Shown here piece by piece: positions 1 through 45,308 of a DNA stretch of 45,308 nucleotides (the stretch's first letter is position 1; every line of letters starts with the position of its first letter). Both the position numbers and the translations under genes were made by a program. The notes under the pieces were generated by a model. The model was not told the DNA's origin. It searched no databases and saw nothing but the letters and a program-made list of their open reading frames with translations. Origin of the DNA: Pseudomonadota bacterium. Its GTDB lineage: Bacteria > Pseudomonadota > Gammaproteobacteria > JAKAQQ01. The stretch spans positions 1-45,308 of the forward strand of contig JAKATI010000004.1 of the NCBI GenBank assembly GCA_021828045.1, written 5' to 3'.

Positions 1-108
1 CATCACCTTCGTGATCGCCGCCGTCAACGTCGTCTTCCCATGATCCACATGACCAATCGTCCCCACATTGATGTGCGGCTTCGTCCGCTCAAACTTCCCC
101 TTCGACAT
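1..108 (-). CDS. tuf: Elongation factor Tu, N-terminal part (runs off the window edge)
   Basis: Reverse strand reads [36 protein letters not shown] (EF-Tu P-loop GHVDHGKT); GAGG upstream; follows a tRNA cluster. Not in the ORF track because it is truncated. Confidence 0.98.
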
Positions 109-182
109 GTGACTCTACCTCTTGTTAATCGTGGACCCGGTGACCAGGCCACCGGGGAAAGCTTTCACGCCCGACCGGAACC

Positions 183-258
<76 letters not shown>

Positions 259-276
259 TCGCCCATCTGCACAAGC

Positions 277-350
<74 letters not shown>

Positions 351-369
351 CTTCCCCCTTCCACGGATC

Positions 370-455
370 TGGTGGAGGGGGTAGGATTCGAACCTACGAA
401 GGCAAAAGCCAGCAGATTTACAGTCTGCCCCCGTTGGCCGCTTGGGTACCCCTCC
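370..455 (-). tRNA. tRNA-Tyr(GTA)
   Basis: GGAGGGGTACCCAAGCGGCC...GCAGACTGTAAATCTGC...GGTTCGAATCCTACCCCCTCCACCA; long variable arm. Confidence 0.97.
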
Positions 456-477
456 GGCTCGGCTGCGAAAGCCGGAT

Positions 478-507
478 ATTATCTCTTAAAAAGCGATTCT
501 CCGTCAA
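478..507 (-). promoter_or_regulatory. Putative sigma70 promoter of the tRNA-Tyr-Gly-Thr-tuf operon
   Basis: TTGACG-18 bp-GATAAT on the minus strand, about 22 nt upstream of tRNA-Tyr. Confidence 0.6.
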
Positions 508-654
508 GACGCGCAGGGGCAGCCTCCCTTACGGACCACACCCCCTGTTCGGAAAGCCGCTTCACACAGTGTGTACAAGACAGAAGCATCTCCCCCGGCT
601 CAACCCGATGTGGCCCCGCCGGTAAACAGGGGCATTTGTCCGTTGGCGGAAGGG

Positions 655-1530
655 TCATCTCCGGATACGCCCAAAAGGGCCCACGCCCAACTCCGAAACC
701 AGCATGCCGAGGAGAAGCAGGACTGCTCCGATCAACACAGGGCCGGTCAGCGGATCGTGGTTCAACCAGTGGCCGAAGAGTGCCGCGAAAAAAGGTTCCG
801 TTACGAGAATCACGGCCGTCCGCGCCGCCGACAAGCGTTGCTGGACTCGGGTTTGCACATAGAACGCGAAGGCCGAGGCCACGATACCCGTGACGAGGAG
901 GGCGAGGATGAGCGTCCCGCCGAATGGATCCTGCCAGTGTGTTCCAGCCGGAAGAAGCAGGGTCAACCAGAGCGTCATGGCCGCCATCTGGGCAAATGTG
1001 AGGGCTCCGGTACGGCAGCTCGGCCCCAAGCGCGAGAGGAGCGCAATCTGCAACCCGAAGCAGAGGGCGCCGACGATGGTGAGAAGGCTGCCTACCGTGA
1101 GGTGAAAATTCCAGCCCCCCAGAAGAAATCCCAGTCCGGCCATGCTGAGAACCACCGCCACGACGTTTCGCCGGCCTAAGCGGACCCGATAGAGAATTGC
1201 TGCCCAAATCGGCGCAAAAACCACAAACAAGCCGGTCAGAAATCCACTCTCGGTCACGGTTACGCGCTCAAGCCCCCACGTCTGGAACAGGTAGCCCAGC
1301 GCCAGTGTCCCGCCCAGACCCAACCCGACGCGCCATTCGTGGATCCGGGTCTCGCGAAAGGCCCAGGGTGCAAGCGCCAAGGCCGCGACCGCAAAGCGTA
1401 AAACCAGGAATTCGACAACCCCGATCTGCGTGACCGCGGCTTGCACGACCACGAAGGTATAGCCCCAGATCACGGTCATGGCAAGCAGCCAGGCCGCGGG
1501 TGCCCGGTCGATGAGCGGCTTGAGCCTCAC
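655..1530 (-). CDS. DMT/EamA family transporter
   Basis: 291 aa, about 10 hydrophobic helices, 'IWGYTFVVV' and 'EPFFAALFG' EamA-type motifs; 4-bp overlap with pxpA. Confidence 0.88.
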   Translation of the reverse strand: MRLKPLIDRAPAAWLLAMTVIWGYTFVVVQAAVTQIGVVEFLVLRFAVAALALAPWAFRETRIHEWRVGLGLGGTLALGYLFQTWGLERVTVTESGFLTGLFVVFAPIWAAILYRVRLGRRNVVAVVLSMAGLGFLLGGWNFHLTVGSLLTIVGALCFGLQIALLSRLGPSCRTGALTFAQMAAMTLWLTLLLPAGTHWQDPFGGTLILALLVTGIVASAFAFYVQTRVQQRLSAARTAVILVTEPFFAALFGHWLNHDPLTGPVLIGAVLLLLGMLVSELGVGPFGRIRR

Positions 1531-2300
1531 GCGCCGGCCGCGTCCGGAGGGGCGATCACGACGCCGGCACCGGTCAATATCTCGAAGACGCGACGGGCGA
1601 GGCGGGGGGCTTCGATCCCATCCCCATGCATTCCGATCGTCGCGACCGTCTGGGACTCTCCTGCTCCGCGCCGGGCCAGGGCCAGGGCCTGGCGACCGGC
1701 CTCATCCGGATCACGGATGAGCGCCTCCGGTTCGGTTCGCGGAACCAACCGGCCATCGGGGCGGTAGCGGCGATCGGCAAAACCCTCGGCAACGACCCGC
1801 AGGCCCCGCCGTCTCGCCTGGTCCGCCAGAACGCTCGGGGTCTGGCAATAGACGAAAAGGGCAGGATCAATGGCTGCGATGGCTTCCACCACGGGTTCAG
1901 CATAGACCGCTTCGTCGGCCGCCTGGTGATAGAGGGCGCCATGGAGTTTCACGTGGTGGAGGATCAGTCCCTCACCTCGGGCCAAGGCCTGAAGCGCACC
2001 CAGCTGGTGGAGCACGATCGCATAGGTCTCATCCGGCGAAAAGACCAGGGACCGGCGGCCGAAACCTGCGAGATCCGGCCAACCGGGATGTGCCCCGGGA
2101 GCCACCCCCCGGACCTTGGCCCAGCGGAGCGTACGCACTGCCGTCAGTGGATCGCCCGCATGAGCCCCCGTGGCAATATTCGCGGAACTGACCCAAGGCA
2201 GCACAGCCTCATCGTCACCCATCCGCCATGCACCGAAGCTTTCGCCGAGATCGGCGTTGAGATCAATCGACCACACGGTCCCCTCTCCACTTTCCCGCAC
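1527..2300 (-). CDS. pxpA: 5-oxoprolinase subunit A (LamB/YcsF family)
   Basis: IDLNADLGESFG, SSANIA.GAHAGDP, HVKLHGALY, EGFADRRY motifs. Confidence 0.93.
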   Translation of the reverse strand: MRESGEGTVWSIDLNADLGESFGAWRMGDDEAVLPWVSSANIATGAHAGDPLTAVRTLRWAKVRGVAPGAHPGWPDLAGFGRRSLVFSPDETYAIVLHQLGALQALARGEGLILHHVKLHGALYHQAADEAVYAEPVVEAIAAIDPALFVYCQTPSVLADQARRRGLRVVAEGFADRRYRPDGRLVPRTEPEALIRDPDEAGRQALALARRGAGESQTVATIGMHGDGIEAPRLARRVFEILTGAGVVIAPPDAAGA

Positions 2301-2303
2301 ATG

Positions 2304-3341
2304 CTACGCCTCTCCGCGAAAGCCGCTCCCAGTCCCAAGCCCGACCTGGAGACGCGCCACCCCTTGACGCCACGCCCGAAGGGCCCGGAGGGCCACCTGT
2401 TCGTCAACCTGGCGGAATTCCACCTCCGTTCCGGCCCGGCATTGTGCCAGAACCCCCAAGTCCATACTGATGATCTCGGCCAAATGTGGATAGCCACCCT
2501 GGGTCGGATGATCCGCCATGAGGACAATGGGCGATCCATCGGATGGAACCTGGATCGATCCGAACGTCACCGGTTCAGAATCGATCTCGAGTGGCGGGTC
2601 TGGATGGAGGAGGGGGCCGGACAGGCGATACCCCATGCGATCGGAATCCGGGGTGACCTGGTAGTGAGCGCCCAGAAAGCGTTGACGGACTCCGGTGGGG
2701 AACGCATTCCAATGACTCCCTGGCAAAATCCGCAGGACCGGGATCTGGGTCCCGGCGGGTGGTCTCAAGCGCGCCGAGACCTGACTCCAGATGTGACACC
2801 CCGACTGACCAGCGTGTTCCACCGACTTCTTGGGGACTGGGCCCAGCGTGATCCAATCCCCCGAATGAAGCATCCGGCCTTCCACACCGCCCCAACCCGC
2901 GCGGAGGTCGGTTCCGAAACCACCAAGCACCGGCGCGGGCCGGCATCCACCAGACAGGGCCAGGTATCTCCAGCGTCCAGACTCCCGATCCGTCCCAATC
3001 CCGATCGTGAATGCTTGTGATGGATTGGTTTCAATGCGCGCCCAGAACGGCACCGGTCGCCCATCCAGATGGACCGGAACGATTGCGCCGGCGAGAGCGA
3101 GGCTGCTCACCCCCTCGCATCGGAGGGCCAGTCGGCTCATTCCCTCCAGTTCGACCAAGACTGCGTCTGCCGGATTGCCGGCAAGACGGTTGGCCAGCTC
3201 TGCGGCGTGGGGATCCATGGCCCCACCGACCGACACCCCGAACCGCTGGAATCCATGTCGACCGCCATCCTGCAGGGTCACGCATCCCCGGGCTTCGGTC
3301 ACACGGATCTGCCCCACCTCCCCTGCTGCACTCCGGGTCAT
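2304..3341 (-). CDS. pxpC: 5-oxoprolinase subunit C (KipA/allophanate hydrolase subunit 2 family)
   Basis: LQDGGRHG, GGAMD, SDRMGYRL, GSIQVPSDG.PIVLMADHPTQGGYP. Confidence 0.92.
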   Translation of the reverse strand: MTRSAAGEVGQIRVTEARGCVTLQDGGRHGFQRFGVSVGGAMDPHAAELANRLAGNPADAVLVELEGMSRLALRCEGVSSLALAGAIVPVHLDGRPVPFWARIETNPSQAFTIGIGTDRESGRWRYLALSGGCRPAPVLGGFGTDLRAGWGGVEGRMLHSGDWITLGPVPKKSVEHAGQSGCHIWSQVSARLRPPAGTQIPVLRILPGSHWNAFPTGVRQRFLGAHYQVTPDSDRMGYRLSGPLLHPDPPLEIDSEPVTFGSIQVPSDGSPIVLMADHPTQGGYPHLAEIISMDLGVLAQCRAGTEVEFRQVDEQVALRALRAWRQGVARLQVGLGTGSGFRGEA

Positions 3342-4027
3342 CTGGAGCCCTTCTCAGGATGGAAACGGACTTGGTCCCCGATTGCAAAACAGGCCGGAGG
3401 GGACCGGCCGGGGTCGAAGCAAATCCAGTCCGTGCGGCCAACCAAGCTCCAGCCCCCCGGACTCTCCCGAGGATAGATTCCGCACAGACGGTTGGCGATC
3501 GCGACAGAGCCGGCGGCAACCCGCAGCCGGGGAGTGGTCCGCCGTGGCACGGCCAGTGCCTCTGGCAATCCCGCAAGGTAGGGAAATCCAGGGGCAAAGC
3601 CGACCAGCAGTACTTCGTAGACGATCCCGGCGTGCAATGCAATGCAATGTTCCGGATCCAGGCGGGCTCTGTCTGCCACCTCGGCGAGATCGGGACCGTC
3701 ATCCCCTCCATACCGGACCGGTACTTCGAAGAACCGGACCGGCAGGTCCGGGTTTTCCGGAAGGTTCTCCCAGAACGACGTCAGGGTCTCGACCCACGCG
3801 GCCCGGCTGAAGCGGGTGGGATCGAAGTAGACCGCAAACGAACGGAGACCGGGCACCCATTCCACGAAGCCCGGGGGCGGCTTCCGGTCGAGGGCTTCTC
3901 CCAACGCCCGGATCCTCCTGGACAGTCGCGGTGCCGGTTCCTGTGGCCAGCGCAAGAGGAGACCACACTCACCGAGCGGCAGGCATTCAAGGGATTGCGC
4001 CTCGGCCACGCCGACTTCCGAGTCCAT
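3338..4027 (-). CDS. pxpB: 5-oxoprolinase subunit B (KipI/allophanate hydrolase subunit 1 family)
   Basis: VPVRYGG..GPDL, GFAPGFPYL, PRRTTPR, GIYPRESPGGW. Confidence 0.92.
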   Translation of the reverse strand: MDSEVGVAEAQSLECLPLGECGLLLRWPQEPAPRLSRRIRALGEALDRKPPPGFVEWVPGLRSFAVYFDPTRFSRAAWVETLTSFWENLPENPDLPVRFFEVPVRYGGDDGPDLAEVADRARLDPEHCIALHAGIVYEVLLVGFAPGFPYLAGLPEALAVPRRTTPRLRVAAGSVAIANRLCGIYPRESPGGWSLVGRTDWICFDPGRSPPACFAIGDQVRFHPEKGSR

Positions 4028-4036
4028 TCCACCCGC

Positions 4037-4399
4037 CTAGAGCCGACTTGCACCGACCACGAAAAGCACCATGGCAAACGCAGCGAACAATCCATGCAGA
4101 AAGATGATCACGCCCGGCGCACGGTAGCCGGCGATCTGGAGTCCTGCCAGAGTCAGCCCCCCCAGGAAGGCCATGGCGAAAAACAGCGCCGCATCGTCGA
4201 GGAGGAGATCCGGACGGGGCAAGCCGAATAGCCAAATGATGAGGAGAATCGTGGCGGATGTGGCCAGCATGGCATGCAGGATGCCCCATCCGATGCGCGG
4301 CACCCGGCCACGGAGCAGTTGGAACACCATTCCCAGTCCGAGAAGGAGCGCCGCACTCAAACCCACGCCCGCCGCCCACAACCAGACCGGATCAACCAC
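4037..4399 (-). CDS. Uncharacterised four-helix membrane protein
   Basis: Four hydrophobic segments. GTG start at 4399 chosen because GGAGG precedes it (the ORF track starts at 4426). Confidence 0.7.
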   Translation of the reverse strand: MVDPVWLWAAGVGLSAALLLGLGMVFQLLRGRVPRIGWGILHAMLATSATILLIIWLFGLPRPDLLLDDAALFFAMAFLGGLTLAGLQIAGYRAPGVIIFLHGLFAAFAMVLFVVGASRL

Positions 4400-4552
4400 G
4401 AGCAGCCTCCATCGCCCCGCTTGCACTCCACCGTGGAGAAATCATCCGGAGGGGCGGCAAGTCACGGGCTGAAGTCCCACTGGCAACCTGACCTTCAGTC
4501 CCACCGCATTGGATCCCTCCGGCCGGCCTCTTTTTGACTGCGGACGCCCCGC

Positions 4553-5752
4553 TCACATTCTCTTCTCCAGATCCACGAGCTGGCGAAGCCCCTCCCGGGC
4601 TCTCTCCTTGGCGCCTTCCTGATCACCGAGCTCCTCGAGCAGCTGGGAAAGAGCGAGCGCGACTTCCGGATCCGCCCGCACTGACAGGCTGCGTTCAAAA
4701 TGGGCGCGCGCTCGGCCTCGCTGGCCCCGGGACTCGCACAAAAGCCCCAGCACGTAATGGAGGCTCGCACTCTCCGGATAGCGCACAGCCCAAGGCTCGG
4801 CTTTCGCCAGGAGATCAACCGCACCCGCAGAGACGGCCAGCCGGCCGAGGTGCATGACCCGCTCCTCGCTCCAGACCTCTGGCAATGACTCGGCCAGCTG
4901 TTCGACGGCGGCACGGGCTGCTCCGATCGTGGCGAGGGTTCCCACCACCGCATCCACCACCTCCGGATGACGGCGCTGTCCGGACTTGAGCTCCCGGAAA
5001 ATCCTGAGAACACCGGCCGCCCCCCCCGGGTGGGCGGCCGCATGGATGCGTCCAACGATCAGCTTCTGTTCCAAGGTCGTCCGTTCGGCTTCCCTCAGGA
5101 CTTTTCCCTGTATGAGCTTTGGCCAGAGAGTTTCGAGTCCTGGCCAATCCCCGAGCGCACCCAGAGTGCGGGCCAGGAGACGCAGCCGTTGCGGGTTTGC
5201 AGAATCCCGGGTTGCGAGCTTTTCAAGGATCGTCCGGGCTCGCCCGGCTTGACCGCGGGCCAGCTCTAACTCCGCCTGCGTGAGTTCAACCGCGAACGCA
5301 GCCTCCGGCGTGCTTTCTGCTGCCTGGCGGAGATACCGGTCTCGACGCTCATCGGCGCCATTGAGTTGGGCAGCCCGGGCCGCCCACAGGTAGTTGACAA
5401 GCGGCACCTCACTCAAGCGGGCAAAGCGGACTAGCCGCTTTTCCGCACGGATCCAGCGACCTTCCGCGAGCTCAATCACGCCACGGATCAACTGCCGACG
5501 ACCGATGCGCCACCGCAGCGAGAACGGATCCCGCACAGTGCGGCTGAACCAGCCGAATCCTGCCAGGAAAGTGGACAGAAGCAGCAGGAACCCGTAGAAG
5601 AGGACCACCGTGAGGAACAGCATGACGAGCGACAGCTCGATATCCTGGTGTCCGATCCGGATGGCCACCCAGCCCCCGGGGAAAAGCCCGCTCAAAACCC
5701 AGAGAAGAAGGACACCTGCCGCAAGGCCCCAGACGGACCATAAAAGCTTCAT
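4553..5752 (-). CDS. hemY: HemY-family membrane-anchored TPR protein (proteobacterial type)
   Basis: Two N-terminal TM helices, LAEGRWIRAEK, YLWAARAA, TPR-like repeats; ATGA overlap with the hemX stop. Confidence 0.85.
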   Translation of the reverse strand: MKLLWSVWGLAAGVLLLWVLSGLFPGGWVAIRIGHQDIELSLVMLFLTVVLFYGFLLLLSTFLAGFGWFSRTVRDPFSLRWRIGRRQLIRGVIELAEGRWIRAEKRLVRFARLSEVPLVNYLWAARAAQLNGADERRDRYLRQAAESTPEAAFAVELTQAELELARGQAGRARTILEKLATRDSANPQRLRLLARTLGALGDWPGLETLWPKLIQGKVLREAERTTLEQKLIVGRIHAAAHPGGAAGVLRIFRELKSGQRRHPEVVDAVVGTLATIGAARAAVEQLAESLPEVWSEERVMHLGRLAVSAGAVDLLAKAEPWAVRYPESASLHYVLGLLCESRGQRGRARAHFERSLSVRADPEVALALSQLLEELGDQEGAKERAREGLRQLVDLEKRM

Positions 5753-6816
5753 GGGTCGGCCCGGACCGGGGTCGCCACCGGCATCCGGGCGGCCCGCAAT
5801 GCAGCGAGGAGCGGAGCCCAATGGAAGGAACGTAGGGGTTTGCGGATCGACGCCAGTCCGGCCAAGCCCTTCTTCACCGCGGCATCCCGGGTCTCGAAAT
5901 GCCGCAGGATAAACCGTCTGAGAATCATGAGATCCGCCTGATATTGCTCATGGCGCCCACTGAGCCAGCTGATCCGGGCCAAGGAAAAATCAAGCGCGAG
6001 TTGCAGACGAATGCGGGCAGCCTCCCGTGGCCCTGGCGGAGGCGGGACTCGTGCCGGCAGACTCCGGATCATGACCAGACTCCGCCAAAGGCGGGTGAGC
6101 CACCCCCCGAGCCGCTCCCAGAACCCATGGACGACGCCCGGCTTCCGGATTCGGGATGGGAGCGGACGGGGCATCATGAGTGGCCAATGTGGAGAGGCGA
6201 GTGACAGCATCGTCAGGACGTGTCCTGGACGAAGCCCGGGCTTCCGGGAAAGCGCATCAAGCCTCCGAATGTCGGCCGTAAGAAGCCGCCGCAAGAGCAT
6301 GAGGCGGGCAGAAGGCCATGGGACCAGTAGATCGCGGGCCGTGACGAGTACGCCTCGTGACCAGCGCGCATCGCGTTCCAGCGGGGCCAGACGGGCACCG
6401 ACGTTCAAAAGCAGACTCGCCCCCTGAAGGGCCACTTGCTCACGGTCCGATGCGACGCGACCTTCGAGGGCGCCAAGGCGTTGTTCCAGTCCCGACTCAC
6501 GAGCACGTTCCCGGGCGAGCTGTGTCTCGAGGCTCAGCCACTCCTCGCGGGGGACCATCTGCCGGGACAGATTCTCCAGTCTTCCATCAAGCTGGCCGAT
6601 GGCCGTCTTGATCCGCCCGGACTCCCGACGGGTGGCCCGACCCTCCCGCCAGTTCCAAAAAGCACCCGCCAAGGCAACCAGGGCCACGGCCAAGACGATC
6701 CCATAACCGATCGTGGACCCGATCCGGCTCCGAGGCCGGGTAGTCTCCGGGTGTTCCATGCCGTTATCCTTCCCGCTCATGGGCCGGATCCTCTGCGTCT
6801 CCTGGGCGATTCGCAC
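5749..6816 (-). CDS. hemX: HemX-family protein
   Basis: TM helix plus coiled coil; lies between hemD and hemY; divergent sequence, start uncertain. Confidence 0.75.
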   Translation of the reverse strand: MRIAQETQRIRPMSGKDNGMEHPETTRPRSRIGSTIGYGIVLAVALVALAGAFWNWREGRATRRESGRIKTAIGQLDGRLENLSRQMVPREEWLSLETQLARERARESGLEQRLGALEGRVASDREQVALQGASLLLNVGARLAPLERDARWSRGVLVTARDLLVPWPSARLMLLRRLLTADIRRLDALSRKPGLRPGHVLTMLSLASPHWPLMMPRPLPSRIRKPGVVHGFWERLGGWLTRLWRSLVMIRSLPARVPPPPGPREAARIRLQLALDFSLARISWLSGRHEQYQADLMILRRFILRHFETRDAAVKKGLAGLASIRKPLRSFHWAPLLAALRAARMPVATPVRADP

Positions 6817-6819
6817 ATG

Positions 6820-7635
6820 TCAGGATTCCTCTTCAGGCCCCGTCCACCACTCGAGGAGCGTCCGGAGCAGGCTCTCGTCGCCCGGTCCGGTTGCAATGAG
6901 CGGCGGGCGCACGAAACCCAAAACTCGCGCCAGTTCAACCACCCGGCTGCCGGCGGTCAAAAGGAGGAGATGACGGAGCCGGACCGCACCCTCGTCGGAC
7001 AGACCCTCGATCAGCGCAAGGAGGGTTTGCGCGCTTGTCACCGTCACGACGTCAAGATCCCCCTCGAACAGTTTTTCCTCGAGTTCGCCTGTGGTCGGAC
7101 GACGCACCCGTTCGTAAATCTCGAGAGTTTCAACATCGGCTCCACGAGAGGCGAGCTGGCTCGCGAGCCAGTCCCGACCTCCCCGTCCACGCAAAACCAG
7201 GAACTTGTGCCCGCGAACCGACTTGAAGTCCGGCGAGTCCACCAAAGCCTCGCTCCCAAAGCCCTCGCTCGGCACATAGACCTGTCGGGCGCCCAGTTCG
7301 TGGAGTCGACGGGCCGTTCCCTCTCCCACGGCTGCGAGCTTGGACCGGCGCGGCCAGCGTTGACCAAGGGCCTTGAAGCCATGCTCCACTGCATTGGGAC
7401 TCACAAAAATCAGCCAGTCATAGCGGTTGGGGTGGGCTACCACCGGCGTGGCCGCCGCCTTGAACAATGGACGGATGGTGAAGATCGGGTGGGCATAGAC
7501 ACGCCCTCCCAGGTTCTCAATCCGTTGTGCGAGCGCTTCATTCTGGCCCTCAGGTCGGGTCAGAAGCACTCCCAGCCCGGCCAAGGGCTTGGGTTCAGGG
7601 CGTCGCCGCAAAGTAGTTTCGGATACCTTGTTCAT
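6820..7635 (-). CDS. hemD: Uroporphyrinogen-III synthase
   Basis: VLLTRP, IFVSPNAV, AVGEGTA, RGRGGRDWL, VTSAQ. Confidence 0.93.
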   Translation of the reverse strand: MNKVSETTLRRRPEPKPLAGLGVLLTRPEGQNEALAQRIENLGGRVYAHPIFTIRPLFKAAATPVVAHPNRYDWLIFVSPNAVEHGFKALGQRWPRRSKLAAVGEGTARRLHELGARQVYVPSEGFGSEALVDSPDFKSVRGHKFLVLRGRGGRDWLASQLASRGADVETLEIYERVRRPTTGELEEKLFEGDLDVVTVTSAQTLLALIEGLSDEGAVRLRHLLLLTAGSRVVELARVLGFVRPPLIATGPGDESLLRTLLEWWTGPEEES

Positions 7636-8497
7636 GGAACCTCTTGGCTAGCTGACTTCCCAGCAACTGGGGATCGTGGCCGGACAGGGACTCTCGGTGG
7701 ATCCGACGGCCATCCACAGAACCGGCAAATGCGAGCAGTCGGATCGTTCCATCTTGCCGGCACCCCGCCCAAGCCCCGACCGGAGCCGAACAATCAACGC
7801 CGAGCCCACGCCCGAATGCCCGCTCCGCCGCCGTACTACGGGCACAGTCCGGATCGTGCAACGCGACCAACAGCTCCCTGTGACGGGCGGCTGCGACCCT
7901 GCATTCCACCGCGATGGCGCCCTGGCCGATCGCAGGCACGTGGGCTTCCGGATCCAATGACTGTCCGGCCGGCCGGAGACCCAGACGTTCGAGCCCGGCC
8001 CGCGAGAGCACCACGGCTTCGCAGCGGCCCTGCCCAATCAGATCAATCCTCGAATTCACGTTTCCGCGCGTCGGCACTACCCGCAGATCAGGACGCCGGG
8101 CCAGGATTTGACTCTGACGACGCAGGCTCGAAGTGCCAACGCAAGAACCGGCCGGCAGCTCATCGAGCCCCTCAGCGCCCACCAAGTAGTCTCGGGGATC
8201 GCCCCGCGGCAGCACGGCCACGATCTCGAACTCGGGACTCAGATCGACCGGCACATCTTTCAAGGAATGAACCGCCGCATCGGCCCGTCCATCCCGCAGT
8301 GCTTCCTCAAGCGCACTGATGAAAAGGCCCTTGCCCCCGATGGGGGCGAGCGATCGGTCGCTCATCTCATCACCCCGGGTGGAAAGCGCTACAATCTCGA
8401 CCTCGATGGAAGGATCGAGCTGTTGCAGCCGACCCGCGACTTCCCGGGTCTGGATCAAGGCCAAGGGCGAACGCCGGCTCGCGAGTCTCAGGGTCAT
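7595..8497 (-). CDS. hemC: Hydroxymethylbilane synthase (porphobilinogen deaminase)
   Basis: SRRSPLALIQ, GGKGLF, AVHSLKDVP, GTSSLRR, RGNVNSR; ATG at 8497 preferred. Confidence 0.96.
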   Translation of the reverse strand: MTLRLASRRSPLALIQTREVAGRLQQLDPSIEVEIVALSTRGDEMSDRSLAPIGGKGLFISALEEALRDGRADAAVHSLKDVPVDLSPEFEIVAVLPRGDPRDYLVGAEGLDELPAGSCVGTSSLRRQSQILARRPDLRVVPTRGNVNSRIDLIGQGRCEAVVLSRAGLERLGLRPAGQSLDPEAHVPAIGQGAIAVECRVAAARHRELLVALHDPDCARSTAAERAFGRGLGVDCSAPVGAWAGCRQDGTIRLLAFAGSVDGRRIHRESLSGHDPQLLGSQLAKRFHEQGIRNYFAATP

Positions 8498-8529
8498 TTG
8501 CCAATTGGAACACAGGCCGGGGGCCAATC

Positions 8530-9258
8530 TCAATCCGGGGCCAAGATCTCGCGCCGAAGGGCCGGGGCCAGGCGCCGGCTGACCGGAATCCGCGCCGGAT
8601 GGTCCAGCAACTCAACGAAACGGTCGCCGGACGGCTCGTGCACCAAGCGACGGATCCTGTTTCGGGCGACCAGGAACTGCCGGTGGACCCTGACGAAACG
8701 GTCTGCGAATTCCTGCTCGAGCACGATCAGGGGCTCGTTCAAGAGAAGCTGGCCCTGCGCGTGGACAGCCCGCACGTATTTATCCTGGGCCTCAAAATAA
8801 AACACCATTCCGACCGCCACCATGCGGAGCTCGCCGCTCGACCGCGAGACGATCCATCGGCGCTTCGCCCCTTCGGGGGGGGGGGCTATGCGCGGCCAAC
8901 CCCGCTCAATCCGTTCCATCGTCGCTGTGAGTTGCTCAAGGCGGATGGGCTTCACGAGATAGCCCACGGCCCCGACCTCGAACGCCTGGATTGCAAAGTG
9001 GTCGTAGGCGGTCGTGAAAATGACACGCGGTGCCTCAACGTCCAAGGCAGCCAGATGCCTCACCACCTCGATCCCATCCATCCCGGGCATCCGGATATCC
9101 AGAAAAACCAGATCGACCGGTCGGTCCTGCAATCGAAGCAGGGCTTCCCGACCGTCACAGGCCTCGGCAATCTCCGCTCCGGGCAGAACCACCTCAAGCA
9201 GTCCCCGGAGACGTACCCGGGCCAGAGCTTCGTCGTCTGCGACGAGAACTTGCGTCAC
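8530..9258 (-). CDS. algR: LytTR-family response regulator (AlgR-like)
   Basis: Receiver motifs DDE..AR, FLDIRMPGMDG, FTTAYD, YLVKP; LytTR motif FVRVHR; upstream of hemC. Confidence 0.88.
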   Translation of the reverse strand: MTQVLVADDEALARVRLRGLLEVVLPGAEIAEACDGREALLRLQDRPVDLVFLDIRMPGMDGIEVVRHLAALDVEAPRVIFTTAYDHFAIQAFEVGAVGYLVKPIRLEQLTATMERIERGWPRIAPPPEGAKRRWIVSRSSGELRMVAVGMVFYFEAQDKYVRAVHAQGQLLLNEPLIVLEQEFADRFVRVHRQFLVARNRIRRLVHEPSGDRFVELLDHPARIPVSRRLAPALRREILAPD

Positions 9259-10361
9259 GAACCGGCCACCCGCCCCCGTCTGGTCACATAAGGAAGATGC
9301 AGATGGATCCGGAACTGGCCATCGTCTCCGGCCTCGATCCGGACCGGATCCAGCGTGTCAGGGTAGGCCAGCGAAAGACGGCTTTCCAGGATGTCGAGCC
9401 CGAGCCCGTGCCCCCGGCCCGTACGCCGCTCTCCGGACCTCGGATTGCTGATCAAAAGTTCCACGTGGCCTCCCGACAACTGTCCCCTGATTTCGATGCG
9501 CCCACCGCCCGCCCTGCCCTCAATCCCATGATAAACCGCATTTTCCACGATGGGCTGGAGAAGGAGGCGAGGGACTTCGGCATCGGCGGGGAGGGTCTGT
9601 GTTTCCCAGACGACCTCAAGCCGGTCGCCGAGCCGGATCTGCTCCAAGGCCAGGTAGCGCTTCGCCCAATCGAGTTCCTGCCCCAGTGTGGAACGGGATG
9701 AGGGGTCCTGAAGCACGGCGCGAAACAGGTCGGACAGGTCGAGCAGTGCTTGCTCGGCCGCATCCGGCGCCGCCCGGACCAGTGCGATGATGGAGTTCAG
9801 CGTATTGAACAGAAAGTGTGGGCGCAGGCGTGACTCCAGCGCTTCGAGACGGACCTCCGCCTCGGCCTGGACCTGGCTCCGCCAGCGACCGAGCACGTAA
9901 AGATGCCGCAAGACCAGGAGATCGATGATGGCGGCGGCCAGCGTGCTACGCCAGAGAAACCCCTGGAGCGGCTCCGCAGGGAGCGGCCACAGCACCTCGA
10001 CCCCCCAGCCGATCCCGATTGCGGTTGCGAGCAGGAGGGTATAGGACAAGAGCAGGGCAGCCGATTGCGGAAGAGGGGGTGCCCAGCGTCGAAGTCCGCA
10101 GAGCAGCCCGGCACCCGTCAGGGTGATCCACTGCACATAAAGCGAGATCCATCCCCAGCCAACCCAGAAGGCGCCCACCCATTCCGACTGGACCAGTGTG
10201 AGGACCAGGGCCACGAACTCGGCCATGAGGATCAGGCTCAGCGTGGAGGTCCCCGAACAGACTGCGGGCAGGAAACTCCAAGATGCGTGGCTGGCGGGTT
10301 GCCGCCCAGCTTTCTTGCGCGCCCCAGCCTCAGGCCCGGCCCTTGTTCTCGAAAAGGGCAC
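9255..10361 (-). CDS. algZ: LytS-type sensor histidine kinase (AlgZ/FimS-like)
   Basis: TM helices, then RLRPHFLFNTLNSI, LQPIVENAVYHG, GHGLGL; start uncertain. Confidence 0.87.
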   Translation of the reverse strand: MPFSRTRAGPEAGARKKAGRQPASHASWSFLPAVCSGTSTLSLILMAEFVALVLTLVQSEWVGAFWVGWGWISLYVQWITLTGAGLLCGLRRWAPPLPQSAALLLSYTLLLATAIGIGWGVEVLWPLPAEPLQGFLWRSTLAAAIIDLLVLRHLYVLGRWRSQVQAEAEVRLEALESRLRPHFLFNTLNSIIALVRAAPDAAEQALLDLSDLFRAVLQDPSSRSTLGQELDWAKRYLALEQIRLGDRLEVVWETQTLPADAEVPRLLLQPIVENAVYHGIEGRAGGGRIEIRGQLSGGHVELLISNPRSGERRTGRGHGLGLDILESRLSLAYPDTLDPVRIEAGDDGQFRIHLHLPYVTRRGRVAGS

Positions 10362-11223
10362 GCTTGAGCTCGAAAAGGGCCGACAGGTCTTGCTCCGAGC
10401 GATCCGGCAGCCGGTCGTAATGATGGAGAGTCATTTCCACAAGGGGAAGCTGAACGCCCTGCCGTGCGGCCATGTCACGGCAGATGCGCAGGTCTTTGGC
10501 GTGAAGCGCCATCTTGAAACCCAGCGGGTAGTTTCGTTCCGCCATGCGCGGACCCCGACGGCTGAGAAACCAGCTCGCCGCCGCCCCCTGGGACAATGCG
10601 GCAATCAGTTCCGGGAGCGGCAGCTTTTCGCAGGCGGCGAAGGCCAGCGCCTCGGAAACAGCCTGGTTGATCCCTGCCAGCATCAGCTGGTTGACTGCCT
10701 TGGCTGCCTGCCCCTGTCCGGTTGGCCCCAGGTGGGTGACCCGGGACCCAAGCGTTTCGAGGAGTGGTCGGGCATGCTCGACGATTTCCGCCTCGCCTCC
10801 CACAAGGAGGGTCAACGTGCCTGCAGCCGCGCCCTCGGTCCCCCCGGAGACCGGGCAGTCCAGGAAAGAGACCCCCCGGGCCTGGAGTCTCGACGCTGCA
10901 CTACGCGCCGTTTCCGGGGCTGTCGTGGAACAATCAATCACGGTCTGGCCGGAATCGAGGTGCGGGAGTAGGCGGTCCACCAGCTCCAGCACATCGGCAT
11001 CCCGACTGACACACAGGATGATCACGGGAGCAGCGCGAGCGGCTTCGGCCAAGGTTGTGAAGACCCGCGCCCCCTGCTCCCGACCCCACACCTCGGCGCG
11101 TTCCGGGCTGCGGTTCCAGGCTCCGGCGAGACGGCCAGCCCGGGCGAGGGTGGCGGCCATGGGCCCGCCCATGGCACCCAACCCGATGAAACTGGCCTCG
11201 TGGAATGCCCCGGGTTCGGTCAT
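10330..11223 (-). CDS. NAD(P)-dependent beta-hydroxyacid dehydrogenase (3-hydroxyisobutyrate/tartronate semialdehyde reductase family)
   Basis: FIGLGAMG, DCPVSGG, GQAAKAVNQ, KDL. Confidence 0.9.
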   Translation of the reverse strand: MTEPGAFHEASFIGLGAMGGPMAATLARAGRLAGAWNRSPERAEVWGREQGARVFTTLAEAARAAPVIILCVSRDADVLELVDRLLPHLDSGQTVIDCSTTAPETARSAASRLQARGVSFLDCPVSGGTEGAAAGTLTLLVGGEAEIVEHARPLLETLGSRVTHLGPTGQGQAAKAVNQLMLAGINQAVSEALAFAACEKLPLPELIAALSQGAAASWFLSRRGPRMAERNYPLGFKMALHAKDLRICRDMAARQGVQLPLVEMTLHHYDRLPDRSEQDLSALFELKRALFENKGRA

Positions 11224-13145
11224 GGTGGCAGATCTCCCGTGAGATAGGTTGACCCCTCAAGAATATGCTTGAGTTCCGCCATGAGATTCTGGGCGCTTTC
11301 CCGTGGACAGTCGGCCTGCACCAGCTTGTCGGCAACCTGCCGTTCGATCTCGGATCCCTCGACGTGGACATGATGCAGAAGATCACGGGCAGAATCCCCC
11401 CGGTGGCGGGCTGTGACCCGAAAACCGGCCTCTGTGGATTCAATGACGGCCGAATCGGTGCCTCCGAACAGGTTATGCATGTCGCCGAGGATCTCCTGGT
11501 AGGCACCGAGCAGAAAAAACCCCAGCCAGGGAGGGGGTTGCCCGTTGCTCTCAGGAACTGGAAGGCTTGGCATCAGGCAGTCGGGACCGACATACCGGTC
11601 AATCCGGCCATCGGAATCGCAGGTCAGATCATAGAGCCGGACCCGGCGGGTGGCAGGCTGGTCATGTCCGGTAAGTGGCACGATCGGGAAGACTTGATCG
11701 AGCGCCCAGATATCGGGCATGGACTGGAAGATCGAGAGGTTGCAGAACATCTTGCCGGCCAGGCGTTCCTCGAGTTCGGCGTATAAATCGGATACTCCAG
11801 CCTGGATGGAAGGTGTCCAACGCCGCTCCACCTGGCGCAGGATCAACTGGAACAGGCGTTCGGCCTCGGCCCGGCCTTCCAGCCCGATCTCCCCTCGGCT
11901 GAAACGGGCATGCACCTCGGACAGCCAGTAGACAGCTTCTTGATAGGCCTCCTGCGGCGTCTGGACCGCCTCCTGTCCGTAGAGTGACCAGAGTTCTCCG
12001 AGTGCCCAGTCGGGATGGGCCGACCGGGTGGGCCGGGTCTCGGAGATCGGTGGCTCGGTTTCGATGACATCCGTGACCAAGAGTGCGTGGTGGGCACTCA
12101 GGGCACGACCCGACTCGGACAGGAGATCAGGCTCTGAACACCCAGCCGCCTGGGCAGCCTCCTTGAATGTACGCACGATCACCTCGGCGTACTGTCCGAT
12201 CGAGTAGTTCATCGAACAGTCGCCACGCGAGCGGGTTCCATCGTAATCCACCGCCAGCCCCCCCCCGACGTCCACCGTACCCAGCGCCATGCCGCGCTGC
12301 CTGAGCTCGGCCCAGATGCGTCCAGCCTCCCGCAAGGCTCCCTGGATATCGCGCAGGTTGGCGATCTGGGAACCCATGTGGAAATGCAAAAGCTCGAGCC
12401 TGCCCCGCAACTCCGACTGTTCGAGCCGATCGATGGTCTCGATCAGTTCTGGAACGGTGAATCCAAACTTGGACTTGGCTCCACCTGTATTCTGCCATTT
12501 GCCCCCGGCAATGCTGGCCAGGCGAACCCGGATACCGAGTTGCGGAATGATGCCGAGAGCGCGGGATTCCTCGAGAATGCGTTCGAGTTCCGTCGGTTTC
12601 TCAAGCACGAGATAGACCCGGTGTCCGAGCCGGGTCGCCAGAAGTGCAAGACGGATGTAGTCCCGATCCTTGTATCCGTTGGCCACGATCGTCCCCCCCG
12701 GGGGGGCCAAGGCCAAGGCCATGACGAGCTCCGGTTTGCTGCCTGCCTCGAGGCCGATACCGGAACCGGCCGTACCGACCAGGGCCTCAACCACCGCCCG
12801 CTCCTGGTTGACCTTGATGGGGTAGATCGGGAGGTACTGGCCAGTGTAGCCCTCCCGGCCGCGCGCCCGTTCAAAAGCCAGGACCAGCTGCCCAAGACGC
12901 TGCTGCAGGATCTCCGGGAAGCGCAACAGGATGGGGAGGCGGTGCCCCAAGGCCAAAAGCTGCTCCGTGATCCCGGCCAGATCCAGGCTCCGGGTCCCCT
13001 TGGGATCAGGGCGTACGATACAATGTCCCCTTCCATCGATATCGAAGAAGCCCCCCCCCCAACGGGGCAGTCCATAGCGGGATCGTGCCGGGGTACCCAT
13101 GGTCGTTGACAGGAGAGGATCGGGGGTGGTTGTTTCAACCGGCAT
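11220..13145 (-). CDS. speA: Biosynthetic arginine decarboxylase
   Basis: YPIKVNQ (PLP lysine), GLEAGSKPEL, HFHMGSQI, DVGGGLAVDYDG, LTCDSDG; start at 13145 or 13100. Confidence 0.95.
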   Translation of the reverse strand: MPVETTTPDPLLSTTMGTPARSRYGLPRWGGGFFDIDGRGHCIVRPDPKGTRSLDLAGITEQLLALGHRLPILLRFPEILQQRLGQLVLAFERARGREGYTGQYLPIYPIKVNQERAVVEALVGTAGSGIGLEAGSKPELVMALALAPPGGTIVANGYKDRDYIRLALLATRLGHRVYLVLEKPTELERILEESRALGIIPQLGIRVRLASIAGGKWQNTGGAKSKFGFTVPELIETIDRLEQSELRGRLELLHFHMGSQIANLRDIQGALREAGRIWAELRQRGMALGTVDVGGGLAVDYDGTRSRGDCSMNYSIGQYAEVIVRTFKEAAQAAGCSEPDLLSESGRALSAHHALLVTDVIETEPPISETRPTRSAHPDWALGELWSLYGQEAVQTPQEAYQEAVYWLSEVHARFSRGEIGLEGRAEAERLFQLILRQVERRWTPSIQAGVSDLYAELEERLAGKMFCNLSIFQSMPDIWALDQVFPIVPLTGHDQPATRRVRLYDLTCDSDGRIDRYVGPDCLMPSLPVPESNGQPPPWLGFFLLGAYQEILGDMHNLFGGTDSAVIESTEAGFRVTARHRGDSARDLLHHVHVEGSEIERQVADKLVQADCPRESAQNLMAELKHILEGSTYLTGDLPP

Positions 13146-13179
13146 GACGGTCCGCTTTTCGACAGGTGAAGGTACCCAT

Positions 13180-14025
13180 ATGATGGATGATACCCAATGG
13201 TTTGTGGAACCGGCTCCCGGAGCCGGATGCTCGATCGGGCTCCGGGTCCGCAAGCGGCTGGCCCGTGTCGAAAGCCCCTACCAGACGATTGAGATCTTTG
13301 AAACAGAGGATTTCGGCCATCTCATGGCCATCGACGGTTGCATCATGCTGACCGAGCGAGATCACTTCATCTACCATGAGATGCTGGTCCATCCGGCGCT
13401 CCTGACCCATCCCCTGCCCAGACGAGTCGTGATCGTAGGCGGTGGCGATTGCGGAACCCTGACGGAAGTGCTCAAGCACCCGGAGGTCGAGTCCGCGGTA
13501 CAGGTCGAGATCGACCAAGCCGTCACGGCACTCGCCCGGCGCCACTTCTCTGAGCTGGCCCGGGCGGGAGACGATCCGCGTGCCGTCCTGCACTATGAGG
13601 ATGCCCTGCGCTGGATCGAGCGGGCTCCACCGGCCAGTATCGACGTTCTCTGTATTGACAGCACCGATCCGGTCGGTCCGGCCAAGGGGCTCTTTGAAAG
13701 CGAGTTCTACAGAACCTGCCGCAGCCGTCTCAAACCGGACGGGATCCTCGCGCTGCAGAGCGAGTCCCCTTTCCTCTACCCGGATCTCGTGAAACAGATC
13801 CACGGACGACTCGCTCAGGCCGGCTTCCGGGAACGCCTGCTTCTTCCCTTCTCGCAGCCCACCTATCCCTCCGGAGTCTGGTCGGTCAGCCTCGCCTCCT
13901 CAACCACTCCACTCAATCGCTTCCGCTCGCCCGACACCCTCACTCCGCCGCCTCGCTACTATTCAAGCGCACTGCACCGCGGCCTCGTTGACGGCCTCCC
14001 CACGCTCTTCCAGCAGCTTCTCTGA
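13180..14025 (+). CDS. speE: Polyamine aminopropyltransferase (spermidine synthase)
   Basis: SPYQTIEIFET, YHEMLVHP, GGGDCG, VEID, DSTDPVGPA. Confidence 0.95.
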   Translation: MMDDTQWFVEPAPGAGCSIGLRVRKRLARVESPYQTIEIFETEDFGHLMAIDGCIMLTERDHFIYHEMLVHPALLTHPLPRRVVIVGGGDCGTLTEVLKHPEVESAVQVEIDQAVTALARRHFSELARAGDDPRAVLHYEDALRWIERAPPASIDVLCIDSTDPVGPAKGLFESEFYRTCRSRLKPDGILALQSESPFLYPDLVKQIHGRLAQAGFRERLLLPFSQPTYPSGVWSVSLASSTTPLNRFRSPDTLTPPPRYYSSALHRGLVDGLPTLFQQLL

Positions 14026-14026
14026 G

Positions 14027-14500
14027 CTAACCGGGTGCCGATGCGGCTTTTTTGCAGAAAAGTTGCATACGGGCCCGGGCATTGTTTTTGTACTGGACCA
14101 GATTCTCTCCGCTAAGATATTGACTCTTGCCATTCGGCTGGACGAGCTGGAGCCGGCGAACCGATTCCAGGTGCTGGTACCGCCTACGGGCCACCTGGCA
14201 AAACACCTGCGCCTGCGCGGGGGTCAAACCGGGCACCTTGCGGGCCACGGGCTTGGGTTTGCCTTTTTTACCAGACGGCGCCTTGACCGCAGTCTTGGGA
14301 GCGCTTCTGCCGCCAAAGCTCGAGGGTGCCGAGAGCGCAAGACGTTGATAACGCACGCCATCAGGCGGCACGTCGGAGTAGTGGACGGTACCATGAGGAC
14401 CGACCCAGCGGTAGATTCCATGGGCCTGCACCCCACGTGCGGCCAACAGGGCCGCCGCCATCCCGGCACCCACCATCGCCACAACGATTTGCCACCTCAT
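14027..14500 (-). CDS. DUF4124-like exported protein
   Basis: Signal peptide, then IYRWVGPHGTVHYSDVPP; Lys/Pro linker; C-terminal Cys pair. Confidence 0.75.
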   Translation of the reverse strand: MRWQIVVAMVGAGMAAALLAARGVQAHGIYRWVGPHGTVHYSDVPPDGVRYQRLALSAPSSFGGRSAPKTAVKAPSGKKGKPKPVARKVPGLTPAQAQVFCQVARRRYQHLESVRRLQLVQPNGKSQYLSGENLVQYKNNARARMQLFCKKAASAPG

Positions 14501-14501
14501 C

Positions 14502-14882
<381 letters not shown>

Positions 14883-14943
14883 TCAAACGCGTTAAACTAT
14901 ATACCCTTCATGCTTTCGTGCCCGACAGGACCGGAGAAAGAAG

Positions 14944-15234
14944 ATGGCTACGCTTTCAGACTCGCTCGACTCGGTATTGTGCAAGATCCGGCAGGCCCTC
15001 CCCGATGATCTCGAGGACCTGGGTCGGGACCTCAGGAAGAACCTGAGGGCCCGCATGAACGGTGCCTTGAGCCGCCTGGATCTGGTGACGCGCGAGGAAT
15101 TTGAGGCCCAGCGCGAACTGGCCACGCGTCTGTCGGAACGGATCGAGGCACTCACCGCCCGACTCGAGGAGATGGGTGGCCGCGATAAGTCCGAGACAGG
15201 AGAGGCCCCCTCCCGCAAGACGCCTCGCCACTGA
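14944..15234 (+). CDS. ubiK: Ubiquinone biosynthesis accessory factor UbiK (YqiC/BMFP)
   Basis: LSRLDLVTREEFEAQ plus coiled coil; divergent from the P-II gene. Confidence 0.85.
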   Translation: MATLSDSLDSVLCKIRQALPDDLEDLGRDLRKNLRARMNGALSRLDLVTREEFEAQRELATRLSERIEALTARLEEMGGRDKSETGEAPSRKTPRH

Positions 15235-15258
15235 TTCCGAGGCGATTACTTCCCGGGA

Positions 15259-15816
15259 TCAGGGCTTGGGTGGTGCCAAGGGGTGCTGGGCCAGTACCCA
15301 GCGGGCCAAGGTTTCGGCTTGGGCCAAAGACAGTTGGGGATGGGCCGGCATGGCGATCCCCCCGGTCCACGGATTCCAGTAACCCACCCCTCCCTTGATG
15401 ATCTTGTGGGCCAGTTTCACAACGGCCGCCGCAACCTGCCCACGGAAGCGGTAGGCCACCCAGGCATAGGCCGGCCCCACCACTTTGCTATCGATGGCAT
15501 GACAGGCGAAACAGCCCTGGGCTGTCATGAAATGCCTGATCTCGGCCGGTGTCTTGAGAGCCGGGCCCTGGACAGTTGCCATCATAGGCGTCGCGGCGCC
15601 CTCCCCCGAAACGGATTTTGATTCCAGGCCGACCTGGCCCACTGGCCGCAGCCGCAGGTAGGCCTGCCGCTCGGCCAGGCGGGAAGACCCAAAACTTTCA
15701 TCACGGGACCGGATGGCAAGCCCATTCGCCAGGAAAATCAGGAGGACCGCAGTAACGAGCAGCGCCAGCAGGAAGATGGAAAAGGTCTGGATGAATTTTC
15801 GGTCTTGAAGATCCAT
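15259..15816 (-). CDS. Membrane-anchored monohaem cytochrome c (c551/c552-type domain)
   Basis: Starts MDLQDRKF; N-terminal TM helix; CFACH haem motif, VGPAY, distal Met in AMPAHP. The upstream part of the 558-aa ORF is antisense shadow of the malic enzyme. Confidence 0.9.
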   Translation of the reverse strand: MDLQDRKFIQTFSIFLLALLVTAVLLIFLANGLAIRSRDESFGSSRLAERQAYLRLRPVGQVGLESKSVSGEGAATPMMATVQGPALKTPAEIRHFMTAQGCFACHAIDSKVVGPAYAWVAYRFRGQVAAAVVKLAHKIIKGGVGYWNPWTGGIAMPAHPQLSLAQAETLARWVLAQHPLAPPKP

Positions 15817-16005
15817 GCCGGGCTCCACGGAGATTGATAGGGAATCGCAAGCAATATTATAGGGGCAGCCCATGGCCAGTGTTCTCGCCCGCCCGGGGGC
15901 TGTCCTCCGCACCCACCCCGAAGAGCGGTCGGAGCGGGAATCCGGAGACTTGGGGTTTATAGTAGTCTCTACCCTCCCTCTCACGACCACCCTACGATCC
16001 CACGC

Positions 16006-17307
16006 ATGCAGATCCCGGAAATCCTGCTTGTCGAATCCGAACATCGGCCAGGCAGCTTGGGCCGGATTCTCACCGCAATCGGAGAGTGCGGTGTCGTGAT
16101 CGATCACCTCACGGCCGTCCGTCGCCACCAAGACAGGACCACTTGGGAGATCACGATCGAGATTGATGAGGAAACCGGCCGGAGAGTCACCGAACGGCTG
16201 GCCGCCTTGCCGAACGCGCGGCTTGTCGGCAAATCGGACCGCGTCTTCGATCGGCACCGTGGTGGCAAGATCGAGATGGTCGCCAAGGTCCCGCTCGACT
16301 CTCTCCAGCAGTTGCGTGACCTCTACACCCCGGGAGTGGCCCGCGTTTGCCTGGCCATCCGAGACGATCCCGAAAAGATCCGGGAATGGACCAACTACGG
16401 CAATAGTGTCGGGATCGTCACAAACGGAACGGCCATCCTGGGACTGGGAGCGATCGGGGCCCAGGCCGGACTGCCTGTGATGGAAGGGAAATCCATGATC
16501 TACAGCCGGATGGTCGGCCTCTCGGGGATCCCGGTGCTGCTCCGCGAAACTGAACCGGGAAAAATTGTGGACACCATATTGGCCATCGAAGGGAGTTTCG
16601 CCGCGATCCATCTGGAAGACATTGCGGCACCCGCCTGCTTCACCGTGACCCGGGCTCTCGAACAGGCGCTCGACAAGCCGGTCCTCCATGATGACCAGGA
16701 CGGAACAGCGGTGGTTACGCTGGCGGCCCTTCTCACGGCCGTGCGCAAGACCGGGATCAATCTCCATGAGGCGGTCGTGGGCCAGGTGGGACTGGGCGCG
16801 GCCGGAATCGGGATCGCCCGTCTCATCCGCGACTTTGGTGTACGTGACCTGATCGGAACGGACCGCCGGCCAGAAGCCCGCAACGAGTTCGAGCAGCTCG
16901 GAGGGACCCTCGTCACCCTGGAGAAGCTGATGCACGACGCCTCAATCGTGATTGCAACCACCGGGGTCAAGGATCTCATTGCTCCTGCCTCCATCCAGCC
17001 GGGCCAGATCATTTTTGCCCTGTCCAATCCCGAGCCGGAAATCTCGGCCCGACACGCACTGGAAGCCGGTGCGGCCTTTGCCACCGATGGACGCAGTGTC
17101 AACAACGCCTTGGGCTTTCCCGGCCTCTTCCGGGGCGCGCTCGATGCCCGGGCCCGCAGGTTCACGCGGGAGATGCTGCTCGCAGCCTCCTACCGAATGG
17201 CTGAACTCGCGCCGGACGGGGAGATCCTTCCGGATGTGCTCGACCCTGCTACACACGCGGCCGTGGCCCACGCGGTCAGCCAAGCCGCCAACCGGAAATC
17301 TCCTTGA
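16006..17307 (+). CDS. NAD(P)-dependent malic enzyme with N-terminal ACT domain
   Basis: HRGGKI, YTPGVARVC, GTAILGLG, PVMEGK, IHLEDIAAP, HDDQDGTA, GLGAAG, LSNPEPEI, NNALGFPGLFRG; ACT-like HRPGSLGRI. Confidence 0.92.
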   Translation: MQIPEILLVESEHRPGSLGRILTAIGECGVVIDHLTAVRRHQDRTTWEITIEIDEETGRRVTERLAALPNARLVGKSDRVFDRHRGGKIEMVAKVPLDSLQQLRDLYTPGVARVCLAIRDDPEKIREWTNYGNSVGIVTNGTAILGLGAIGAQAGLPVMEGKSMIYSRMVGLSGIPVLLRETEPGKIVDTILAIEGSFAAIHLEDIAAPACFTVTRALEQALDKPVLHDDQDGTAVVTLAALLTAVRKTGINLHEAVVGQVGLGAAGIGIARLIRDFGVRDLIGTDRRPEARNEFEQLGGTLVTLEKLMHDASIVIATTGVKDLIAPASIQPGQIIFALSNPEPEISARHALEAGAAFATDGRSVNNALGFPGLFRGALDARARRFTREMLLAASYRMAELAPDGEILPDVLDPATHAAVAHAVSQAANRKSP

Positions 17308-17345
17308 CATAAGTCAAGACTCCAACTTCAAAAACAGGCTAACAT
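17303..17345 (+). promoter_or_regulatory. FNR/CRP-family box and -10 element upstream of the cyc1-cyc2 genes
   Basis: cTTGAC-ATAA-GTCAAg palindrome (17303-17318) and TAACAT (17340-17345). Confidence 0.7.
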
Positions 17346-17382
17346 GGGGAAATCGGATGGCCCTGCTCCTTGGAGGTCACCC

Positions 17383-18009
17383 ATGAAACACCTCTTCATT
17401 GGATTTACCCTGATCCTCTTCGTATCCTGTCTCGGGAGAGCAGCGTCCGCCGCAACCCCACCGACACCCGCCCCTCCCCCCTCTCGTGTGCTCACCAGCT
17501 GCTACATGTGCCACAGCACCCACGGCAGCGACCCGCGCTTCGGTTTCATTCCCCGCCTAGCCCACCAAAGCAAAGTCTATATCGAGGAGCAGCTCAAGGC
17601 TTTCCGTGATGGCAGCCGCTCGGATCCACCGGGTGTGATGTACATGTGGCCGGTGAGTGAAGCGCTTAGCAACCGGGAAATCGTGGCGGTTGCCCAATGG
17701 TACGCTTCCCAGCCGCCCCCTCCGCCCCAGCCGGGTGGGCGTCTCAGTGCGGCGGGCAAGATCATCTTCCACCAAGGAATCCTGAAGCAGGATGTTCCGG
17801 CCTGCATGAGCTGCCATGGACCCGATGCCGCGGGGAGCGGCATTTATCCCCGCCTCGCAGGGCAGAACGCAGAATACCTGGAAGAGCAGCTTCGGTTCTT
17901 CAAGAGTGGTGTCCGCCATGACAAGAACGCCGACATCATGCACATGATCGCGATCCACCTGACGGACCGCCAGATCCGGGCGGTCGCCGAATACCTCACC
18001 ACCCTCTGA
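17383..18009 (+). CDS. cyc1: Dihaem cytochrome c4, Cyc1-like
   Basis: Signal peptide; CYMCH and CMSCH; PRLAHQ/PRLAGQ; the YMWPV motif recalled from Acidithiobacillus Cyc1; GGAGG RBS. Confidence 0.85.
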   Translation: MKHLFIGFTLILFVSCLGRAASAATPPTPAPPPSRVLTSCYMCHSTHGSDPRFGFIPRLAHQSKVYIEEQLKAFRDGSRSDPPGVMYMWPVSEALSNREIVAVAQWYASQPPPPPQPGGRLSAAGKIIFHQGILKQDVPACMSCHGPDAAGSGIYPRLAGQNAEYLEEQLRFFKSGVRHDKNADIMHMIAIHLTDRQIRAVAEYLTTL

Positions 18010-18062
18010 GTGAAATCCCCGAACCCGACCAGATCCCCGTTTCACCACCCGAGACAGTCTCC

Positions 18063-19508
18063 ATGAAGACGCGAGCGACCCCCACAAGCGTACATCCCGG
18101 ACACCACCTCATTCTGGCCGTGATTCTGGTTCTTGTGACCCTCGCATTCCCCCGACCGGCCCACGCCATCCCGAGTTATGCCCGGCAGACAGGCTGGTCC
18201 TGTTCGGTTTGCCACACGATCTTTCCGCAACTCACGCCGATCGGCCGGCTGTTCAAGCTGGGGGGCTATACCACCGCCAATTTGGCTGGCATGCAACAGC
18301 TCCGTCAGAAGCTCCGGCGGATGGCACCTTTGGCACTGGACCGGGATCCACCACTATCAATCATGATCCAAGCGTCGGACTCGTTCATCCAGGGGGGGGA
18401 TGCCAACCAATTCGGCTCGGGCGGGACCACGGGTCAGGGGTCTGTCGAATTTCCAGAGCAGGTGAGCCTCTTCTATGCCGGGCGGATCGCGAGCCACATC
18501 GGCGCATTCTTCCACCTCACGTACACGCATAGCGGCGCTTTCGGGCAGGATGATTCCGACATCCGTTGGGCGGAACACGAGAACGAGCCGGATGGCAGCA
18601 CTCTCATCTACGGCATCGACATCAACAACACACCGACCGAACCGGATCCCTGGAATTCGGTGCCCGACTGGAACTGGCCGTTTTACACCTCCAACTACTC
18701 ACCGCTTCGGGATATCCCGGCACCGTACGTCGTCCAAGCCAGTGGTGCCAGCGAACCGGTCGCCGGACTCGGCGGATATCTAGCCTATCTTTTCGGCCGG
18801 GGACAGGATCACTGGCTTTACCTTGAAGCGGATCTCTACCGGTCCGGCGTCGGGATCGGCGCTGGCACAAACCAAGTCTACGGCCCCTATACTTTCGGCC
18901 CGATCCGGAACATTGCCCCCTATCTCCGGATTGCCTTCGAACAGAACTATGCAGCCTGGAACTGGGAGGTGGGCGCACTCGGCATGGATACCAACGTGTA
19001 CCCGACGACCGTCGCCTCCGGTGCGAGCGACCGTCTTCTCGACTACGGACTCGATAGCCAGGTCCAGTACCTGGGGCTGAGCGGCGACCAGATCTGGACG
19101 GCGCATGTGAGCTGGATCGGGGAAAACCAGTACTGGGAACCGGTTCCGTCGATCGGTTTCAAGCCACATGCGGAAGACACACTCGATACGGTCAATGTCA
19201 ACGGCCAGTACCTGCTCAAGCACCGCTATGGTGCCGGCTTGGGTTACTTCTGGGTCTGGGGCAACCCGGATCTCGCGCTTTACGGACCCGTGACCGGCAA
19301 TCCCGCAGGACTCGTGAGTGCCAATGGAAGTCCCGACACAAACGGGTTCATCCTCGAACTGGACTACCTCGAGGCCCAGAACGTGGAGCTTTCGCTACAA
19401 TACACCGGCTTCAATCAATATCTGGGGGCCAGCTCGGACTACAACGGCCAAGGCCGGAATGCGTCCAGCAACAACTTCCTCTCCCTCCTCATGTGGCTGG
19501 CGTTCTAG
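18063..19508 (+). CDS. cyc2: Cyc2-family outer-membrane cytochrome c-porin fusion (candidate Fe(II) oxidase)
   Basis: Signal ...AHA then IPSYARQTGWSCSVCHTIFPQLTPIGRLFKLGGY, the Cyc2 N-terminal signature; about 400 aa of beta-strand-patterned sequence; C-terminal Phe. Confidence 0.92.
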   Translation: MKTRATPTSVHPGHHLILAVILVLVTLAFPRPAHAIPSYARQTGWSCSVCHTIFPQLTPIGRLFKLGGYTTANLAGMQQLRQKLRRMAPLALDRDPPLSIMIQASDSFIQGGDANQFGSGGTTGQGSVEFPEQVSLFYAGRIASHIGAFFHLTYTHSGAFGQDDSDIRWAEHENEPDGSTLIYGIDINNTPTEPDPWNSVPDWNWPFYTSNYSPLRDIPAPYVVQASGASEPVAGLGGYLAYLFGRGQDHWLYLEADLYRSGVGIGAGTNQVYGPYTFGPIRNIAPYLRIAFEQNYAAWNWEVGALGMDTNVYPTTVASGASDRLLDYGLDSQVQYLGLSGDQIWTAHVSWIGENQYWEPVPSIGFKPHAEDTLDTVNVNGQYLLKHRYGAGLGYFWVWGNPDLALYGPVTGNPAGLVSANGSPDTNGFILELDYLEAQNVELSLQYTGFNQYLGASSDYNGQGRNASSNNFLSLLMWLAF

Positions 19509-19769
19509 GAGGCACGGAGACATGACGATCTCATCCCACCCGAGGACCATTTACCCATCCAAGTAGACTGACGGAACCCTACGTCCGTACCGAGCCCCGG
19601 GACCGGGGTACTTCTCACTTCTTCGTGCGGTTGGACATGTCGGAGTGGCGGGTGCAGCACATCTGTCTCCTCCGGAGATCACCCACCGAGGTGAACAAGA
19701 TGCAGGCATCAAGGGCCGCCCTCGGTGACAACCGCGTCGCATCCAGACCGGACCAGACCTTCCAGACGT

Positions 19770-19965
19770 AATTCTTCTGCTCCGTGGCGAGGCACAGCCT
19801 TCCGTGAGCGCATCCCCCTCTTGTAAGTCCATGCCTTCATCGTCGACCACGCACACATTCGCCCAAGACCGATGCTGCCCACGGGCACGACGACCCTCCC
19901 AGGCGGCAAACACATGCTCGACCTGCACACGCACTCGGGACCTCGTGCGATTCCTGCGCCTCCGC
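19770..19965 (-). pseudogene. IS5-family transposase C-terminal remnant
   Basis: RNRTRSRVRVQVEHVFA, then a frameshifted VGSIGLGR...AWTY; matches the IS5 R..VEH.F motif; boundaries approximate. Confidence 0.6.
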
Positions 19966-20033
19966 GGCACTTTGACAAAACTCGTAACCACGATCCGACC
20001 GCTGTTGGGCCTCATCCCCTGTGCAGCCAAATT

Positions 20034-20532
20034 GTCTCTGTTGAATTCCGAGTGGATACGCATCATGGATGGAATACCACCAGAGAACCCGATGAGGAGT
20101 GGCGGTGATGGCGGAAGTGAAGCTCTTTGAGTCCTTGGGGATGGAGACGCCCTGGTTTGTGCGGGAGTGGCCTTTAATGCCACGGACCGGACGTTGGCAT
20201 TGCCGTGGGCTTCAGGACCGGCACACGGTTTTGGGTCACGGGTGAAGTCTCCCGATGGGGCCGTGCGCCAGATTGAACCCGCCTTTGGTGGCCCGCTTCG
20301 TACGCTCTCACCCCGAGGCATCATCGCCTGGATCCAGATGCGTGTCACCAACGGGTCCCCCTGAACGTTCTGAACGGGCTATTCCGGGCCGCCCAGCGCA
20401 AAGCCCGCGGTCACGATCTTCTCCACCATCCGCACCGGATCTTCCTCAAATTCATCGGCACCGAAACCAGGGGGATCCCGTTGGAACTGGCCAAGCACCA
20501 TCTCACCAACCTGCTACCATTCCCAAACAGCC
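20034..20532 (+). mobile_element. Internally deleted, frameshifted ISL3-family element
   Basis: Decayed left end GTCTCTGTTGAATTCCGAGTGG; N-terminal MAEVKLFESLGMETPWFV; C-terminal GIIAWIQMRVTNG...LNGLFRAAQRKARG; right end ...CCAAACAGCC; only about 500 bp. Confidence 0.65.
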
Positions 20533-20550
20533 CCTTGATGGTCCCACAAT

Positions 20551-21651
20551 TTGTACACAGGCGTGACTGCAGGTCCGGAACCTCCGTCTGGCACTATTCC
20601 CTTCGAGGCCCGGGCCGACGGTGGCTTCTGCCGCTGGCTCCTCCAGTCCCGGAGCACGGTCGCGGTCAGCACCTATCAGGCCGGGGTCCTGGCCTTTTTC
20701 TCGTGGAACGGAATGCAAATCTCGGTCTTCCTGCGTCGCTTCGAGAAGGTGATGGGATTGGACTGGGATGGGAATCGACTCGTGGTGGCGACCCGCCATG
20801 CACTCGTGATCCATGCCAACTCCCCGGTCTTGGCCCGCCGGTTCCGCGATAACAACAAATATGATGCCCTTTACCTTCCCAGGGCGAGCTACCACTACCC
20901 GGACCTCCACGTGCATGACGTGGGCCTCGTCCCGGATTCGGTCTGGATGGTCAACACCCGTTTTAACTGCCTTTCCCATCCGAGCGACCGGATGACCTTC
21001 GAACCCATCTGGTTCCCTCCTTTCATCACGGATCTCGTCCCGGAGGACCGCTGCCACCTGAACGGGTTGGCCATGCGGGATGGCAAGCCGGCATTCGTCA
21101 CTGCGATCGCCGAAACGAACACCGCCGGAGAGTGGCGTGACCACAAGGCAAAAGGAGGGATCGTCATCGAGGTCGAGTCACGCGAAATCGTGGCCCGTGA
21201 TTTGTCCATGCCGCACTCACCGCGCTGGCATGAGGGTGCGCTCTATGTGCTGAACTCCGGCTCAGGCGAACTCCTCCGGATCAATCCACAGGATGGATCC
21301 AGGGAGGTCATCTGCCGCCTGACGGGGTACCTCCGGGGGCTCACCTTCCATGGGCCCCATGCGCTGGTCGGCCTGTGCCAGGCACGGGAGACCGCCCTTT
21401 TCGGTGGTGTGCCGGTTGCCGAGACTGGCAAGCGCCTGCTGTGCGGGGTTGCGCTGGTGGATCTCCGTACCGGCCATACCGCAGGTTTCCTGGAGATCAC
21501 CTCGGGCTGCACCGAACTGTTCGACCTCCGGGTGCTCCGGGGAGAGGTTCGACCTGCCATCGTCCACATCGACAGTCCCGATGCGAAAGAGGCCATTGCA
21601 TTGCCCCACACTCATTACTGGTTGCGGCCGGAAAACATCATCAAGGACTGA
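20551..21651 (+). CDS. TIGR03032/DUF4915-like conserved protein
   Basis: STYQAG, YDALYLPR, VNTRFNCL, PEDRCHLNGLA, LSMPHSPRW, GYLRGL; start may be GTG at 20563. Confidence 0.85.
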   Translation: MYTGVTAGPEPPSGTIPFEARADGGFCRWLLQSRSTVAVSTYQAGVLAFFSWNGMQISVFLRRFEKVMGLDWDGNRLVVATRHALVIHANSPVLARRFRDNNKYDALYLPRASYHYPDLHVHDVGLVPDSVWMVNTRFNCLSHPSDRMTFEPIWFPPFITDLVPEDRCHLNGLAMRDGKPAFVTAIAETNTAGEWRDHKAKGGIVIEVESREIVARDLSMPHSPRWHEGALYVLNSGSGELLRINPQDGSREVICRLTGYLRGLTFHGPHALVGLCQARETALFGGVPVAETGKRLLCGVALVDLRTGHTAGFLEITSGCTELFDLRVLRGEVRPAIVHIDSPDAKEAIALPHTHYWLRPENIIKD

Positions 21652-21833
21652 GCCGGGGGAGCGGGGCGAAGTGGCGACCGGACCGACCCGCTCCCGTATA
21701 ATCCTGACAGGGGAGGGGGAGATCCGGTGAATCCTGAAGATCTCAGGTCTCGCAATCGACGAAAATGGGATGACAGCCATCCGCAGAGGGATGGATACAG
21801 TCCGTCCGGACGCAACCGGCGGAAAGTCTCCCG

Positions 21834-22760
21834 ATGAGACTGGTCCGTCGTCTCCGGCGTGGCTGGAAACGCCTCTTGGCGGATCCCGTTCTGGTCGCCA
21901 CAGGCCGGCGGCTTGGACTTTATGCCCGTCTGACCCGCCTGAACCGCCCGATCGGCGCCCTGCTCCTGCTCTGGCCTACACTCTGGTCGCTCTGGCTCGC
22001 GAGCCGGGGGCATCCACCCGCCCGCCTGTTTTTCATCTTCGTGTCGGGAGTCTGGCTGACTCGCAGTGCCGGATGCGCCATCAACGACTTTGCCGACCGT
22101 CACTTCGATGGTCGGGTACCGAGAACACAAAACCGGCCGCTTGCCCAGGGAAGCCTGCACCCCTGGGAGGCTTGGCTGGTTGCACTCCTCCTCGGAATTC
22201 CAGCCGCATTCCTCCTGACCCTCCTGCCGGTCCTCGACCGCTGGCTTGCGCTCATCGGCGTGACGCTCATGGTGAGCTATCCCTTCCTCAAGCGCTGGAT
22301 ATCCCTTCCCCAGCCCTATCTCGGCCTCGCATTCGGGTGGGGGATTCCCATGGCCTGGGTGGCGGCCGGCCGGGAGCTGGATGCCACCGTTGCATTGCTA
22401 TTCGTGGCCAACATCCTCTGGGCCACGGTCTATGACACCTTTTACGCCATGGCGGACCGCCCTTGGGACCGCAGGATCGGGATCCGTTCGACGGCCATCC
22501 TGTTTGGCGAATACGACCGCCTCATCGTGATTTTGCTTCAGCTCCTCCTTCTGCTGGGTCTCTATCTCCTCGGTCGCGATCTCAGGCTGAGCTGGATCTA
22601 CGATACAGGACTCGTGGCTGCCGGATGTTTCGCGATTTACGAGCAGACGCTCGCCTGGAACCGGAGCCCTGAAGGCTGTTTCCGTGCCTTTCTCAACAAC
22701 AACTGGTTTGGCGCTGCGGTTTTCGCTGGAATTATCCTCAATTACACGCTCGTCCACTGA
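21834..22760 (+). CDS. ubiA: 4-hydroxybenzoate octaprenyltransferase
   Basis: RLNRPIGALLLLWP, SAGCAINDFADRHFD, RTQNRPL, YDTFYAMADR..D...GIRSTA. Confidence 0.95.
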   Translation: MRLVRRLRRGWKRLLADPVLVATGRRLGLYARLTRLNRPIGALLLLWPTLWSLWLASRGHPPARLFFIFVSGVWLTRSAGCAINDFADRHFDGRVPRTQNRPLAQGSLHPWEAWLVALLLGIPAAFLLTLLPVLDRWLALIGVTLMVSYPFLKRWISLPQPYLGLAFGWGIPMAWVAAGRELDATVALLFVANILWATVYDTFYAMADRPWDRRIGIRSTAILFGEYDRLIVILLQLLLLLGLYLLGRDLRLSWIYDTGLVAAGCFAIYEQTLAWNRSPEGCFRAFLNNNWFGAAVFAGIILNYTLVH

Positions 22761-22808
22761 ACCCGTAGTGCCGGAAAAGCGTTTCGGCGTGTTAAGATTT
22801 CGGGTAGG

Positions 22809-22897
22809 GGAGAGGTACCGAAGCGGTCATAACGGCGCCGACTCGAAATCGGATGGGCGGCAACGCCACGTGGGTTCGAATCCCACCCTCTCCGCCA
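22809..22897 (+). tRNA. tRNA-Ser(CGA)
   Basis: GGAGAGGTACCGAAGCGG...CCGACTCGAAATCGG...GGTTCGAATCCCACCCTCTCCGCCA; long variable arm. Confidence 0.96.
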
Positions 22898-22964
22898 CTT
22901 GAGAAACCGACCCCTCCCCGACGGCAAAAACTTCCTCTCACAAGTGACCGTCAGGCGGGTTCCG

Positions 22965-23924
22965 TCAGTGTTTTATATTGATGAAGGGTCGTCCCCGAAC
23001 AAGATCCGGGTTCCAGTTCACGGGCCTTTCGGGTGCAGGAGCCGGTGCCGTTACCGATTCGGGACAGAAAGACACCATGCAAGGTGAATAGGCCCCATAT
23101 CCATATCCTCCGAACCCGTAACCATCTCCGTAGCCGTAGGGATAGCCAAACGGTCCATAGCCCGTCGTCCGGCTGTAGAACAGCGAGGCGGAAAGCTCGA
23201 TATGCCGGTTGATCCAGTAGTTGCCTTGTGTGTAGATATACCACTGGTTCATGCCGGGATATCCGAATCCCGGCGTATTATAGGATTGTCCGTTCAAGTA
23301 ACCGGCACTCACGATCACACTGCCCCGGTCGTTGCCGACCGCAAAACCAACGTTATAGCCTTGGGTCACGCCTCCCCAATGACCCGGGGTTTCATAGACC
23401 CCGAGGAAGGCACTCGCCATGGCCGTGGACCAGGTCTGGCTGGTGATGACATTGATCACCCCACCACCGGATGGGCTGGCCGGGACGCCGGGCGGGTCGG
23501 CTGCAGGTGGAAGGACCTCGACCTTGGAGATGGTCGAAGCCGGGATCAGGAGACTCGATCCTACGGGAGTTCCCGAATCCGCGAGCCAGCGATGACCATT
23601 GACGAGAACCAGGGGACGCGGCTGCTCCTCAGTCAAGTGGCGCAGCACAGGAGCTGCGTGTCCGGTCCGGGCCCCATACTCGGAAATCGATTCGAGGAGA
23701 TTGCCCATCGCGATATTGCCGTGCAGCCGGAGTTGCCGAGGGCTCAAGACAATGAGAGAGGGGGCCGGACTCCGCACCGGGAGGCTTCCATGGGGATTCT
23801 GGCCAGCCCCTGGTCCGATCCCGGCACGAGCCTGCGCAAAGACAGGGATCGAGAGAAAACAACTGGCGAAGACGGCGACCCAAGTCCCGGCTTGCCCTCG
23901 TTGCATGCCTTTGTGCTGGCTCAT
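22965..23924 (-). CDS. Short TonB-dependent-receptor-like protein (plug domain, partial barrel, Gly/Tyr-rich tail)
   Basis: Signal peptide; LVLVNGHR, IPASTISKVEVL and GGVINVIT plug motifs; only 319 aa; GGGAGG RBS. Confidence 0.65.
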   Translation of the reverse strand: MSQHKGMQRGQAGTWVAVFASCFLSIPVFAQARAGIGPGAGQNPHGSLPVRSPAPSLIVLSPRQLRLHGNIAMGNLLESISEYGARTGHAAPVLRHLTEEQPRPLVLVNGHRWLADSGTPVGSSLLIPASTISKVEVLPPAADPPGVPASPSGGGVINVITSQTWSTAMASAFLGVYETPGHWGGVTQGYNVGFAVGNDRGSVIVSAGYLNGQSYNTPGFGYPGMNQWYIYTQGNYWINRHIELSASLFYSRTTGYGPFGYPYGYGDGYGFGGYGYGAYSPCMVSFCPESVTAPAPAPERPVNWNPDLVRGRPFINIKH

Positions 23925-24282
23925 TCCGGTAGACCTCCCAAGCGAATGCTGGGAAACCCGCCCAAGAAGGCGGAATACTTATTTTCTACGCCAGCTCGAC
24001 CGAGCTGTCAAGCCATTCTTGCAAGGGTCCGGCCAAGTACTCCTAACTCTATTATTGATATTTTTGACATTGGGGTCGGTCATAAACCGCATGTTTCATC
24101 AGCCGAGCCCCCGACCTGGACCCAGAGGGGGCGCTATCGTGTAGGCCATGAATCCCTCTGGGATGGGGCCCAAAGCAGAGCCGGATTGGGCCACAACCCG
24201 CAGGAACCGATATGGTGGGCTCCAAGTGGTCGGGCCCTTCCAACCCGCCCGGGAACAAACCGCTAAACTATGGGGATCGGGT

Positions 24283-24359
24283 GCGCCCGTAGCTCAGTTG
24301 GATAGAGTACAGCCCTCCGAAGGCTGGGGTCACAGGTTCGAATCCTGTCGGGCGCGCCA
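24283..24359 (+). tRNA. tRNA-Arg(CCG)
   Basis: GCGCCCGTAGCTCAGTTGGATAGAGTACAGCCCTCCGAAGGCTGGGGTCACAGGTTCGAATCCTGTCGGGCGCGCCA. Confidence 0.97.
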
Positions 24360-24411
24360 TTCCTCCTGCATCGGGATATCATGGAACCACGGATCCGGCG
24401 GGAATCTTTGT

Positions 24412-24984
24412 TTATTTCGCGGGACTGGCGCCGGCTCCTTCCTCGCGGGATCGCCGTCGTGACTTCGACGGACTGTCTCCAGCCCCAACCTCCTCGCCCA
24501 TCAGCTGGCGAAGCAGGCTCGATTCCCTTTTGTAGAAGCCTTCGGTATGCAGCGAATCCTCGAGCTTGAGCACCTCATAGTCGAGGTGGTGGACAATCTC
24601 GTGAAGGAGCGTGCGGAGAAAGGTCTTGAACGCAACGACCTGCCGCCGCTGGACCGTCCGCATCCAGAGGGTAATCAGTGGTCGGGCCCTGACCTGATCG
24701 GCCTCGTAGAGACCGTGGAGCTCTCCGTGCGAGTTGGAGGGACGCCGTTCGAGGACCCGCACTCGGACCGGGGGGCTCCCGAACGCATCGTTCAGGAGCT
24801 GGGCAAGCGCTTGGGCTGCCGCTTCCACCGCTGGACGGGATTCGATGGCCAGTGCATTCCGGAGGTTGGTCACGGCCTCGTGAGGAATCGCTCCGGGATC
24901 GAGCGGCAGGGTCTCGATCCGGTTACTCCGGTCGTAGATTTTCCGCTGTCGTGGCGTAAGCCGGTGATAGTAACTGAAAACCAT
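24412..24984 (-). CDS. Hypothetical protein with HExxH zincin motif
   Basis: TLLHEIVHHLD plus a downstream His (SLHTEGF). Confidence 0.7.
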   Translation of the reverse strand: MVFSYYHRLTPRQRKIYDRSNRIETLPLDPGAIPHEAVTNLRNALAIESRPAVEAAAQALAQLLNDAFGSPPVRVRVLERRPSNSHGELHGLYEADQVRARPLITLWMRTVQRRQVVAFKTFLRTLLHEIVHHLDYEVLKLEDSLHTEGFYKRESSLLRQLMGEEVGAGDSPSKSRRRSREEGAGASPAK

Positions 24985-25057
24985 CGGTTTGCCTGAGGCC
25001 GGGGCCTCTTAGAGTGTACCCGGACCCGAACCGCTCGGCTGGCTGCGGAACCCGGGC

Positions 25058-26710
25058 TCAGTCCGTATCGAACTGGTCCCACCAATGCCAAGGGGGTGGG
25101 GTCGGCGTTTGGGGGCGCGGCATCATCCGGGCCTGCGAACGGACCCGGTAGAGGATGAGCCCTCCCTGTGCCGGGATCGAAAGGACACGCGTGAAATAAG
25201 CGGGATTGGGTGCCGGTGACAGGGTGACGGATCTGGGCTTCCGGCCGGGGACAGGAAGCGTGTTGCGATACACAATGAGATAACTGCCCGCATGGATCCG
25301 GCCGGACCGGACCTCGGCATACAAGGCACGGGCCGAGCGGACGAAGGGTATCGGAGCCTGACGGAGAGGATAGAGCGCATAAATTGTGGGCGGGGCGGGG
25401 TAGAGGTAGCTCACGAAAGGATCCGGGTGGTGCGCCAGGTAACTCCGCAGGACCGGGAGTCCGCGCATCGTTTCGGGTGTCGGAAGAATGCCGGGGAGAA
25501 CCCAGCCAGGCAGGACGAAAAGAGCGACAAAACCTGCAACGGCAAGAAGAAATACCGAGATTCCATACCCCACCCTGGAAACCAGGCGGGCCCGCTTACC
25601 GAACGCCCAGCCCATGGCACCCACGCTCAGGGTCACGATGGCCGGGGCCGCCGGCAGGATGTACTTGCTCTGCTTCGAGACCGATGCCGAAAAGAAGAGA
25701 ATCGTCCACAGTGTCCAGAGCAGGGCAAGCCGAAAAGCGGGGTCCCCTCTCCGGCGCCAGGCAAGGACGATCCCGAACGGAAGGAGGAAGGCCCATGGGA
25801 AGAAATCCCCCCACAGGCTTTTCAGGTAGAGAAAGGGTCCGTGCTCGTGGTCGAGCCCCGACAGGAAACGGGTGAAGTTCTGGTAGATGAAAAAGGCCCG
25901 GTCGAAGTCCCAGTTCGACTGGAGTCCGGCCATCAGGGCCCAGAGGGCAAGGACCCCCAAGGAGAGGGCGAGTCCGCGGAGCGGGCGCAAGGACCGGATC
26001 CCGTGCCAGAGCCCACGCCATCCTTCCCGGGAAAGGGGCCAGAGCCCCGGCGTGGAGGCCACGAGGTCGAGCCCCATCGCCGGGAGCGTGATGGCAAGCC
26101 CGACTGGGCCCTTGGCTGTGGTGGCAATCGCGAGTCCGCCCCAGAGTTCCCAGGGGAATCGGGTACCGGATCCCTGCCGGTGGCGCAGGTAGCCGGTATA
26201 GGCCATGAGCACGCCGAGCGCCAGGAGACTGTCGGTATGAGCCGTGAAGAAGTTGTACAGGGCGATCGGAAGCGCGGCCAGGGCGAGACGGGGCAGGGTC
26301 GGGCTCACACCAGGAAAGGCACTTCTCACCCAGCGGCCCATCCAGAAGATCCAGAGCAGGTACGCCACCGTTCCCGGTACCCGGATGGCTGCCCGGAGGG
26401 GCAGGCCCACCAGGCGGGCGATGATGGAAAGCCAGTAATAGAGGGGGGGGTACTCGACGTAGGGCAGTCCATTCTTGAAGGGGACCCACCAGCTGCCCCG
26501 GGCGATCATCTCGCGCACAACCTCGGCAAAACGGGGCTCCTCGGCCGGGATCAGCCCATGGGTGAACATGGCGATTCCGTAAACCAGGGCCAAGAATACG
26601 AACAACCCGATGGCAAGTCGCCGGTCGGCGCGGGGTTCGAGCTCGGGGCCGAGCACAGGGGGAGAGGGATCGTTCCGGAACAAGGGTCTCGCCGATACAC
26701 AATGGCTCAA
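25058..26710 (-). CDS. ArnT/PMT-family (GT-C) glycosyltransferase
   Basis: EEPRFAEVVREM, W.VPFKNG.PY.EYPPLYYW, AKGPVG, SKQSKYILPA; multiple TM helices. Confidence 0.88.
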   Translation of the reverse strand: MSHCVSARPLFRNDPSPPVLGPELEPRADRRLAIGLFVFLALVYGIAMFTHGLIPAEEPRFAEVVREMIARGSWWVPFKNGLPYVEYPPLYYWLSIIARLVGLPLRAAIRVPGTVAYLLWIFWMGRWVRSAFPGVSPTLPRLALAALPIALYNFFTAHTDSLLALGVLMAYTGYLRHRQGSGTRFPWELWGGLAIATTAKGPVGLAITLPAMGLDLVASTPGLWPLSREGWRGLWHGIRSLRPLRGLALSLGVLALWALMAGLQSNWDFDRAFFIYQNFTRFLSGLDHEHGPFLYLKSLWGDFFPWAFLLPFGIVLAWRRRGDPAFRLALLWTLWTILFFSASVSKQSKYILPAAPAIVTLSVGAMGWAFGKRARLVSRVGYGISVFLLAVAGFVALFVLPGWVLPGILPTPETMRGLPVLRSYLAHHPDPFVSYLYPAPPTIYALYPLRQAPIPFVRSARALYAEVRSGRIHAGSYLIVYRNTLPVPGRKPRSVTLSPAPNPAYFTRVLSIPAQGGLILYRVRSQARMMPRPQTPTPPPWHWWDQFDTD

Positions 26711-26777
26711 GGACCGGGGAATTTTACCGGAGGACGGGATTCGGCGATACGATGCTATAGTCCGGTGAGAGGCTGCC

Positions 26778-27635
26778 GTGAACTACGACCATCGCTTCCA
26801 CGCCGGGAACTTCGCTGACGTCCACAAGCATCTCGTTCTGATCGCCCTGCTTGAACGTCTGTCGGAAAAACCCACTCCCTGGTTCTACCTCGACACACAT
26901 GCCGGTTCCGGGCTTTACGATCTGGACCGTCTCCCGCAGGATCCCCCGCCGGAGTTTCGCCGCGGCTTCGAGATCCTCTGGCAGAACTCCCCTGCCGATC
27001 CCCTGCTCGCGAGATACCGTGCACTCGTGGCCCAGGACAACCCCTCCGGCACCCTCCGCTGGTATCCCGGTTCGCCCCTGCTCGCACACCGGCTGGCCCG
27101 CTCCAATGACCGGCTCGCTTTCGTGGAAGCCGTGCCCCAACGCCAGGCCGAACTCAAGCGTCATCTCGGTCGGCGGCCTGGTGTGCACTGCCGGGACGGT
27201 TTTGAGGCTCTGCTTGCGCTCACGCCACCTCCGGAAGGTCGTGGGCTCGTCTTCCTCGATCCACCCTACGAGCAGGTCTCCGAAGCGGACCGGCTTGTGG
27301 AGACCCTGTCCCGGGCCTGCACACGGTTCCCACAAGGCATCTTTCTCGCCTGGTATCCCTGGGTGGACACGGACTGGACGAATGGCCTCAAACGGCGCCT
27401 CGACCGGATTCCCCGGATCTCCTTCCTGGACTGGTGGCGCCCCCGGGGAAACGGCCTCTGGGGCAGCGGGCTTGCCCTCGTGAATGTTCCCTACGGCATC
27501 CCCGAGCGGCTCGAACGGCTCGCACCGGAACTCTCGTCCCTCTTCCGGGACCCGCCGGGATCCACCGGATGGCGGACCACATGGACTTCCGGAGACGGCC
27601 GGGAACTGCCAGGCCGACCCCGCCTCCGGGGCTGA
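26778..27635 (+). CDS. rlmJ: 23S rRNA m6A2030 methyltransferase
   Basis: NYDHRFHAGNFADVHKH, YLDTHAGSGLY, YPGSP, DPPYE. Confidence 0.93.
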   Translation: MNYDHRFHAGNFADVHKHLVLIALLERLSEKPTPWFYLDTHAGSGLYDLDRLPQDPPPEFRRGFEILWQNSPADPLLARYRALVAQDNPSGTLRWYPGSPLLAHRLARSNDRLAFVEAVPQRQAELKRHLGRRPGVHCRDGFEALLALTPPPEGRGLVFLDPPYEQVSEADRLVETLSRACTRFPQGIFLAWYPWVDTDWTNGLKRRLDRIPRISFLDWWRPRGNGLWGSGLALVNVPYGIPERLERLAPELSSLFRDPPGSTGWRTTWTSGDGRELPGRPRLRG

Positions 27636-27642
27636 CCCGGAT

Positions 27643-28035
27643 ATGAACGCGGTCATGGCCGGGAATCTCGCCACTGCCATCCTCGCGATCCATTTGGTGA
27701 TCATTGCCTACAACGTGGCCGGACTGATCGTGATCCCTTGGGGGGGAATCCGGGGCTGGTCCTTCGTCCACAATTTCTGGCTTCGTCTGGTCCATCTCGT
27801 CGCCCTCTCCATCGTCGCGCTCCAGGCCCTCCTCGGCCGAGCCTGCTTTCTCACCCTCTGGCAGGCCCAGCTCAGCGCTCGCGCTGCCGGGAGAGCCCCG
27901 GCCCCACTGATCGCACACTGGATCGACGGGCTCGTGTTCTGGCCTATCCCACTCTGGGTTTTTACCCTGATCTACGTCGCGGTCTGGATTTACGTGGTCG
28001 CGCTCTGGTGGATTTTCCCTCCGCGTCATCCCTGA
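27643..28035 (+). CDS. DUF2784-like small membrane protein
   Basis: HLVIIAY, LRLVHL, ACFLTLW; three TM helices. Confidence 0.7.
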   Translation: MNAVMAGNLATAILAIHLVIIAYNVAGLIVIPWGGIRGWSFVHNFWLRLVHLVALSIVALQALLGRACFLTLWQAQLSARAAGRAPAPLIAHWIDGLVFWPIPLWVFTLIYVAVWIYVVALWWIFPPRHP

Positions 28036-30337
28036 ATCCCCTTCCCCCGTCCGATTCCTCGGGACGCGACGTATCCTCTGCAAGAAGGTCACGAATGGCT
28101 ATCCGGATCTCCTCTTCGGTGAGTAAAACTGCATCGGCCGCCGGACCGAGTGGAATGTAGCAATCCTCGGACACGAGCCGCCGGAAGGGAAGCTGGTGGG
28201 CACGTTCCCCCAAGAGCGTCACAATTTCCTCGGAGACGCTCCCGGTCCGGCGCCCCTCGTCAACAACCAGGACCCGGCGTGCCTGTCCGAAAGCAGCGAC
28301 GAGGGCCTCGTGGTTGAGTGGCTTGAGCCAGCGCAGGTCAAGAACCCCGACCCGTTTTTGGGTTCCAGTGGCTTTCACGGCCCTCAAGCTCAAATAAACG
28401 CCGTTACCATAGGTCACGACGAGGAGATCGAGATCTTCCCGGGGCCCATACCAGCGGGGCTCGCCGAAAGGTACGGCCGATCCCCCTTCCGGGTAGGGAG
28501 CAAGCCAGAGACGGTCCCCGGTCACGTGAAGGTCCTTGGTCATGTAGAGGGCGATGGGTTCGAGGTATACCACGATGCGCCCATCGACCCGGGCAAGGGC
28601 AAGGGCGGTCCGGAGCAGCCCGACAGCATCATCGGCCCGGGCCGGGCAGACCACGACAAGCCCCGGGATATCGCGGAAAATACTCCAGCTGTTGTCGTTG
28701 TGGAAATGCCCTCCGAATCCCTTCTGGTAGGCCAGCCCGGGAATGCGGACCACGAAGCCGTTGCGGTACTGGTCGGCGGAGAAAAACTGGAGGGAGCAGG
28801 CCTCTCCCCGGATCTGGTCTTCGGCATTGTGAAAATAGGCCAGGTACTGGATTTCAGCAACCGGCAGGAGCCCCAGGAACGCCCCACCCTGGGCCAGGCC
28901 CAGGATGGTCTGCTCATCCAGGAGCGTGTTGAACACGCGACGTCCCCCGAAGCGGCGGTGGAGTCCCGAGGTGACGGTATAGACGCCCCCCTTCTGGGCC
29001 ACGTCCTCCCCGAAAAGGACCAGTCCGGGATAGCGGTCGAGGGATTCGGCGAGCGCACGGTTGATTGCGATCGAGAGATGGAGACGCTCCTCCGCACGGG
29101 TCGATCCTTCGTCCCCCGCCCCTGGCTGCACCCTCCCCGCCTCGGCGGCGACGGCCGCAGGTGAGAGTGGTGCAAGCGGTTTCATCACCTCCTGTGTGCC
29201 CGAAAGCCGCGGGGACCGGATGGCGCGTTCCGCCGCCTGTTCCACCCGGGCCTGGGCCGTCTCGTAGGCCGCGAGGAGCTCTGCCCCCGAGGCCAGGCCC
29301 CGCCCGTGGAGCAGGCAGGCCGTTGCGAGGACGGGATCGCGCGCCTCATCCGCCTCGATCTCCCCGATCGGGCGATATTCGGTCTCGGCATCGGTTCCCG
29401 CATGGCCGAGCAGACGGACCACGCGGAGATGGAAGAAGACAGGCGCCTGCCTTGTGCGGCAAAACTCGAGCGCTTCCCGAGCCTTCCGCCAGACCTCGAA
29501 GAGATCGCTGCCATCTGCCGAGTAGTAACGGAGCCCGGAGCGGCCCCGGTAGTTGGATTCGATCCAGCCGGAGGGGGTACGGACCGAGATCCCAAGCCCG
29601 TTGTCTTCGCACAGACAGAACAATGGGCAGGCCAGTCCCTGCCAGGCGGTTTGGGCAGCCGCGTTGAGCGCGCCGAGCGCCGTGGAATGGTTGGCGCTCG
29701 CATCACCGAAGCTCACGAAGACGAGGCCGTCCCGCGGCCATTTTCGGGGCTCCAGTCGACGCGCTGACTCCAGAAGTGCCGCCGCACCGAATGCCTTGGG
29801 CAAATGACTCGCAATCGTGCTGGTCTGTGGTGGAACCAAAAGATCGGGGTGCCCGAACACCTTGTGCCGTCCCTGGGCGATCGGATCATCCCGGCTGGCC
29901 ACAAGCGAGAGCGCGATGGCGTGAACCAGGTCGAGACCGGGCTGATGCCGGGCCCGCTCCAGCATGAAGGCACCACTCCGGTAATGCAGGAAAGCAGGAT
30001 CGGTGAGCCGAAGCAGTCGCCCCCAGACCGCATTGGCCTCGTGCCCGCTGCTGCCGATCGTGTAAAAACCCTGGCCCCGTGCCCGCAGCAGGCGGGCCAC
30101 AAGATCAAGGTGGCGGGAGAGGAGCTGGGATTCAAAAAGCTCCCAGAGATCATGGACGGAAAGCCCTCCCGTCTCCTCGAGCACTGCCCCCGATTCCCGC
30201 GCCGGGGGAGGGACTGTCGTCTCACCCAGGGCGGACAGGGCCGCCCGGGTCTTGGCATCAAGGATCTCGGCCCGATGGATGCTGCGCTGGGCTTGGCGGG
30301 CGAGGCGTGGACCCTGTGTTTTTGATTCAGAAGGCAT
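27962..30337 (-). CDS. Fused E1 alpha/beta ThDP-dependent 2-oxoacid dehydrogenase
   Basis: YTIGSSGHE, FGDASAN ThDP motif, RLLGHAG, FGEDVAQKGGVY, FNTLLDE, AEIQYLAY, DLRWLKPL. Confidence 0.9.
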   Translation of the reverse strand: MPSESKTQGPRLARQAQRSIHRAEILDAKTRAALSALGETTVPPPARESGAVLEETGGLSVHDLWELFESQLLSRHLDLVARLLRARGQGFYTIGSSGHEANAVWGRLLRLTDPAFLHYRSGAFMLERARHQPGLDLVHAIALSLVASRDDPIAQGRHKVFGHPDLLVPPQTSTIASHLPKAFGAAALLESARRLEPRKWPRDGLVFVSFGDASANHSTALGALNAAAQTAWQGLACPLFCLCEDNGLGISVRTPSGWIESNYRGRSGLRYYSADGSDLFEVWRKAREALEFCRTRQAPVFFHLRVVRLLGHAGTDAETEYRPIGEIEADEARDPVLATACLLHGRGLASGAELLAAYETAQARVEQAAERAIRSPRLSGTQEVMKPLAPLSPAAVAAEAGRVQPGAGDEGSTRAEERLHLSIAINRALAESLDRYPGLVLFGEDVAQKGGVYTVTSGLHRRFGGRRVFNTLLDEQTILGLAQGGAFLGLLPVAEIQYLAYFHNAEDQIRGEACSLQFFSADQYRNGFVVRIPGLAYQKGFGGHFHNDNSWSIFRDIPGLVVVCPARADDAVGLLRTALALARVDGRIVVYLEPIALYMTKDLHVTGDRLWLAPYPEGGSAVPFGEPRWYGPREDLDLLVVTYGNGVYLSLRAVKATGTQKRVGVLDLRWLKPLNHEALVAAFGQARRVLVVDEGRRTGSVSEEIVTLLGERAHQLPFRRLVSEDCYIPLGPAADAVLLTEEEIRIAIRDLLAEDTSRPEESDGGRGFRDDAEGKSTRARPRKSRPRRRSG

Positions 30338-31481
30338 CGAATCCCGTTACCGCCTTGCCCACGACCAGTTCGTGGATGGTCTCGGTCCCCTCGTAGGTCG
30401 CAACACTTTCGAGGTTGAGGGCATGACGAAGCGGGGGAAACTCCGTTGTGATCCCGGCCCCGCCCAGTAGATCCCGTGCCTCACGGGCGATCTCGAGCGC
30501 CATTCGGACGTTGTTCCACTTGGCAAGTGAGACCTGCGCCGGATCGAGTGTCCCCTGATCCTTGAGTTGGCCCAGCCGGAAAGCCAGGAGCCGGGCCAGG
30601 GTGAGCGCGCGAACCATCGCCGCAATCCGCCGCTGGACTGTCTGTGTGGCGGCCAGGGGCCGTCCAAAGAGTTCACGGGTCCGGGTGTAATCGAGAACCG
30701 TGGACAGGCAGGAACGGGCTGCACCGAGCGCACCCCAGGCGATCCCGTAACGGGCTTGGGTCAGACAGGACAGGGGGGCCTTGAGGCCTTGGGCTCCCGC
30801 CAGCCGGTTTTGCTCTGGGACAGTCACGTTTTCGAAAAACAGAGCAGCAGTATCGGAAGCGCGGAGGGAAAGCTTGTGATGGATGGCCTGCGCGTGGAAT
30901 CCCGGCATGCCCTTTTCCACGAGGAAACCCCGGATACCCTGGTCCGTCTGCGCCCAGACCACGGCAAGGTCAGCCAACGTGCCGTTCGTGATCCACATCT
31001 TCGAGCCCGAGAGAATCCAGTTCCCGCCTTCCAGCCGGGCCCGGGTCTGGAGCGCGGCGGGATCCGACCCCCCGTGTGCCTCGGTCAGGCCAAAGCATCC
31101 AATGGCCTCGGCGCGGGCCAGTTTCGGCAACCAGCGGGCTTTCTGCTCTTCCGTCCCATAGGTCGCAATCGGGTACATGACGAGGCTCGACTGGACCGAG
31201 ACAAAACTCCGCAATCCGCTGTCCCCCCGCTCCAGCTCCTCGCAAATCACGCCATAGGCCAAGGCACCGAGCCCGGGGCAACCGTAGCCGTGGACGGAAC
31301 TTCCGAGAATGCCGAGCGACCCGATCTCGGGAATGAGTTCCATCGGGAAAAAGCCTTCCTCGAAGGCCCGGGGCAGGAGCGGCAGTGCCCGTTCATCAAC
31401 GAAGCGCGCCACGGTGGACTGCACGAGACGATCCTCCTCCGTGAGTTCCGAACCGATCCCGAAAAAATCTTCCGGAGACAT
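30327..31481 (-). CDS. gcdH: Acyl-CoA dehydrogenase, glutaryl-CoA dehydrogenase-like
   Basis: ELERGDSGLRSFVSVQSSL, GCFGLTE..GGSDP, ARYGIAWG, NLESVATYEGT. Confidence 0.82.
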   Translation of the reverse strand: MSPEDFFGIGSELTEEDRLVQSTVARFVDERALPLLPRAFEEGFFPMELIPEIGSLGILGSSVHGYGCPGLGALAYGVICEELERGDSGLRSFVSVQSSLVMYPIATYGTEEQKARWLPKLARAEAIGCFGLTEAHGGSDPAALQTRARLEGGNWILSGSKMWITNGTLADLAVVWAQTDQGIRGFLVEKGMPGFHAQAIHHKLSLRASDTAALFFENVTVPEQNRLAGAQGLKAPLSCLTQARYGIAWGALGAARSCLSTVLDYTRTRELFGRPLAATQTVQRRIAAMVRALTLARLLAFRLGQLKDQGTLDPAQVSLAKWNNVRMALEIAREARDLLGGAGITTEFPPLRHALNLESVATYEGTETIHELVVGKAVTGFDAF

Positions 31482-31568
31482 GCCAGTTTCCCCCCTTTTG
31501 GGCCCTCATGATACCGGAAACACACCTCCCCGGATCCGGATTCGGAGTTGTGCTAGGCTCCAAGGCCC

Positions 31569-32396
31569 ATGCATACCACCGATCTTGCGGTCGCCCTTTA
31601 TCCGGATGTCCTGCGCCTGGCCTTTGCCGCAGGAGACGAGATCATGGGGGTTTACCGCAACGACTTCTCGATCGAAAGAAAGGGCGACCAGAGCCCGCTC
31701 ACCGCGGCTGACCTCAAGGCTCATGCCGTTCTCGTCGCAGGACTCGGCAAACTCAAACCCGCACTCCCGATCCTGTCCGAGGAGGGCACCGAACCCCCTT
31801 GGACAGAACGGCAAAGCTGGGAGCGGTACTGGCTGATCGATCCGCTGGACGGGACACGCGAGTTCGTCAAACGGAACGGCGAGTTCACGGTCAATATCGC
31901 ACTCATCGACCAAGGTGAACCGGTTCTCGGCGTGATGCATGCCCCCGCACTCGGCGAGAGTTATTTCGGAATCGCGGGGGTCGGGGCTTTTGCCTCCCGC
32001 AGTCACAATCCCTGGCACCGGCTTCGCGGTCGGCGTCCCGCCGCTCACCCACTCCGGGTACTGGCAAGCCGTTCACACAGTGATGCCCGGTTGGAAAACT
32101 TTCTCTCGCGCCTCGGCCCTCATGAACGGCTCGGCCTCGGCAGTTCACTCAAGTTCGCGCGCATTGCAGCTGGTGCGGCCGACCTCTACATCCGGCTGGG
32201 GCCAACCTGCGAGTGGGATACTGCAGCGGGGCACTGTCTTCTGGCCGCCACAGGCGGACAAGTGACGACGCTTGCGCGCGAGCCCCTGACCTATAACCGG
32301 AAGCCCTCGCTCAAGAATCCCTTCTTCGTCGCCTTTGCGGATCCAGCGGCCATCCCCGAGCCACTCGAGGATCCCGTGGCCGGCGGGGCCCGTTAG
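31569..32396 (+). CDS. cysQ: 3'(2'),5'-bisphosphate nucleotidase
   Basis: KGDQSPLTAAD, LSEE, WLIDPLDGTREF, GSSLK, EWDTAAG. Confidence 0.95.
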   Translation: MHTTDLAVALYPDVLRLAFAAGDEIMGVYRNDFSIERKGDQSPLTAADLKAHAVLVAGLGKLKPALPILSEEGTEPPWTERQSWERYWLIDPLDGTREFVKRNGEFTVNIALIDQGEPVLGVMHAPALGESYFGIAGVGAFASRSHNPWHRLRGRRPAAHPLRVLASRSHSDARLENFLSRLGPHERLGLGSSLKFARIAAGAADLYIRLGPTCEWDTAAGHCLLAATGGQVTTLAREPLTYNRKPSLKNPFFVAFADPAAIPEPLEDPVAGGAR

Positions 32397-32974
32397 CGAC
32401 CCAGCATCCGGTGCTTGAGATCATGGGTCGGCGGACGCGGTCCGAGCCAGATCCGGAGCAGCGCTTCATGGAATCGCTTTCCGGGGAAATGCCCGATGGG
32501 GCGTCCGTTGACGGAGACTACCGTTCCCGATCCCGGGACATAATCGAGAAAAACACGATCGTGATCGTGCAGCGGCTTCCAGACCGCGATGAAGGAAGCA
32601 ATCTCATGAGCCAGTCGAGACTGGACGGAGCTTGAGTTGTTGCGCCGGAACCCCTTCCGCCAAGCCGACCGGAGCTCACTGCGGCTCACCCCCCGGAGGA
32701 AATACATGGCGATGCGGTCGGGGCCCTTCTCGGCAAGCGCGTGGCTTGCCTGGTGGGTGGGATGCTCAAGGTACAGCGCTCCCACATAGACCCCGAAACT
32801 GAAGATCAGGGTATAGTTCCGGACCCCGGCACCGTTCAACCCGAGCTTGACTCCATGGAGCGTGACCGTCTCGGGCACACGGACGGAATGGATCCGGAGA
32901 GCCTCTGCTTGCGGGCCCCAAGCCCAGAGCAGGAGGCCCGCCGTCGCAAAAGCCAAGATGTGTCGTCTGGTCAT
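32393..32974 (-). CDS. Chalcone-isomerase-like exported protein
   Basis: Signal peptide; LNGAGVR, VYVGALY, LLRIWLG..P. Confidence 0.85.
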   Translation of the reverse strand: MTRRHILAFATAGLLLWAWGPQAEALRIHSVRVPETVTLHGVKLGLNGAGVRNYTLIFSFGVYVGALYLEHPTHQASHALAEKGPDRIAMYFLRGVSRSELRSAWRKGFRRNNSSSVQSRLAHEIASFIAVWKPLHDHDRVFLDYVPGSGTVVSVNGRPIGHFPGKRFHEALLRIWLGPRPPTHDLKHRMLGR

Positions 32975-33057
32975 CGTACCCTCCGAAAATCTGTGTCCGG
33001 TTCATGATATCGGCCAAGGTCATTCTAGCGCAGCCGCTGCGGATCCTGCCTCCCTCC

Positions 33058-33420
33058 TCAATCGTCCTCGACCCGCGCCCCGGCTGTGCTGGTCTCCCCG
33101 ACATCCACCCGGTAGAGTTCCGGCAAATCGGGCTTTAGGCGGAGGTAGACAAAACGGGCGAGATGCTCGGAGGTCGGGTTTTCAAGGCCTGGAATCTCGT
33201 TCAGTGTGTGATGGTCAAGGAGGATGCGGAGCGGCTCGAAATGCTCCCGTACCCGCCCGAAATCCAGGATCCAGCCGGTTTGGGGGTCGACCTCGCCCCG
33301 GAGATGGAGCGTGACCGTGAAGGAATGCCCATGCATCCGCGCACAGGGATGCCCTTCCGGAACGGCCGGCAGGTAGTGGGCACACTCCAGCCGGAAAATC
33401 TTGTAGATCGAGGTTTTCAT
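33058..33420 (-). CDS. queD: 6-carboxytetrahydropterin synthase
   Basis: AHYLP, CARMHGHSF, LDHHTLNEIPGLENPTSE. Confidence 0.95.
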   Translation of the reverse strand: MKTSIYKIFRLECAHYLPAVPEGHPCARMHGHSFTVTLHLRGEVDPQTGWILDFGRVREHFEPLRILLDHHTLNEIPGLENPTSEHLARFVYLRLKPDLPELYRVDVGETSTAGARVEDD

Positions 33421-34289
33421 CGGTTGCCGGTTCCGGTTTCGGCCAGCTCCGCGCTCGTTGGGGCCGACAGAGAGGCTCCAAGCCCGGCAAAGTCCCAGAG
33501 GTTCCGGTCGAGGAGATGGGAGGGCACGATCCGCCCGAGGGCAGTCCCGATCGAGGCCACACGCTCCGGATGCTCCCGTCTCCAGCTGGCGAGGAGTTGC
33601 TTGAGCGCCTGTCGCTCGAGCCGGTCCTGGCTGCCGCAGACCTTGCAGGGAACGATGGGGAACCGTCTTGCGCGGGCGTAACGGGCAATCTCCGACTCGG
33701 TGCAGTACGCGAGCGGACGGATCACGAGCGTCTGGCCGTCATCGGACAGAAGCTTGGGCGGCATGGCGGCCAGCCGTCCCCCATGAAAGAGGTTCAACAG
33801 GAAAGTTTCGAGGATATCGTCCTGGTGGTGCCCGAGTGCCAGGACGTTATAACCCTCCTCGCGCGCCCAGCGGTAGAGCGCACCCCGCCTGAGGCGCGAG
33901 CACAGGCCACAGCGGTTCCGTCCTTCCGGAATCACGCGGGCCACGACCCCGTAAGTGTCCTGGGCAATGATGTCATGGGGGATGGACTCCTCCTCGAGGT
34001 AGCGACGGATGATGTCGGTCGGGAACCCGGGCTGTCTCTGGTCCAAGTGGACGGCCCTGAGCACGAAATCCAGCGGCGCACGGCGCTGGAGCTGGCGGAG
34101 GAGAGTGAGCAGTGTGTAGGAATCCTTGCCTCCCGAGACTGCGACCAGGACCCGGTCGCCCGCCCGGATCATCGCGTAGTCGGCAATGGCCTGCCCGACC
34201 TGGCGGCGCAGCCGGTTTTCCAGGCGGAGGAAGGTGGTCGACTGCCCCACGGTAGCCCGGGTTGGTGGTGAGGGAGTCTCAGAAGCCAT
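33417..34289 (-). CDS. ttcA: tRNA 2-thiocytidine(32) synthetase
   Basis: PP-loop SGGKDSY, CGLCSRLRRG, GHHQDD, PCKVCGSQ. Confidence 0.95.
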   Translation of the reverse strand: MASETPSPPTRATVGQSTTFLRLENRLRRQVGQAIADYAMIRAGDRVLVAVSGGKDSYTLLTLLRQLQRRAPLDFVLRAVHLDQRQPGFPTDIIRRYLEEESIPHDIIAQDTYGVVARVIPEGRNRCGLCSRLRRGALYRWAREEGYNVLALGHHQDDILETFLLNLFHGGRLAAMPPKLLSDDGQTLVIRPLAYCTESEIARYARARRFPIVPCKVCGSQDRLERQALKQLLASWRREHPERVASIGTALGRIVPSHLLDRNLWDFAGLGASLSAPTSAELAETGTGNR

Positions 34290-34965
34290 ACCGGAACGTC
34301 AAGAGGTAGCTGTGCCACCGCCCACCCTCACCCAAGAGCGTCACGCTGCCACCGACAGCCGGATAGAGGGTCACGCTGGCGTATGGTCCGCTTTCATTTT
34401 CGAACAGGGCCACCGATTCCGGCTGTGATGCCGGTATGGGCTCATGGCCGGTGGCGCGGCGGTAGAAAACCCCGGCGCCAATGCCCACGATCCCGATCTG
34501 GAGGTCGGCACCGGCTCGCGCGTGGAAACCGTACCAGTTGATGTGATCCACACCGATTTTCGTGGTCGTCGAACTCCGGTGATAGGTTTCACTGGCATAG
34601 GCCCGGAACCCGATCAGGGGAATCCAGTTGTAGCGGAAGCCGGCGTCCAGCCCGATGTACTCCCCCCCGATATTGGCCCCGCTCACAACCGGATTGGGAT
34701 CCTGGGTCACACTGAGATAGCCGCCCCGCAACCCCAGGTTGAAGAGGGAAGGGACCAGCCATTGACGGAAGGTCAGTCCGGTTTCGATGTAATGGGTGGC
34801 GTAGTGGTTCCCTCCGACATCGAAGACCGCATGGCTGTCTTGGAAATCGAGTCCCGCCCCGATCGGCTGCGCAGAGGCGCAGGGGAGAAAGCCCCCAAGC
34901 CCCATACCAACTATCACGAACAACAATACGCCTGGACGCACGACCTTCCTCCGCCCGGTTTCCAT
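34279..34965 (-). CDS. Putative outer-membrane beta-barrel protein
   Basis: Signal peptide, alternating amphipathic strands, C-terminal FRYGF. Confidence 0.72.
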   Translation of the reverse strand: METGRRKVVRPGVLLFVIVGMGLGGFLPCASAQPIGAGLDFQDSHAVFDVGGNHYATHYIETGLTFRQWLVPSLFNLGLRGGYLSVTQDPNPVVSGANIGGEYIGLDAGFRYNWIPLIGFRAYASETYHRSSTTTKIGVDHINWYGFHARAGADLQIGIVGIGAGVFYRRATGHEPIPASQPESVALFENESGPYASVTLYPAVGGSVTLLGEGGRWHSYLLTFRYGF

Positions 34966-34978
34966 GGTACAACGGAGG

Positions 34979-35015
34979 CGGGATTCTTGACGCAGAATCC
35001 CGAGTCGAATACCAT
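34979..35015 (+). promoter_or_regulatory. Sigma70 promoter with overlapping inverted repeat
   Basis: TTGACG-17 bp-TACCAT; CGGGATTCT-N6-AGAATCCCG straddles the -35. Confidence 0.6.
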
Positions 35016-35103
35016 TGCCGCGGGAAAAACAGGGCCAAAAGCTTTGGAAACCGGCCCTCCTCCCGAGAACATCTCCATAACCTTCCCTTGAGGAACCGTA
35101 AAC

Positions 35104-35748
35104 ATGAAAAAGGCATTGACCAGATCCCTTCTGGCTACCGGATTGACCTTGGCAGCCGTGGTTTTTTCAACCGGAGTGGGCTTGGCCCAGGGTTTCCAAT
35201 ACACCTACATCGGCGGTGGCTTCGCATCCTATTCCCCGAATGGTGGTTCCAGCGGCAACGGACTGGACCTTTATGGCTCCTACAACTTCAATTCCCATTT
35301 CAACTTCCTCGCCGGCTACGAATACTTGGGTTACGGCGGTGGAGTGAGCGCCAACAACCTGGACCTGGGTGTGGGATTCCATACCCCGCTGCCAACTCGG
35401 CAACCTCTGGATTTCATCGCCGAGGCCCTTTTCCTCCATGACGAGTTTGACGTGTCGGTCTGCGGACCCTTCGGTTGTGCCAGCGGTTCCAACAGCTCAA
35501 GCGGATTCGAGATTGCAGGCGGCGTACGCTGGCATCCCCCGGTCCGGCGGCTCGAAATCGACGGTCTGCTCGGCATCAATACTTTCGGCAGCTGCACCGA
35601 CTGTCCTTTCACTTCAGCGGCCACGGTCACCGGTGAGGCACAGTACTATTTCCTGAAGCACCTGAGCGGGGATGCCGCCATCACGGTCGGCACCAATAAC
35701 TACGGAAACCAGTTCACCCTCGGCGTCACCTACTACTTTTTCCAGTAG
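35104..35748 (+). CDS. Small outer-membrane beta-barrel protein
   Basis: Signal peptide, FQYTYIGGG start, amphipathic strands, ends VTYYFFQ; GAGGA RBS. Confidence 0.8.
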   Translation: MKKALTRSLLATGLTLAAVVFSTGVGLAQGFQYTYIGGGFASYSPNGGSSGNGLDLYGSYNFNSHFNFLAGYEYLGYGGGVSANNLDLGVGFHTPLPTRQPLDFIAEALFLHDEFDVSVCGPFGCASGSNSSSGFEIAGGVRWHPPVRRLEIDGLLGINTFGSCTDCPFTSAATVTGEAQYYFLKHLSGDAAITVGTNNYGNQFTLGVTYYFFQ

Positions 35749-35770
35749 GTTCGCCCCATGAATAGCCCTC

Positions 35771-35806
35771 TTCCCGGGCCAAGGACCCTCAGCCCGGGCC
35801 CGGGAA
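35771..35806. terminator. Hairpin between convergent genes
   Basis: TTCCCGGGCC...GGCCCGGGAA 10-bp inverted repeat; no strong U tract. Confidence 0.45.
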
Positions 35807-35820
35807 ACGGGGCTTCCGGA

Positions 35821-38325
35821 CTAGAGCTCCTGGAAGGCACGCAAGGCACGCCAGTAGAGGGAGCGGGCTCGCCATAGGGCAGGGGCCATGGCAAGAAGAC
35901 CCAGCACGAGCGTGAATCCCGTGGTCACAACGGGGGCCAGGACCAAAACCTGCCAGTCGGGGTGGAAACGCAGGTGCAGGAGACTTTGGGCCTCGTAGGC
36001 GCCGAGCAACCCGGCCGCGCCGGATCCCAAGATCCCCGAGATCAGCCCGAGCAGGCCAAACTCAAGGAGGAGCCAGGTCCGAATCCGTCTCCGGCGAACG
36101 CCCAAGGTACGAAACAAGGTCAGTTCGCGGGCACGTTCCTCGCGCGTCACGGCCACGACCAGATAGGCGAGCAGCAATGCTGCGACCCCTGTGGTCGCGA
36201 GCAGGACCGAGACTGCTTCCGAGGCTTGGGTCAGGACCCGTCCCAGTTCACGGATGATTTGGTCAAGATCGATCGTAGACACTCCCGGAAAGAGCCGTGG
36301 CAGGCGGGCCAGCCAGCCTCGGGCCGCAGGGGGTGCCCGGAGCGAGGTAATTTCAGTGTGGGGAAGATCAACCACCGCATTCGGAGTCACTTCAACGAAG
36401 AAGTTGGGGGTCATCCGATCCCAACGCACGTGCCGGAAGTTTGTCACCCGGACGGTAAACTCTCGCCCCGCAATGCGGTAGGTCAGCCGCTCACCCAAGG
36501 CGCTCCCGCTCACGCGGGCAAACCCCCGAACCAGGGATGCCTCGTGCCGGTTGCTGTCATTCCTCCAGAAGTGTCCCGCCACGATCCGATCTCCCACCGG
36601 CAGGACCGGCGCGGCACTCACGCTTTGGTCATGAAGCGCCCAGAAGCGTTCGCGGGGGTTGGTGATCCGGGAGGGATCCAGCTTCTTTCCATTGAGCGCA
36701 ATCCAGCGCGCGATGTAGAGCGGCGCAAAGGGCGCCGGACGGAGATGATGGCGAGCCAGGGCTGTGGCAAGTCCCGACTGTTCACCCGGCTCGATGCCGA
36801 TGAGGAACCAGTTGGGCGTTTTTGCACTGAACATCTCCTGGTAGCCGGAAAAAAGGCTCGTACGGGCACCCAGGAGAAACGTGAGGAGGCAGACCACGAG
36901 AGTCAGGGATCCCAGCGTGAAGGAAAGGAGCACGGAGCGCCGATTGAGGCTTGCAATCACCCAGCCGAGATCGGCCGGCCCCTGGAACGCAAAACGGCGA
37001 AGACCGGAGAACATGAGAAAGGCGATGAGAGTGGTTCCCACAAGCACGGCCAGGGCACTTGCGGTATAGCGAAGACTCCCCCCCCCACCCAGGATCGTCC
37101 AGACGCCATAGGACACGATCAGGGCGAATCCTGCCCAGAGAGCCCGGCGCCAGACCGGGGTGGAGTGGGTCGGGGATACCGGACGGAAGTTCTCGAGTGG
37201 GGAGGTCTCGAGGATCCAAAGCCAGGAGGGGACCAGACTCGCAAGGGCCAGGAGTCCAGCCACCACCACGCTGCGGGCGAGTCCCGGCCAAGGCGAATGG
37301 GGTGCCAGTCCCCCGGATGGATCAAGGACGGTGGTCAGCGCGGCGATCAGCCGGTACAACCCGAAGCCAAGCCCCGCACCGAGACTGAGCCCGACTCCCA
37401 CTTGACGAAGACGACGCCGGGTCAGATACCGGAGGAGGGGTCCCCGCCTGAGTCCCCAGGCCCGGAGCAGGGCAACCTCCGGCCGTTCGAGACGGGCCTG
37501 ATCCCAAGCACTGAGCAACAGGGCGAGGAATGCCAGAAGCAGCGTTCCCGTGATCGTGAGATTGAGGAAACGCTCGGCGCGCCCGATGGCCCCTTCGGTT
37601 CGGGAACGGGTTTCCTGAGCGGTCACGATGCGGACATCCAGTGCAGGATGCCACGTCCGGGCCTTTCTTTCGAGCCGGGCCAGGAGGGGCGCAGGACCTG
37701 CAGCCAGAAGGAAATCCTCGATCCGGCTCTCGGTTCCGGTCAGCCGGGTGCGACCGAGATCGACTCCGTTCAGGATGAGCGGAGGGGCAAACAGGGACAG
37801 ACCCGAGGAGATGGCCGGCGCCAGATTGAAAAGCGCCGTGATCCGGAACGTGGCATATCCGATCGTGATCCGTGAACCCACCTTCGCCTTGAGCGCGTCC
37901 AGAAGCTCGGGGGTGACCCAGACGTGACCGGGCACCGGACCACGCCGCAGGTCGACCGCCCCCCCGGATCGTGACCGTCGCAGGGCGACCGTCCCCACGA
38001 CCGGATAATTCGATCCGACGGCATTGAGTTCGACCAGATGGCTCTCCTTTCCATGCACGACTACCGTCGGAAAACGAACCAGACGGGTCTCCTTGAGCAA
38101 GGGGCCACGCACGCTCTTGAGAAACGGGGCAGGAAAAGGTTCACTCCGTTCAAGACGGAGGGCACCGCCGAATGTCGCCTCCGTTCGCCGGATGAGCGTC
38201 TGCTGGAACCGCCCCTCGAGCAGGGTGACCGAAGACAAGGCGGCCGTGACGAGGATCATCCCCACAAGAAAGGGGATCTCTCCCGGCCGGAAGAGGCGTC
38301 CCCACCTCATCGAACAACGACACAC
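35821..38325 (-). CDS. ybbP: FtsX-like ABC transporter permease (YbbP-like)
   Basis: Two FtsX-type TM blocks; PNWFLIGI, V.WDRMTPNFFV; synteny with ybbA and tesA. Confidence 0.8.
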   Translation of the reverse strand: MCRCSMRWGRLFRPGEIPFLVGMILVTAALSSVTLLEGRFQQTLIRRTEATFGGALRLERSEPFPAPFLKSVRGPLLKETRLVRFPTVVVHGKESHLVELNAVGSNYPVVGTVALRRSRSGGAVDLRRGPVPGHVWVTPELLDALKAKVGSRITIGYATFRITALFNLAPAISSGLSLFAPPLILNGVDLGRTRLTGTESRIEDFLLAAGPAPLLARLERKARTWHPALDVRIVTAQETRSRTEGAIGRAERFLNLTITGTLLLAFLALLLSAWDQARLERPEVALLRAWGLRRGPLLRYLTRRRLRQVGVGLSLGAGLGFGLYRLIAALTTVLDPSGGLAPHSPWPGLARSVVVAGLLALASLVPSWLWILETSPLENFRPVSPTHSTPVWRRALWAGFALIVSYGVWTILGGGGSLRYTASALAVLVGTTLIAFLMFSGLRRFAFQGPADLGWVIASLNRRSVLLSFTLGSLTLVVCLLTFLLGARTSLFSGYQEMFSAKTPNWFLIGIEPGEQSGLATALARHHLRPAPFAPLYIARWIALNGKKLDPSRITNPRERFWALHDQSVSAAPVLPVGDRIVAGHFWRNDSNRHEASLVRGFARVSGSALGERLTYRIAGREFTVRVTNFRHVRWDRMTPNFFVEVTPNAVVDLPHTEITSLRAPPAARGWLARLPRLFPGVSTIDLDQIIRELGRVLTQASEAVSVLLATTGVAALLLAYLVVAVTREERARELTLFRTLGVRRRRIRTWLLLEFGLLGLISGILGSGAAGLLGAYEAQSLLHLRFHPDWQVLVLAPVVTTGFTLVLGLLAMAPALWRARSLYWRALRAFQEL

Positions 38326-38326
38326 A

Positions 38327-39019
38327 TCAGGCAGCGGCCCGGAGGCTTCCCGCTTCGAGCACGGTACAGCTCTTGCAGCGCTCTACCAGCCGGTGGTCGT
38401 GAGTCGCCAACACGAGCGTCGACCCCTGTTCGGCGTTCAGGGCAAAGAGGAGCTCCGTGATCCGTTCGGCGTTTCCGGCATCCAGGTTGCCCGTAGGCTC
38501 GTCAGCGAAGAGAACCCGGGGACTGCCGGCGAATGCTCGTGCCAAGGCGACGCGCTGCTGCTCTCCACCGGAGAGTGCGGAGGGTCGATGATGGAGCCGG
38601 TGCTCGAGACCGACCGCCGTGAGCGCCGACCGAGCCCGGTCTACCGCGTCCGGCAGCCGGCGCAGCCGCAGCGGAAAAACGACGTTTTCAAGTGCCGTGA
38701 GGCTCGCCAGAAGATGGAAGGTCTGGAACACGAAGCCAACCGACTGGAGACGCAGATCAGCCCGTCCGTCATCCGTGAGGGTTGCGAGATCATGGCCCAG
38801 CAACCGGATGGAGCCAGCCTGTGGCAACTCCAGCCCAGCAAGCAAGGCCAGAAGCGTGGTCTTCCCTGCTCCTGAGACACCGAGCAACCCCCAGGAGGAA
38901 CCACTCTCGATTGAAAGGTCAATCTCCCGTAAAATCTCGATGGGAGCCCCGGAAGTCGGGTATCCGTAACTCACTTTCTGAACTTCGATGGCAAGGGGAC
39001 AGGCTGGCATGGGTGTCAT
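38327..39019 (-). CDS. ybbA: ABC transporter ATP-binding protein (YbbA-like)
   Basis: GVSGAGKT, LSGGEQQRVA, FADEPTGNLD; start uncertain. Confidence 0.88.
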   Translation of the reverse strand: MTPMPACPLAIEVQKVSYGYPTSGAPIEILREIDLSIESGSSWGLLGVSGAGKTTLLALLAGLELPQAGSIRLLGHDLATLTDDGRADLRLQSVGFVFQTFHLLASLTALENVVFPLRLRRLPDAVDRARSALTAVGLEHRLHHRPSALSGGEQQRVALARAFAGSPRVLFADEPTGNLDAGNAERITELLFALNAEQGSTLVLATHDHRLVERCKSCTVLEAGSLRAAA

Positions 39020-39671
39020 AGGTAAGCGTCTCAAGGTCATGCTGATCATGGCTGGAGTCATGGTCACACTCGCGGCCGGCACCCATGCCGCCCAGCGCGT
39101 CCACCATCCCCGGATCCTGATTTTAGGCGATAGCCTGAGCGCTGGCTACGGCGTGGCTCTCGGGCACTCCTGGGTCGACCTCCTGCGCCGGACGCTCGCC
39201 CGCAAGGGATGGTTCTGCCCGATCCGGAACGCGAGTATCAGCGGCGAGACCACAAGTGGGGGCCGCGCACGGCTGCCAGGGCTCCTCAAGCGCTTGAAGC
39301 CCCGGATCCTGATCCTCGAACTCGGGGCCAATGACGGCCTGCGCGGCTCCTCCCTCACGGTTCTGCGGGCAAACCTCGAAGCCATGATCCATGCAGCCCT
39401 GGGTCGGGGGGTTCGTGTGCTTCTGGTCGGCATCCTGCTCCCCCCAAACTATGGCCCCTACTATACCCACCGTTTCGATGCGCTCTACCCGGCACTGGCC
39501 CGGCAAGACCATCTGGCCTTCGTGCCCTTTCTCCTGGCCCACGTGGCCACCCACCGCACCTTGATGCAGCCGGATGGCCTCCATCCCCGTGGACAGGCCT
39601 CACCGCTTATCCTGGCCAATGTCTGGCCCGCCCTGCGTCCGCTATTGCCCGGCGCCTGCCATCGCGGATAA
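39009..39671 (+). CDS. tesA: GDSL arylesterase / acyl-CoA thioesterase I
   Basis: GDSLSAG, NASISGETT, ELGANDG, DGLHP; start uncertain. Confidence 0.9.
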   Translation: MGVIGKRLKVMLIMAGVMVTLAAGTHAAQRVHHPRILILGDSLSAGYGVALGHSWVDLLRRTLARKGWFCPIRNASISGETTSGGRARLPGLLKRLKPRILILELGANDGLRGSSLTVLRANLEAMIHAALGRGVRVLLVGILLPPNYGPYYTHRFDALYPALARQDHLAFVPFLLAHVATHRTLMQPDGLHPRGQASPLILANVWPALRPLLPGACHRG

Positions 39672-39711
39672 GCTTCAAGGGGCCTACTCTCCAAAACAAA
39701 CTGGACACGAC

Positions 39712-41418
39712 ATGGAAAAAATCTGGCTCCCCCACTACCCCCCGAACGTCCCGGCCACGATCGATTTGTCTTCCCACATGACTCTCAAGTCACTGGCGGA
39801 AGAGGCATTCGTGCGTTACCCGAATCTCCCGGCATTCTCCAATCTGGGACAGACCTTGAGTTTCGAGGCGGTCGACGAGGCCAGCCGTAATCTTGGTGCC
39901 TTTCTCAAGTCCCGGCTGCACCTCAAGAAGGGGGACCGGGTCGCTATCGTGCTACCGAACGTCCTCGCCTATCCTGTTGCGCTCTATGCCCTGTTCCGGA
40001 CGGGCCTCGTCGCCGTCAATTGCAATCCGCTCTACACCAGCCGGGAACTTTCCGAACAGCTCAAGGACTCCGGCGCGCGTGTGGCCATTGTGCTGGAAAA
40101 CTTCGCCCACACACTGGAGGAGGCTCTGCCCGGTACCCGGGTGCATACCGTTCTCGTCTCCCGGCTGGGCGATTTCCTGCCTCTTCACCGGCGCGTGCTC
40201 ACCCACCTGGTCGTAAAGTACGTCAAGCATCTCGTTCCCCGCTATCACCTTCGGAACGCCATAGCACTCAGCCGGGGCCTGGAGGAGGGCAGCCGGACTA
40301 GTGCCGGAGACGAAACCGTCGAGGAGACCGATCCGGCCTTTTTGCAATACACGGGAGGCACAACCGGTCTTCCCAAGGCCGCCGTGCTCACCCACCAGAA
40401 CCTGATTGCAAACGTCTTGCAGTGCAGTGCCATGCTGGGCGCCGACCTCCAGCGCGGCACCGAGGTCGTAATCACCGCACTGCCTCTCTATCACATCTTT
40501 GCACTCACGGCCAACTTTCTCCTCTTCACCTACCTCGGGGGACACAATGTTCTCATCACGAATCCCCGTGATTTGCCCGGTTTCATAAAGACCCTCGGCC
40601 GATACCGGTTTACGGTTCTGACCGGTGTCAACACCCTTTTCAACGGTCTGCTCCGCACCCCGGGTTTCGAATCGGTCGATTTCTCGAGGCTGCGCTTTAC
40701 CCTGGGTGGGGGTGCCGCCATCCAGCGCGCGGTGGCCCAGCGCTGGAAACAGCGGACGGGACACCCGATCATTGAGGGTTATGGCTTGACCGAGGCCTCA
40801 CCCGTGGTCTGCGTCAACCGGCTCGACATCGAGGAATATACCGGGGCGGTCGGCTACCCCATGCCATCGACCGAAGTCTCCATCCGGGATGATTCGGGTG
40901 GCGAGATGGCCGTTGGGCAGGCTGGAGAACTCTGCGTCAAGGGACCCCAAGTCATGCGCGAGTACTGGAACCGGCCTGCGGAGACCGCCGCTGTGTTCAC
41001 CTCCGACGGCTGGCTCAAAACGGGGGACATTGCCCGGATCACCCCGGAGGGGCTGGTCTTTATCGTCGACCGCAAGAAGGACCTCATCCTGGTCTCCGGG
41101 TTCAACGTCTATCCGAACGAGCTCGAGGACGAACTCGCCCACCTGGAGGGCGTGCGGGAAGTGGCCGCAGTGGGGGTTCCGGACGAACAGTCAGGCGAAA
41201 CGGTCGCTCTTTATATTGTGCCCGACAGCCCGCATCTGACCCGAGAAACCGTGATGCAGTTCTGCCACGACCACTTCACAGGATACAAGCGCCCACGCGA
41301 CCTGGACCACATCCGTTTTGCGAAGGAACTGCCCAAGTCGAATATCGGCAAGATCCTGAGGCGCTCCCTGCGTGAACAGTTCCAGGCCCAGGTCACAGGG
41401 AAAGACGCGTTGGACTAG
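39712..41418 (+). CDS. fadD: Long-chain fatty acid-CoA ligase
   Basis: MEKIWLPHYP, QYTGGTTG.PK, EGYGLTE, TGD, DRKKDLILVSGFNVYPNE. Confidence 0.93.
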   Translation: MEKIWLPHYPPNVPATIDLSSHMTLKSLAEEAFVRYPNLPAFSNLGQTLSFEAVDEASRNLGAFLKSRLHLKKGDRVAIVLPNVLAYPVALYALFRTGLVAVNCNPLYTSRELSEQLKDSGARVAIVLENFAHTLEEALPGTRVHTVLVSRLGDFLPLHRRVLTHLVVKYVKHLVPRYHLRNAIALSRGLEEGSRTSAGDETVEETDPAFLQYTGGTTGLPKAAVLTHQNLIANVLQCSAMLGADLQRGTEVVITALPLYHIFALTANFLLFTYLGGHNVLITNPRDLPGFIKTLGRYRFTVLTGVNTLFNGLLRTPGFESVDFSRLRFTLGGGAAIQRAVAQRWKQRTGHPIIEGYGLTEASPVVCVNRLDIEEYTGAVGYPMPSTEVSIRDDSGGEMAVGQAGELCVKGPQVMREYWNRPAETAAVFTSDGWLKTGDIARITPEGLVFIVDRKKDLILVSGFNVYPNELEDELAHLEGVREVAAVGVPDEQSGETVALYIVPDSPHLTRETVMQFCHDHFTGYKRPRDLDHIRFAKELPKSNIGKILRRSLREQFQAQVTGKDALD

Positions 41419-41798
41419 AGCCCGCCGAGCAGGCTTCCCACCAGGTCTTCAGCGGCGGCAAAACCGACACCCATGCCGAGCCCGGAGGTCATGCTGGACA
41501 GGAAGCCGCCCCCACTGCCCCAGCCGCGCTGCTGGAGCTGGGTCGTGGGATGGGTCTGGAGTTCTCCTTCCAGCGTCTGGATGTACTGGCCCATCTGGCC
41601 CAGCAGTGCCAGGCTCTGTTGGTTCAGCTGCTGGATCGACAGGGTCAGGTCGCGCAAATCCATCCCCCAGTCGCGAGCGGTGTTGGCATCGGGCGCGGCA
41701 GTTGCGAGTTTCTGGGAAAACGCCTGGATTTTCCCGAGCGTGTCCTGGGCCAGCTTCTGGCTGTCCTGAATCTGTTTCTGGGCGGTCTGGTAATCCAT
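41415..41798 (-). CDS. Hypothetical Gln-rich coiled-coil protein with Gly-rich C-terminal helix
   Basis: MDYQTAQKQ start preceded by GAGGAGG; 127 aa. Confidence 0.75.
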   Translation of the reverse strand: MDYQTAQKQIQDSQKLAQDTLGKIQAFSQKLATAAPDANTARDWGMDLRDLTLSIQQLNQQSLALLGQMGQYIQTLEGELQTHPTTQLQQRGWGSGGGFLSSMTSGLGMGVGFAAAEDLVGSLLGGL

Positions 41799-41967
41799 GG
41801 GAACCTCCTCAAACCAAGGGTGAATGGAACGGAAACGCCCCGTCCAGGGCCGGTCGGCCGACAGGCGTGGAGTAGGGGACATCAGTCTGCGCATTATAAT
41901 ACGGGCGATCCGGACAGACGAGCCCAACCCGGGCCAACCCGATAGACCGGACGTGGAGGATCAGGCA

Positions 41968-43254
41968 ATGAACGACAAAACACCCACTCGGCGTGCTGCC
42001 ATTTTCGGTGCCGTTCGGATTCCTTTTGCCCGGGCCTATACCGTCTATGCCGACCTCGGCAACCTAGATCTCCTGTCCGCAACCGTGAAGTCCCTGGTGG
42101 ACCGTTACCAGCTGAACGGGGTTCGTCTGGGCGATTGCACGGCGGGAGCAACCTTGACCGATCCACGTGAATGGAACCTGATGCGGGAGGCGGTTCTGTC
42201 CAGTGGTCTTGCCCCCGAAACCCCGGCCTTCGACCTGGCCCGGGCGTGTGGAACAAGTGCTGAAGCCACCATTGCGATCGCGAACAAGATCGCTCTGGGC
42301 CAGATCGAGAGCGGGATTGCCGCCGGAGTGGACAGCATCAGCGCAACCCCGCTTCTCTGGTCCCATGCGATCAGCCGACGCTTCATGAGGATGAGTCGGG
42401 CCCGCACACTGGGCCAGCGGCTCTCCGCCTGGAAAGGCTTTCGTTTTCGCGAGCTCAAACCGGTCCCCCCCCGCATTACGGAACGTCAGACCGGACTCAA
42501 CATGGGCGAGTCCTGCGAACTCATGGCCAAGCACTGGAAAATCAGTCGGCTCGACCAAGACACCCTGGCGCTCGTGAGCCACGAGAAGGCAACGGCGGCC
42601 TGGAACGAGGGGTTCTACCAAGACCTGGTGGTTTCCTTTCATGGCTCGGACCGCGACAATAACGTACGCCCCGACACCTCACTCGAAAAGCTCTCGGCCT
42701 TGAAACCCGCCTATGATCGGACCGGGACCGGAACACTCACCGCGGGCAACAGTACCCCGCTTACCGATGGTGCCGCAGCGGTTCTCCTGGGTTCGGACGA
42801 TTGGGGGCATGCCCGTGGTCTCTCGCCGTGGGCCCATGTAGTTGATGCCGAAGTCTCGGCGGTCGACTTCTTCCGCAAAGGCGAGGGACTGCTCATGGCA
42901 CCGGTTTATGCGGTTCCCCGGCTTCTTGCACGGCAGGGACTTCGACTGGGCGACTTCGACTTCTATGAAATTCATGAAGCGTTTGCTGCGCAGACTCTCT
43001 GTGCCTTGCGGGCATGGGAGTCGGATTCCTTCTGCCGAGACAATTTGGGCTTGCCCGCTGCACTGGGATCCATCGACCTTGCCAAGCTTAACGTCAAGGG
43101 CGGTAGCGTCGCCCTGGGACATCCCTTCGGGGCAACCGGTGCCCGGATCGTGGGGACCTTGGCCAAACTCCTGGCCAACCGGGGACGAGGCCGTGGACTC
43201 ATCTCCATCTGTACCGGCGGTGGCATGGGAGTCACGCTCATCCTTGAGCGCTAG
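41968..43254 (+). CDS. fadI: Acetyl-CoA C-acyltransferase (FadI-like thiolase)
   Basis: RIPFAR, RACGTS, AGNSTPLTDGA, EIHEAFA, GHPFGATG, ICTGGG. Confidence 0.87.
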   Translation: MNDKTPTRRAAIFGAVRIPFARAYTVYADLGNLDLLSATVKSLVDRYQLNGVRLGDCTAGATLTDPREWNLMREAVLSSGLAPETPAFDLARACGTSAEATIAIANKIALGQIESGIAAGVDSISATPLLWSHAISRRFMRMSRARTLGQRLSAWKGFRFRELKPVPPRITERQTGLNMGESCELMAKHWKISRLDQDTLALVSHEKATAAWNEGFYQDLVVSFHGSDRDNNVRPDTSLEKLSALKPAYDRTGTGTLTAGNSTPLTDGAAAVLLGSDDWGHARGLSPWAHVVDAEVSAVDFFRKGEGLLMAPVYAVPRLLARQGLRLGDFDFYEIHEAFAAQTLCALRAWESDSFCRDNLGLPAALGSIDLAKLNVKGGSVALGHPFGATGARIVGTLAKLLANRGRGRGLISICTGGGMGVTLILER

Positions 43255-44270
43255 TGGGAATTTCCCAGACAATCGACGGTACCGGAGTCCTCCTCCTCAA
43301 CTTGGGGACTCCGGATGCTCCAACGGCATCCGCGGTCCGACGGTATCTTCGGGAGTTTTTGACCGACCCGCGGGTCATTGATCTGCCGCGCATTCCCTGG
43401 CGGATCCTCCTTGAGGGCGTGATCCTCCCCCTCCGTTCACCCCGTTCAGCCCGACGTTATCAGACCATCTGGACAGAGAGAGGATCTCCCCTGCTCGTCC
43501 ATTCGGAGGATCTCCGCGAGGAGCTTGCACTCCGACTGGCGGCAAATGGCCGGGATCTGCCGGTGCCGGTTGCGCTCGGCATGCGTTACGGCACGCCCTC
43601 GATCCACCAAGCCCTGAAAACCCTGGGTGTGCTCAAACGTCTTGTCATCCTCCCGCTCTATCCGCAATATTCAGCCGCCACGACTGCAAGTGCCTTCGAC
43701 GGACTCGCTCAAGCCCTGGCTCAAACTCCCCGAGTTCCGGAAGTCCTTTTTCTCACGGAATATCACCTCGAAGCCGGCTATCTGGATGCGATCGCCCATT
43801 CCATCCAGCAAATCTGGCGGCAGGATGGGACTCCCGATTTCCTGTTGTTCTCGTTCCACGGACTGCCCCAAAAAAGCGTGGCTCAAGGGGATCCCTACTT
43901 CCATCAGTGCCTTGCGACGGCAAAGGCCGTGAGTACCCGCCTGGCCCTCGAGCCCACGCGGTGGAGCGTTTCCTTCCAGTCACGCTTTGGGCCAGCACAA
44001 TGGCTTCCCCCATATACGCTTAGTCGAGTACGGGAACTGGCACGAACGGGAATCCGGAACCTAGATGTCGTCTGTCCCGGTTTTGCCTGCGACTGTCTCG
44101 AAACGCTTGAGGAGATCGCCGTTGAAAATGCCCAGGCATTCCATGAAGCCGGAGGAGGGGTTTTCCGTTACCTACCGGCACTCAACGCCAGTCCCGGGCA
44201 GGTTGAAGCCCTAGCCATCCTGATCGAACGGAAAATCGCTGGTCACCCACCAACACCGTCTCCCACATAG
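43254..44270 (+). CDS. hemH: Ferrochelatase
   Basis: LLNLGTPDAP, PLYPQYS, FSFHGLP, FQSRFGP, DCLETLEEI. Confidence 0.96.
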   Translation: MGISQTIDGTGVLLLNLGTPDAPTASAVRRYLREFLTDPRVIDLPRIPWRILLEGVILPLRSPRSARRYQTIWTERGSPLLVHSEDLREELALRLAANGRDLPVPVALGMRYGTPSIHQALKTLGVLKRLVILPLYPQYSAATTASAFDGLAQALAQTPRVPEVLFLTEYHLEAGYLDAIAHSIQQIWRQDGTPDFLLFSFHGLPQKSVAQGDPYFHQCLATAKAVSTRLALEPTRWSVSFQSRFGPAQWLPPYTLSRVRELARTGIRNLDVVCPGFACDCLETLEEIAVENAQAFHEAGGGVFRYLPALNASPGQVEALAILIERKIAGHPPTPSPT

Positions 44271-44295
44271 AATAGCGGGAGACGACTTCATCAAT

Positions 44296-44372
44296 GGGCC
44301 TATAGCTCAGCTGGTTAGAGCAGTCGACTCATAATCGATTGGTCGCAGGTTCGATTCCTGCTGGGCCCATCA
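44296..44372 (+). tRNA. tRNA with CAT anticodon, probably tRNA-Ile2 (lysidine); integration site
   Basis: GGGCCTATAGCTCAGCTGGTTAGAGCAGTCGACTCATAATCGATTGGTCGCAGGTTCGATTCCTGCTGGGCCCA-TCA; ileX-like body; lacks the initiator tRNA's three G:C anticodon pairs. Confidence 0.88.
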
Positions 44373-45308
44373 ATAAAAACAACAAGTTATAAAAGTAAAT
44401 CCTTAGGATTTGAAGTAAAAAACCATCTATGCCATACTATTGCCATAGTTTGAGGAGATTTCCCATGGCCACATTGAGGAAACGGAAGGGTCCGAATGGA
44501 CGGAATGTCTGGCAGGTCCAGATCGTGCGGAGGGGATTCCCTCCCCAGTACCGGACCTTCAACACCCGGGACCAGGCCGAGAGCTGGGCCCGGGTCACAG
44601 AAGCCCAGATGGACCAGGGGCTCTGGCATGACCGGAGCGAGGGGGACCGGACCCTGCTCCGGGAGGCCCTGGTCCGTTATGAGCAGGAAATTACCCCCCG
44701 GAAAGCCTCCCAGCAGCCGGAACGGAGCCGGATCCGGATGGTCAGCGGGAGTTTTCTCGGGGACCTGGCCTTGAGCCGGATCACGGGAAGGGATGTGGCG
44801 GACTACATCCGGGACCGGCAGGCCGGGGGGGCGAGCGCCCATACCGTCCGGCTCGATCTCAGTCTTCTTTCCCACCTCTATTCGGTGGCCCGGAGTGCCT
44901 GGGGGATGGAGTATCTGGTGAACCCGGTACCCCTGGCCAAGCTCGCTCGTCCCAAGATCCCGAGGGGACGGGAACGGAGACTCCTCGAGGGGGAGGAGGA
45001 GAAGCTCTTGAGGGCAGCCTCTCCTGCCTTTGGGGCGGTGATCCGGTGGGCTCTTGCCACGGCCATGCGGCGGGGGGAGATCGCGAACCTCAGGTGGGAA
45101 CATGTGGACCGGCCCCGCCGGTCCGTCCTTCTCCCCGAGACCAAGAACGGGGAGACCCGCTCGGTCCCCCTGTCCCCGGCCGCTCTCGCGGTCCTGGAGA
45201 GCATTCCGAGGAGGCTCGATGGGTCGGTCTTTGGCCTTTCACCCAATGCGATCGAGCTGGCCTGGAGGCGAACCGTGACCCGGGCCGGGATCACGGGACT
45301 CCGCTTCC
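44370..45308 (+). mobile_element. Left end of an integrative element (genomic island or prophage)
   Basis: tRNA 3' end, AT-rich spacer, TGCCATA direct repeats, then an integrase. Confidence 0.75.
44465..45308 (+). CDS. Tyrosine recombinase/integrase (Rci/HP1-like), truncated by the window end
   Basis: MATLRKR...WQVQI, TAMRRGEI (catalytic R), TKNG (K), ends GLRF just before the HxxR motif; GAGGAG RBS; not in the ORF track. Confidence 0.92.
   Translation, partial: MATLRKRKGPNGRNVWQVQIVRRGFPPQYRTFNTRDQAESWARVTEAQMDQGLWHDRSEGDRTLLREALVRYEQEITPRKASQQPERSRIRMVSGSFLGDLALSRITGRDVADYIRDRQAGGASAHTVRLDLSLLSHLYSVARSAWGMEYLVNPVPLAKLARPKIPRGRERRLLEGEEEKLLRAASPAFGAVIRWALATAMRRGEIANLRWEHVDRPRRSVLLPETKNGETRSVPLSPAALAVLESIPRRLDGSVFGLSPNAIELAWRRTVTRAGITGLRF

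Follow-up and report, generated by a model that had tools for sequence, protein, structure and literature searches.

In neutrophilic iron oxidisers, the standard model passes electrons from Cyc2 to a periplasmic cytochrome and from there to an oxidase, without rusticyanin; the Cyc2 of one of them, Mariprofundus PV-1, has been produced in E. coli with the aid of a cytochrome-maturation plasmid. The Cluster 1 Cyc2 proteins of these organisms (Mariprofundus PV-1, Gallionellaceae) combine a signal peptide, a single haem and a 16-strand porin, and serve a rusticyanin-free route to the oxidase (PMC8406198, PMC7029218). According to excerpts of the same papers (PMC7029218, PMC8406198), the Cluster 2 Cyc2 of Acidithiobacillus ferrooxidans has been shown to oxidise Fe(II); the latter paper adds that further functions of Cyc2 are possible and that a large part of Cluster 2 still awaits verification. 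In Acidithiobacillus, cyc2 and cyc1 occur in the rus operon (cyc2-cyc1-cup-coxBACD-rus) and also as stand-alone pairs, a two-gene arrangement without rus, cup or cox exemplified by Cyc2B/Cyc1B of A. ferrooxidans and by locus L023, which A. ferruginosus CF3 carries on its chromosome. Such stand-alone genes are already in print for Acidithiobacillus, as are Cyc2 homologues of acid-mine heterotrophs, in excerpts of PMC10654088 and PMC8357290.

The pair analysed here lies in a window of 45,308 nt, the whole stretch of DNA that was studied, belonging to a gammaproteobacterial metagenome-assembled genome (MAG) of 1.69 Mb that is 90% complete and split into 112 contigs. Its Cyc2 has the signal peptide, single haem, 16-strand porin and apparent independence from rusticyanin of the neutrophile proteins, but probably belongs to a different cluster. 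Among the closest known systems are the stand-alone Acidithiobacillus pairs, whose Cyc2 proteins are 42–45% identical to that of the window and share with it the pattern QTGWSC...PQLTP[IM]GR around the haem site. However, the Acidithiobacillus genes run cyc2 → cyc1 and the window genes cyc1 → cyc2, and the Acidithiobacillus hosts are autotrophs with rusticyanin elsewhere in the genome, whereas the window genome has none. As regards the rus operon, the rus-linked Cyc2 of A. ferrivorans (operon in L024) is 39–41% identical (E 3.5e-100 at 41%) and the operon Cyc1 is homologous to the window Cyc1; nevertheless, the window pair is not a rus operon, since it is reversed in order, has no adjacent cup, cox or rus genes and resides in a genome without rusticyanin. 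In Steroidobacteraceae and in further MAGs from soil, sediment and mines, whose hosts are not known to oxidise iron, the pairs are stand-alone too, but they keep the order cyc2 → cyc1, their Cyc2 proteins are 33–40% identical to the window protein and occupy a separate part of the tree, and their haem site reads GM[AP]C and PELTPFGR instead of GWSC and PQLTPIGR.

The cyc1-cyc2 locus

The cyc1-like gene (17383..18009, + strand) encodes a putatively periplasmic dihaem cytochrome c4 of 208 aa, counted from an ATG at 17383 that is preceded by GGAGG 7 nt upstream; the product begins MKHLFIGF and has a signal-like N-terminus, and a longer frame starts at 17344. The haem motifs CYMCH and CMSCH are found at residues 53 and 154 of this longer frame, and MYMWPV is also present in the protein. 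It is matched by Pfam Cytochrom_C (5.9e-16), and the closest solved structure is 1h1o_A (E 9.5e-47, full length over residues 29–208), followed by other c4 structures. Thus, it has the two class-I haem domains, each with a CXXCH, the probable export signal and the length of about 200 aa that characterize Cyc1 and cytochrome c4.

A spacer of 53 bp (18010..18062, + strand) separates this gene from the cyc2-like gene (18063..19508, + strand), which encodes a fused monohaem cytochrome-porin of 481 aa, predicted to reside in the outer membrane. Since a terminator scan of the + strand between the two genes found no terminator-like site, they are likely co-transcribed. The original prediction had described a dihaem c4 53 bp upstream of a cytochrome-porin fusion, in reversed order and with no rusticyanin or cox genes adjacent, and this description holds: both open reading frames are in place, motifs and homology agree, and cup, cox and rus genes were sought across the window and none was found. 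The cyc1-then-cyc2 order is real and far beyond chance. A promoter and terminator scan around the pair returned nothing above shuffled expectation. By eye, a weak candidate promoter can be placed upstream of cyc1 (17304..17332, + strand), with a perfect TTGACA at 17304–17309, a 17-nt spacer and a weak TTCAAA, which the consensus scan missed; read-through from the malic-enzyme-like gene ending at 17307 is equally possible.

The cyc2-like protein was compared with the recognition features given in excerpts of PMC8406198, all of which are present with one conservative change. A signal peptide, judged by eye, is formed by MKTRATPTSVHPGHHLILAVILVLVTLAFPRPAHA followed by IPSYARQ, its hydrophobic core being modelled as a helix at residues 12–26. 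The sole CXXCH is CSVCH at residue 47, in the surroundings AIPSYARQTGWSCSVCHTIFPQLTPIGRLFKL, so that a single N-terminal haem site occurs in a protein well within the required length (481 aa against at least 365 aa). Upstream of this site, the motif AXPXFAR[Q/K][T/Y] appears as AIPSYARQT, with Tyr for Phe and with the same spacing to CXXCH as in all homologues, and the PXL that follows the haem site after a few residues (CSVCH-TIF-PQL) lies at position four past CXXCH as published. The C-terminus reads ...LMWLAF and thus ends in Phe.

Regarding the fold, the AlphaFold2 model of Cyc2, built on 56 aligned sequences (pLDDT 76.8, pTM 0.78), contains 16 strands of at least 9 residues within residues 98–480, plus one 3-residue bridge, in agreement with a 16-strand porin, while the N-terminal haem domain is a low-confidence region with pLDDT below 50 at residues 29–52. 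Foldseek matched the model to AlgE (1.2e-9) and then to the porins OmpF, Omp32 and PorB, with 238 matches at E<=1e-3, which bears out the porin fold that had been expected of the protein. Searches of Pfam, NCBIfam and PDB sequences with the cyc2-like protein gave no match, a blank that reflects missing models and not novelty: among 8000 candidates scored, 360 homologues were found at E<=1e-3, and an A. ferrooxidans protein annotated as 'cytochrome C' is 42% identical at 100% coverage (E 6.6e-108). The Acidithiobacillus Cyc2 copies are 41–45% identical to the window protein.

A further cytochrome gene lies on the opposite strand 1.7 kb upstream of the pair (15259..15708, − strand) and encodes a small, putatively membrane-anchored class-I cytochrome c of the c551/c552 type (Pfam Cytochrom_C, 2.8e-5), with c-551 and c-552 proteins as closest solved relatives (from E 3.1e-17). 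This position is kept in two of the three genera, as shown by the orthologues of L020 and L025, and a paralogue is encoded on contig C38. The protein may be an additional carrier of the module. The remainder of the window encodes an acyl-CoA dehydrogenase, a thiolase, an acyl-CoA synthetase, a fused 2-oxoacid dehydrogenase E1 and a 5-oxoprolinase-type CT_C_D protein, in accordance with the fatty-acid, oxoacid and oxoproline catabolism read from it originally. An Rfam scan of the window found only tRNAs. The 1-kb gap downstream of cyc2 contains no convincing open reading frame, has no counterpart in relatives and, apart from 114 bases at 77%, is not repeated at other places of the genome.

Arrangement and phylogeny

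A survey of species-representative genomes returned 77 loci from outside the window's family. In 66 of them cyc1 directly adjoins cyc2, while a rus operon context was seen in 2 and cox genes in 1 more. The pairing of the two genes is real but largely already known, and, with such pairs also in print, the novelty at first attributed to a stand-alone pair was overstated. What is specific to the family is the inverted order, together with the position of both proteins in a sister clade of the Acidithiobacillus pairs. Among the loci surveyed, the order cyc1 → cyc2 was found in this family only (7 genomes from 3 genera), all of whose loci have the cyc1 orthologue upstream of cyc2. A literature search for this order returned no paper on iron, a weak indication that it is absent from print. 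Excerpts of PMC13466987 and PMC4438317 contain nothing on the lineage or on stand-alone pairs.

In the Cyc2 tree, the window protein nests in the family clade (support 100/99), which in turn is the sister of the whole Acidithiobacillus clade (100/100). The putative cluster assignment of the window Cyc2 comes only from this nearness to Acidithiobacillus. The Cyc1 and Cyc2 trees agree in setting the family plus Acidithiobacillus apart as one group (100/100 and 98), and the pair is thus inherited as a unit. The family Cyc2 clade splits off before the divergence of the two Acidithiobacillus paralogues; as sister to both, its homology cannot tell which of their roles it shares. The A. ferrooxidans protein nearest to the window Cyc2 (P0132) clusters with the copy that stands alone outside the rus operon, and both P0132 and the A. 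ferruginosus locus L023 probably correspond to the published 'Cyc2B', to judge from their stand-alone context. Close kinship with Acidithiobacillus as the cause of the sister clade was rejected on RpoB, which in a crude one-gene comparison, distinct from a species tree, is 66–67% identical to Acidithiobacillus and 68–72% identical to many unrelated members of the class. The family clade is the closest known outgroup of the two Acidithiobacillus Cyc2 paralogues and, therefore, a useful reference for residues tied to oxidation versus reduction.

Gene content of the family and direction of electron flow

Nine gammaproteobacterial genomes of the family were compared, four of which are at least 94% complete. 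The cyc1-cyc2 pair is kept in 7 of the 9, representing 3 genera, and cyc2 is absent from the other 2, one of which (G005) is 94% complete; thus, the module is dispensable. Each of the nine genomes has one haem-copper oxidase (aa3) in a coxBAC-ctaA cluster, which in the source genome lies on another contig than the pair and has a CoxA 36% identical to that of the rus operon. The source genome also encodes a bd oxidase, as well as cytochrome b and c1. The Rieske subunit of the bc1 complex was not found in the source assembly and is present in 7 of 8 relatives. The idea that its absence marks an aa3 oxidase fed by iron alone was rejected, since the Rieske region is simply absent from the assembly; petBC and the Rieske gene lie apart in a genome of the same genus (G001). 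The DNA occurs in 12 metagenome runs from 6 studies whose labels are mine drainage, sediment or tailings, and the source may be among them; the name of a 74%-identical homologue likewise points to a mine drainage metagenome.

The host had been taken for a mixotroph or heterotroph, possibly without rusticyanin, and the gene content agrees with a heterotroph that lacks it: neither the RuBisCO large subunit nor PRK nor a rusticyanin over the cut-off was found in any of the nine genomes, SoxB and the other lithotrophic markers searched were likewise not found, and 7 of the 9, the source genome among them, encode 2-oxoglutarate dehydrogenase E1. With a cut-off of 146.7 bits, the best match of the rusticyanin model in the source genome reaches 23.9 bits and falls on a CopD-cupredoxin fusion adjoining CopC. 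These counts weigh heavily against the view that binning missed the carbon-fixation and rusticyanin genes of what would be an ordinary autotroph living on iron oxidation; the incompleteness and fragmentation of the source MAG would allow such a loss, but the same genes would have to be missing also from the four most complete genomes, and we regard it as highly improbable.

The reading that we favour, at a probability of roughly 0.5, is that the pair constitutes a two-component iron conduit in which Fe(II) oxidation delivers electrons to Cyc1 and then to the aa3 oxidase without rusticyanin, supporting lithoheterotrophy. Cyc2 would be exported and carry one c-type haem on a short N-terminal domain, its remaining ~385 residues folding as a 16-strand outer-membrane barrel, a combination that would make the haem reachable from both membrane sides. 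Cyc1, as a soluble periplasmic dihaem c4, would dock on the periplasmic face of Cyc2. Soluble Fe(II) of acid mine water would be oxidised at Cyc2, inward being the most likely direction of flow, and electrons would pass to Cyc1 and, perhaps via c551-type small cytochromes, to the single aa3 oxidase, with no part for rusticyanin; the heterotroph would thereby gain extra proton-motive force from Fe(II). Full-length homology to Acidithiobacillus Cyc2, among them the A. ferrivorans protein of the rus operon, points to this role, as do the recognition motifs, the lack of hits to other lithotrophic markers searched, the conserved pair, the barrel, the c4 match, the agreement of the two trees, the single aa3 oxidase of every family genome and the mine-water DNA. 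Of the minimal iron pathway originally proposed, the genuine stand-alone Cyc1/Cyc2 pair stands, and Fe(II) oxidation is its most likely direction. A heterotroph, however, does not need iron for energy and the module is dispensable, confidence in the model of the haem domain is low, and the family is equally near to both paralogues.

A serious rival is Fe(III) reduction, because Cyc2B/Cyc1B are reported to be induced during Fe(III) respiration: according to excerpts of PMC7735108 and PMC8790237, this two-gene cluster of A. ferrooxidans was found during anaerobic oxidation of S0 or H2 with Fe(III) reduction. Electrons from organic substrates would then flow outward through quinol, bc1, Cyc1 and Cyc2 to soluble extracellular Fe(III) in micro-oxic or anoxic respiration. 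At low pH, Fe(III) accepts electrons at high potential, its reduction is said to be widespread among acidophilic heterotrophs (a title cited in PMC10654088), cytochromes b and c1 are encoded, the bd oxidase suggests low-oxygen life, and the nearest A. ferrooxidans protein, P0132, groups with the non-rus copy. Nevertheless, the family clade as a whole is equally distant from Cyc2B and from the Cyc2 of the rus operon, the Rieske subunit is missing from the source assembly despite its presence in most relatives, and the role of Cyc2B reported in PMC7735108 is one of abundance data and not of demonstrated reductase activity. Hence, we consider outward flow possible but clearly less likely than Fe(II) oxidation. 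Still less probable is a role outside iron energy conservation, such as removal of toxic Fe(II) at the surface, redox sensing or use of another extracellular substrate. Many organisms that are not known to oxidise iron have Cyc2 homologues, which are very widespread (at least 586 matches in species-representative genomes, many of them in MAGs of Steroidobacteraceae, Alphaproteobacteria, Binatia and Acidobacteriota), excerpts of PMC8406198 mention the removal of many Burkholderia, Ralstonia and Xanthomonas sequences and possible additional functions, and a dispensable module would suit such a role. But the nearest clade is that of acidophilic iron oxidisers, the DNA is found in iron-rich mine waters, the haem-site motifs are fully kept, and a respiratory role suits a protein paired with a c4 from which electrons can pass directly to an oxidase.

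Whether by Fe(II) oxidation or by Fe(III) reduction, an active pair would place small-genome heterotrophs beside the classical autotrophs in the iron turnover of mine drainage, which, if true, bears on acid mine drainage models and remediation. A bolder extension, which we hold to be doubtful, is that this uncultured, deeply branching acid-mine family consists of obligate organotrophs with ~2-Mb genomes, without Calvin cycle or rusticyanin, that harvest energy from Fe(II) at low pH via Cyc2, Cyc1 and aa3 alone; its inverted pair would be the nearest outgroup of both Acidithiobacillus pairs, and the rus operon would have been built around a two-gene module moved laterally among acidophiles.

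Finally, the Tyr found at the Phe position of the AXPXFAR motif occurs in 9 of 89 aligned rows, and the remaining Cyc2 members of the family keep Phe, including the 93%-identical protein of L011. The literal screen PXFAR[QK][TY], as it appears in excerpts of PMC8406198, would drop the window Cyc2, a single sequence in this case, and the change is thus a small practical warning on literal motif screens in the field.

Identity of the Cyc1–Cyc2 pair

The cyc2-like gene (18063–19508, forward strand) encodes a protein of 481 residues with a single haem motif at residue 47, the stretch AIPSYARQTGWSCSVCHTIFPQLTPIGRLFKL and a C-terminal Phe. No match to this protein was found in Pfam, NCBIfam or the PDB sequence set; among 8000 candidates scored from a large protein collection, 360 are homologues at E ≤ 1e-3, and an A. 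ferrooxidans 'cytochrome C' is 42% identical at full coverage (E 6.6e-108). Keffer et al. (PMC8406198) define Cyc2 by a signal peptide, one CXXCH, a 16-strand porin and at least 365 residues, together with the motif AXPXFAR[Q/K][T/Y] immediately before CXXCH and PXL four residues past it. All these features are present in the window protein, with one conservative change, from Phe to Tyr in the upstream motif. Tyr occupies this position in 9 of 89 homologue rows, and the other members of the host genome's family, including a 93%-identical orthologue, carry Phe; the literal regular expression in that paper would miss the window Cyc2. In an AlphaFold2 model built on a 56-sequence alignment (pLDDT 76.8, pTM 0.78), 16 long strands span residues 98–480 and the short haem domain is modelled poorly. 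AlgE and OmpF-type porins head the 238 Foldseek matches at E ≤ 1e-3. The protein is filed here as a member of the Cyc2 family. Acidithiobacillus Cyc2 is assigned to Cluster 2 in PMC7029218, and the window protein, judged by its nearness to Acidithiobacillus, would also fall in that cluster.

The cyc1-like frame (17344–18009, forward strand, 221 residues) opens with a signal-like stretch and carries a pair of haem motifs, CYMCH and CMSCH; its start is likely the ATG at 17383, with GGAGG seven bases before it. Its top solved relative is 1h1o_A, 'cytochrome c-552' (E 9.5e-47 over the whole length), presumably the A. ferrooxidans c4, followed by other c4 cytochromes. The spacer to cyc2 measures 53 bases, and no terminator-like site was found in it. 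Every detail of the original prediction's observation, a dihaem c4 followed 53 bases on by a cytochrome-porin frame, is correct. Directly upstream of cyc1, a gene at 16006–17307 (forward strand) encodes a 433-residue fusion of an ACT domain and a short malic-enzyme-like domain that scores far under the NCBIfam malic-enzyme cut-offs and is kept beside the pair in two genera.

Gene arrangement and phylogeny

At least 586 places encoding a Cyc2 relative came up in a scan that took a single genome for each species, and the best 80 loci were analysed, three of them from the family of the window's metagenome-assembled genome (MAG). Among the 77 others, a cyc1 homologue lies immediately downstream of cyc2 in 66 and none lies within reach in 11; a full rus operon adjoins cyc2 in only two (A. 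ferrivorans and a MAG locus, L029) and cox genes in one further locus. Since 66 of these 77 are paired and only two stand in a rus operon, the stand-alone pair is the rule rather than the exception among the best 80 of at least 586 places. On the chromosome of A. ferruginosus CF3, too, there is a bare cyc2-cyc1 pair, with genes for cation efflux and a DEAD-box helicase and then phoBR-pstS after it; the strain's rus-linked copy is carried by another replicon. Moreover, Table 1 of PMC8357290 lists mine-drainage MAGs having Cyc2 without carbon fixation, and the stand-alone cyc2/cyc1 pair is already in print, for Acidithiobacillus in PMC10654088. The Cyc1–Cyc2 pair in a non-autotrophic lineage that had been proposed is therefore real and was correctly read, but its status as an unusual minimal module falls away, because this is the common, already described form of the system.

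What sets the family apart is the gene order: cyc1 comes first in the window and in each of the nine family rows, which stand for six further genomes; no other row shows this order. At one broken non-family locus (L091), cyc1-like matches lie on both sides of cyc2. A literature search with the phrase 'cyc1-cyc2' returned no iron-related paper. The pair is flanked in the family by housekeeping genes that differ by genus, namely ubiK, a small cytochrome c and the malic-enzyme-like gene upstream in two genera, and an MFS transporter and a NUDIX gene in the third.

In a careful maximum-likelihood analysis covering 57 Cyc2 rows, the family clade (support 100/99) and the Acidithiobacillus-type clade (100/100) are together split from all other Cyc2 (100/100), and a quicker tree built on the full 89 rows shows the same picture. 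The program warns of long branches meeting at this grouping, which is backed by two independent observations: a signature round the haem site, QTGWSC...PQLTP[IM]GR, common to both clades, and a Cyc1 tree of the same topology (supports 99, 95 and 98). Within the Acidithiobacillus-type clade, the three stand-alone copies (those of A. ferrooxidans ATCC 23270 and A. ferruginosus CF3, and locus L021) stand apart from the rus-linked side (99/95 and 99/94). Given the rooting used, the family clade therefore branches ahead of the Acidithiobacillus duplication and is assignable to neither paralogue. RpoB of the window's MAG is 66–67% identical to that of Acidithiobacillus and, in full-length matches, 57–72% identical to RpoB from members of 22 further families in the same class; almost all of these members lack Cyc2. 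Judged by this one gene, organismal kinship would not obviously account for the sister position, and lateral transfer of the pair among acidophiles is plausible. The novelty is modest, comprising an inverted order that is constant within a single uncultured family from acid mines, its sister position to both Acidithiobacillus pairs, and the Phe-to-Tyr change in one sequence.

Host genomes and possible function

The window makes up all of contig C100. The MAG (1.69 Mb in 112 contigs, 62% G+C, 90% complete, 0.45% contamination) belongs to a family of nine genomes in three genera, all of 1.2–2.5 Mb, among 40 related genomes searched; the rest share only its class, none its order. In genome-wide searches of these nine drafts, four of them at least 94% complete, none contained a match to the RuBisCO large subunit, the PRK family, SoxB or, above cut-off, rusticyanin. 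The PRK Pfam family, which also covers uridine kinase, was matched in 11 of 14 control genomes. Each family genome has exactly one haem-copper oxidase, seven have 2-oxoglutarate dehydrogenase E1 and five cytochrome bd, the window's MAG having all three. Its oxidase is encoded by a coxB-coxA-coxC cluster with ctaA (contig C58), and its sole cupredoxin match is a CopD-cupredoxin fusion adjoining CopC. Window DNA occurs in 12 DNA runs from six studies labelled as mine drainage, sediment or mine tailings metagenomes, one possibly its source, and a 74%-identical homologue is labelled mine drainage metagenome. The marker searches, with Calvin-cycle carbon fixation as the pathway looked for, and these mine labels support a host that is a heterotroph-looking gammaproteobacterium of acid mines and lacks rusticyanin.

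Cytochrome b and c1 genes lie side by side on contig C46 (5641–7847 of locus L006). The petA place beside them is taken by an opposite-strand VanY gene, as in the congeneric G001 (C15; 4930–5652 of L104). A bc1-type Rieske gene is absent from this assembly and present in seven of eight relatives, unlinked from petBC in G001; the MAG's lone Rieske-domain match is a 102-residue protein in a suf-like cluster (contig C45). Two family genomes, G005 (94% complete) and G007 (65%), lack cyc2; the same two genomes gave no match for 2-oxoglutarate dehydrogenase E1. Since G005 is 94% complete, both absences may reflect real divergence within its genus.

A putatively exported monohaem domain joined to a predicted outer-membrane barrel, a putatively exported dihaem c4 and a single aa3 oxidase point to a candidate conduit that would carry electrons between iron outside the cell and the respiratory chain. 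We give a probability of about 0.5 to a reading in which electrons from Fe(II) oxidation feed aa3 and supplement the energy supply of a heterotroph, given that the closest clade comprises acidophilic iron oxidisers, that soluble Fe(II) is plentiful in the habitat and that Fe(II) oxidase activity of Acidithiobacillus Cyc2 is documented in PMC7029218 and PMC8406198. Reverse flow, in which the pair reduces Fe(III), is a more doubtful reading that draws on a two-gene Cyc2B/Cyc1B cluster which Kucera et al. (PMC7735108) and also Malik and Hedrich (PMC8790237), with Norris et al. 2018 as the cited source, report as up during anaerobic Fe(III) respiration; from genomic context, we infer that the stand-alone copies in our tree are the published Cyc2B.

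A non-respiratory or other role would fit the very wide distribution of Cyc2 homologues (at least 586 places) and the two family genomes without cyc2, and we consider it unlikely. Missed autotrophy in the family is far less probable still, given the searched markers. Fe(II) oxidation remains the preferred reading.

Neighbouring sequences

Directly downstream of the pair, 20551–21651 (forward strand) encodes a DUF4915/TIGR03032-family protein of unknown function (E about 1e-110). A DUF4915-type protein follows the pair likewise in G001, after a gap of about 218 bp, and a 42% match occupies the same place in G002. The roughly 1 kb past cyc2 in the window (19509–20550) holds no convincing ORF, Rfam match or counterpart in relatives; a 114-base piece of it resembles part of contig C43 at 77%. 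In G004, a short cyc2 fragment with stop codons (L019/L020, 6361–6459), 58–64% identical to residues 305–340, follows the intact cyc2 at a distance of about 1.9 kb downstream, past a HipA-type toxin-antitoxin pair, and probably represents what is left of a second copy. Elsewhere in the window's MAG, contig C3 carries an open frame (8–1894 of L008) that joins an IS200-type Y1 transposase domain to a Cas12f1-like, TnpB-like TNB domain, and nearby (2608–3213) a 201-residue exported protein that contains a single CXXCH and matches cytochrome P460 (6.1e-7).
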